A program made the position numbers and the translations under genes. A DNA stretch of 62,933 nucleotides, counting the filler, from Rhabdomonas costata (lineage: Eukaryota): assembly GCA_019059605.1 (NCBI GenBank). It is 38 parts of 38 records of this genome, joined end to end, with 100 filler letters (N's around TTAATTAATTAA, not from the genome) between each part and the next. Parts side by side here need not be neighbours in the genome. Positions count along the whole stretch, not along the records: positions 13,281 to 14,841 come from JAHMHO010013059.1; 37 more parts are not named here. One strand, given 5' to 3'. This document shows positions 1-62,933 of the stretch, piece by piece. How positions within the stretch are numbered: the stretch's first letter is position 1; every line of letters begins with the position of its first letter. The notes beneath the pieces are model-generated. The model saw only the letters and a program-made list of their open reading frames with translations. It searched no databases and was not told where the DNA came from.

Positions 1-391
1 GGGGTGTTGTGGGTAAGAGGGGTTGGGATTTCGTTATTGTTTTTATCGGTTTAATCTGCGCCAACAGTTTTCCAAAAATGTCTTTGGCAAGTCATGCGTA
101 GCGCATTCTTCGTTGTTGTTGTTGTTGAATTTTTAAGTTTTTTAAATTCATCTATCAACAGTAGAAGTTGATTGGTATCTTCTGGTGTTCGTATTGTTTT
201 GTCTTTTCTTTGTGCTAAAACTTTAGGATAATTGTGCTAAATGATATGTACGTTTGGGAGTGGAGATATCCTATTGAGAAGACAAACGAACTGATCCGAA
301 CGAAGGGATGACGCGGATACGCCTATGCCCATAGCAAAGTACGCAAGTTGATCGATGATGATTAGATGATTAGAGGGGGAGCTGTGCCCAA

Positions 392-429
392 CCTTATGCC
401 CTTATGCCCTTATGCCCTTATGCCCTTAT
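392..429 (+). repeat. 8-bp tandem repeat (CCTTATGC)x4.7
   Basis: Read directly from the sequence. Confidence 0.9.
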
Positions 430-1559
430 CTTATGAAAAATAAAGGAAAAAGTTAACAAAGTTGTTTGGCCCATTCTACAATGAAAAGACGTCGGCCCTC
501 CTTCGCCCTCTTTGAGATCAAAGGGGTGTGATAGTACCCCCTGCCTTTTTAGTTCGCGCCTGCATCAAGGAGAGGTCCTGTTTTCTGTTGCTAGACGCCA
601 AAGGCGCATGATAATTTTCCAGATTTTCCAGTCAACGAGATCACTACCGGATATTACCTGAAGGTTCTGTGGGTCTGAGGTATGAGGTGCTGAAAAGGGT
701 TGTTTTTGCGTTCACTATAAAACATTCGAAAAACCGAGAATCCCCTGGTTCTGAGTTCTTTTTAGGCGTTTGTACTTAAGTTATTACCCACGGCACATTG
801 ACCTTGTACCTTACGAGTGTGTTCATTTCTTTTATGATCCCTCTTCGTCTTGCCCCCTTCCCCTTTTTCGGAGGAAGCCGGGGGAGGAGGGGGGCGTCTA
901 ATGTACTTCGCCCTCCTTACCGCATCCGTGCAATATAGCGGTGGTCTCGCAGCAGTTTGCCAACGTTTTCCGCACCCCAAAACATCCTACCCACCCATGT
1001 TGATTCCTCCCTTGCAACCAAAGGTGGAGTGTAGCGTGACCATGCTTCCCGCTGGTCTTCTGCGGCTGCCGGACAATAAGCTTTTGGCCTGCCACCAGCC
1101 CCTGAGCGAACGCCGAACTTCCGCCGCGCCCAACGAATGGTATGCGCAAAGAATGTAAAGACTAACCTGGTTAGAGCTTCCAGGTACTGCTTCTGGTTTT
1201 ATTTCATTTGGATCTCGTGTTCTGCATTCCCCTGCACCCCTTCTATCAGGATGTATACCGTCGACGACACCATGCGGAGCCAGCAGCCCACCCAAGAGCT
1301 CTTTGAAGCCTACCTTGTCAGCGCCCGAAGTCACCCTCACTCTCAAACCTCAAAACCATTACTTCACCAAACGCCTGGAATCTCTTCCGGGCCTTCCAGC
1401 TCTAATGCTGCAGGAGATTCGCCTTCAGCTGGGTCTGGGTTCACCATAGCCAGGATCGCTCCAGGACCCCTTTCAGCGGCCCCACTGTTACCCGGCCGGA
1501 TGTGTCCCCAGCTGAGCCTGCAAAGGCTAAGAAGTGTTATGGAGGCCTACCCCACCCCC

Positions 1560-1659
1560 NNNNNNNNNNNNNNNNNNNNNNNNNNNNNNNNNNNNNNNNN
1601 NNNTTAATTAATTAANNNNNNNNNNNNNNNNNNNNNNNNNNNNNNNNNNNNNNNNNNNN
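1560..1659. other. Artificial contig-joining linker (N44-TTAATTAATTAA-N44); first of 37 identical linkers spaced about 1.66 kb apart
   Basis: Identical 100-bp block with a six-frame stop 12-mer recurs through the window. The flanked contigs are all about 1550-1562 bp, consistent with concatenation by length. Confidence 0.99.
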
Positions 1660-2053
1660 GGTTTGGTTGAACCCAGTTGCACGTGGCCTGCACACTGTAC
1701 GCGGTAACTATCGACGAAGCATGAAAGGAAACACACAGTGATGCGAAAAAAATGTTGGCTGTCCAAACTCCAAGACAATATCAAAGTCGAAACAAAGCGC
1801 AACCACATGGACAATGAACAGATCAAGCAAGTCCCGAGAAACCCAGCACAATCCGTCCTGGGACATTCAAATGCATGCGAAGCACAACAGAGCAACATAG
1901 AATGATCGGGGGAGTGGAGAGGAGGCTTGTTGCCGCCACCCAGAATTTAAGAACTCCCACCATACGAGACGACAACGACTGGGATGCACAAGTGTACAAT
2001 GTCGAACGATCTGAAGCGAACCTGGAGTGGAGTGTATTTGTGTGGGGGTATCC

Positions 2054-2752
2054 TCACCCCAGGAATGGCCGGAGGCAAATTTGTTCCCCAGCGGAGAGAT
2101 GCCGAACGCAGAGTTGAAAGGACCCCCCGCTGGGCACACTGGGAAGACCGCTGAAGGCGACCCCGAGAGCAGTGTCATTCCACGTGAAGCTAATCTGGCT
2201 TGCGTCAAGGTCAAGATGCACCTTCACCGTGGTACCCATAGGACAGGATCGGGCCGTGGAATACATTGGGTCAACGTTTCGCACCACGGAGCAGCCCTGG
2301 AAAAAACGAGCTTCAAGGCAGAACGCAAACTCCACCCCCACCCAGAAAACCATCAACCCAAGGAGAAATACAACATGTCTCGCAACCCAACAACACCCTT
2401 CACCAAGCATTGTCGCAGCCTGCAAGAAAGCAATTTGCTTGCCCGGGCATTTGTGTCGGGTTTAGCCGACTTGGTTTTATTTTTCTTCACATAAAAATGC
2501 TGTGTATGTGTGAGAAGGATAACAATATAAAAATCCGGTGACCGAAACATCCTTGAATATTTTGGGATCCGATAACTCAGAAACCGCAGTAGCAGGCAGA
2601 GACAAAGGAGGAAAATTGCAGTCACCGAAGAGCACAGCCGAAACGCCGACGCAGGGCCCCAGAAGAACTGCCCTACCGAAGCACTGATAACCCCAAACTG
2701 CACCGCAGGGCTCAAGTCGGAAAGGCATTTCAAGGCCCATTCAGCTCTTCCA
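2054..2752 (-). CDS. SPRY/B30.2-domain protein, last three exons (about 2677-2752, about 2375-2419, 2054-2297)
   Basis: Spliced reading SGRAEWALKCLSDLSPAVQFGVISAS|AATMLGEGCCWVARH|GCSVVRN...GTTVKVHLDLDASQISFTWNDTALGVAFSGLP...* matches the SPRY pattern GD.IG..LDLD.G.LSF..NG..LGVAF..L. Junctions are GT-AG. Confidence 0.7.
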
Positions 2753-4377
2753 CTGTTTTTTATTATTGAGTTTGTGGTGAACAGTAATTTCGCAGAAAAC
2801 ACGGCACTGCGGCACAGGCACAGGAGTGCGTGCAGCGGCTGAGGTGAAGCACCAAAACAGACACTCTCACAAGAAAGAACATAAAAAAGACCTCAGGTGG
2901 AATGCAAAGGACAAAAGCGGATTGAAGCAAGACAGACGTGTGAAGGGGTGCGAAGGAGGGACCTGTGAGTAACGTGCAGGCCACGCTTACAGAACGTGGT
3001 TGAAAGGAGTGAAAACAGTAATTTCAGCACAGTGCAGTGCAAACATAACTCGTATGAAGGCTTCAAACAAAGGTGTTTTGAACTCCTCTGTCCCTAGTCA
3101 AAGACATCTCCGTTAAAATGTGCGATTGTGCTGATGCATTGGAACAATCTCATGTGTCCGAACTTGTGAAGGCCACATTACCAGCGGCGGGTCATGGGGG
3201 GGGGGAATAGCTCTCGGAGNNNNNNNNNNNNNNNNNNNNNNNNNNNNNNNNNNNNNNNNNNNNTTAATTAATTAANNNNNNNNNNNNNNNNNNNNNNNNN
3301 NNNNNNNNNNNNNNNNNNNGTGTGGGTGTGTTTGGTGGTGGGGGGGGACGGCACAGGGATCCCCCGCCCCGCTGCTCCGGACCTGCCCACAGTACTGCTG
3401 CTGCCACAACTCTTCCCGCAACACAGAGCTGTCCGCAGAGCTTCGCCACAGACCCGACATCGAATCCCGAGTATCATGCGCAGACAGTGGTGGCGTTGAG
3501 TGTTTTTGGGCCCCCCACACGAGTTCCCATCCAAAGAAAGACCCGCACCACTCCTGTCCCAGACCGACTTTACCCCGCAATATATTGCGAGTTATAGTGG
3601 CACCCAAAAGTGTGCACTAGGGCGGGAGGGGGAACAATTCCGACGACACCCTCCGCCTACTATCATTTTCCCTCCAGCCTCCTGCCGTCGCTGCAATCTC
3701 TTCTTTAGGCTATCGCTCCATTTGTCCCGATTCCTCTATACTTGCTGAACAGTGCCATGCCCACCACTGCGGAACAAGCAGTTTGTAACGGGGTCTCAGC
3801 TACAAGAGTGCTGCGTCCTCTTCATCCCATCAAATCCAGTCAAATCACGTCAGAACGAGCTTTCGTACCGTGGTCTTCAAGAATGCCAACATGCCCACGC
3901 CTTCAGGGATATACGTGATTTATAGTCTTGCCTATCCCGCTGCGCCCCAGGTCGGCTCCGGCTGTTGGGCCCACATAAGGCTCGTACAGCAGTTGTGGAG
4001 GTTTCGCGTGCAAAACGGAGGGGTACCCTCAGGTGCTCGACCACGGTCATAAAATACAATTTCCCAGACATGGCCGCGGACTAGGGAGAGGGAGATCAAA
4101 ATCACTCACTGCCATTTGCGGCCTCTCGGGAGATTCCAAGGCAATCCGATCCTCTTCAGAACCTCCGCTGGATTCGCTGCGGGCTGGCTGGGGCGACCGC
4201 GGCGGGGGGTACTGAAAGGCTGAAGGGCTGGCAGGGACTGTGGCTTTCTCCGCATCACCCACGAGGGCCCGCCTGGGTTGGTACCGTGGTGGGTCGGGGT
4301 CCATGCTGCAGTCATAGAGGTACATCGTCCGAAGTGGGGGGTCCGGGCGGCGAGTGGACCTCAGCATCGTCAGCAAA

Positions 4378-4420
4378 CAAATGCAAATGCAAATGCAAAT
4401 GCAAATGCAAAGGCAAAGGC
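4378..4420 (+). repeat. (CAAATG)5(CAAAGG)2 microsatellite
   Basis: Read directly from the sequence. Confidence 0.9.
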
Positions 4421-5487
4421 TCACATGAAACCACAAGGCAGGCCACAAAGGCTGGAGCTGCCAACGCTGAGAAAAAACACGACGGACAAGGAAGGAAAAA
4501 GCCCTTGACAACGACATCCCAGCGTCCCATGACATCCAAACACCCGAACAAAAAAGCAGCAAAGTTACAAAGAGGCGAAGGACGATGCGCATTATATGGG
4601 ATTGGTGGGAACGAAACACATTCTGCGGGATACATCACATCGGCAAAAAGACAGTGGTTTCTGAAGCGAAGGAAGACGTATGCTGTATCATGGGAGCTCC
4701 CATAACAAGCATTCTTTCACCTGAGACCTTCCCTGCCCACGATATTCCGCCCTGTTAACAGCTGCAGCGTGGCCGGTGAGTTTCGAAGAACAAATGCCAT
4801 ATATTTTTGAGCATCTTTGCCATTTGTGAACCCACATAAGTCGCGGAGAGCTGAAGAACACAAAGTCACACACACACACNNNNNNNNNNNNNNNNNNNNN
4901 NNNNNNNNNNNNNNNNNNNNNNNTTAATTAATTAANNNNNNNNNNNNNNNNNNNNNNNNNNNNNNNNNNNNNNNNNNNNTGTGTTGGGTAAAAGAGATTT
5001 ATGTAGTGTAGAGTGTAGTCATTGGGTTATCCACATAGGAGGTTAGAGTGGGTTATACACAAGTGGGTAAGTGGAGTGGAGTGTGTTATCAGTCGGGCAG
5101 GAGACGAGTTTTTGATGCCTTGTCCTGTGTGTTTGTACCTTGTTTTCCATTTCATGAGCAAGGAACAACTCGCCTAAGAAAGAAGAGGAGTGGGAGAAGT
5201 TCCTCCCCTCGAGCTACTTCCACAGCGAGACCCCGGTACTGCGCCCGTGGTGTGCCAAATCCACAGCGCAGAGAGAGACAACCATCTGAAGAGCGGTGAG
5301 AGAGAGTGCGTGGTTTTGTGGGTGAGGGGTGAGGCTCCACAGCGTTGGTGGGTTGAGAGGGGTGAATCCACAGCGTGGGTTGTGTGGAGAGCTCTGACTA
5401 AGCTACTGAGTGATTTCGAGTTTCTCTTTGAGAGGATTGACTGAGTGATTAAGTAATTCCCAGTGTTGCTCAGTCCAGAGTTGAGAA

Positions 5488-6459
5488 TGTCGCAACCGTA
5501 GGTTAGTAAGAGTTACAGATCACACCTCCTGACGTTCGTGCGAACACATACTTAAAAACGTTATGACAGATGCATGGAGTGTTTCTGACGGACAGCTGCA
5601 GAGGTGAAAAGAATTTGCAAAGAAGTTATGCAAAGGTTGAATGTGGCTTTTCCAAATGTGACAGAGAATTCCAAGAGGTGGATAGCAGCCGTGGAGTGGA
5701 TATCGTCCAAGTACAAAGGTCAGACAGGGAATAAGGAGGTCAAAATTTTAGTTGGTATTCTAGAGGAGGGGAGAATGGAGATGTTTACAGATTTACAAGA
5801 GCTGAATGAGTGGAGACAGGTTGCCCTCGGGAATACAGAGCTACCTGTTCTGAGTGCAGTTCCGCAGATATTGGATGACCACGCGTTGTTGACGTATGTG
5901 GTGGAATTTGTAGAAGAGTTGGAGGTGGAGGGTTCACCATTGGGACATGATCGGGAAAAAATAAAGTCTTTGTTGAAAGAGGTTTTGAGGAGGAGGATTA
6001 AGTCCAGAGAGTTGCTGGACTTAATTTGGACCTAGTAGCTCCATCAACGACGGATGTTCCACAGCAATGGACGGGGACTGCGGTGACTGGAGTGGAAATG
6101 GCCACACAATCCACATCCACAGCGATTTTCCCCAGAGCAGCTCGACACCTAAACCCCAGTTGAAGCAGCATTCAGTGCTGGATACACGGCGTGAGCGTGA
6201 AGAAGCACCAGCAGCAGTTTACGGTCACACACGGTCAGGTGCTAAGCCGAAAACACAGCCCAAGCCACAACCCATACAGGCACAGTCGTTTGAGGAGACT
6301 TCCGCAAGGAATGTGCCACAACCACCACCTCCACCTACGTTTATGGAAGCACTTCTGCAGTCCAATGCAGATGTCCGTAAGGTGGTGATGTGCGATCCAG
6401 AAGAAGGTTGGAAAAATAGTGGGAAGGGTATGCCAGATGTGGAGTTTTCATACTGGTGA
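5488..6459 (+). mobile_element. Possible decayed retroelement ORF1/gag-like region
   Basis: Intronless, purine-rich, broken ORFs (5604-6035, 6067-6459) with composition unlike the GC3-rich host exons. No diagnostic motif recognised. Confidence 0.3.
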
Positions 6460-8836
6460 GCAGCCAGTTCATCCACGGATTCCCAACCAGGACCTTCACA
6501 GTCGCCAGTGTCCAGATAAACCAGACTTCCCGCTCCCAACNNNNNNNNNNNNNNNNNNNNNNNNNNNNNNNNNNNNNNNNNNNNTTAATTAATTAANNNN
6601 NNNNNNNNNNNNNNNNNNNNNNNNNNNNNNNNNNNNNNNNGGGTTGGTGTGAAGTGTGCGTTTTTATGCTTTTTCTGTTTTTCTGAGACGGAGACGGTCC
6701 GGCGCTCACAGGTGGTGCTGCTTCAAGCGCCGCGGGGACGCCCGTGTGTTCTCTGAGTCACAGCACTACGGAATGTCTGACATTCGACCCTCTGGGGCAA
6801 AGTGAGGGCATCAATACTGTTACGTTTGTGAGCTTTTGGCGGGCTGTGCCAGATTCAGCTTTTGCCCGCTTCAGTCCTTCCCTTTTTGTCGCTTCGCTTG
6901 CAGCATTTTCGATGTGCTGATTTCCATCTGTGGAGTGGTTTATTCTTTAGTTCTCGGGTTCTGAGATTGTTTAGACTTCAGACTTCAACTGACTTTGTGT
7001 CCCTCTCTGCCTGGAGGTGTCACAATGCCACTTTGAAGGCATGCTTTCAACCAGAACTTTCTCTATGTAACGTGTTAATGTCAATACTTTTTCCACTTGC
7101 AGAATGCTCGCGTGCTCTGTCCCATGCATATTTTTTGAGTGAACGCGTTTCTCGGCATTGTCAGGCAGAAGTAAGAGAGGTCTGTCGAAAGTCAAACCCT
7201 CGGGACGAAAGGCATTTTACTTGTGTGATTGGCGACGCCCGCAGTTGCAGCGTAACCTGTGTTATTGGCCATACAAAACGTTTCACCCAAGCTGAGCCAA
7301 ACCAGAATTCTAACTTGATGTCTCAACAAAAAAAACTTAAACTGGCACAAGAGCGACTGCCGCAACCGCCTCGTTCCTTCCATCTGCACGGCAAAAACCC
7401 CATGCCTGAAAGCACTTTTTCGCAGCAGTTTGTTAGTTTCCAGATTGGCTGCTTGCCGCCTGCTTCCCGCGTGCGTTCGGAAAATCCCTGCTAATCGATT
7501 AGCCGGTTACATACCACATTTCTGATTCGTGAAATTTCTCCTGCTGTTTGGATTTGAACCAACGCAGGCTTTTACCAGTCACTTTTTGAATGCGTCCCGG
7601 GCCTGAGCACAGGGGGTCGTGCGTATATATTTTCCGCATCTAAAAACCGACAAATAATAAGGAAAGCCTCATATATGGCAAAGAAATAGATCCAAATCCT
7701 TACCGCCCCAGAAAACGCGCAACTCTGCTTCACCCCAGCAAACACTCTTCGAAGCCCAAAAGACCCTCGTTCGATGCCCGCGCCAAAACCCACAAAAACT
7801 AGACAAGGAGCGCCAAGGGATGAGGGCACCCAAATCGTGGGATGGACAGCGTCGTAGCGTTGACGCGCATGGTGCGCACGACACACGATAAAGACCTCGT
7901 TTCTTTTAACTACCATGGTCAACAACGTCCCGAAATTTCTTTCTGGAAAATATACGGAAACCTTGGGCCCGAGCCGGCCATGAACCTTCCCACCCCACTC
8001 GGCGGTAAACCGCCTCAAAAGCTCCGGATGCGCGCATGCTGTTTAAATTTCGCTGGTAATAGCTTTACCGAGCGAGTTGGCGACCATCGCGGGTACATCA
8101 ACATAAACAACAATACGTACAATGGCGGCTCTGTCCGCCCCAAACCCGGTCACGGCCCAGATCACGTAGGTGTTACAAGAGAGAGAAGTCTACCACACAA
8201 NNNNNNNNNNNNNNNNNNNNNNNNNNNNNNNNNNNNNNNNNNNNTTAATTAATTAANNNNNNNNNNNNNNNNNNNNNNNNNNNNNNNNNNNNNNNNNNNN
8301 TGTTTGTGGTTCCAGCCCGCTCGTCGTCGGTGGACCTCGCTCCGCTGCCCCTGGCGTTTGACTCTCTGGACGTGCTGTTCTGCCTCGCGGAATCTCACAT
8401 TGAGCTGGTGCCTTGATGTGCCTCTCCGGAGTAGTGATTCCTCTTCGGACTTTGCCATTGTTATTCGCTGTGGTGGATGGTTCCGCAGTCGCATCCCCAA
8501 TATGGCCTTTCCTCCCTGTTTTGTTATTGGAAGGACGTGCATATGACTCTCTCTTTTCCTTCTTCTTTAGCAGCGCCTACTCCGTGAATGTTGCTGTTTG
8601 GTTCTTCCTTTTCGTTTCTTCCGTCTTAAGGTAAAGAATTTCCCTTCTTTTCTCTTGATCATTGCGATGTACCTGTTGGGATTTTCGTCTTCTGCGCTGT
8701 TTTCGGAGTCTGCAGCATTCATAGATGAATGAAGACACGCTGCGAGTGTGTTGAAACCACCTTTACGTATGACGTGCATTCACTATGCGCCGCGTTCTGC
8801 TTCACACTACATGGGACCACTGTGAGCAACCTGAAC

Positions 8837-9570
8837 CTGCGCTGGTTACTGCTGTGGGAGCCAGCAAGCTGATGTTGGGGTAATCCGGTGTACGGTGTGA
8901 TTTCAGGAGAAGGCCACTCCAGTGGACTACATCGCCCTGGGTGCTCTGTGTGACCTTGTGCGCTCCCTGGGGGAGTCCTGCACGACCTCCAATCTGCACG
9001 GCCCTGAGGTGCGCACATGAACACCCACACACACGAATCCATCTTAGCCTTTTTTTCGTTGGCTGTTTCTTAGCTTGCAGCACATCATTACATATCGTAG
9101 GCTCTTGCGTCCGCAGTACACTACCCGCGTCCCTAATAATCTCATACTGAAGATACTTTTCCGCCATTGTGCAGTTGTATTTTGTCAGTTGGTGTGTACA
9201 ACTATAAATGAAAATGAATTCGGAGAAACGCTTACTTTGCAAAGCAGGGTTATGAAAGGGATCAGAGTTGGGTCAAACCGATTGGTGAATTGTGTGTGGT
9301 GAAGGAGAGTAAGAGCTGTAATACAAGTGGCAGTCATGAATAAACATTGACACGATATTAGCGGTTCCGGGGTGGGTGGTAGGGGGCAAGGCCATCCGTG
9401 GTCAAAGACCGACCGAAAACAGGAAAGGCAGGAAAGGTTGGGCCGATGGATACCCTACTCCAGGGAAAAAGAAAGAGGGCAGACCCGAAAGAAAAATAGA
9501 ACCACGAAAATGGGGGAACTCTGACTTGAAGTCTTCCCCTGGGTGCATCTTGACCCGCATCTCCTCCAAG
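8837..9570 (-). CDS. Hypothetical protein, two internal exons (9526-9570, 8837-9003)
   Basis: Phase-compatible GT-AG splice gives LEEMRVKMHPGEDFK|AVQIGGRAGLPQGAHKVTQSTQGDVVHWSGLLLK. No family recognised. Confidence 0.35.
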
Positions 9571-10092
9571 CTGTCGGATTGGAGTGGCGACTGCACAGAA
9601 ACATGATTTGACAACTTCCTCCCTGGACAGCGCAGTCCAGTCCTTCCATGTTGCCTTTGAGCCAACGTCCTTTAGAATTCTGAAGGTTGAGGTTGAGATA
9701 CACGGTTCTTGTGGGTTTCGTCTTTTCTTACTTTTTTCTTACTAAGAACCACAGGCGCAGGAACATGCTCAAAAATTGTGCCGCACACAGGAGGCCTCCA
9801 CCGAAGACGGCGCTTTTGACATGGAACGGGTCACCTCCGGCCCTTGTATGCTGCCCTGCGNNNNNNNNNNNNNNNNNNNNNNNNNNNNNNNNNNNNNNNN
9901 NNNNTTAATTAATTAANNNNNNNNNNNNNNNNNNNNNNNNNNNNNNNNNNNNNNNNNNNNGGGGGGTTCTCTGGTGTGTGCAGCTTGATATAAAGCTGAC
10001 TTCGCCCCTTGTTACTCCTGGAGTGCAGACAGCTGATGACCTTTCTCTCTGTGGCCCCGATTTCTATTCTGTTTTCTGTTCTCGTCTTCCAG

Positions 10093-11520
10093 ACACCCTC
10101 ATGGAGATGTTTATGGACAACAGTACGCTCGTCGGACACGTCACTGAGGTTGTTCCGAGCTAATTTTGGCCTTCAGTTTTCGCCTTCATCTACTGTTAAA
10201 AGAGGAGCTATAAGCGGCACAAAGGGATATGTAAATGCCACTAAGGGGCACCACAACCGGTCGACGGTGAAAGGTCAGGAAATTCTGACCCCAAGGACAG
10301 GCCGCGCAGCGTTTTGGAAGGCCCGATGTGTACAAAAGACTCCAGGCCTGCTTTGGCTCAGCCCTCTTCGTTCTTTTTATGGTAAGCTATTAGTGATTAA
10401 ACACGGTCCACTTAGGACGAAGCCCGAGCAGTCCGAAGAAACAAATTAGAGCTTTCTTCATTATCGCAGTCTATTGGCCAGGGGTGTTGTGATTTCCACC
10501 GCATCCCAGTTACCCCCACCCATCAGCTACAATCAAGCCAAAAAATAATCTCATTGCCCCTTCTTCCTTCTTAGCGAGTGCATCCTTCATTGACTTGCGC
10601 ATGTGCGGATATAGTTCTTTGAGAGTGTGTGTCTCGTATCGCCAGCAACTGTGTTGATGATTCTGTGGCATCCCATGAGCTGGAATGAGCATGAGCGATG
10701 CTTTGTGAGAACTATTGTCTTCTTTTTGGTGGCACTGTGCTGGTTTCCGTTTTGCAGGAAGTGCTGCGTGGGTACGTCAAGCACGCCCAGTCGAACAAGA
10801 ACCAGATTCGCTACGCAAAGTTCCTCGCCGGAGTGTGCATCTGCAATGGCCAGAACATGCTGCAGATCCAGGACACGGTCTGTGTGAGTACCCGTTTGCA
10901 TTCATTAGGGAATGGGCATCAGACTGAAGAGCGATGTGCTGCCACAGAGTCGCCTGCAGAACCCGTTGTGGCCTTCATACATGCGTTTCATGGAAAAGAC
11001 CCCAGTCATGCAAAGAAGAAGGACTGAGCCTCAGAGACACGAAGCGGCACCGAATCAGCGCGGGCCGCTGGAAAAAGGTAGTGGCTCTGCGAAGGCCGTG
11101 GGGCGAAAGGAGTATGCCGCACGTGGAATGCACAGCGGTTTACCGGTACCTCATGCGCAGCAAAGGTTCTTTCAGCGAAAATCCGTGGCTAACAACGCAT
11201 GCGGCGGTCATCAGTCGATTGCAGTCATCAGCAGCCCCAGTTAGCCTGGGCGCTCAGTGCCCAACCCATGGCACTGCTCCCAAATTCAGAAGGCAAGGGA
11301 TGTCTTCGCTCCATATCAGCCCGCCCGCTCTGCGCTCAGCACGCGCAGGTGACCCGTTGCACTTGTAGGTGTGCCGGCTGGTGCTGGAGGAGCTGCCCGA
11401 CCTGATTGTGCCACTGCGACTGGGGGAGGATAAGATGGTCCGGGTGGAGCTCACGGCGGCGGTAGAGCGCAAGGAGTTCAAGGCAGACAAGCTGAAGGAT
11501 ACCGACTTCCCCACCACCAC
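10093..11520 (+). CDS. ITPR: Inositol 1,4,5-trisphosphate receptor (IP3R/RyR family) RIH-domain region, exons 10093-10148, 10758-10877, 11369-11520
   Basis: Spliced DTLMEMFMDNSTLVGHVTE|EVLRGYVKHAQSNKNQIRYAKFLAGVCICNGQNMLQIQDT|VCRLVLEELPDLIVPLRL parallels IP3R [66 protein letters not shown]. Introns are phase-0 GT-AG. Confidence 0.85.
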
Positions 11521-11620
11521 NNNNNNNNNNNNNNNNNNNNNNNNNNNNNNNNNNNNNNNNNNNNTTAATTAATTAANNNNNNNNNNNNNNNNNNNNNNNN
11601 NNNNNNNNNNNNNNNNNNNN

Positions 11621-13015
11621 GTTGTGTGGTACCACGCAGGGGCGTGCCCCGTGGTGGCCGGGGTGCTGGTGTTCCACTGCGAGTGGACCTCCCTGGTGCG
11701 GAGGCTGCAGGGCGGGGAGATAGCGGCTGCCGGGCAATCCAGTTGGCCTGAGGCTGAGGCCCCGGCAACCGTGGAGCAGGTCGCAGGGTGTTAGTTGCCT
11801 GACTGTGGGTGTGTCGGTGTGAAAATTGGCCGCTTGAGCTGAAGGTAAGGTTTGTATCCAATTTTTTATGGGGAGGGGGAAGAGGGTGCTCACTCAGAAC
11901 GGTCGAAATGCGAACTTTGGTGACCAAATGGTCAGTATCTCAAAGTATCCGAGACCTCCTTTTCTCTTTTGTTACTTGTCTGTCTGTTTGTTTGTAGTGA
12001 AACCCGTCCACCACTAACCCACACACACACACACTTCGCAAATTGGCGTTTCGTTTGGACAGGCCCGAGAATACCTTCAGCAGGTGAAGAGTGTGATCTC
12101 CCATTACTCTGCTCTGGGGAAGGTCATTACCATAGACGTTTCTGGGGAGCCCTCTGCCGCGCTGCATGGCGCGAAGAAGGCCATGCTGGACCTCTCCTTT
12201 CACGTCGCCGACACGGAGCTGGAAGAGGTCCAGTTTTGCGAGGGCGAGCCCACCGCCCGCATACCTCACCTCATTGTGGCATGCAATATTGTTCGCACCC
12301 AACCATTCTTACGTACTGGCGGGCCGATGATTTGTATGCTCCCATATATGGTCCCAATTCCCGTGGTGTTTTTCTTTCTCTTTAGGCACGTATTCAGGAA
12401 GTTGAAGAGGAGGTGCCACCGAATTAGCAGCAATATTATGTTAATGCACAATGTCATAGACGCACCGTCCTCGTTGCTGACAACTTTCCCTCGTGCCCTG
12501 TAGTGCAGCTGGAAACGGGCAAAGTAAAGTTCAGAATAAATAGAAAACTAAGTCAGAGAAGAAACCTGTCGTCGTTTCAAGTGGTTGTGTGGAGAAAGCC
12601 AGATTTGGGGGCCTGTGCGTATTCCAATGCTGGCGAAGGGCGAATGGCTCTGATTATGATCATATCTCTGGTGAGATGCAATTGTGTGTTACCTCCCTAT
12701 TATGACATGCACTCTTCGTCTAAGCACACGAGTTGTGTTACTGAGTGTAATCATTTCTTCGGTTTTGTTTCAACTGAAGACGTCCCCTTTTGCTCTTTGT
12801 TTCGGGTGAGACGAAAGAACCACCACAGAAAAAATAGTGATTGATACCTCCCAAACCCCCAAAGCTGTTGGTTTTGTATGCGCGCGCAGCTGCTGCCCAC
12901 GCTTCCCGCGCGGACTCTGGATTGTCTGGGTGTGGTCGCCCGCAACCTGCTGTCATCTGGCAGCCAGCACTACCGCAAGCTCAACACTGGCACCGATCGG
13001 TTCTTCGAGACAATG
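11621..13015 (+). CDS. Adenylate/UMP-CMP kinase-like C-terminal half followed by a PUB(PUG) domain; exons 11621-11779, 12084-12227, 12890-13015
   Basis: AGVLVFHCEWTSLVRRLQG and VKSVISHYSALGKVITIDVSGEPSAALHGAKKAM resemble NMP-kinase C-terminal motifs. TLDCLGVVARNLLSSGSQHYRKLNTGTDRFFETM resembles PUB L..L.KI..NIL..P...KYRKI...N..F. All joins are phase-0 GT-AG. Confidence 0.65.
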
Positions 13016-13282
13016 GTATTGGTCGCTTCAATTCCTACTCGCCACTCTTTCCCCTCGGTCCCCCTCCCCCCTTCCATGAACAGAAGACAAATAAAAATTG
13101 GCAAAGGAGAAGCCAGCTCGCCAATCAAATACAGAAAGGGATTTCGTTTTCTTTACGATTCCGAAAAGCAACCAAAAAAANNNNNNNNNNNNNNNNNNNN
13201 NNNNNNNNNNNNNNNNNNNNNNNNTTAATTAATTAANNNNNNNNNNNNNNNNNNNNNNNNNNNNNNNNNNNNNNNNNNNNTG

Positions 13283-13567
13283 GTTGTGCTTCAAGCGTTA
13301 CTGTTGACTTGTGGTGCTTGTCTGGTGTTCGGTCCTATGCACGCTCTAGGGGTTGTGGGTATGTCGCGTCGTGTTCCTGAGTTCTCGGATGTCTAGCTGC
13401 CGTTTGTGTCCCTCGGTTCCTTGGGTTCCTTGTTGTTGTTGTTGCCATCTGCCTTCCTTGTCTTGCGTCTCCTCTCCGGTGCTGCGTTGAGTGTATCGTC
13501 TTCTGTGTCTGCTGTGGGGCCTCTGCGTGAACTTTCGTCTCCTTCCTATCCGGCTTTGCACTCCCAA
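13283..13567 (+). CDS. cox1: Mitochondrial-type cytochrome c oxidase subunit 1, 3' region (TM11 to C-terminal tail), with in-frame TAG at 13394-13396 (mtDNA fragment or NUMT)
   Basis: QALLLTCGACLVFGPMHALGVVGMSRRVPEFSDV*LPFVSLGSLGSLLLLL...PLRELSSPSYPALHSQ aligns to COX1 FFPQHFLGL.GMPRRYSDYPDAY...SS.GS..S...LEW..G.PPP.HTF. Confidence 0.85.
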
Positions 13568-13729
13568 GTTAGCATCCAGGTCTTTGTATTCGTATCCGTA
13601 TCCGTGTGTGTATGTTCTATGGTAGAGTGGGTAGTAGGCTGTGGGGTATCGGTGTACTGTGTGACCGATGGTGGTTCATGCTGTGTGCTCCCTCCCATGG
13701 TTGAGCTGCTACTTGTTGGGGCTCTGGTG

Positions 13730-14079
13730 GTGGAGTTACGAGCGCTGTGGACCCAAGGCCATGGTGTGAGTGTTGGTGCTGTCAGCCTTTGCATTGAGTG
13801 GGTAGTGGTGCTAGGGGACCGGTGGGTGTTGTGGCCGTTGGTGGTACATGGCATCTACTCCATCTTGGTGGCTGCATCTGTTCATGGTGAGTCCGCTGGT
13901 AGTGGTGACGAGGGGTGTTGGTGTACCGGTTGGGCATGTCATTCCTTGATCTACGATCCGTGGGAGGGCTTTACGGTGTGGCTGGAGGGATCGGTGCTTA
14001 CCCTACACTCAACTTCTTGTACATGCCTTGGCTTCCCCTCTCACGTGCGTATCATTCTACTATTGTGTATCTTGTGTAG
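13730..14079 (+). other. Possible highly divergent complex I antiporter-like (ND4/ND2/ND5 family) segment split across two frames
   Basis: ELR...G...VVHGIYSILVAASVHG in one frame and GVLVYRLGMSFLDLRSVGGLY...WLPLSRAYHSTIVYLV in another reproduce ND4 spacing (DLK...HG...GVLYDR...GGL-x20-LP-x11-LV). The AYSS motif and the TM12 Glu are absent. Confidence 0.3.
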
Positions 14080-14941
14080 TCTTGTGCTACAGAGTGTATC
14101 GGTAGTAGGGTGTTGGCATCCTAGCGTAGGGCATGTTGGCATCTCCTCTCCAACCTAGCCGTGTCTTACCCTAGTATTAGAGCGTTGTGTGTCACCGTGA
14201 CTATGTTATGGCGGTGGTGTGGGTCCGGCGTGGAGTGGTGTTGTCGACCTCAGCATGGCATCTGCGTCACAACAGTATCAGCCCATGGTGTGTGTTGCTG
14301 TCATCCTTCTCAGTACCCTATCACATCATGCGTAGTGTACCCTCTATGTTAGGATGGTGTGTGTGTGTGTGTGTCTCCGTTTCCAGGGCCCTGTTGTTGG
14401 TGTCGTGTTGGTGTCAGTCTCAACCATGCTCTCTCAGCCATGCTCACCCTCTTCGTTAACCGTGCTCACTGTTACGCTTTGCTTGTACTTGTGTGTGTTT
14501 CTGTCTCCGAGGGTGTCAAGTGGTACGATGTGTGGATTCAGGGCCTCGTGGTGGTTGGATGTCAGGATGTTGGTAGTGCTTGGTGAGTGCATGATGTGTT
14601 CCTGTGTTTCTTGACGCTTCTGGAGTGGAGGTTGGTGGTTGGATGCTGTTGGTGAAGTGCAGTGGTGAGTTGAGGCGTAGTGGTGAACATTCCTACCAGG
14701 TTTCTAGAGTGTAGGAGTGTAGAAGATGAAGAAGATGAAGATGAAGGCCTTCACCTCTATCGCTGATGCCCTCTACTACGGATGGCTCCACTGCGTGACC
14801 CATCCTTTGTACTTACCCACACAACCACACACGCCCAACACNNNNNNNNNNNNNNNNNNNNNNNNNNNNNNNNNNNNNNNNNNNNTTAATTAATTAANNN
14901 NNNNNNNNNNNNNNNNNNNNNNNNNNNNNNNNNNNNNNNNN

Positions 14942-15359
14942 GTTGGGTTTTGTAAAGGAACTGAACGATTTTCGGATACTCTCAGATCAGGTGGCAATCA
15001 TCTACGCCACAGAAGCTTTGGCACCATACGCTAGTGGGATTGTTTGCCGAATGGATAGAAGTTTTGATACGCTCAAAAGGCGGTTTTGCGACCAGACATG
15101 TGACTAATGTGGTTTGGAGGTTGAAGTAGCTGAAGACTTCGGAAGTAAATTTTCAGTTTTAACATCAGCAGTTTGTGACTTGGAGGAATTTTGCTAAATG
15201 GAACAATGTTTGGGAAAGAGACCATATTGCAGTACCTATTTGTAATAGGCTTGCAAAGTGACATTCAGGCAAAAGTGATGGCGAAGAATCCGAGGAGCCT
15301 GAACGAGGCCATGGAAAAGGCCTTGGAGTATTTCAGCAAGCCGAGACCCCATCCGCAGG
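14942..15359 (+). mobile_element. Degenerate LTR retrotransposon (Ty3/gypsy-like) gag relic
   Basis: ETILQYLFVIGLQSDIQAKVMAKNPRSLNEAMEKALEY matches the gag capsid motif F..GL...I...V....P.TL.EA...A. The upstream part is broken by stops and frameshifts. Confidence 0.65.
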
Positions 15360-15783
15360 TAATCGTTGCTGTACATAAGCCTGATGGTGCAGTTCAGAGA
15401 GGCTATCTGTTTCTTTCTTTCCTCGCCGCCGTTCTTTTTTGCCTTTCATTTAAGTTAGCGGGCACAAATATGCTTGAACTGTTCATTTTCAGTGTGGCCA
15501 ACCCGAATTAGATGGTAATGTGAGTAGGGTAGTATGCATCTGGTACCCTTGGGTGGCAGAATGGACGTTGGGGTGATTGATGTGTTCTGTATACGTTCTG
15601 TTGATCACGTTATAATTGGTTCCCACACCACCACAAGGTGGTTACGAGCGTGTCGCGCGAGACGACTCCTTGTGTAAGAAAAAGTAAGAAAATTGATGAA
15701 GTCATCGCTCCCCGCTCCGCGGTACGCTCCTCCTCAGCATACGTTATTTAAATCACACTAGTCCTTGCTGCGCGATGTCCAAT

Positions 15784-15852
15784 GCACACGCACACTCACA
15801 CGCACACGCACACTCACACTCACACGCACACGCACACGCACACGCACACACT
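15784..15852 (+). repeat. (CACACG/CACACT)n microsatellite
   Basis: Read directly from the sequence. Confidence 0.9.
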
Positions 15853-15924
15853 CGTCCACTCTTTGTGTGTACTCACACTCACTTACTCACATATGCTCTC
15901 GGCGTGTCCCACCCACTGCCTCAG

Positions 15925-16019
15925 CTTCTTCCGCCGCCGAGGCGTCGACTGCGGCTTCCAATAATGGACAAATGATGTACTTTGCCAGCTACTCACATCT
16001 GAGCATCCACAAGGCAATG
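15925..16019 (+). CDS. Protein arginine N-methyltransferase (type I PRMT) exon with the N-terminal YFxxY helix
   Basis: MMYFASYSHLSIHKAM matches PRMT1/3/6 YYFDSYAHFGIHEEM. The exon is flanked by cag and gtgcgt. Confidence 0.7.
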
Positions 16020-16458
16020 GTGCGTGACACCTTTCAAACTGATGTCAGCGTGGAAGTGGGAGAGAGGTGCGAATCCTGCAATTAACATAATAGAGAGGCA
16101 GTGCACACAAATAGAAGTTGTATTTTTTGTGTCTCTGTGAACTTTGCGCAGGTTGGAACCTTTCATCTGCATTGAGTTTCCTACCACAGCAATTTTTACA
16201 AAGACTCTTGGCAGATATTGTTATGAACTGTTTTACTTTCTCGACATCCTCCTTTCCAACTCATACCACGCAGGCACTTAGACGCTCACATTATCACATG
16301 AAAAACAAAACGTAGAGTAATCTAACATAGATATGAGAACCAAGAACACCAGTATCCAATAACAAATATCCAAGAAACCCAGCGATAAACAAGAAGTGCA
16401 ATAACGTTTACAACGCATACACAAAACATAACACAACACCAAAAAGGCAGCAAACAAA

Positions 16459-16502
16459 AAACTACAACTACAACTACAACTACAACTACAACTACAACTA
16501 CA
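16459..16502 (+). repeat. (CAACTA)n hexamer repeat at contig end
   Basis: Read directly from the sequence. Confidence 0.9.
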
Positions 16503-16688
16503 NNNNNNNNNNNNNNNNNNNNNNNNNNNNNNNNNNNNNNNNNNNNTTAATTAATTAANNNNNNNNNNNNNNNNNNNNNNNNNNNNNNNNNNNNNNNNNN
16601 NNTTTTGTTGGTCAAACGAACGCATTGATGGACGCTTGTATGCTTATTTTTGGGTGTATGTGTGTGTGTCTGGTGAGCATGTCTGCAC

Positions 16689-17972
16689 CCAGGATAGGCT
16701 CCTTGATGTCCTCCAGGTTGATTTCGATGACCTATGGCGAAACGAGAAGAGACTTTGGAAACCCAACTGGGCGATTTTTCTTTCCTCCAACTCGCACGAG
16801 CTCGTCGGGCAATTGAGCGGAAGAGAGATAGAGAGAAACGGAAATAAAGTCCACAGGATCAGCCCAACCCCAACTGCGAGCACTTAGTGGGGTCAACAGG
16901 CCGACCCCACCCACCCCCATCCCCACACATTCATCTCTCTCTCTGGATCACAGTGGAAATGCTGAAAAAAGGCGTAAAAGGTCGGTCTCTCTTTCTCTTT
17001 CTCCTCGATGATAATGCTCTCTTAACTAACGGGAGAGAGGGCCCCCTCTTCGGCTGGTGGCAGCTGTATGGTGGACAGCACGGCTGCTGCAGTGCCCCAT
17101 TGTTGGATTACCGAGAGCTTCGGGTTCTACATCCTCATCCGCGCAATCTCAATGGAAGGGTGCCAGGGAGACGGGTGCGCAGTCGGAGGAACTTTGTTTT
17201 GGGAGCTTCTTCCTCCCACTCTATTTTTCAATCTGTGGTGTGTGAGTGACCTCGGAATAGTTCGCGTTCTTGTCAGGGATAATCAGAGTGGGGTTGGCAA
17301 TCCACTTCTCCATCGCCGCAGCGCGGCGCTCCAGGGTGCGGGCATCCTGGTAGCCCTGGGAGATCATCCACCGCAGCAGCACCACGTTGGACTTCAGGTA
17401 CTCTGAAGAGGGTGGGGGAGGAGAGCGCAAGTACCCCTTCTGCACATTCTTCACATGCACATAATCAGGATCCGAAGCGCACGAAGCGTTTTCGCACATT
17501 CGATCATGTATGTTGTAGTATCTCTCTGGGTCGACGGCAATAACCACAAATATAATGGAAATGCATTGCGTTTTTTTTTGCTGACGCGGATAGAATGCAA
17601 AGCCGAGCATTTTTTCGGAGCAGGGCTCTTCGCCCCCCAACCCTCAACCTGCCAGGGATGCACTGGTGACGCACATAATGGAGAGGGTGTTGCCGATAAA
17701 CACGCATTTCCATCTTCGAAGCTTCAGTGTAGAACAATGGAATTCCAACCCACACGTCCCACAAATATTTTGGCTCCAAAGCCAGCGACAAGGCAAACGC
17801 CCAAGGATTCCAAAGTCGTCGGATAAAGACACCCACAGCTCCAAGGAATGGGGAGGAGGTGAACAGAGCCTGGCGGAAACACACCAATGATGGGCTCCGG
17901 CCCCAGCTGGATCGTGCACCCTGCTGCACTGCGCTCGGCAGAGGCATCGGACAGCTCGAAAGCCTGCTCCAC
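16689..17972 (-). CDS. acnB: Bacterial-type aconitate hydratase 2 (AcnB), three internal exons: 17885-17972, 17251-17402, 16689-16731
   Basis: Spliced [94 protein letters not shown] closely follows E. coli AcnB [56 protein letters not shown]...VIDIDLADIKEPIL. Junctions are GT-AG and phases are consistent. Confidence 0.95.
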
Positions 17973-20183
17973 CTGTTGCCGCACCCCAAAGCAGAAACCC
18001 TGAGAGCCTGCGTTTTATGATGTCAATGCCAATGAATTGAGATGTTTGCGACGTGTGCTGGCTATTGCACGACGGGCTCAATTCGTCAGGAAGGTGTTCA
18101 AATTTTTCGGGTGTCCGCGAGCATCATTAAGGTGCAGTGCGGTGTTGGCAACCCAACCCACNNNNNNNNNNNNNNNNNNNNNNNNNNNNNNNNNNNNNNN
18201 NNNNNTTAATTAATTAANNNNNNNNNNNNNNNNNNNNNNNNNNNNNNNNNNNNNNNNNNNNGGTGGTTTTGGTCGTCAGGTTTACGGCTGTTCGGAGTAG
18301 AGCACTCCACGCCCCAAGCGGTCCGAAACCAATGCCGGCTTGCTTCTCGTTCGTAGAAGTCGCTACCGTTTGAGAGGAATCACTTTTTCCACAGCTGCTC
18401 GATGCCCTCGTTCCCCGGTCATTCCCTACCTCCCTCAACCCCCCGGTTGTTTGGTGAACCTTGCCTTGGGAAAATGCAATTGCTCTGATTTCTGTCTCTT
18501 CGTAAGCAGAATCACCCGACCCTGCCAACCTCCTTCTCTTCCCAATGCTATTTCGGCCCGCGCGCTTTCAGAATTCCCCTCCGGGCAGATCCATATGAAG
18601 GACCCTTTGACGCCGGACATTCATTGGCCTTGTTTCCTGTGTGGTGTATTCTCCCAGGTCTCTGCCCGAGCCCCAGGAGCCCCCCGGTCCCGGTGTGACC
18701 TCGGTATGGACCCCGTATTTTTCTCTCTTTTGTGGGCTCATCTCAAGTTAGGCACAGGAACTCGCTTGCTGGGTGGTTCGCTGGACTCTTCTTCTTCTTC
18801 TTCTTCTTTGGCGCGAGCTCCTTCACCACTGTGACTGATCCGAAAGCAGTCGAAGTCGCGGGAAGAAAAAACCGAAAGGCTGAGGTGGGCACCGTGTTAT
18901 AGTAAAGCGGGTTTAATGCATACTTAAATAACGTGGTCTCACGTGTGGGCTACAATATTTTCTCTTCAGCAGTGGTGTGCAGCACGCATCCCTCCTCTCC
19001 CCCATCATTCTTCCAGGTCCTCATTTGCTGTGCTTCGCTTGGTGGTTTGACTTCAGGGAATTGTAAATTAAAGTCGCGCTTTCATTGGAAAGCCACTTTG
19101 CTTTAAGTGTTACTACAGTTACCTTTCCTTTTTTCCCGGGGCTTGACTGGTCGCAGGTGTAGCACCCTCCCCTGCCCTGGAACACTCCCCTGCAGCAACG
19201 GAGCCAGAACTCGCAGGCCTGCTGTGGGAATGTGCTTGTGGACCACCGGAACCCGGAACTGTCAAAATAGTTCATAAAAGGAAACGCCGTTTGGTGGCTC
19301 CGGCTGTCGGAGGTTCCTGATCAACGTTTACAAGGACCCAGACACCGAACTACTGTTTGTATGTTATCGGCAATGGATGCCAGTCAATGTTGGCTGTGAG
19401 GTGACCGAGGAATGTGAATGCACAGGGTAGGTGGGGGCACAGCCTCGACTTGCAGCTCAGCTCCTGAGCCTCCCCCCCCCCTCCCGGTCGAGGTGTGCAG
19501 TAGTGTCTAGGTGTGGTTGCAGCGCTATGCTGTGTCATACGAAAGATAAAATAGGAAGCACAAATGCATCAAAATCAGTTTTAAGAAAACGTAGTGCAGT
19601 CTTTTATTGACAGAAATATCAATTTCTGTGGGGGGGGGGGTGTTCCGCAGCAAGGCCTATAAGTTTCCAGCACATTGCAACGGGGCATATGATGCACCCC
19701 ACGTCAGAACAGAAAGCCTTATTATTCAGCGAAAAACCCGCGTTGCACATCAACGCAGTTACCCTGAAGTATAGTATCCAAAATCTGGTCCGAAACCCAA
19801 AACCCAAACTCTCCCAACACANNNNNNNNNNNNNNNNNNNNNNNNNNNNNNNNNNNNNNNNNNNNTTAATTAATTAANNNNNNNNNNNNNNNNNNNNNNN
19901 NNNNNNNNNNNNNNNNNNNNNGGGTTTGTGTACACTGCTGGCGAGGCGCCCAGGCTGCAGTGCCCTTCGAACCCCAATCGCCCCTGGTGTCTTTCCGTGG
20001 ACTTTTTTTATGATGGGCGGCAGACAATTTGCCGATCTGATGCAGGAAAGTTCACAATTTTGTGACAGGAGCTGAAGGAACGGTTGGAGTTTGAAGAAAC
20101 ATGATGACTGCCATTTTCACGTTTGTTTCCTTCTGCTTCCGTTTTGCTTCACACCAGCATCCATGCCTCATCCGGCTCCACAG

Positions 20184-21449
20184 GAGAACCCTGACAGATG
20201 GGTACCCGACCTACTGTTCCGTCGAGTCGAGTTCGCGATGGTGAGTGTCGACCCCACCGACGCGGACTACTCCACAGCGGCAGCCGCAGGGATGCCCCTG
20301 GCCCAGTTCCCTCTGGAAGTTGCCGTGGAGCTCTCCGAGGCCATTGCGACGTTTGACGTGGAGAAGATGGCCTTCCTGGAGAACCTTGAGGTGCGTTGTG
20401 AGTGTGTTGGCAACCGTTTTGGAGCTTCAGGGCTGCTGTCAAGTATCTCTCGAACCAAGAGAGAGAGAGAGAGAGAGAGACTCCCACTTTCACACATGCC
20501 CCGCTGAAAAGCAGAGAGTTGAGGGAGCTGGAGCGTGGATCCGGTCTCCGGAAAGAGAGATTGAGAGATTGGTCTGTAACATTCCGAACAAGAAGTTTTT
20601 TTTACCTTTTTTTATGCCAGTGTCAAAATGTGTACGTGGAGATGAGCGAAGCCCAAAGTTGAGGTTCCCTCCTAAGGCCGGGGCGCAAAATGTAAAATGG
20701 AAGTGTAGTTTGCGCGGCGAACGCGCGGTGATTTTTTGGAATTAATCTCCGGTCCTTTTAGACTTTTGGTGCACAGTGCAAAGGTGAAGTTTCGGGGTAA
20801 ATGACTGTTTCTTTGAAGGTGACGGAGGGATGTTTCTGGTGCTCGTCGTGCATCTTCAACCCCAATTATCACGCGACACACTGACTGGCTGAGTTTGTAC
20901 CGCTCAGACCTGTGCTTTAACTGCTGCGGCGAAAGGTTTCGGTGGACATTCTCGGTGAAAAGCGGTGGCACTCTGAGAACTTTAGCTGCTGGTTCACCAG
21001 GAGTCGGCGTTTCTGATTGGCAACCCAACAACGATAGGCTCACGCTACCACACAACAATCCAATAAAACATGTGCCGGGGGTAGGATGAGATTCGCGACA
21101 TCATCAGAATTCGTGTGAACGTGTAGGCGCATCACACTTGCAAAAAGGAGGTTTTAAGGAGCACATGAGCCAGCTATGAAGGAAGAGGGTCAATAATGAC
21201 AAAGAGAGAGTCTGGGTGGAGCCTACAATATTTCTTTGTTTTTTTCCGGGGGGTGGGTGCCACCATATTATTGATGGAACACAGGAACCCACGCCTACCC
21301 AGAGCTGCTGTCTGCGGATCTACCAGACCATTCGCATGGTGAAGCGGTACATCCCGCAGGCCGTGCTGGCGGAGCTGCAAAGTGGCCCGGATGCGAGCGA
21401 TGCGGAGCGGTTAGAGGAGACGGGCTCACCATACGACGTGTCGCCAATG
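20184..21449 (+). CDS. Probable adenylate/guanylate cyclase-like receptor, pre-catalytic HAMP-like linker region; exons 20184-20390, 21285-21449
   Basis: VAVELSEAIATFDVEKMAFLENLE|EPTPTQSCCLRIYQTIRMVKRYIPQAVLAEL resembles the 'IA.FDL...P...Q..F..I...L..YR.Y(I/L)P..(V/L)L' linker recalled from protist class III cyclases. The catalytic domain is not in this contig. Confidence 0.55.
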
Positions 21450-21986
21450 GTTTGCCCCCTGCCACTCGCCAACCACAAACANNNNNNNNNNNNNNNNNNN
21501 NNNNNNNNNNNNNNNNNNNNNNNNNTTAATTAATTAANNNNNNNNNNNNNNNNNNNNNNNNNNNNNNNNNNNNNNNNNNNNCACGGTGGGCGTCAGTCCG
21601 CGCAGCTGCGCGGTGAGCATTTCAGGGGGTAACAAAGGGGGCTTCTTCCAGCCTAAAAAGTTTCCCAAAAGTTCGGGGATGAAAGCAAGGAAATATGCAG
21701 TTCATTGTTGGTGGTTTTCCAAGTAGTTTGGTAGTATTGTTCCTGCACCATTCTTTGGGAAATGCAAAGGGGGAGGGCGTTAAACGGTATGGCGTTGTTA
21801 TACGGTAAAAGAACGTCACTAGGATTTGAACCATGCGGCTGGGAGGCTGTGGAGGGGATGTTGATTGGTTGATTGGGACGTGATTTTGGATCTTGCCTGA
21901 CATTTGCAACCAAAGACGTGGGAGGCGGAACCCTCAGGGCATGTTTCACTTTCGCCTTTTTGCCATCCGGGGTTCGATTCATCAGG

Positions 21987-22231
21987 TGTCCCCCCTTCCT
22001 TCACTTTGCGCAATCCTTGGAATGATTGAACACCTGGTTGAACATCCGGAATCCTGTCACATCTCTCTCACCGGTACCAGGCTCTGTGACTTGATCATGA
22101 CCCCAGAGGCGGAACTCTGGGAATGGCTGGCCAGCGACTGCAAGATGTACAATGCGGAGATTGCGACCGTCATATATATCCTGAAGAAGTTCTACGACTA
22201 CCACCCCAAGCCATCCACCAACCTGCGCTAA
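21987..22231 (+). CDS. Hypothetical protein terminal exon (possibly a SAM-like helical domain)
   Basis: Follows a cag acceptor, has GC3-rich codons, and reads ...LTGTRLCDLIMTPEAELWEWLASDCKMYNAEIATVIYILKKF...*. Confidence 0.4.
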
Positions 22232-23240
22232 ACCCAGCATGCTCATGCTCAAGCTGGCGCGGGGGGTGCGGTGTGAAGCTGAGCTGTTGCGAAGCTTTGG
22301 GTGGAGGTGGACCCCGGTGGGGTGAATGTCTGTACAGTAACTTCAGGAAATTCGATCGTCTATGTGACGCTGAATGGGCGGGTTGGACTTGGCTTCGGTT
22401 CTCACGTCGATGACTGCGAATCCTGTGCCGACTTCCGTACCGACTTTTGTGCATTTCCGCATCTTCACTTCTTTTCTGTTATATCTTGCTGTTAAATGGT
22501 TCTGGTGGAATCATGCGCCCCCTGAATTTCCGATCAACTGCACCGTAACCCTTCTAAAAAGTACTGCTGAGCCCTCGCTGAGTACCTTGAATGATGTGTG
22601 ACGGGTTCTCTGTCTCCTGGCTTTTTGACGTTTTTTTTTGATTTATTTGTCTGCGAGCTTGCTGGGAGACTGAAGGAGAAAAGAAAGGACTCGAGAGGCG
22701 TCAGAGGGAAGGGAATTAGCTGGAAGGAGTTGCTGTCCAACCGACTTGCGCAAAAGGTGGCAACAAGTCAAAGGAGAGACCTAATCCTTTGGGACAGCGA
22801 ATTGCATACCAAAAATCGCCTTTCGAAACATTCAGCCCAAGTGCTCCCATATGTTGATGTTCAGTAGCATCCTTGAATACAGAAGGGGCAGGAGTTCACG
22901 ATATTTAAGCGGAACAAGGTCACGTCACTGTGGCACATAACTTCTTGCAGTTCCTGTGAGTCCAAATAGGCAGATTTTGCAGGACGAAACAAAGGAAACC
23001 CAAGGTGGATTGTTAAATGTCAACGCTTGAAACAGGAAAGGGCAATAGGAAATAATCTGTGCTGTGCCAGAAGATAGTGCGCTGCGCAGTGGAAGGCTCT
23101 CCTGCTCTTCTCTTGAGCAAACCCGGTGGGAACTTTGTCTNNNNNNNNNNNNNNNNNNNNNNNNNNNNNNNNNNNNNNNNNNNNTTAATTAATTAANNNN
23201 NNNNNNNNNNNNNNNNNNNNNNNNNNNNNNNNNNNNNNNN

Positions 23241-24357
23241 GGTTTGGTTGTTGTGGTATGATCTTGATGCACACCGGGTGGTTGCTCTTGAGGTCCACGC
23301 ATTGCACCGCGCGAGAAAACGCCGCGCTGCCGAGGTACTCGACGATCTGGTACCGCCCCGCAATCACCGCGTTGATTCGAATAGGGTAATCCTTGTGCTC
23401 CTCAAAACCTGTCTTGCCCTTTTCGTATATCACCTTAAGCTCCAGGGCCTCGTAGGAGACCCCCCCGGACGACCGACCTGTGGCCGGAGGGTTCGCACTT
23501 GAGGTGGGCGTAGACGCTGTGACCGGTTTCCCCTCTGAGGGCTTTCCGGAGGCAGAGGAGGAGGATGAAGAGGAGGCTGCATTGGTCTCAGTACCACCAG
23601 AGGATGCTGCTGCTGCAGGGGAGGCTGCGGTCACGTTGCCCCCATTTGTCTTTGAAGAGGACTTGCCAGGGGCAGGATGATCCGCAGTCTTGGAAGCCGT
23701 GGGGGCTGCCTGGCCGCTGCTTCCTTTTGAAGGTGAGCCATCAACAGGGACCCTGGTGTAGCCCACATCATCGGGGTCAGTCCAGGCCAATTCCTTGGCC
23801 GAAGGAGAGCTCTGCAGATCGGACTGAGGGGAGGCAGGAGCGGCGATAGCGCTAACTCCTGGCACGGAAGCGCCGTCCCCAACCTCAGAGTGCTTTGCAC
23901 CTGTAGTGTCTTTCGCACCCTCCTCGGCATTGCCTGTGTTTGGGCTCTGGGCTTCGTCTGGTGGGGCGCCCATGGCCTCCGCATTGTCTGTGCTCGCAAA
24001 CTGTTTCAGCTGCTGCTCCAAGCTGGTCTCAAAGTTGACGACGTCCACATCTACCGAATCGTTGGCCGCGGAATCCTCGGGAGCCTCCAGGGGCGCCGGT
24101 GCCCCTGGCTCCTGTTCAAACGGGTAGGAGAGCTGCCTCGCTGTAGTCGCCGTGGTCGCAGGCTTCGAGGACGACGGCTCAGCTGAGGAGGGGTCGTCAC
24201 AAGAGGAGGGGGCCGTGGGGTTGTCCCCAGGCGGGAGCTCGATGCCGAGAGACTCCAGCTCCTGCAGGAAGACGGACTCCGTGTTCCCCAGGCTGTTCAC
24301 CCGGAGCCAGTCCAGAAATAAGCCCACGGGGTCGTCGCTCTCCTCCAGCGACGCCAT
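23241..24357 (-). CDS. DYRKP: DYRKP-type (plant-like DYRK) CMGC protein kinase, N-terminal 372 aa, truncated by contig end
   Basis: LisH-like N-terminus (LFLDWLRVNSLGNTESVFLQEL), low-complexity linker, then ELKVIYEKGKTGFEEHKDYPIRINAVIAGRYQIVEYLGSAAFSRAVQCVDL...VCIKII with the diagnostic GSAAFS Gly-loop. Confidence 0.9.
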
Positions 24358-27300
24358 GTGCTGCGGGAGGCTGCCTAGAAAGAGCGCCACGGCGGTTCGA
24401 GCGGAGAGAGAGATAAACAAAGGAAGAAAAGTGTCAATTCCAAGACACAAAAAGAAAACCTGCGCACCGAGGAGCCAAAATAAGTACAACGATAAAATCG
24501 ACAGCACAAACACACAGAAAGACAGACACATAGATCAACCGACCCACCGACGGACACAACAAAACAAGATTTGGTGCATCTCCAAGTTGCCAGGCAACAC
24601 GATGCTTGCTTAGGATTCCCCCTTCCTCACCCTGCAGACAAGAAAGCTATATAATGGCAAAACTGACACAGGTTCACAAACAAAAACCAAATTAAGAGAG
24701 CGGGTTCGCATTGTATCACAGAATCCAATACAGGCCGAGCATGACAAAACCCTGAACCCAACGGTGCTGGCCAAACTTGCACCAGGTTAACAACCAAAAN
24801 NNNNNNNNNNNNNNNNNNNNNNNNNNNNNNNNNNNNNNNNNNNTTAATTAATTAANNNNNNNNNNNNNNNNNNNNNNNNNNNNNNNNNNNNNNNNNNNNG
24901 TGTGGGGTTTACGGTTGAGTAGTCCTATGACAGGTACATTGACCTGTCCGCGTTTAGCACAGTTAAACGTTTGCTTGCTGTGTTGTGTGAAGGAAATGCT
25001 GAAGCAGAGATATTCTATTTATAGCATGCGGCTCGAAACTCTGCGGTTTAGCACTGTTTCCTCCTGGAAAGACTACGTGGTAGGTGGGCCCAGAGCTACC
25101 TTACTCTTGGGTGGATATTTTATGACATGATCAGCGTGCTGGCATCCGAGGTAGTGTGTGTGTGTGTGTGCTTGTTCCCGTTTCAACGGCCAAACGGGGA
25201 CTCTGACGGGGAAACGTGCCCCCCCCCCTTTTTTTGAATTATGTCTTTGACACACGCGCTCACCAGGGTGCCCATCTTCCACATCGCGGAGAAAGGGAAT
25301 GAGAAAACATGAATCCTGGCGGATGCCTGTGGCGGACGCTACGTGCAATGGTACTTCCATCGGTCCTTTGTCAGCGCGAACCCCGCCACGGCAGCCTCAA
25401 CGGGAGCACGTGGAGATTGACGACGACGAGCCTGCGGACAAGTACTCTGCCCTTGATCGGTTGCACCGGTAAATGGGAAAAAACGGAAGACTTGCCAGAA
25501 GGTCATGTCGCAACCGTCCCCGGCAGAACAGGGATGCGAAGGAGTGTTTATTGCAGGCTTTGCAAAGAATCGATCCTTCATCTCTGAGGTGCTACGCAGC
25601 GAGCAGTGGCATCAGGTGGCACGGACTGGCCGGAGATATGCACAAGAGTTCACACCGATGTGTCGAATTTTGATTCGTTGACGTTTCGGAGCGGTTTTTA
25701 TCTCCAAGTTTGCTGTGGAAGAGTGATTTCCGGAATAGAGTCATTGCGCCTCGTAACCTTTGGTGGTGGAGCCGGGATGTCATGCCAAGAACATGCTTCT
25801 CAGAGTCTGGAAGTCAATTTTGGAGATGAAGTGCAGGTGAGACAAAAAGTTTGAAGGTTGGTCTGTTCTGCAGCTTTTTAGCCTGCCATCCTGAACTAAG
25901 TGTGACGGCACTTTGTGGATCGTTTATTTGGGGTGAATTGGAACGATTTGTTGACGTGTCGCTTTAGTAGTTTGGATTAACTTCTCCTGTCGTACGCCCT
26001 GTGCGCCGTGTATTTTGGTGTATGTTTCCCCCTCATCGGATTACCAATCGCGGATGCATTCTTGTCCTTGAACTGTTGAACTGCTGTGTGGAACGTTCGG
26101 TTTTCATGTCCTGTCACTTCGTTCCGTGTGCCGTTCCTCGTGCCCCTAACTTCCAGCTCCAAAGATCACTTCCATGTTTCCACCAGGGTGCCCGAGGGGA
26201 GAACCTGAACCTAGGGTGTTTCTTTGCTGGATTTTCTCATCCTGCTCGAGCGTTTGACGGCACACCTCGTTAGAGGATTCGGGCGCCGCACCCCAACGAA
26301 GGACTATGCAGCCCTTAACTTGCGTAAACCCGTTTCTGACGAAACCAACACCCACACCCTCACCAGTTTAGATACCGATTCCGCCCGCCGGGTTCATACC
26401 AATACGGGATGAAAACACAGCTTTGTCAAACACTAAAGGTCCACAGCACAACCCACCCNNNNNNNNNNNNNNNNNNNNNNNNNNNNNNNNNNNNNNNNNN
26501 NNTTAATTAATTAANNNNNNNNNNNNNNNNNNNNNNNNNNNNNNNNNNNNNNNNNNNNCCACCTCGCATTGTTTCGGCTTGTGGAATGTTTTCCTTCCTC
26601 TGGGTTGAGATTGCTTCAATAAACCTCTCTTTTCCTCGTGCTTCATAATGACGCTCCCGCATTGTTCTTGACCTTTCAGATATTCCCGTGACGTGCGTTT
26701 CTTCGTTTACCTGTTGTGAACGCATGCATGGCTTTTCCACCCTCGACGAAGCGTTGTCTTCGTCCGCAAATCTCCGTGTAATATTACTGAAGGTCCGCGT
26801 CTCTGTCTGTGTTTTCGTCTCCTTTGAGCAATCTTGCTTGAAAGGCCTCACAGCGCCTGGTCTCAAGGCATTCAAGGCCTGATGTTGACCCATGATGTTG
26901 ACCCATCTTGGTGAACTTTTGACTTTCAAAGGTGAAATGTAGCCGGTGATTTTCATTGCCGCTCAAGAGAAGGTGTGGAAAGCTCAATGTTAGCTCCATT
27001 TAAAAGGTGTGGAAACCTTAGCACTTATTTGCGCTTCTACAAGAGCTGAGGACACCATGGCAGGAGTGGGAGCGCACGCACTGTACCAAGGAGAAAGGGC
27101 GCGAAAGGACGAATGCCCTTCCTATGTTGTCATTCTTTTCCACTTCTTGGTCAGAAAGAAATTCTTCTTCTGGACAAAACCTTCTCAATGATGGAATTTT
27201 TTTTTAGGAAAAATTGACATCCTCGGGTGCGGGGCGCAAAACTTGCAGTTGGTATTAGAGTTATGCTCATTTGGCGTCACGAATGTCAAATTTACAGCAA

Positions 27301-29876
27301 CGCTCACAAAAAAATCAAAGCTAAGTGACCAAGAAAATCAAAGGACGCGGCCAAGAAGGCGACAGGAAGGAACCCGTAATACAACAACAACAAAGATTTT
27401 TTCTTCCCCTTGCGATGTTTCCCAGGACAAGTTGGGTCCAATGGATCTCGGGGCGCGCCTGAAAGCGTGCAAATCTCAAATGGAGTTTCCTTTTTCTTTT
27501 GGTGGACTGAACTCTGACCGTGTTCATGCTTTGCTGCTTTTTAGAATGACGAGGAAAGTCTTGCTCAGATTTTTACAGCGGCCACTTTGGTAAAGCGGTT
27601 TCTCCACAAAGTGGGTTTCGCCTCACTTCAGGTAACGTCGTGCTTGCGGGTTTTCTTGATTACTTCGTTTTTTAGGTCACTTTCACCCCCGTTGTTGTAT
27701 TTCAGGAAGCTCTTCGAGTGGCAGTTGGTCGCGGTGATTGGGTGTGCGTGCGTGTGCGCGCACACGCATTTTATTTTTTTTGACCTCGGCATTTTCGCTG
27801 GTGATAGTGATGTCAAAAAGTCAGTAGGGTTCACCATCGCATTTTTTTCTTTTGCGTGCTATTTTTTTTGTGGTGGACAACCCCCAAGAACCCGCTTTCT
27901 TCCTTTATACCTTTCCAAACACGACCCTGCTTGTGTTTCATATGAGTGACGTTTGCTTCGCAACTGCCAATAGCGGGAATGGGGTGACCAGGGCCCTGAT
28001 TTAACGGTAACCTAATAGTTCGGTCATCGGTTCTGCCAATTGTGGACCACAGTGGTCATCTTGAGGACGGGCTTGAGTCATGCCAAATTTTGATTTCATC
28101 TGCAGGTTCTGATCCGGNNNNNNNNNNNNNNNNNNNNNNNNNNNNNNNNNNNNNNNNNNNNTTAATTAATTAANNNNNNNNNNNNNNNNNNNNNNNNNNN
28201 NNNNNNNNNNNNNNNNNTTTGTTTTTGGACAAAACCGGGTTCTGAGTTTTTGGAAACGATGGAAGGTGTTGGTTTGAATTCAAAAGGGCTCTGTGGCTGT
28301 GCTTGCTTCTGTGGAGGTGGGTGTGGGTGTTGGAACTCAGGAGATTGTCAAGGCGGTCCAGAGTCATCCCGAGCTGACGGACGTCGCTGCGTTTATTAGT
28401 AGCCCTGCCTCTGGAGGGCAGCGATGGGTTTTGTGGGTTCTCGTCATTTAACATAATTGCGTTGGGTGGCGAATGCTCTTTTTTGTGCTTGTCACGTTTT
28501 CTCTTCCATGTTTTCTCATTCCCCTTAAATTGATTTGTCTCAGCCTATTTGCGATTATCCCGTACTTTTTTTGCTTGTCCCGTGTGGTTGTTTTTTTGCA
28601 CCTTCCTTGCCTAATAGCAGTCTCAGGTGCCCGCTTCAGCTGTAGCAAAGAAAATGGGTCTGCAGGGTAAATTAATCAGGAACCAGACTTTCCCCGGAAC
28701 CTCAACATCAGCGTAGTGGGGTTTGCGTTCTTGTATTTTCTCTTCCCTCCTCTTATAAATGAAACAAAAACCGCCATATGTTTGTCAAAGGGTGTTCGGT
28801 GTTCCCAAGATCATGGAGAAGCGGCTGTCGGGGCTATTATCCCATGCTTTGGGACCTCCTCAGCGGCTTCTAACGTGGCTCAACGAGAAGCTTGAGAAGA
28901 ACCTCTCTATTCTTCAGGTAAAAGGGCGATAGCATTGCCTTTTCTCCTCTCAGGGCGTCCCCTTCCTTGTTTTTGAACAATCTAAATGCACACTTCCTCT
29001 CGGCTAACGGTCCTCGAAGGAGTTGATTTGGACTCCCGCTGAAGCTCATCGAACCTCCGGTAGCTTTGGTTTGGTCTGGGTGGGTTGGTGGACCCAACCC
29101 GTGATACAACCCGTGATACAGACATAGTTAAAGGTCTCGGTTTCTTCACTACTCCGCTCTGAGATCCTTTTCCCATTTGACTGTGGCCGGGCTTGAGGTT
29201 GGAGTTTGGGGGCGGTGGGATTTCACAGCACTTAGGGTCCGCCACGGCGGATGGCAGCTCTTCTGAAAACTGCGTATGCGCCACGGGTGTTCCATTGACC
29301 CTAGTTCTTGCCGAGGTGGCTCCCCCGCTCTCCCTTGTGCTCTCCTATGTTTGTGTTTCAAAGCCAAAGTGACGCAGGCTTTTCTACTTTGAACAGTGCC
29401 TGGAGTATGATTTCGAAATGTTTCTGTTGAAGTTGTTTGTTTTTGGTTGGTTGGACATTTACCAGGCCTTAGTTCTTGAGTACAGGGGACACAGGGGTTG
29501 TGTGCATGAGTCAATGAAACTCATCAATTTCAAACGCAGGAAAGTACAGGCACATAAGTTGCCCATTTCTGCTTGCACGGTATGTGACTAAAATCTGGCA
29601 GCATCCGGGCGGCCGCAAGAGCCGGAACTATAGCGCTCAAAAAAAACCCTTCCCCTTCAAAGTTAGAAACACAACTCGCGTTCGTATAGTAAAAATCATG
29701 CAGGGCATATTTCTGCAGTGCCCACAAGCGAATTGAGCCTTCGGAGGAGGGCGCCCGTTTCCTTGCACAACAACACNNNNNNNNNNNNNNNNNNNNNNNN
29801 NNNNNNNNNNNNNNNNNNNNTTAATTAATTAANNNNNNNNNNNNNNNNNNNNNNNNNNNNNNNNNNNNNNNNNNNN

Positions 29877-29996
29877 TGCGGTGTTTCCTTCGCTACTGAA
29901 CTTGTGTTATGTGTTGTTGTAGGACTATTGGTGGGGTTGGTGCTTGCGAGTTTGCTGACGGTGTTGGAACGGAAGGTGTTGGGGTCAGGTCAACGG
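29877..29996 (+). pseudogene. nad1: Mitochondrial nad1 5' fragment (TM1 plus ERK motif); NUMT, gene module or chimeric piece
   Basis: LVLCVVVGLLVGLVLASLLTVLERKVLGSGQR matches ND1 VAFLTL.ERKVLG.MQ.R. Similarity stops abruptly before the expected GPN. Confidence 0.75.
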
Positions 29997-30001
29997 GGTT
30001 T

Positions 30002-30102
30002 TGTGTATGTGCGTGTTTGTGTTTGGTGGGGGAGGGGTTATGAGCACTTTAAAGCCGTGCGCACAACCCCTCCCCCACCAAACACAAACACGCACATACA
30101 CA
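30002..30102. repeat. Inverted repeat with perfect 38-bp arms (30002-30039 / 30065-30102)
   Basis: tgtgtatgtgcgtgtttgtgtttggtgggggaggggtt and its exact reverse complement. Confidence 0.95.
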
Positions 30103-30582
30103 CAACGCACACTGATTTGCATGGATTGAGTGACATCCACACAAGATGCACACACGCACACACGCACACACGGCCAAAACGCTCAGACTTCAAGCAAGTG
30201 GATAAACGCAGTTATACACACACATACTTGGTGCACTTGGCAAGGATGAATTTTTTTTGGGGAGAACTCGAGGTCCTCAAGGCAGTTACAAACCCACACC
30301 AACGAGCGAACTTTTTGAAGCAGTGCGATCCAAGAATCATGGGCACGATGCTTTCAACTGCTGCCAACAGATGGCGAAGAAAAGTCGATCTGGATAACCG
30401 ATTGCTTGAGGACCGTTCCCGCTGAATACGGACTGAGCATGTCTTCACCCTAAAGACAAGAATATTTTAGTCAAATTTTGGGTCAATTTATTACCATATT
30501 CTTGACAATCTTCTGCAAAAGTCTGATCCAAAACAAACATGAGGACACAAATCTTCCTCCAAACCACGGTGCGCGCACGTAC

Positions 30583-30806
30583 TGTGACGCTGAAGTCGGC
30601 GCCCGCGGCGATCGCGCGACAAGGGTCTCCCGCATCCCGAACTCCGCCGCGTCGTGAGGGCACGTCGTCATCGCCGCAGCACGGTCGCCCGGCGGGCCCG
30701 GGCGCAGCCGCAGCACTCCGCTGTCCAGGCTGGGCTGCAGCAGCGCCGCAGTCACGCCGTTGTTGTGGGCTGCCAGAGCGGCGGCGAACGGGAGGCGGGC
30801 AAGGTC
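30583..30806 (-). CDS. Internal exon of a hypothetical nuclear protein
   Basis: GC-rich open segment bounded by ttcag and gtacgt, reading DLARLPFAAALAAHNNGVTAALLQPSLDSGVLRLRP... Confidence 0.5.
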
Positions 30807-31578
30807 CTGAAACCACAAACACACACACACACAGCGGCGCAAAAACTCCAAAAATGTTACGAGACTGCCTATGCCAACGAGGCACTGAGTAGGCACTGAG
30901 TGGGAACACCAACCACCAACACTACCCTCTGCACGGCTAGATGCATGGGCCCTGGCGAGTCATTGCCTGTGTCAGTAGAAGTGTAAGTGCACGGGTGGCT
31001 GTGTGGGATTGGATTTTGTTCGAAATGTTTTTTGCTTGGTATTTTCCGAATTTTGAAGAACAAAAAATACAGAGAGACCTGAGTGGAGTGAAATGGAGAA
31101 AGTTAAGGAGGATGAGCGAAAAAGTGAGAAAGCTGCCCCTAGTCCTGCTTCTTATTCGACGACTTTTTGCTACAGCTACAACCTCATTAGGTCCAGCAGC
31201 GATTTTTGGGCTGCTGAAGGCCTCCTGCAGCAGAGCGTCATCACTTCCTCACTTCGGAAGCCAGGTGCAGGCCAAGACAAGAGGTGGGGGGAGTGGGGGA
31301 GTTTTCGTAGTCATATGCCCTAAAATTGACATTGATGCGGTTTTCTGGCGGTCGAGTCCAGAAGCATAGTAGAGTAGGGAACCGTATCGTTTGTTGTCAA
31401 ACGCTATTAACCCGTTTACCGTTACCCCCCCCCCCCNNNNNNNNNNNNNNNNNNNNNNNNNNNNNNNNNNNNNNNNNNNNTTAATTAATTAANNNNNNNN
31501 NNNNNNNNNNNNNNNNNNNNNNNNNNNNNNNNNNNNGGTTGGGTTTACCTTCCCAACCCCCCCCCCCCGGACCCTCAC

Positions 31579-31708
31579 CACTCTGCAAATGGTGCGACAG
31601 CAGCTCGAAGAGGTCCAGGGGCTGGTTAGGCTTCTCCTGCAGCAGCACCGCCAGGACGTCACTGAGGTGCTCCCACAGCGGGCTCTGCTTCAATTTTATG
31701 GGATCCAT
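31579..31708 (-). CDS. RSP4/6: Radial spoke head protein 4/6-like, first coding exon
   Basis: MDPIKLKQSPLWEHLSDVLAVLLQEKPNQPLDLFELLSHHLQ matches RSPH4A [33 protein letters not shown]. Donor is gtgagg. Confidence 0.75.
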
Positions 31709-34700
31709 GCTTGGTGGGGTGCACCGGAATGAGGGAGTTTCTGAGTTTCTAACACACAACAAGCAGAAAAGAAAAATATCTGCGCAGCAGGGAGTGCCAT
31801 GGGCGGTAAACTTTTGCTGTATCTCGCACTATCTTGAAGCGCTCCAACTAAAAAAGGTTTTAGGTTTGGTCCCAACCCGATCGAGAATGAGCAGATTTGG
31901 GGTGGAGAGCGAAGGGCATGTTATTCACCCGGTGCTGTGCAGGTTGGAAGGTAACAGTAACCGGTGGTAACAATTCTTTATGTTGGAGGATGTTTTCAAA
32001 CATCGTTAAGGCACCCCCCCCGCCACGTTCCCGCTCCCGCCGGCTGCTACGGCCGCGCCGCGTCGCTGGCCTTCGCCCCTAAACTAACGTTCGCGAGCGG
32101 TTAGCCAGCAGTCGTTTTCAGAGAAGCAAAAAAGAACATCTATGAAACACTGGAACCGTTAACCTGACCCCTTTCTAAAATTAAGTCATTTCGACAGTGC
32201 TGGCATCCTTTTCAAGTCATTTAAACCCAAAAAAAAGTTTGGATTTCTGTTACACAGGTTCCTTACCACATACCCCCAAATGAAAAACTTCCCTTGGGCC
32301 ATTTACTGGCAGCGTGGGCCAATTACCGGCAGCGGAAGTCCGGAACCAACACGTAAGCCACCCTCGAGGGAGAGGAAGGGCAAAGGAAGAGAACAGCATT
32401 TAGCTAAACTCTTAGGGCAGTGGTTCTATGATCCATGCGTGCGCGCGTCCATCCGACCGTCCGCTCGCGCGTGCGCATGCGTGCGTTTGACTTCACTTGG
32501 GCGACTAATTTGGGCCCAAGAGCGCACCGAAAGTGCTTGGGTATTCAGCCGGCACGTTTTGTGACATTTCGAGAGCTGGAAAGACCGTGCACCCAGTACA
32601 GTGGCTATGCATTCAGGCTGCATTTGCTATGCGCGGTGGGTTTTTTCGAGCTCAAGCTCAACAACAATAGATCGATCCATCGACCGCAGCGCACTTTTAT
32701 GACATTCAGAGGCCTCAGCAGAAAATCCTGGCAACCGTCGCCCGGATTGGGATCTTAAATTGGCCACCCAGCTCGCGTTGCTGTCGGACCAAACACTGTG
32801 GTGTGGCTGTCTAACAGTAAAGTCGAAAAATGCACTCCCACTTCCAATGGACAACGGATGCGAGCACGAGTTGCCACCGTTCAAAAACCGACACCACACA
32901 AGAGAAGAGGGAGAAGTTTACCAATCAAAACAGCACTCAACTTTCAATCAAGAGACATGCAAAAAAAACGCCCATGCACAGATTGAAACAAAGAATGGGA
33001 GGATCGCAAACTCCCCGCCCCGGAAAAAAGAAACCCGGAACCCCCTCAAACACACAACCTGTTTACCACCACCCCCAAACACACCCACCACNNNNNNNNN
33101 NNNNNNNNNNNNNNNNNNNNNNNNNNNNNNNNNNNTTAATTAATTAANNNNNNNNNNNNNNNNNNNNNNNNNNNNNNNNNNNNNNNNNNNNGGGGTTTGG
33201 TTGGGGACATTAATTTCTGAAATAAATTTGCATGGATCAATGTTCCAATATCGGAAGCGCAGTGCAGGCCTGCGTGGTTTTGCTTCGCAATAAAATTTGT
33301 TGTGCCGAGCGGCTTGAGTCAGAAGACCATGTAAAGGGACTTGTTTACGTTTGAGGCGCACGTCTGAGAGGCAAACTCAGAGTTTCGGCCCTCAGTTTTT
33401 GCTTTCTCCATCGAAGACGTATTCTCGTCCGACCGCGTCTGCCATCGTTTCTCGGGGTAAAATTTCCGACGGCAGCTTTGTGTGTTAGCCCCAGCCGATA
33501 TGGGCTTGCCTTTCTTCGTTGTCGCGCGCTTTGAGGCTCAAAGGAAAAGCCTGCTTTTGTTTTTGTGCAGCGCCTTGAGAGTGGCTCGCCCGTCCCTTCC
33601 CTGTCGTGTTGTGTTTCTCTCGGGCGCCTACTTCCGTTCGCCTGGTTTTCTTCTACCGTGCTGCTTTTTGAGGTTTTGTCTCCAGGACCCATTCCCACCA
33701 ACACAAAAAAGCAAGCGGAGGAAACAAAGCACAGCTATTCCGCACCCCCCTTCCCCCCAAACACATGACAAAACACAGGGGGCCCAGCACCACACAGCAG
33801 TTCGCGCACGCCACCGCTTTGCCCTCCAGATTCCATCGCGCGTTCGCGCCGCAAATGGAACAAACAACGCCTACTAAGGAAAAAACACAACCTATTGGTC
33901 TATCGGGCTTTCATTCGTGGTTTGTAAGGATGCGGTGCTGCCGTCAACGTCGCTCGGTGCGGGATTCCTTCCGATAAACATTTCACCCGGTTTTGGACCC
34001 ATTGGATGTCCAATTTAACCAACAAAAAAACCACCACCATCGCATAAAAGGTGGCGCGTGGCGCGGTGTAAAAGGGGAGGAACCTGCAATCTGGCGCCAA
34101 TGCGCCGGCGGCGAGAAAAAACAAAGCCCACCACGGCGGCGCACGGGGAGAACACCACACACAGAAGTAAGAAAGACTATGCCCAAAAACACAGGCACCT
34201 TAAGAGAGAGAAAACAAACCGCAAACAATGCAGAATAAGCGGGTTGGCGTGTGAAGGAAAAGCCTGCCTACCTGCAGGGTGGAAGGGTCAATGCGTTGTG
34301 TATAAGTGCTGTTGGTGTACGTGGGCTTTCTGTGTGTTGCCCTTTCGGCGTAAAGTGCTGTGGGGCGGTCGCCTCCTCCGCTTTGTGTCTGCTCCAGTTG
34401 GCGGCTATGCGGAGGGGTGCCCTCGGATTTGCATCCTGTTGTGCCGTGCCCGGTTGGTGGCCGCCATCAGCAACAACGCCTTAGGCCAGATAGCGACATC
34501 TGCCATCGGCGTCGAGCATCGACCATCGAGCGTAGCTCCATCCTGTTTCCGGGCTTCCCCGCCGGTACCGCTTATTCTTGGGGAGTGCCTCGACCAAGGG
34601 ATCTGCCTGCAAGTCCGCGGCCCGGGCGTGCAGCCTTCCATCCGGCACGGCTCGCGCGCAATGTCTTTCTTTGAGCATGGTCCGCATGGTGGGTTCCCAA

Positions 34701-36851
34701 CCCCGGGAATTTGGTTATTAGCTTGCCTTCGGTGTCGCCCACAAAAANNNNNNNNNNNNNNNNNNNNNNNNNNNNNNNNNNNNNNNNNNNNTTAATTAAT
34801 TAANNNNNNNNNNNNNNNNNNNNNNNNNNNNNNNNNNNNNNNNNNNNGGTTTTGTGGAAAAAAGCCGCTAACTGCGATGTGTCGGGATATGATGGGCTTT
34901 TCTGAATGGGGAGGGGGTTGTGTGACACAGTGCCTGTCCTGGGTCCTTTGCCGCAGCTTGTGCAGGCCGGGAAGCGAGTGTGCGGCCGTGTTCCCACCAT
35001 CGAGGCGTTTTCTGTAAGTGCTCCCTCGCCTTTCTTCTGGGTTCTTCGAATTTTCCACACAGTGGAGGCCTTCGTGACGCTGGGAGGAAACCCCGACAAG
35101 GTGCTGGCAAGACCCCCTTCTCCCTTTGCAGAAATGCACAATTGGACGCAATTCGACACCGTTCGAGAGACATTCCCCATGCGCCCGTGGGGCTCCGTGC
35201 TCCCAGCGCTTTGTAAAAGCTCAAGAAAGAAAATAGAGGAGGGGGGCCTGTTGTGCATCTCAATTCTCCATTTGATCCACGGCCTTCCGAACTGAGGCAT
35301 CAAGTCGTGGAGCAGCGTGATCAGCCCGGCAAGCTGTGCGGTGAGAATCTGCGAGGGACGCGGGGTCACCGCGGGACTCTCTGAGTAAGCATCAAGGGTG
35401 CGTGTGGTGGGAAATGGAACCGATGACCCCGAGGGGATCGAGAGGACTTCGATGCGGGTCAAAGACATGAAAAAGATTGCGCAGACAGAAAAGACACAGG
35501 GCCACAAAGAAAAGAAGGGGGACTGAGCAGGGCAAGGGGGTATTAACTCCCGCTTCGCCAGAAATGCAATTTCCAAAACTCAAAGAACCTCCAGAAACAT
35601 TTATTAAAAATCGATTGTTCCAAATTTGAAAAATTTCGACGGGGGTGGCTCGCGCCAGCATTGTCGCTGTCCGAGGAGCGTTCAAGCACCAGGCTGCGCG
35701 TGCGCGGGCGCAGTTGCCCCCCCTCCGGACAGGTGCACTCCGACAGCCGTCACGCGAGGCTGGCGTCCCCCTTGAGAGCTGCAACGTCTTCAGAAACCAG
35801 CTGCAAACGGAGCTCGAGGGTTTTGTTCCTCTGCTCCGGGAGAGCCTGCTGAAGTGGGGCCGCAACGGCTGACAGCGTCGCCTGGAGCGCAGCGAAATGC
35901 GACTGCAGGGACGCGAACAAGGCGCCAATATCCGGCGCGCCACCTGCGCCGACCATAAGGGGTGGCGATGAACCTGCGGGAGCGGGCGGGGTTACCACGG
36001 GAGGGGTGGGTTGCGGCAATTCGCCAATTCGGCAATAGTAGTAATATCCCCCCCCCCAAAAGTCTCTCACCAGGACGTTTAGTACTAAAGGAGCATCGCC
36101 TACCCCATGGAACGTGCCGACCGCCGACAACGTGCAGATCAACACAAAGAAATGGCCAGTAAGCATACCAGGGCACTAGAAAAGGATGTCAGAAATAAAG
36201 AAAATGAAGAAGAGCGATCACCGCGCCAAAACACAAGTACCCAATGCATTGAATCACGAGCTGAGCTCTGCCCATCGAATGCAGCAAAGTTAGAGTAGAA
36301 AGTAAAGAGGAGAGAGGACAACGCGTATACTTCCGACAAAGGAGGCCTGAAAGCCAAACATCTGAAGGCAACCCACTTACCTCCAACAACCGCCCACCCC
36401 CACCNNNNNNNNNNNNNNNNNNNNNNNNNNNNNNNNNNNNNNNNNNNNTTAATTAATTAANNNNNNNNNNNNNNNNNNNNNNNNNNNNNNNNNNNNNNNN
36501 NNNNTTGTTGGGGGGTAGGGGAAACCTCCGTGCGTGCTTCGCCTTCCCGAGCCCCCTGCATCGTTTCTATTCGAAACAGCAGGACATGCGCGGCCCACCA
36601 CTATCAAAGTCTCAGCCTGGGGAGGGGGCGCTCTGCGTCCTCACCGGTGTGGTTGACGACGACGAGCAGCCAAACCAATCGATTCCGAGAGGCCGAGGGG
36701 GGTGGATAGCCGGAGGATAACCAACCTATGTTCCTCCACACTTCGCCCACATCAAAGCTACCAATTGCCTAACCGGTAAAGCACGCAGGAGGGCGAGAAG
36801 GTGTCACACAAGAAAGGTATGCACCCAGCCGTGATGACGTTAATCACTCAC

Positions 36852-38061
36852 CTGGCGCACCTGTTGTGGAGATGGAGTAGGTAACGTAGCCCTGGTCATA
36901 GCAATCCCCACAGACATCATAGTCGTCTTCGAGGTTGCTGTATTTGGCATTGCCCGTCTTGTTGCAGACGTCGCAGCGGACGGTGGGAGTGCTGCGTGTC
37001 CCGCCGCTCTCCGTCACCCCACGCAGGGCAGAGACCCCTGAGCATTAAAAAGCCCTCCTCGTTGCGCAGTGCACTTTTAGCACAAAAGCACACTCACCGC
37101 GAGGAAATGAAATTGAAACCCTCCAAAAAGTTATGGTACGCTGCATATCAAAAGAAAGTGAGAGTTTCTGACGCACACAGCATACAATGAGAATGCTAAA
37201 GGAAAATTCACGCCACATCCGCAATTTTCTTTCGAAAGCGTACATTGGCGTTTCGTTTTGGTCACAATGGCAGAAACAATTTGACCGACAAAAAAACCAT
37301 CACCGCATCCCATTCAGACAATTCAAGTAAAAATCTCCTTCCAAACCTCTGCAAGTGCATATGATTCTCTTTCTTGCAGACGCCTTGACTCTTAGTCTTC
37401 AGATAAAACGGGGACTATAGCTGCCTACCAGCGCCGGGCAGAGGGCACACGAACCGAGATAACCCATAAAACCATGCCACTTTATCCAACAAGGAATTTA
37501 TTCAGGTGGGGGTGCAGTTGAAGAGAGGCGAGAGATGCTGAGTGGGCCGCGCATCAGGTCAGCTCAAATGGTGAGCCTTCGGGCAGACGAAGAACACACT
37601 CTGGGTGGTGTTGTGATTGGCCGCAAACCACACAGAAGGACAACCGAAGGGTGACTTTGGTCGGAGCGCAAAACCAAAGAAACCTGAACCTCCTTCTCCT
37701 CTCCTCGCTACTGGAATATTTTAAAAACAAAGTTCTCTCAGTGTGTGTGTTTGTGTGTGCGTGTGTGGGAGGATGAAGCAAATTGATTGATGCTTCCTTC
37801 GAAAGGCGCACCTTGGACGCACTGCAGGAGTGCCTCACCCCCAGCCGCGGGATCCCGGCGCTGCTCCTCCGGCAGAGCCCTGGAGAGTACAGCCACCAAC
37901 CCGGCGAGGCCCGCTCGGCAGCACGCCAGCAGATGCAGACGGGTGGTGCCACTCCGGTCCTCCACGGCGGGACACCAACGCGCCCCCGCCTCCAGCAATG
38001 CAGCGCACGCCCTCTCCATCCCCAACCGTGCGGCACACAGCAAAACCGTGGACCCCACACC
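36852..38061 (-). CDS. Ankyrin-repeat plus ZZ-like zinc-finger protein fragment (exons 37812-38061 and 36852-36991; an intervening exon is probable)
   Basis: GSTVLLCAARLGMERACAALLEAGA...SGTTRLHL is ankyrin-like; VRCDVCNKTGNAKYSNLEDDYDVCGDCYDQG is ZZ-like. Both have GT-AG boundaries, but phases do not join directly. Confidence 0.6.
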
Positions 38062-38892
38062 NNNNNNNNNNNNNNNNNNNNNNNNNNNNNNNNNNNNNNN
38101 NNNNNTTAATTAATTAANNNNNNNNNNNNNNNNNNNNNNNNNNNNNNNNNNNNNNNNNNNNGGGTGGGGGGGCGCTGAGTGGACAGCCGCGGGTACAGTG
38201 GTTGTTGTTTTCTTCCGGGGGAACTTACGATATTATCCCAGTCATGCCGTCACTGATTTGATGAAGCCAACGTTCGTTACTGGAACGGGAAAGAAATCCT
38301 TCTCTTACTCATGTCTTGACTTCAGACTTTCGATCTTTTTCGTATGATTGCTGTGTGATGCACGTGTTACTTTGCTGTGTTTTTGCGGTTTCGCATCGAC
38401 GGAATAGTCTATAGCCAGTTTACTGGTTTCTACTCTTTGTCAAGTGAAGTTGCTTGTGTTCCAATAATATGCAAAAAAAAAGCGCGACTGGTGTGAAAGC
38501 TTTGCAAGATTGCAATGCAACAGTGAACAAAACGGTCCTGGCAATGATTTTAAGTGATGGGACGTCAAGTTGCATCACCCTTCCTTGGAAGCAGTGTATG
38601 GATCCCACCAGGATTATCTGATGGTTTGGCAGCGTTCATTTTCGGTCATTTGTCTTGTCAGCAATTTCCTGCTTTCTCTTATGAAGAGACTTAACGAAAA
38701 AGAGCCCAAACGAAGACTACGCAACTTCACACGACAATGATTCTCAGTTCAGTCATCAGCCTGTCCCAATCCTTCGTCCCTTCAAGACGACTTTTTCTTT
38801 ACTCCTTGTGCAATTGTCTGTTCTGTTCTTGTCTCTTTTTTTCGTTCTCATCTTCCGCTGAGTCGATTTTGCCAAAAGAAAAAGGGAAGACA

Positions 38893-39719
38893 ATGTCCCT
38901 GTTGCTAGAGCGGGAGTTCACGGCCCTGCTACGGCAGGCCGCGGCGACGAAAGAGGTCGCGCCGCTCGAGCAAGCCTTCGCCCTTCTGCAGAGTTGCCTG
39001 GAAAAGGTATCGTGGCCGTTGCTTTTGCTGTCCTCTTGCCATGTAAAACCAATCCCTGCTCTCTTTCTGTAGGGGCTGTGCAGTGCGGTGTTAAAATTCC
39101 GCCTTTCTTCGATTTGTGATATTGCGCCCCCGAGGCACGCACACACACTTGGCGACAACACTCGATGATCCTTGTCGATCTGTTGCTTACCACGATCACA
39201 TCGGTGCGAATTGGTTGGTGTTTTATCTCCACAAAAAATTTCCATCACCACTACCCTTCCGATTTCCTGCCAGGCCAGGCCTAGAAGAAAGCAGCGAGGG
39301 GGTGCTGCCTGTCCTGTCCCAAGCCCCAGTCGATCATCCGCGCTCAGAATTTTGTGGTAAATCGTCTCTAGGATCGTCTCGGGGACCTTCTTGGGAACGA
39401 TGCAGACTATATTCATTCATCAGAATGAATGAAAGATTCAGGTTAATGAATAGATGGATGGATCGATGGATCGATGGATCGATGGAGCATGAAGTAATGA
39501 ACGAGCAACGCTTGATGAGCACTTTCAAGCCTAACACGGGGGGTTCCCTGCCATTCTGGCTCAGGGCATAGTGCAAGGCCGTGCCCGGAAGTACGTCCTT
39601 CGCCACGAGGCGTACCTCTTCTGCGCGGAGGTCGCCCTGCTGCTCTCGCAGTACCCCATCGCGGAGCACTGCGTGACACGCCTGGCCGAGCGCCCGCCAC
39701 CCCGCCCCGACCTCCGCGT
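38893..39719 (+). CDS. CFAP46: Cilia- and flagella-associated protein 46 (TTC40), exons 38893-39006 and 39565-39719
   Basis: MSLLLEREFTALLRQAAATKEVAPLEQAFALLQSCLEK|GIVQGRARKYVLRHEAYLFCAEVALLLSQYPIAEHCVTRLAERPPP parallels CFAP46 [29 protein letters not shown]...DLFVLCAEQALKM.QPEVSEDCIQMYF. Confidence 0.75.
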
Positions 39720-40379
39720 NNNNNNNNNNNNNNNNNNNNNNNNNNNNNNNNNNNNNNNNNNNNTTAATTAATTAANNNNNNNNNNNNNNNNNNNNNNNNN
39801 NNNNNNNNNNNNNNNNNNNGTGGTTTTGTTCTCCGTTCGTCCACAGTGTAGCACAGGTGCTCGCGAAGCTGCTCCGTTGGCACATCCTCGTGAGTGCCGC
39901 CTTCATGTTGGGATTGCCTCAAGTCGCTTTGAGTTGGGAACCATACCAGGGTACGTGGAAGAAGAAGCTGGTGTGTATGCAAAATGTTCAATGCAAAAAA
40001 GGCTCAAGCTGCTGAGAATGGAACCCCGAATGAAATCCTGCGTATGGTCACCAGGCTTCTGGTGCTTTCCGTTTCGACTGTTTGGCGAGTGGTCGTCCGG
40101 GATGAGATTGAAGCAAAGTTCACTTGCTCGCTCACTCCCTGGGGTGGCATGCAAGGGCTTGCTGCGTTCGCCGTTCGCCGTTCAAGGATTCAGTCCCTTC
40201 GAGGCAGATTTGGTGGATGTGAGCGGAAGCTTCCTTCTCTTTCCCTCATTTTTTCTCGATCAGAGGTCAGAAAAATCACACGAACACCTTCACTTGGGCC
40301 ACCCCATTACTTCGGCTTTCTCTATTTCCAATTGCCGCCTCCCGGGGTGTGGGCCTGACCCTTGTTTTTCTGCTCGCAC

Positions 40380-41030
40380 ATGGAGTCGCCTCAGGCCTCG
40401 CGTCGTGTGTCCTCCCCAGAGCCTAGGTCCCCTTTTAAGGATGTCACTCAACTGAGGCAGCAGCTGTGCCACCTCAAGGCCAGCTTCAACCGCGAGCAAG
40501 AGAGGGTGCGCGCCCGCCTTCGGCAACACCAGGAGCAGCTCCGGGTTTACACCCGTGCCCTGGCTGAGAAGGCCCCCGAGAGCGGCACCTCCTCCCCAGG
40601 GCCCAAGAAGAAGCCCGGGAATCCGAAAGGCATGTATCAGCCCTTTTTGCGTCTCCTTTGAATTTAAGTTTTCGTCGTGAGGATGCTTTCTTCGAGTTCA
40701 TTTTCAAGGTTACCATGTTTTGGTACCACGGTTTGATGCAAGAGTGCGCTCGAAAATGGGATGATACACGTCTCTGCGTTTTCAGACTTTTTTAAACCGC
40801 CTTTTTTTAAAATTGCCGCCAAGGAGGTACTTTTGTTTTTACCATTTCTGTGTGGGTTGGCCTTTGCATTGTGTCACAGACCCTGCCACTTCGCACGGAC
40901 GGGATCCGAAGGCAAGCTCTTCCGTCGGGAACCGGCTGGCTGGGCGAGACTTGGCGCGCTGCAGCTCATCAGCGGCCACCACGCCGACGATGAAACCCTT
41001 CGTCTCAGCTCACGCTGGTGGCATTCCTCC
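40380..41030 (+). CDS. Hypothetical coiled-coil protein, first exons
   Basis: MESPQASRR...DVTQLRQQLCHLKASFNREQERVRARLRQHQEQLRVY with GC3-rich codons. The frame of the second exon is ambiguous. Confidence 0.4.
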
Positions 41031-41700
41031 GTATGCTTCCTCTCCCTCTCCATGTCCGGACCCAGAATATCACTTTCCGTCCACACCTTTTATATTCAGC
41101 GTTTGTCTCGAAGGACTTCCCCGGCTCCCCGGCTGACCGTAAGAACTGCTTTCCCTGCTACCCTTTGGTGTCCAGGTGCAGTTCCTGGAAGCGGCCGTAA
41201 CCCCACTGGAAGCTGTTTGGTTACCAAAACCATAAAAACCATTCCCGTCATTGTGGAGGGGAATGCGGCGCGGGGGGGGGTGGCGAACCCCGCATTATAT
41301 CTCGGTTTTCTTTAACAGCAGAAATGAAACCCCTGCATTGTCATCTTGGCTACCCCACAAACCAAACACACCCACCACNNNNNNNNNNNNNNNNNNNNNN
41401 NNNNNNNNNNNNNNNNNNNNNNTTAATTAATTAANNNNNNNNNNNNNNNNNNNNNNNNNNNNNNNNNNNNNNNNNNNNGGGTTTGCTACGAGGCAAACCA
41501 TAAAGTAAATGTATTGTATCGTAGCAATCCCACTCATCCGCGTGTACTTGTAATTTGCTTTTTCATTAATTTTGGCCTAAAACTGTCGCTTTGCCATAAC
41601 TTTGGCATTTTTAGCTGGAAAGAGACGATTTGGGCACGTTTGCTGTTGATGTGCAAAGCACAAGTGCCACCATTTCCCCATGTAGTCAATGTTGTTTCAC

Positions 41701-41747
41701 AATGAGGCACCTAGCCTACCATACCTAATGAGGCACCTAGCCTACCA
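41701..41747 (+). repeat. 21-bp direct repeat AATGAGGCACCTAGCCTACCA x2 (5-bp spacer)
   Basis: Read directly from the sequence. Confidence 0.9.
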
Positions 41748-43137
41748 AGTCAACATTTTCCAAATGGGGGAAAGGTGGTTTAGTTTTGGCAAATTATTGA
41801 CCCTAAAAAGTGCATTTTAAAATCGAGATTTGTAATATTAATTGAAGAAAAACTTCAAAGAATTTTGGCACGAATGCTATAAAAACTGGGGAATAGTGGC
41901 GTTTTTGCTCACAATAAAAGCCACGCAATTCATGCTAATTACAATCTGACCAGAAAACTTCCATTGCATCATTGAAAACCTCCACTTTACTCTATAACGT
42001 CCCAAGTGACATTAAAAAGTCCAATTTTGACCATATCAAAAAGCCCCCATACGGAGCCATTTTAGACAAGTGTACCAAGTGTAATATCAGAGGTTATGAA
42101 AGATGAAACCAGCTTGTTTGTAATGAAGACACACTGAAGACACGCTGAATTTCGAGATCGCCACTGAAATGACAGTCAAGCAGTTTCTAGACAGAGTGTT
42201 TCGCTACCATGGGTTGCAAAGCTGTATCAGAAAGTGACAACATGTTTACTATTTAATCGTGTTCTTTCGACATCATAACACGTAACCATGGGTTCTGTAA
42301 GTTGTTTTGACAGGATGATTTACATTTGTGTCCCTCTGTTCCGTTTTGGTTTTTGGTATTGGTCTGTGGCTTCAATAAATGGCTCCCAATATCCCAATCT
42401 CCAAACGGCGTCGGAGTCAGTCGCGTGATTTTATTTTCTTTTAATTTTCCTGTGTGCACTTGCCGTTTGAACGTTTTCACACAACACGCAACAGGTGAAA
42501 GTTTCCTTCAATCGTCCTTTACGTCAGGGGAAGAGAAAGCAAGCTGTTATCAAAGGTGTTCTCGCTGCGTAGTTTATTAAACGGAATCAGATTGTAAAAA
42601 AACAGAGTAAATCCGGAAGGCCGACTCCAGTCACCGGTAATGCCAAAAATGAAGTCCACCTGGAAGGTTTCGAGCCAATGGACGAGTGGGCGATAAACCA
42701 TGAAACGCTCTGCGGTTGCGCACTAGTTAAAAAACCAAGTTCCGACGCGAAAGCACCAGCTGTGCAAAAGGTTTTTCTGGAGCGTGTGCCGACTGACACG
42801 ACAAATGGTTGAGACCTTCTGGTCGGAACCTGTGCTGGAAGAGTTTTGGGGATGTGCGGTTTCGCCTGGTGCCGCCAAATTAAAACAGCCAGGGATCGAC
42901 CGCGAAAGCCTACGCGCACGTGTACGCAACAAATGGTTTGATCTGCACGTAATAATAACGACAGGTACGAACAGCCGTATAAACGTCTGTTGGCACACAA
43001 AAGTTGTTGACAAAACACCCCCAAACAAACCCAACAANNNNNNNNNNNNNNNNNNNNNNNNNNNNNNNNNNNNNNNNNNNNTTAATTAATTAANNNNNNN
43101 NNNNNNNNNNNNNNNNNNNNNNNNNNNNNNNNNNNNN

Positions 43138-44696
43138 GTGGTTTTGGAGGCTGCCGACGCCCGCCGGGCCTTCGCGAAGTTCGCGTACTCCCCGTTCAAT
43201 GGTGTCCCGCTGTACTTGGAATGGGCTCCCGTGGGGCTTCTGAAGGTGAGAAAATAGGAGATGGAGGGGGGAGCGTGTGCGTAGGCTCACTTGAGGTGAA
43301 TGTTGTTTGAACCTTTTTCTGAAAATTGAGGTACTTTACCTCCACCAGGGAGATGCACGGGACCTAGCAAAGGACCTTTGTTCGACACGTGGGCTTCACC
43401 ACATATTGGTCCAACTTTTGCTATCTCGAGATTGTGGCTTGGTAAGGGTATCCTCCGATGCCTTGATGGTTGATAGTTGATGTGCCAATTTGTGCTTATA
43501 CCTCGGTACTCTCTGAGGGATGCCCTTGTTTGCTAGCCGCCGACGAGGCAGTCCGCTGCTCTCCCGAAGGAGGGCGACGAGGGGTCCCCGCTTGACGAAT
43601 CCTCCACTACGCTTCACCTCAGCAACTTACCCCTGACCTGCTCAGAGGCGAACATTCGCACCTTACTACAGGTTCTCTCTTTTTCTCTTTCCCCTAATCA
43701 TCGACTACTCTCCTTTCTGGGGTGACCTTCCATGTTAAATTCTCCTGTTGAATCCTCTTCGGCTGAAAATGAGGTGAATGTGATTGCCTTTGGCAACTGC
43801 CTGAAAACCCCCTCCGCTTATGTTTATTGTCATGCCATATTACTATTTGTCTGTCTGTGGGGTTGCCTCGGGGGTGCCATTCCTTGCCAACTTGCGAAGG
43901 TGCATATGATGCACGTTACTGCTCCTTCTGGGCTCTTCTAAAGAGCCCATGCTATTTGGGGACTCCGTCATCGAACGGTTCAGTGCTCTGTGACAGCTGA
44001 GATGCCAGGATGTGAGTGTGTTTGCGTGCCGGGTCTCAGGAGCACGCTCCGATGCTCCGAAGTATAAGCTTGAAGAAGGGCTTTGCTTTCCTGGAGTTCC
44101 GCGACCACGACGCCGCAGTGAAGGCGAGACAAATTCTGCTGGGCGCAGAGCTGGAGCAGGTTCCTCCATCAGCCGTCAGCACATACAGGAGGGGTGAGCC
44201 CTTTCCTGTTTTAGTGAAACTATTTTGTCATTTGCAGTTGTGGTATTTTGGAAATGGGCGGCACTGAGAGGTTCACTTTGCGCTTTTACGGGAGACAACC
44301 TGAACTTTGGGTCTCTTAACGTTCGCCTCACACATCCGCCATTGCCCTTTCTTTGTCATCTTGCATCTTCGGTGTAGGTTGCCGAGTCTTTCTTCTTCCT
44401 CTCGTCATCGCTTATCGCTTCATTTTCTTATGTCATTGTCCTTTCGTCCCTTTATGACGACGACATTCACAAGAACGCAATTCATTCGGTGCTCCGCATT
44501 GGGGCATCGACATGCTGTGATCCCTTCTTTCCTTAGAATGCATCGTCCTTCGCCCCTCTCTTCCCTGGTGACCCATTCCCGCTCTCCTTCTCAGCGAAAG
44601 CTCGTGGTGAGTTTCTCGAAGCCTTCCCAGAAAGCCCCTGCGGTGGAGGCCAGCAAGCCCGCGGCCGCCGCGGCGGGAGTCTGCCCCCCGGGCCGG
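43138..44696 (+). CDS. MRD1: Multiple-RRM ribosome biogenesis protein MRD1/RBM19; exons 43138-43245, 43537-43671, 44040-44159, 44595-44696
   Basis: DARRAFAKFAYSPFNGVPLYLEWAPVGLL matches the RBM19 signature EARKAF..LAY.KF...PLYLEWAP.G.F. The next RRM reads TTLHLSNLP...KKGFAFLEF...GAELEQ|RKLVVSFS. All joins are phase-0 GT-AG. Confidence 0.9.
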
Positions 44697-46276
44697 NNNN
44701 NNNNNNNNNNNNNNNNNNNNNNNNNNNNNNNNNNNNNNNNTTAATTAATTAANNNNNNNNNNNNNNNNNNNNNNNNNNNNNNNNNNNNNNNNNNNNGTGT
44801 TTGTTGGTGAAGGAGGAAGTAACGAAGTGAAGACATACCGGTACGCACCTAACGAATGGAGTAACGCAGTGACAACAGTTGTGATATAGTGGCCCTGAGG
44901 GTCTCTTTTAGCTTTTCCACTAGCGTTTTCCAAGGCATTAGCTGCATTATCTTAGCACCAATACATATTAAGACATCTAGGTGTGATGGAGCGTAGGGAA
45001 ATCCAGACACAAAGACATTTTGCCAGTTTTATAATGCCGGCCCCCCATCTCTTTCTTGCCTCTACTTATCACCTTAGAAGGAGGGACGTCGACCGTATGT
45101 AGGCATCACGTAGTATGAGCAATGAATGGAGCATGCATTAAAAGCGTAGCAAAAGAGCAATAGCTCCTGAGTCGAAGCAAGACACAGCTTTAGGCATAAC
45201 CTAGAAGCTCCACAAGTATAGCATCAATTCTAGCTCTATTAATACGACATCATCATCATCATCGTTGCATTCTTGGTGCTATCTTGAATGGAATTAATGC
45301 GTAAGAAAGGCATCATAGTACAATGGTGGCATTTCCAAGCGTTCAAACTTCACTCTTTGCATTCATCTCAGCATTGTGCGTTTGGAATGCGTAAGTGTTA
45401 GGAATTGGCATCGCATCCTGCTGTTGGATTGGTTGACTGGAATTTGCGGTACGCATTTTGGCATATGGAGTTGGAGTGTGGCATGATATTCGATGGTTGC
45501 ACTGGTAAATTGCTGATTTTAACACTGGGTTCCGCATGCTAACAGGAGGGGTGTTTCTACGCGTCAACAGTAATGGATGGTTATAATTGGCATCGTGCAG
45601 TATGCACCTTGGCATCTTTACCGGAGTAGGTTGTCAGGATCATATTGCGTACACTTCGATTCTCTTTTCCACTCCTCTGGAATTCATAGCTCACTTCTTC
45701 TGTGGCTGACGTCGTCTTCCTCTGAGATTCGTCGCTGCTTCTACAACAGTCTGATTTCTTGGTGCTGACAATTCCCCAAACCGTAACGTGAGATACTAGA
45801 GTAGCCACAGTAAGTGTTACACTAACCAAAGGAATGATCAATAAATGTCGCTGATGCATAGCCATTAGTGTTGTTGCTGATGTGACTCGCCTCTATACAC
45901 ATGCGACTCATCACACTGCTTAATGTTCCTCATGACTCACGACTACGCTCATATTTGTACGATATCATTCAAGTGCGTACTCCTTAACAGATACCAGTCA
46001 TCCTTTACGCATACTATCACTGTAACTCACGCGTCCACAGATAGCATTACCAACACATGTTCCTAACACGATTTAAACATGAACACAAACCACATCCATA
46101 TCGTTCTACACGCTTTTGTGTGCATTTTTGACGCTACATTCGGGTATTTCAACACTCCCGCCATCAAGGAGCTCGGCAGGGTACTGCAGCAGATATGTAC
46201 CTGTTACTGTTTACTGAGTGTGTCACCAATGTTGCCCAGTTGCCTTTATACCATCCATACCGGACATCAGGGGCTC

Positions 46277-46351
46277 GGTGTTCAGCACTTGGCCGAGGGC
46301 GAAGTGGGCCGGCCCGGAGGCCGAAGAGCCCTCGGCCAAGTGCTGAACACC
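46277..46351. repeat. Inverted repeat with perfect 24-bp arms (46277-46300 / 46328-46351)
   Basis: ggtgttcagcacttggccgagggc and its reverse complement; the loop contains the palindrome gggccggccc. Confidence 0.95.
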
Positions 46352-47045
46352 AACCNNNNNNNNNNNNNNNNNNNNNNNNNNNNNNNNNNNNNNNNNNNNT
46401 TAATTAATTAANNNNNNNNNNNNNNNNNNNNNNNNNNNNNNNNNNNNNNNNNNNNTTTGTGAGGGTGCTCCTCCGACAAGAGCAAGCACAAGCAGGATGA
46501 GCTGCCCCAGGGCTCTCCACCTTCGGAGGCCCTCCCGGCGGCTTTGGGTGACGTCGACCAGCCTTCCGAGTAGTGCTTGAGAGAGAACTTGGCGGAGGGA
46601 ACATGTCTCCCCCCCCCCTGACTTCTCTCCCCTCCCTGTCTCTGAATGCTGGACTTTAGGGTTTTGGGTCCTGGGGTTTGGCAGCGCGACTTCGCAGCCA
46701 TCTCAGGCTCGCTTCGCGAACGTTTCGTCCTCCGAGACAGGCAAAGAAGTTGTCCCAGTGCGGTGGCCTTCTCTTACAGGCGTTTGGGGCGAACATTGTT
46801 AATTTCGGCTCGTTAAAGTCCGAGATTTTTTCTAAACCAACAATGGCATGAGGAACTTGGGTAAATATTTTTTTGGCGTGTTTAGTCGGTCGCGTCCAGC
46901 TGAAAAGGCCTGTTACTATCTGCTGGGAGATTCGGCCTTGATCTGGGATCACCTCACCCCCCGCTGATCAAGTTTGTGCTGCTGCGCTGGGCAGAACTTT
47001 ACCCCAATGTTTTTTTTTAACCTCAATAAGATTTCTTTTTGCGGA

Positions 47046-47237
47046 ATGGCGAACCCATCATTGGGGTGGCGTCTCCCTTGTTGTGACTGTGATGCTGAGC
47101 TAAAGGGCGAGAGTGCCGTTGCTAAGCACGCGCTTAAAATTAAACACAAATCAGAGTCATTTGAATTCATGGACCAATATCACGAGGTCGAGGGTCGAGT
47201 CAGGGTGACTGAATTTTTACCTGGCATTGAATTCTAA
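47046..47237 (+). CDS. Small ORF (63 aa) with an OTU1/YOD1-like C2H2 zinc finger
   Basis: CCDCDAELKGESAVAKHALKIKH fits C-x2-C-x12-H-x5-H, like YOD1 [23 protein letters not shown]. Confidence 0.4.
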   Translation: MANPSLGWRLPCCDCDAELKGESAVAKHALKIKHKSESFEFMDQYHEVEGRVRVTEFLPGIEF

Positions 47238-48155
47238 CCCCGCATCCTTGACGAGCTCTTTGCCTGTGCTATGTAAGCCCCCAAAGCAGCCAATTCTAGC
47301 CAATCCTGCGGTTTGTCTGTCGTTGTTGTCTCTGTTGCTACTTTTTTGTGTACCCTTTCACTTCATTTCTGATCCTTTGCCTTTGCCTGATTGCCTGTGC
47401 ATCTTCCTTCATGGGCCTCACGCACTTGCACCTGCCTCTTTGTGATGTCGTGAAGGTTTTTTTCATGGAATGTTTGGGTGCGATAGGATGGCGAATCTGG
47501 GCTCTGAAAACCCACCTCTTGGACACGTTAATCTCATTTTGATTGATTTGTGCGGCGTAGGAGCAAATCTTCCTCTCCTTTCTGTCTCTCTTGCACTCCC
47601 CATCCAACTTTGATGGTGCACGATACTTAGGGGACTCTCCGTGTCGAAGGGATGCGCAGGCTTAGGTTTTTGCATCACTTTTTGTTCTCTGAAATGGGCG
47701 AAAGAAAAATTTGTTCATTCCATAAAAACGTACGGAGCTTCTTGCCCAGACGTGGTGCTTGCATCGGAGGGCTTTTTTTGTGCAATTTCCACCCTGCAGC
47801 GCTACTTGTATTTGCGGACGCCCCCACTTTACGCCACCTCTCGCTGTGCTGTTTTCTCTCCTATATACGGGATATCCCTTCCGTACGCCTTTGTGTGTGT
47901 GTGTGTGCTTTTGCTTTTCTTTTCTCACCTCGCCATCTTCTCGCTTGCTGTGCGCTTCTCCATCTGACCTGAATTTCCGGATCCCAGTCCTTTGATCCCC
48001 TCACAACAACACANNNNNNNNNNNNNNNNNNNNNNNNNNNNNNNNNNNNNNNNNNNNTTAATTAATTAANNNNNNNNNNNNNNNNNNNNNNNNNNNNNNN
48101 NNNNNNNNNNNNNGTGTGGTGGTCTGAGAGCGTCCGAAGAAATTCGCAGTGCCCA

Positions 48156-49462
48156 TTAACAACCAGCCGATGGGGACGAGGGGGGGGCGTCAGGGAGCGG
48201 GTGTGAGCTCACAGGGGATGAAGTCATTGGGGAGGCCACTTGCGAGGAAGACGCCAAGGCGTTGAAGCTGACCCGTGATAGGGTCATGGCGAGGTCCATC
48301 TCTAACGCTTCCAGCACCTCGTCACTGGCGTCCTCAGGGACTTTACAGCCGCTTTCTTCCAGAAGCTTACGGCGTTCTGCTCGAGAGGGACGGCGGCGGA
48401 GCGTGGGGGAGGAAGGTGAGAAGGAGAAGAGGTAGGGTGTGCAAGTCGAGCAGCAATCCACGCCGCAGATGCGGCATCGCTGGAGAGTTGTGCTCGAGAC
48501 GACCTTGTGGTAGCCCACGTTGCAGCTGAGCGGGAACACAGGAGCCCAAAATATGTCAACGCTGACGCACTGCGCCCGTGCCGACAGAGACAGACCAAAT
48601 TGTAAACTAAGGTCTTGGAAAACGGTAAAGGTGCAATTACAAACGTGCACAAGATGGACATCGCTGAAAAAGGCAGAATATAGCATCTGGAGGAAACGGT
48701 TTGGAAAGAGAGAAGAGAGACAAGGCAAAGTAGGCTACTGTCAAAGTTCTTTTCCGCAGAAGGTAAAAGATTACGGAGGACTTATCCCATGCCGGCGTCC
48801 CTGTGAAGATACCCTGCACACCACCAAACGCTGAAGGGCCGGGTTCTATAATTGAGCCCTGACTACCCTCGACCGGTATGAAATTTTTTTTGCGTTCTCC
48901 CCCTTTTCTTGAACGTCACCACTGCTGCCCCCATATCGCATTAATGCTTTCTTCGTCTACCTTATGCCCTGCCCTCGATCCCGGAACTCTACAAGCATCC
49001 CACACATCCTTAACTTATGTCGCGGGGGAAACGGGGGAAGAGATCGTGCGAGGAATTGGCGTCCCTGCGGACCAAAACCACCGACCAATCACCGATGAGT
49101 GAAAAGTCAAACGAAAGAAGAACAACAGCGGAAGCAAAAAATATCCACCTGCAGCCGTCTGAGGGAGTGACGAAGCACTCCATGGGGTGACCCTTCCCGC
49201 AGCGGGGCGTCTGTGAGCCGCTGACAGGCTCCAGGTCGGCCTCTGTGAACGCCAGCTCGGGCCCGCCCTCCTCCAGCCTCACTTTCCAGGTGCGGTCCGC
49301 AGGGTTGAACTCCGTGAGGGTGCCGCGCTTGCCGGCGTGGGGAAGGAGCCTCAACGCGTCCAGGTGGGTCCCAAGCAGAGCAGAGGGAAGCTGCCCAGAA
49401 CTCCGCACGGTCACTTGGGTCCCACCGACTAACGATGGGGGGTTGGGGTTCAAGATCACTGC
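48156..49462 (-). CDS. Protein with SH3-like barrel, ZZ/C1-like Cys finger and UIM-like motif; exons 49149-49462 and 48156-48525
   Basis: HAGKRGTLTEFNPADRTWKVRLEE...LAFTEADLEP; RCGKGHPMECF...CS|CNVG...RCRICGVDCCSTC; LEMDLAMTLSR. The join is phase-2 GT-AG. Confidence 0.6.
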
Positions 49463-51472
49463 CTGTGGCAGAGGAAGCCCAGTCCCCCACCAAAAAAGCA
49501 AGAAGATGAAAACGTAGAAGAAGACGCGTTGATGAGATTAGGGGTCGAACAAGACCTAACGTGGGATGCTGTTCTTGGCTCTCTATGGCTCCGCTTACGC
49601 TCAGTAGTGGAATTCGAGAACAATTGAACGGGTCCTTTTTCTCCACCAGAGCTGTATTGGTTGNNNNNNNNNNNNNNNNNNNNNNNNNNNNNNNNNNNNN
49701 NNNNNNNTTAATTAATTAANNNNNNNNNNNNNNNNNNNNNNNNNNNNNNNNNNNNNNNNNNNNTGCCAAGTTAAACAATCGTAACCCGGGGGGGGGGGAA
49801 GTACTGGATTTTTCACGGGAAGTCAACTCTCTCTCGTTGTGGGGTGGTAACAGCAGAAAAGCACACCTGTTCCTCTGCAATCGTTAGCAAACCGACCAAG
49901 GCTGCCCACCGTCTGAGCATCCACAAAGAGTCCATCGCCCAAGTCAGCAAGATACGCTCCTCGAGGACGTGAGCCAGAAGGTTGACGACACACAGCTCCT
50001 GAAGAAATAAGCACGAACTACCACTGAGGTTACACCGTCCCCTCACCCCAAAGCGTCTCAGACGAGTAAATTGGGACTTGTCAAAATCTCAATCGAGTGC
50101 CATGGAGGCGAAAGACAAGCTGACACGTTCCTTATATGCCAACGCCGTAGCCGCATCCGCCACAGCACTGTCGCTTGTGCTGGGTTGAACCGAACAGATC
50201 CCTCTGCAGAAAATACCTGGCTTGGGTTTAACTACGCCAATGTGGTTGATGTGGACTAGGAGCTTTCTGGTCACGTTGACTCGGCCGCCGATGGAGGATG
50301 CAACAGATTCACAAATTTTCAAGAAAATAAAGCAGTTCCACACCAGCTGATGCTTTTCAGGAGGTGCGGGTATTCTCAAACCTTAAACCATGCCAAGACG
50401 TCACGCGAAAATAATCGCCCTAAGAAAGTCCAAATGCAAAGAAGGAAAAATCTTTTCGTGCGGATTTTGTAGGACAAAAACGCAAACCTGAGTAGGTACA
50501 AATGACTTCATTTCTCTGCACGTCCTTTGTGGCGATCAGACCCACCTCTCCGTGGCAAGGGTGGGCAGGATCAATCACGGGACCCACGTGCACTTTTCGG
50601 GAACTTCGAAGACCATTTACAATCAGATACTGAGCAAAAGCAAGTAACGGAAGACCGAAAAACGCAAGGAAAATTTGCCATGTAAAACAGTTCTACACCT
50701 CTTCTGGTTGAAGTTCAGGATCCCAGAGAAGGGCGCTGCAATTTTCAGAAGAGGCTGCAAAAAGCGCATTTAGCCAACTATGACTGCAAAAAACAAAACT
50801 GCCGCAAAAAGCAAAGCGAGAAGGCAAAGTGCGCGCGATACCAGGGTGGTCCAGAGAGAACTCCTTGCTTTTCAAACGCATGAAAAGAAGAGATGTCCAA
50901 ACAAAAATGAAATGAAAGCATGGAAGGCTAAAGGGGTGCAAATAAACCGAAGGGGAGGAATGCATACGATGTCAAAACCTGGGTATTGTGCGAACGACTA
51001 CCTACGCGTGAGCACACGCCAGCAAGCAACCGGTTAAGTTTGTTAAAAGCCCCCCCATTTTTATTAGCCGCGGTATAAAAAATTCTTGACATAAAATTTT
51101 CCAAATTGCGGTGATGTAAAGTTTTCCATGTTTTTGGTACGATGTTATAAAATTTCTCTTACACATTTTCGGCAATGCTGTGAACTGTTGCATGACGAGT
51201 TAATTTTTGCTTGTGCTGGATGTCTTGGGCCCAAGACCCCAGGTGTTATGCACTGCAGTCCCGAAAAGGGTTGCCGAGGTGAGTTCAGTTGGTCTAGCAG
51301 GGGGTTAGGGGGCGGAACACGCNNNNNNNNNNNNNNNNNNNNNNNNNNNNNNNNNNNNNNNNNNNNTTAATTAATTAANNNNNNNNNNNNNNNNNNNNNN
51401 NNNNNNNNNNNNNNNNNNNNNNTGTCATATCTTTTGCAATGTTTTGCGCAAATCTCGCAACGGTTGGATCAG

Positions 51473-51604
51473 GGCTATTACTACCCCACCAAAGACAAGG
51501 TGTTGGACGCGGTTTACCTTTTGGCCCGGGTGCTTTTTGTCGTGTTCTGCATGATTATCCTGAAGTTCACCTGGAAGAGCTATCACCTCACCCATACCGA
51601 CAAG
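51473..51604 (+). CDS. Exon of a hypothetical membrane protein
   Basis: cag...gt-bounded, GC3-rich GYYYPTKDKVLDAVYLLARVLFVVFCMIILKFTWKSYHLTHTDK with one hydrophobic segment. Confidence 0.45.
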
Positions 51605-53707
51605 GTCTCTGTGCCCAGCCTCTCCCCCATTCTACCCGGCCTCCTGCCATGACCGTATGTGTGTGGGCGCATACGACGTCTCCACTTAACCATCTGTCCT
51701 TCCAAGGTTTCGCGGACGATTTCTATCCCGAAGGCCAACTCGTCTCACCATCCAAGCGCAAACAAGTGTACTTCCCGTTGCGCAGGACATTTGCATGAGC
51801 AGGCCATGTTCCAGACGCAGTTTTCCTTGTCTTTTGATCAAACGTGCTGCGTGACAAATCTCTAATCCTTGTGCCCTCACAGGTTGCAAAGCAGGCCTAC
51901 ACGGCTGCCGTGCTGGAACAGCTGAAAAGGGACTGTGTGATGTGCCGCGTGCCAAAGAAAGTCGCCGACGAACTGCTGATTCCTGGGAATTGAGGACTCT
52001 GTGAGGCTCGGGGCGCTCGCAGGGTTGAGGGAAGGAGAGGGAAAAGACGCGCATTATCTGCAGAGTTTTCCTCTGACGTGTGCACAGTTATCCTTGCCCT
52101 GAGACGTTGGTTGCCTATGCTGTAATATGCATCTCCTCCTTTTCCCCAGAGTTACAGGAATTGTTTCAAGGTTAATGTGCTGGTGAACCACTACCAGGGA
52201 TGTCCTTTGTGTCTCTGGCTTCCTTTTCACTGGCGTAGCCTGCTTCCAACGAAGGAACACAGCGAACGTTCCCTTTATACCTTATGAACGCTCCCATAAA
52301 CCTGATTCGGTAGGTTTTTTCAAACCTTCTGGTGGCTTCGGATTGTGTGGCCCACCCTCATCTGGGAGCAAGGTTGAAGCGATGCCAAGATGCCGCTCAT
52401 GCAACTAAATCAGCGGGCTCCAGGTTCTTTAGCTTCCTCCTTTATCCCTAAGACCCGGTTGACATTTTCAAGAGAACAGTTGAGTAGAGAACATATTTTG
52501 TCGCTTATTCAGAGACTCCGCGACCCAAGATCCGAGATGTGGAGGGATTCATCAAACATACTTGCGCCTTCGTTTGGTTTGGTGGAGTGGAGTAGAGTGG
52601 TGGAGTGTCGTTCTGTGGAAATTGGAAATTTGATTTTTTTTTCGGTTGTAGCGAAGCTTTTGCTGTGTGTTTGGTTTTATCTTGTTGCTGTGTTGCTGTT
52701 CGAAGACAAATGGAGCCCCCTGCCTTCTCGTGCCGGCGGGCTGTGCCTGATGACGTGCTGCAAATTAAGCGACTCATTGGAATGTGTTTTTTCCCTTCCC
52801 CCCCCCCTCCCTGCGGCCTGTGCAACAAGGGGGCCCCTTTCTCTCGCCACTTTTTGACACCCATCGTCTGATTCCTTTGAACTTTTGGAGGTGGCGTGTC
52901 GGTCCTTCCACTTCGTGGACAAGCGGGTCACCGTATCGCCCTTCGACTCTTTGTAATGCTCCCTGGTACTCTGCTGGAATCNNNNNNNNNNNNNNNNNNN
53001 NNNNNNNNNNNNNNNNNNNNNNNNNTTAATTAATTAANNNNNNNNNNNNNNNNNNNNNNNNNNNNNNNNNNNNNNNNNNNNTTGTTTTTGTGGAAGCAGG
53101 AACACTGGTGAGCAAGTGGAAAGCAGGTGTCCACTGCTTTTGTTGTGCAGGTGTTCCAAGGCGAGATTTACGTCGCGGGAGGGTTCTGCTCCGGTACGCT
53201 GTGTTTCGTGTTTGTGTGTGCTGGCATCTGATGCTAGTTGTGGATGTCTGTGATTTGCGAGAGAAAGGCTTAGTGCACTGGACAGGGTCCTGACCCGCTT
53301 TGGACTTGCTGTGGGCGTCATAGACTGGTCCTGTGGTCCTCCTAGAAACCCCCCAAGGGCATCGCTTGAAAGTTGCTGTAGACGGGTGGATGGGTGGACC
53401 ATGTAACTGGGCAAGTCTTTTCAAGAAACAAGGCAGCGCGCATCCGAGAAAAAAGCGGAGAAAAAATGTCCTGCGCAATGCTGCAGGATTCCATACGGGT
53501 CACCGTGCAGACAGATGAGTGCCCCATGACACAACCCAGCAACGCTCACTGCTTGTACAGTAGAAAATAGAAAATATCGTTGCCCTGCCAGACACCATGG
53601 CTCTACCTCGGTTTGCTAACATCTCTTGCAGGTCTCTCTTTTGCAGAGCCACATATGGAGGGCACACTCACATACGCACGCGCAAACAATCGCGATTGTG
53701 TCCGCAG

Positions 53708-53814
53708 GTGCCTTGGACACAATGGAGAAGTTCAACCCGATCACCAACCAGTGGACCATGGTCGCGAGGATGCCCTCCAAGCGGGACGCCTGCAAGCTGG
53801 TGGCCTTTGAGTAA
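53708..53814 (+). CDS. Kelch-repeat protein, terminal exon
   Basis: ALDTMEKFNPITNQWTMVARMPSKRDACKLVAFE* matches Kelch L.SVE.Y.P.TN.W..VA.M...R....V. Confidence 0.85.
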
Positions 53815-56405
53815 GTCAGGCCACTGGCGTCCTTTTCTGTACATCCACACCGATACAGACCAACCCGACGTCTGCGCTGTGTTGGGCGATCGGCGGAGAA
53901 GCTTGAGAGAGAGAGAGAACTGGGCGAAAGAGAGAAGGGAAGGGAAGGGGCCGCTGCAAGTATATACACCCCCTCCTGGCTGTGCCGCCCCACTCTCCCC
54001 TTTCTCTTTTGCTGTAAGGTGTGTATGTGTGTGCGTGTGTGCGTTTGTGTTTGTGGATAGCAAAGAGAGAGAGAAAGAGCAGAGGTGTGTGCGGCGGGGT
54101 ACATTCGTCACTACGCTGTCTCCTCGCACCCCCTCTGTGTCTTCCTGGCATTGGTGTGGATTGGGGAAAGACGCCGAGGCCTTCTTGAGAGCTTCGCGCG
54201 TAAGTCTCCTTCCCTCCAATAAAGGAGCGATTTCCTCTGCCGCCTCTCTTCGGCCCGCATGCTGTTGAAGGCCACTCTCTCTGCTCTTTGTTTTCTCTCT
54301 CATGAGGACGGGTAGGCCTGATTGTTGTGTGTGGGCGTGCGGGTGTGTGCTTGTGTGAGTTTGTCGCTCTCTCTCTCGTTGTGCTGCCGCCCTGTCCACG
54401 TGCTTGCCTGCTGCTGTTCCCTGTGCCTCCGTCCCCCGCCCCAACCCCTTGCTTTCAAGACCTCTCTTGGCATCCCTCGGTATACCTCTGCCTCCGCACT
54501 CCCTCTCCCACTCCCCGTATCATCATTGCCACCGCCTTAGCTCATCTCGGAGCCCAATCTGATAGCATTTTTCTTAGACCCCCCCCCGGAATACCTCTAT
54601 TAAGCCCTAATGTGTCTCAAGCGTTTTGGACCAACACAAANNNNNNNNNNNNNNNNNNNNNNNNNNNNNNNNNNNNNNNNNNNNTTAATTAATTAANNNN
54701 NNNNNNNNNNNNNNNNNNNNNNNNNNNNNNNNNNNNNNNNGGGTTTGTGGAGCTTTTAATGAGGGATAGCAGGGCATCATTCTCCGCCTCGGTTTGCATA
54801 CGACGGTATTCTCCTTCCAAATGTCTTTGCTCTGCATTTGTGGTACGGGATTTTGGGCGGTTCCGAGGCTTTGTCACGCGAGCCTTCAGGCCCAATCTCC
54901 TGTGCACGCCGTGTTGAAGTGAGCCAATTCTGTTCGTCCTGATCAGGCTGCATATGTTATTCTCTGCTTAGACTGGTGGTTGCCCCCTCCCCCAACGTGG
55001 ACACCATCAGGAGTTTGAACAAGGGTTTGCTCCTTGCTCTTGTCTCCCGCTTTCCTCGTGTTCTGCTTTTTCTCTTTGTCAGGTCATGCTCTACTGTGGG
55101 GGAGGCCTCTTCTTCTTGCAATCACGCACTAAAAAGTTGTTTGCTGTTGTCCGGTCGATTTGTTCTCACCCTCTCTACTCTTCTCCTCCCTCCCTCCCCT
55201 CTCTTTGCTCTTATATCATGTGCACTGGCATTTCCCTTCCACTTTTGTCTCGCCATCTCAAGTGAGTTTGGGCTCTTTTTCCAAGCAGTCCTGCGTTTGA
55301 TTTTGTGGTGAATGCGTTTCGTGTGAAGTCTCCGGCTTCACAGCGTCAGCACCGGTGTTTCACAGAAAACGACGCATCCCAACCCTCTCCTCCACTCCTA
55401 GACTGCATCAACACAACATACAAACAGAACCGCAAGAGCCGCGTTTTTCAATGGAAACCATCCCCCCCCTCCGTTGCATTTGTTTTCCCCTTCTGTTGCA
55501 GTGCTGTGCTGGATGCCCCCATCCTCCCACTCATTCAACGGCAAAGCAGCGGCGTCTCATACAACGCCGTTCATGTCACGATGATCTCGGACGAAATGGT
55601 CTTCACGAATGGGGCTTCCTGAAAAGCCCATCTGATTCATCCCATCTGCCTATCCTGTTTTGCTTTAGAGATGCGTTTCTCGGCGCCTCCTTCACCGTTC
55701 CGCCTTCACCCTCATCCCATGCCGCTTGTTTGTGGCCACACCCCCTGTCCCGTCCACTTCTCTGGGCAAGGGTGGGGCAGCTCACTTTCTGGTTTACCTC
55801 ATTCTTTGCGTTGCATGCCTTTTTCTCGTTCCCCTTTCCCCCCCCTGGTATCTGGGGAATTGCTTCAGCTTTGGGGTTGAGTTTGGGTGTCCTCATTGAA
55901 GAAGACGGTGGTGATACAAGGATCGACCGCAGCGCATTGCTGTGCCTGCGCCAGCAATTGCGCCACATGCTACTTCGAAATGCAGCCTCTCGCCGCCTAT
56001 TTTTTTTTTCGAATTTGAAGAAAAGCACCCACAATGGCTCCGGAACCACTTTTCCAAACTCCATTTGTCGACGGCCTTCAAGCCAATTTGTGTTTGTGTC
56101 CCCCAGACGCCAGTCTCGTATGTGCTTTCTGCCTTTTGTCGCTTAAAATTGGGCAGAACCTTGGCAGCACTTTCATTGTTTGGTTACCGAAAAGTGTTTG
56201 GCGGAAGACTGTTCCCTCATAAAACGAAAGAATGTTGCCCGACTGGTTGTGCGGGCATACCGTAGATGGCAATGTTGTGGTGTATTTCACAAACCACAAN
56301 NNNNNNNNNNNNNNNNNNNNNNNNNNNNNNNNNNNNNNNNNNNTTAATTAATTAANNNNNNNNNNNNNNNNNNNNNNNNNNNNNNNNNNNNNNNNNNNNG
56401 GTTTG

Positions 56406-56540
56406 TGGGATCGATCATATCCGAATGAATTACACACAATATTTCCAAAGGTGTTATCGTTACGGGAAGGTCGACCTCTCCCGTAACGATAACACCTTTG
56501 GAAATATTGTGTGTAATTCATTCGGATATGATCGATCCCA
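56406..56540. repeat. 135-bp near-perfect palindrome (62-bp arms, self-complementary centre with one bulged base)
   Basis: 56406-56467 is the exact reverse complement of 56479-56540; the centre is aggtcgacct plus c. Confidence 0.97.
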
Positions 56541-58121
56541 TCGACCCCAATATAACGGCGTGGGGCCAAGGAGTCTGAAATTCCAAGGCCTCTTTTAAAT
56601 GTCAAGTGAAGGGAATTTCAATGCATCTGGAATTTCAACAGCCAACAAGTCGTTGAGCCAGTGAACAATATCGGCTGTGTCGACGTTGCAGCCATTTCAA
56701 CCCTCAAAGGATGGAGTCTACGGGAACACAGCACGTCGGACCTCCGCCGCACCACTTTCTGGGCAATTTTCAGCCAGTCTGCGCAATACCAACTACTCCA
56801 GCAGCGAACACAAGCCCACCCCCACCCCCGTTGTCTCGCTTTGTGCCGTTGTGCTTTGCGCCGTCGAATGCACATGTCCAGTGTTTTGGACACTAGACAT
56901 GTGCATTCGAGTCGTGAAGGATTTTGTTGTGGAGGGGAAGAGATGAAAACGGCGAGGTGTCTCGGAAGAAAGAGCAAAATTTCAAAGAGCAAATCAAATG
57001 GGTGCAACAGAGAGGATCAGATCAATGATGGAGCACAACAGAAGAAGGAGAAGAAGAGCGCGATTTTAACACGCGCGCTTTATTTTTGTTTCTTGTTTTT
57101 TGGGGGGAGGGGAGGGGGCGCCCCAACCCGTCCACCGCATCTACCGCCCTGTGAAGAGCAGGGAAAAGGGTGGGGGGTGGTCACAGCACCAATGGCACAG
57201 GCCATGGCGAGGTAGCTACTGGGGAAGTCGTCGCAGTGGGCGCCGTATCCAGCAAATCCGATCCCGCAGACCGACTTCCGCGACCCCTTCACCACAACCC
57301 TATGAGGGGAATGCATCCAGGCTGAAAAAGCAAGAGTAACGGGCAAGACTGCGACATATGCATTGGAATTTACCATACAAAACAAACCAGCTATGATAAA
57401 GTGAAGGCCAAATGTCTTAATACTTTACATTACCGTAAAATCTCAGTGACTTTCTGTTTTGTCAAGGCCACTCGTCCTGTGTCCTGGAATTCCACACTCC
57501 TTTTCTGCTTTTGTGTGCAGCACTGCACCGGACCTAGGACATTGCAGGAAAAATTTATTGCTTTCCTGTCGCAATAAAAAGAAATCAAGATATTCCGTCC
57601 CTGTCAGCAGGCGTTTTCGCATCCACAGAGAGGTTAGACCTGGGCCCGGAGACAGACTTGTAGAAGAGCTTCGAGCCCAGCAGGGACACGGAATCTGGAG
57701 GGAGGCTGCAGAAACGAACCATCCCACCCAGATGCGAGAACGTTGAATTGAAACTACACAGAAAATATCCGCCATGCTTTGCTGTTTTTAGTTTTGTCTT
57801 TGGCTGGTGTGCCTATGTCGCACCTCACTGAACCCTGACACAACGCGGTGTTTTGGGAAAAAAAAAGGCTCACCACAAAACACTCTCCGTTATTGATTGT
57901 AACAAAACCTGGCTGTTTTCAATGCTCCGAGTCGACACTCCCCCCCCCCCCAAACACNNNNNNNNNNNNNNNNNNNNNNNNNNNNNNNNNNNNNNNNNNN
58001 NTTAATTAATTAANNNNNNNNNNNNNNNNNNNNNNNNNNNNNNNNNNNNNNNNNNNNTATACTCTCTGCAACTCCACAAATACAGGTGCTTCGGTTCACC
58101 CCAAATAGCCATTGCGTATGC

Positions 58122-58793
58122 TCACAAAGACGCTGGGACCTCACCCATCCAGGGTGCTCCCCGAAACAGCCTGCGAACACGAGGCTTGGGTGGCCTGTCT
58201 GAGGCCGCTTCCATCTCAAGTAATGGCACCTCTCCGTAGCCCGAGATCCCATATTCGAAGGTCAGCTGACCACCGCGCTGCAGCTCTGCGGGCAGCTGGT
58301 ATCGCAGTCTGCCCTGAACATGGCTCATCAAATCATGCACAGAAAACAAGGCGCCCTTTGTCATCAGACAGAAGACTTTCTGGGGTGGCTTCCCCACAGA
58401 CTCGGAGAGGACCACTCTGCATCTGGAATGGGTCGGGTCCTGAATCATTCCCAAACTTCCATCTCCATGCTCGTCGATAGAGAGCTCCAAAACCCCGCCA
58501 CACACCACCCGCACCCGCTCCACCGCACAGAAGTACTGGCGGTTGTACCGGCTCACCAAAGAGCCCGGCGTAGGGAAGATGTCCAGGGAACAACTGAGGT
58601 CGGTCAAGGCCTGGAGAATTGGCGGAGGGCCATCGGAGGGGAACCGCTCGCAAAGAACGTCAAGCACTGGACCGTTGTCACGGAGGAGTTGATGGAAAAC
58701 CCGGCAGGTGCCACGCAGCTCGAAAATCTCCTCAATCTCAAGGAAACCAACCACGACCCGGACGTTTTTCGGGTCGAGACGAGGCAGAGGCAT
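58122..58793 (-). CDS. Intronless F-box protein (223 aa) with an unrecognised C-terminal beta-rich domain
   Basis: MPLPRLDPKNVRVVVGFLEIEEIFELRGTCRVFHQLLRD is F-box-like. The ORF is complete and preceded by a polypyrimidine tract and cag. Confidence 0.75.
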   Translation of the reverse strand: MPLPRLDPKNVRVVVGFLEIEEIFELRGTCRVFHQLLRDNGPVLDVLCERFPSDGPPPILQALTDLSCSLDIFPTPGSLVSRYNRQYFCAVERVRVVCGGVLELSIDEHGDGSLGMIQDPTHSRCRVVLSESVGKPPQKVFCLMTKGALFSVHDLMSHVQGRLRYQLPAELQRGGQLTFEYGISGYGEVPLLEMEAASDRPPKPRVRRLFRGAPWMGEVPASL

Positions 58794-59933
58794 CGATGTG
58801 GCAAGTTCGAAGCAGGGGAGATGAGCTGCAATGAGAAGCAAAGAGTCGAGGCGCAAAGTTAAGGCAATGTTACAGAACGATAGCGAGGTGGCAAGCTGGA
58901 GGCAGGCTGAACGCTACAAGTCCACACCGCGATCCAGTTCGGTGCAGAGGACGCTGCGTTGACACTTCTTCAAAACCAAGCCCAAACAAACTTGAAAGCT
59001 AATCTTCGGTGTAAGGTCACTTGTGTGGGGGGTACAATGCATACAGTGCCTTCTACTAGTAAACCCTTTTCAATCCCTTGTGTGCCCTTTCCGCAGGTTG
59101 CTCGTGCTTAAAGCAGGGCTCCCAACGCTGTGAGCGGATGGAGGATCCCTGTTTGGGAACCGTTCAACGCCCTTCGTCAGTCCACTGCTCCCGCATCCCC
59201 CACGCCGACACGTTGCCCGGGTCGGTTCCCCGGCGCAACAGAGTCCTTTATCTACAAGGAAAAAGAGTGGAAGCACTCTCGAGTTCGGGTCACGCTCCCC
59301 GTCAGCGATCAACGATCCAGAACAAAATGCACACCAGAGAACAATACACAACCGGAACAACCGTAAAAATACATTGCATGACACTACAAAACGCAAACGA
59401 AAATTTTGAGGAGAAGAATAGACATATCATTGCCATTGCAGTGCAAGAGAGCATGAAAAGGAAAGGAAGGTCTGGGAGAACGGAACTGGGGGATGGGTGG
59501 GTGTTTGTGTGGGTGTGGGTCATCTCAGCCATTTGTGATAGAAAAAATTGTGTGTGTAGTGGTGGTGGGTTGTGCCAAGTTCGCACGTGACCAGCCGGAA
59601 AATAATGAAACAGAGGNNNNNNNNNNNNNNNNNNNNNNNNNNNNNNNNNNNNNNNNNNNNTTAATTAATTAANNNNNNNNNNNNNNNNNNNNNNNNNNNN
59701 NNNNNNNNNNNNNNNNCTTACGGGGGGGGGGGCAGCGTTGAGAAGTGGGGCCAAGAAATAGATAAGAGTTATGTTAGATAAGAGTTAGAGCAGTTAGAAT
59801 AGTTAGAGGGTTGGAGTAGTCAGTTAGAGTTAGGGGTTCCCGAAAGGATTCCAAATCCGAGTTGGGAGTTAAGGGTGTTAATAACGTTCAAGAGAAAGGG
59901 CTGATAGGGTGACGGCATAGAGCGCGCACACAC

Positions 59934-60132
59934 CAAAGGAGCGGCCGGCCCACTTCTGGAACTCATGGGCGTTGAAGTGGGGGGTGCCCCAGGTCGCTCG
60001 GAAGTGCGCCCGCATCACTGCAGACTCCTCCGCAGACGATGGCGACGACGGTGGCGGTGGAAGGTCCCCAGCCAGGGGCCGGAGGACGTCCCAAACCTTC
60101 GCCGCAGACTCCTCTCGCGCAGCAAACGGCAT
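59934..60132 (-). CDS. Exon of a hypothetical protein
   Basis: cag|ATGCCG...TTTG|gtgtgt, GC3-rich, reading ...VMRAHFRATWGTPHFNAHEFQKWAGRSF. Confidence 0.4.
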
Positions 60133-62843
60133 CTGAGTGAGATCCTCGGGGTAATACCTGCAACCCAGTGTGGGTGTTTTGAGTAGAGCTGTTCGCTAAA
60201 AACGCTAATTCCGGGTTTTGGTTTCAACTCGAGGCGATGGTGAGACGTTGCCACAGAGCTTAGTTCGAGTTGCTATGGGGAGTCTGTGTGGAGGATTCTT
60301 GCTTTGTTCCATCTTTCAGGTCGGCTCCACGATACGGCTGCTGGTGGATCTACAGGGAGTCACTCCTTCGAAGATTTCCTTCTGCTCACGGCGCGTAGTC
60401 TGACATGGAGCCGTCCCTGAGCAGTGCTGAGCCGCACACGCACGTCGAAAGCCATAGAGTGCAGGTACCTCACACACAGAAGAGTTCCGCGGAGTGAAGG
60501 TTAGAGCTAATGTCTTCGTTCGGGAGTGGTAGGGCGCCTTGCCGAAGTTGGTTTCCTGTTGGACTGGTTCCTGATGCTGATGGCCTCTGGCTTTGGTTTA
60601 GTCGGCGGCTTTTCCCATAACGGACGTACCCCAACCACTGCTATAACATCCTCTTCCTTATCCTCACGCACGGAGCTTGCTCGTACAGTCATATGGGAGG
60701 GGTAGGGGGTGGGGTTTGTGCGCATCAGGGACCAACCGAGGCAACCACACTGGCACAGGCTTTACGGGCGCGCAATTTTCTCCTCTCCCCCAAAGCTGAA
60801 AGCGTATGGACAGTAGCTTCAACAGTACTTGCCAACAGGCACTCACCCGTGGCGCTACACCCGGTGAGTATCCAGCATCCGCTTCAAGAAAAATGCATTT
60901 GTTTGATTCCGCGAATCCACAGTATCCCGAACAATATGAGAGCGAAAAAATACAGGTTTCTTCCTTCCTCTCATCCCATGCGCAGTGCACCCGTAGAAGA
61001 ACTGGTTGGACTGCTCCCCGAACTCCGTATACGGCTGGCGCCGCGTCCCCGCTCTGGCACCTTCGGAGGGCTTTGAAGCGGAGGTCTCCCAGCGGTTCTT
61101 CATGGAGAACACAGATGAATCCTCCTGTTCACTTGAAGCCGAAGACGACTACTGGGTCAGGCTGCGGTTTGGAAGTCCGTCGAGGGGAACGGCGCTCACA
61201 CAGTTTACCGAGGAAGCTCAGTTATCCATTTATCCACTTACCCACTTACCTGCTCGCATCCCCCCACACACCCCNNNNNNNNNNNNNNNNNNNNNNNNNN
61301 NNNNNNNNNNNNNNNNNNTTAATTAATTAANNNNNNNNNNNNNNNNNNNNNNNNNNNNNNNNNNNNNNNNNNNNCTGATCTGCATTTTCTGTCAAATACA
61401 TTGGATGGAATGGTATGTACATCCAGTGTAATTTTGGAGAGAAGCTATTTAAGCTTCTGTAAGTTGGAGTTTGGGGCACCCGTTAATGTAGAAATCAGTA
61501 ATTAAAATGTTCAGTGGTTTGGCAGTGTACAGCAGAGTCGCTGCTCTCTTAAGTATTGTTCGGTGAGCGTGTTTTTATTATGCTCATCCATTTTCAGTGG
61601 TTCTAGATTCTTGAAGTGGAAAAACCGTGATATTTGTATTAATTAGAGACCGTGGGTTTTTGCCTCTTGGCCGACTCCAACGCTGGTTTGCCTAGTTTCC
61701 CACAGTTTGATTATTACTTTTATTTGTTGCAGTATGTCACTAATTTGATTTGAAGAACTTTATTGTGCTTCCGGATTCATGTAGTATAAGCTGATTACTG
61801 AAATTTACAATTGCGCTTGATGCCTGGTGGATCAGAAACTGAGGAAACGTGAGGATATAGGCGGATTTATACGCATACAATTGAGTCCACTGTCATAATT
61901 TTTTGTGTGAAATCTTACGGGAGCCAGCTTCCGGCTGTTGTAATGACCAATGACAATCAGCCTATATGTCATCACATTAAGTGCTCTATCATCACTATCA
62001 TCATATAGCTTCTACAATTGTTTGTAATAACCTTCTAGCAGTTTACCGCCAGTCTGACCTGTCATTTGGATCTGATTTTCAGGGTAACCTATGACTCTCA
62101 CTATGAAATTTTAAAAACGTACCCAATAATTGATAGCATTGAAAACAACAATTAATTTGCAAACAAAGGTTCATGTTAAATATCTGACGGCCGATGACTT
62201 TGGTGATGACAAAGAGTGTGTCTAATTAGGTGCAACCATGAGGGTAATTCGTAGCTAATGTTTAGCACACTTACAAGCGCTTACAAGTAACATGTTTCAC
62301 ATGTAATAGTTTTTCTAGTGACGTACATATTGTGATCATTTACATGCACAAGGACTAGCATAGGCAATACGAAACATGTGTTTGTTTCTTCCCTCTGTTT
62401 GATTGTCACATGTAAAGTGAAAGGAATGTGCAAAACGTCGGACGATAACCAAGAGAATTGTGTAGTACTGAACACATCAGCCTATATTAGCGTGGTTGGT
62501 TGTCAGCGGAAAAATGGGCAAACAGCACAGGCACACAGAAACGGGAAAGACGATGCATACAAACAAGCGTTCAAACGGGGAGCGCCACACACACAAACAC
62601 AAAGGAGAATATGCAGGTGGCACAAAGACGTGTGAAATGGTGTGCCTTTGCTGCTAGTCGTCGTTGTTGTTGCCCCGGGATTGTTTGGTGATGCGTTGTC
62701 CTCGTGCGTCATGCCGCTGGAAAACTCGGGCACCTTGGGTCCCATCACAACTTTCCCCAACAAATTGAAGTCAACATCTCTGTTGCGTTCCATCAGTTGG
62801 CGTCTTCGACGAAAACCGCCGGCCACCAGGAATTAGACATGGC

Positions 62844-62915
62844 CGGGTCTTATCTCCGAGCGGTTCGGTGGACGGGCTCTTGTCTGCAGGGTCGCGGGTT
62901 TGATTCCCAGACCCG
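62844..62915 (+). other. tRNA-like / SINE-head-like 72-nt element
   Basis: 7-bp terminal stem cgggtct/agacccg, A-box-like ctccgagcggtt and B-box-like ggtttgattccc. The T-stem is incomplete, so it is not a canonical tRNA. Confidence 0.3.
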
Positions 62916-62933
62916 AACGAAGCGGCCACTCCA

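Follow-up and report, generated by a model that had tools for sequence, protein, structure and literature searches.

The DNA analysed here (the window) is 62,933 bases long and consists of 38 contigs of 1550-1561 bp each, which are split by 37 identical spacers. Since these 100-base spacers join unrelated contigs, features must not be read across them, for example across the artificial spacer at 13181-13280 (N44-TTAATTAATTAA-N44) that separates two unrelated contigs. The contig that follows this spacer, at 13281-14841, is 1561 bp long and of mitochondrial type, its + strand being composed of A 0.139, T 0.333, G 0.307 and C 0.22. Its strand skew, expressed as |GT-AC|, is 0.281, which is the highest of the 38 contigs; the second highest value is 0.119, a 2.4-fold difference. 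The other 37 contigs have an ordinary eukaryotic nuclear look, with about 43-58% GC, CA-type microsatellites and a kinase-like exon. A piece of cox1 lies at the extreme 5' edge of contig 13281-14841, where it is cut by the contig end with no visible biological boundary, and it is followed by a GT-rich flank in which no gene could be recognised (13568-14841). The A-poor and G/T-rich skew continues through the 1.27 kb on the 3' side of cox1 (A 0.155, T 0.32, G 0.313), and the flanks of four of the relatives described below, namely, L005, L006, L010, and L012, are similarly skewed. That an organelle-like skew runs across the whole contig, the cox1 flank included, argues against a scrap of cox1 inserted in nuclear DNA (NUMT). 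Nine ORFs of the flank, read with TAG as Tyr and TGA as Trp, matched no Pfam family at E<=0.1. Rfam gave two matches on this contig, both with E>0.8 and far under the cut-offs, and none for the whole window, in which Aragorn also found no tRNA genes. The repeats in the contig are short families at chance level, and its blastn likeness to the relatives is limited to contig bases 9-200. No other cox1 piece or other mitochondrial gene was found in the window, all matches with E<0.01 falling within contig 13281-14841.

The conserved 3' part of cox1 in this contig comprises 66 codons on the + strand, from TM11 to TM12 (13283-13480; VVLQALLLT...GMSRRVPEFSDV[TAG]LPFVSLGSLGS...LRLLSG). An earlier note on this DNA had pointed to an in-frame TAG in a COX1 frame from TM11 onward and had described the frame as otherwise intact, and our analysis bears out both statements. 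The TAG is at 13394-13396 (+ strand), it is codon 38 of the frame from 13283 and column 445 of our alignment, and it is the only TAG, there being no frameshift and no other stop in 95 codons. We infer below that it is read as tyrosine. Beyond LRLLSG the frame runs into a variable C-terminal tail (13481-13567, + strand) that has no consistent alignment and contains no stop codon. For searches we used a translation of 106 residues with X placed at the TAG. The Pfam COX1 family matched residues 3-36 of it with E 2e-4, which is a weak match, as its 20.7 bits fall short of the family cut-off of 34.8 bits. In phmmer searches of solved structures the chain 8iuf_C1 matched residues 6-56 with E 7.8e-11 in an alignment that crosses the TAG, and the alignments with yeast COX1 extended to residue 64, while tblastn matches to the metagenome relatives extended to residues 65-81. 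Since these alignments cross the TAG, the homology to COX1 is real and continues beyond it. The earlier note had carried this homology about 57 codons past the TAG. About 28 of these codons are firm, up to ...LRLLSG at 13480, but the last 29 or so (13481-13567) are variable and align with nothing convincingly. As it had also noted, there is no TAA up to the contig end: none occurs in the 494 codons of the cox1 frame after GMSRR, where the next TAG comes at 266 codons and the first TGA at 280 codons, and with TAG as Tyr and TGA as a sense codon the frame is open to the contig end.

Codon 38 had further been equated with Tyr447 of bovine COX1. When query residues 7-60 are aligned without gaps to residues 416-469 of 1occ_A, codon 38 does correspond to residue 447, which we take to be Tyr in bovine COX1, but Tyr is not the only residue in this column. 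In the phmmer alignments both Euglena and yeast COX1 have Phe there, and the column is thus aromatic rather than an invariant Tyr. If a one-step nonsense change fell at random in this piece of 95 codons, it would land on the column of codon 38 with p of about 0.06-0.08. Because of this chance a single TAG codon is not decisive, and the caution in the earlier note that one codon cannot separate the alternatives was justified. The evidence within the window is one TAG codon in one gene, and therefore the weight comes from the comparison with relatives, which does decide.

The closest proteins in a large protein collection are full-length COX1s with 51-66% identity, and in these four closest proteins the column of codon 38 holds Tyr in three and Ile in one. 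The best solved match of the window cox1 piece is the COX1 of Euglena gracilis, the chain 8iuf_C1 from a study described as dealing with the E. gracilis respiratory chain, in a comparison set that contains no diplonemid or kinetoplastid COX1. The same chain is the best match of P0002, a full-length relative with 58% identity, which scored 594.6 bits against it and 410.3 bits against the next solved chain. A scan of metagenomes gave 13 related loci (L004-L016) with 51-76% identity. A single tblastn HSP of 468-495 residues covers cox1 without a break in 10 of them, and the other three are partial. The closest relative with full coverage is L009, whose cox1 is in one piece with 479 aligned residues. 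In L012, which is 6.4 kb long, only cox1 was recognised; 10 long ORFs of this locus read with TAG as Tyr and TGA as Trp matched no Pfam families. A scan of viral contigs gave no match to the pattern, and a scan of genome contigs gave only three bacterial CoxA loci (L001-L003) that were not used further. When TAG and TGA were masked for tree building, the window piece grouped with L009 and L010 (support 88/85) within a clade of eight rows (91/92), of which every well-covered row uses TAG; the exact placement of the window piece is tentative, since its row has residues in only 13% of the tree columns. Its identity to L010 is 87% over 61 columns. By these sequence affinities, the relatives of the cox1 piece are of the euglenid type and not of the diplonemid type.

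In-frame TAG is present in the cox1 HSP of eight of the 13 loci, at 1-24 per locus. There is one each in L004 and L010, six in L005, 16 in L009, 17 in L012, 21 each in L006 and L007, and 24 in L015, while L008, L011, L013, L014, and L016 have none. The cox1 DNA of L007 is identical to that of L006 and L007 was treated as a duplicate. As the number of TAGs rises, the sum of TAT and TAC drops, to 12 in L005, four in L009 and L012, and two in L006; the four near-full-length loci that are free of TAG have 19-26 (26 in L008). A codon-aware alignment has 31 columns with at least one TAG and in 25 of these the TAG-free L008 has Tyr. For the count of individual TAG cells we omitted L007, as a duplicate, and also L008, L013, L014, and L016, the four loci without TAG that served as references. 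Against the L008 residue, 83 of the 88 cells stand opposite Tyr, two opposite Leu, and one each opposite Ala, Trp, and Asn, the overall Tyr content of L008 being 5%. With L013, L014, and L016, which are more distant references, 50-51 of 87 cells are opposite Tyr and 19-23 of 87 opposite Phe. Looked at from the other side, 12 columns are Tyr in all four references and TAG occupies 11 of them in L006 and 10 each in L009, L012, and L015. The invariant columns number 11 for His, 11 for Asp, six for Asn, and 18 for Phe, and all TAG users keep NNY codons at them. Trp is invariant at seven columns, and each of these holds TGG in the five TAG-using loci with near-full-length cox1 that were examined. 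Column 445, which is that of the TAG in the window, is also TAG in L006, L007, L009, L010, L012, and L015, a Tyr codon in L004, L005, L008, L013, L014, and L016, and Ile in L011. These codon alignments show that the relatives put TAG systematically in place of TAT and TAC and that they do so in that codon box only. Since TAG replaces Tyr codons and the other NNY boxes and Trp are unchanged, the pattern points to capture of a stop codon by Tyr, and not to A-to-I editing or to a general effect in which purines replace pyrimidines.

Of the other explanations the one that survives best, improbable as we consider it, is that the TAG is a true defect, that is, a nonsense change in a NUMT, a dead mitochondrial fragment, or an amplification or assembly error, and that it therefore says nothing about the code. 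There is only one such codon in the window, where chance alone could have placed it on this column, the gene runs into the contig end on its 5' side and no stop codon follows it, and Euglena mtDNA is reported to carry many non-functional gene fragments (PMC4700960). Because the cox1 piece is incomplete at the contig end and such fragments are known in Euglena mtDNA, the copy in the window may indeed not be the expressed one. However, six relatives share TAG at the very same column, and in them TAG replaces Tyr throughout an intact cox1. Moreover, the 95 codons without a frameshift or a second stop do not look like those of a decaying copy, and the mitochondrial-type skew extends over the whole contig. 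Over the 66 conserved codons the window and L009 have 27 identical codons, 28 that differ only synonymously, and 11 that change the amino acid, and their nucleotide differences are distributed 14/6/33 over the three codon positions. This excess of third-position and synonymous differences indicates that the window copy has been under purifying selection. Thus, on the aligned codons, the TAG is shown to lie in an intact and selectively constrained cox1 frame, at a column where close relatives have TAG or Tyr codons. Even if the copy were a fragment or a NUMT, its TAG would most simply have been inherited from a functional gene in which TAG is Tyr. The shared TAG column, the purifying selection and the contig-wide skew therefore disfavor the option of the earlier note that invoked a NUMT, a nonsense change or an amplification error.

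That RNA editing mends the codon is in our estimation very unlikely, whether by A-to-I editing of UAG to UIG, which would be read as Trp, or by a G-to-pyrimidine change that restores UAY. In principle, DNA comparisons would look the same whether UAG is decoded as such or is systematically edited to UAY, the column accepts aromatic residues, as the Phe of Euglena and yeast indicates, and substitution editing is described in diplonemids, which are the sister group (PMC4889940, PMC5630924). The A-to-I version, which the earlier note had offered as an alternative, is not supported by the codon alignments, which speak against it indirectly: a single TAG cell out of 88 stands opposite Trp in L008, and the invariant Trp columns are TGG without exception in the loci examined. 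The G-to-pyrimidine version has to face the fact that no other family of pyrimidine-ending codons has purine replacements. We know of no precedent for G-to-pyrimidine editing that is restricted to one codon and affects as many as 24 sites in a gene. Furthermore, no editing is reported to have been found in the mitochondria of E. gracilis (PMC4700960), and the same is reported for genes of Rhabdomonas costata that have UAG at Tyr positions (PMC8219788).

Least probable of all, and in our opinion scarcely worth considering, is that the piece is a diplonemid-type cox1 module on its own chromosome that is joined to others by trans-splicing and whose stops are completed post-transcriptionally, because, although a short coding piece with over 1.2 kb of non-coding DNA behind it and the absence of an encoded stop codon would suit it, the 5' limit of the piece is the contig end and not a module boundary, cox1 is in one piece in L009 as in nine other loci, diplonemid cox1 is described as divided into nine or more modules, each set apart on a different chromosome (PMC3035467), and the affinity is to Euglena COX1. 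The diplonemid framing suggested by the earlier note, which would bring with it gene modules, substitution editing and stops that polyadenylation completes, is not supported either, since the nearest solved homologue is that of E. gracilis and the cox1 genes of the relatives are contiguous.

What we consider very probable is that the contig is a piece of euglenid-type mtDNA, made up of the 3' part of cox1 and then non-coding DNA, and that the TAG at 13394-13396 would be an ordinary tyrosine codon. Among the readings given in the earlier note, UAG as Tyr is the one that is strongly supported, both by the TAG/Tyr columns of the relatives and by the published euglenid precedent (PMC8219788). If UAG is Tyr, then the mRNA would keep UAG, as is reported for R. 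costata (PMC8219788), the mitochondrial release factor would not recognise it, and UAG would be decoded by a tRNA-Tyr that comes from the cytosol. Euglena mtDNA is reported to encode no tRNAs (PMC4700960) and, in the absence of such genes, the tRNA that decodes UAG would have to be imported. This tRNA-Tyr could be a dedicated one with a CUA anticodon, one whose anticodon is altered inside the organelle, or the normal tRNA-Tyr reading UAG as a near-cognate codon.

The closest known system is the mitochondrion of the heterotrophic euglenid R. costata, for which Soukal et al. (2021, Sci Rep 11:13070, PMC8219788) proposed that UAG is Tyr and UGA is Trp, and in that report neither RNA editing ('There is no indication of RNA editing') nor introns were seen. 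Our data resemble what is described there in several respects, namely, UAG is at Tyr columns of cox1 (there also of cox2, cob, and nad4), the genes are contiguous and of the euglenid type, and the mitochondrial pieces come as short contigs from a draft assembly that is very fragmented and has about 51% GC. They differ from it in that UGA is Trp there (PMC8219788), whereas the TGAs of the relatives that we fetched are never at Trp and mostly at Cys, and the cox1 piece in the window has no in-frame TGA. UAG is also Tyr in the mitochondria of the calcareous sponge Clathrina clathrus (Lavrov et al. 2013) and of some Labyrinthulea (Zihala et al. 2020), both as cited in PMC8219788. These are unrelated lineages in which the same mitochondrial change of UAG from stop to Tyr has taken place. 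In Clathrina, UAG as Tyr is joined with CGN as Gly, and the mitochondrion has tRNA genes of its own. It differs in the latter from Euglena, the mtDNA of which is reported to have none (PMC4700960). Diplonemids, in which A-to-I, C-to-U, and U-appendage editing are described (PMC7049700, PMC4889940), are similar in being euglenozoan mitochondria with short coding pieces amid non-coding DNA, but their genes are systematically fragmented and they use code table 4 (PMC7049700), unlike the relatives of the window, whose genes are contiguous and whose TAG pattern fits Tyr and not Trp. A working analogy for the decoding is found in trypanosomatid mitochondria, where an imported tRNA-Trp is described as being edited to read UGA (PMC8677022), although this involves another codon and another amino acid.

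The end of translation also separates the relatives that use TAG from those that do not. The TAG-free relatives stop at the expected C-terminus, which, counted in codons from GMSRR, is a TAA at +50 in L013, a TGA at +59 in L014, a TGA at +63 in L008, and a TAG at +88 in L016. In the TAG-using relatives the first TAA after GMSRR comes at +130 in L015, +196 in L004, +221 in L012, and +340 in L005, and TAA is absent from all the codons that could be read after this motif in L006 (110), in L010 (396) and, as given above, in the window. Either the stop is made in the TAG users by 3' processing, or their messages have no stop, or TAG is read according to context. The use of TGA to end cox1 in L008 and L014, and the fact that no locus puts TGA at a Trp column, sit oddly with TGA being Trp in all known euglenozoan mitochondria, as PMC8130358 describes them.

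In the fetched loci most in-frame TGAs are at Cys columns. The cox1 of L015 (L015:1-1404) has 10 in-frame TGAs, which include every one of the six columns where the four TAG-free references agree on Cys; beside them it has two TGT and no TGC. L012 has a single in-frame TGA, at codon 413 of the cox1 match, which is also at a Cys column. The codon usage of L015 suggests that UGA is Cys in the euglenid-type mitochondrion of this lineage. Selenocysteine was considered for the TGAs of L015 and was rejected because TGA is nearly the only Cys codon in this gene. To our knowledge, no mitochondrial code has UGA as Cys and this assignment is known only from the nuclear code of Euplotes. Among the titles in the literature on mitochondrial UGA as Cys none reports such an assignment, which does not establish that it is absent from print. 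The third codon positions of L015:1-1404 are 57% A and 2% C, the reverse of what is seen in the A-poor relatives, where A makes up 2-15%. Since L015 has such A-rich third positions and yet has no TAA in the gene and uses TAG for Tyr 24 times, it serves as a natural control, which indicates that TAA stays a stop.

That UAG is Tyr in euglenid mitochondria has already been published for R. costata (PMC8219788), and so the in-frame TAG, which is most likely read as Tyr, is a real observation but not a new one. Its practical consequence is for annotation: the standard tables, table 4 included, truncate COX1 at the TAG and hence the mitochondrial contigs of this organism need to be translated with TAG as Tyr. 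What the environmental contigs add to the published case is that they spread the variant over a whole clade, with 0-24 TAGs per cox1, that the TAG users have no TAA stop nearby, and that in one lineage TGA seems to stand for Cys. The clade is thus a natural series in which the reassignment of stop codons can be studied in an organelle that imports all its tRNAs. We can offer only as a speculation, and one that may well not hold, that a widespread and mostly uncultured clade of euglenids, to which the organism of the window would belong, is in the midst of stop-codon capture by the amino acid with which the stop shares its codon box, with UAG as Tyr (0-24 per cox1), UGA as Cys in L015 and perhaps in L012, and the cox1 messages of TAG users, that of the window among them, having no encoded stop near the end of the protein. 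If this is the case, one mechanism could cover all three, namely, the loss of recognition by the release factor together with near-cognate reading by imported tRNA-Tyr(GUA) and tRNA-Cys(GCA).

A minor observation concerns the nuclear part of the window. An open frame of 449 codons at 23185-24534 on the - strand reaches the contig edge, is rich in Ser, Ala, and Pro, and ends with a motif that resembles the N-lobe of protein kinases (…YQIVEYLGSAAFSRAVQCVDL…VCIKII). Judged by eye, this frame is probably an exon of a nuclear DYRK-like kinase.
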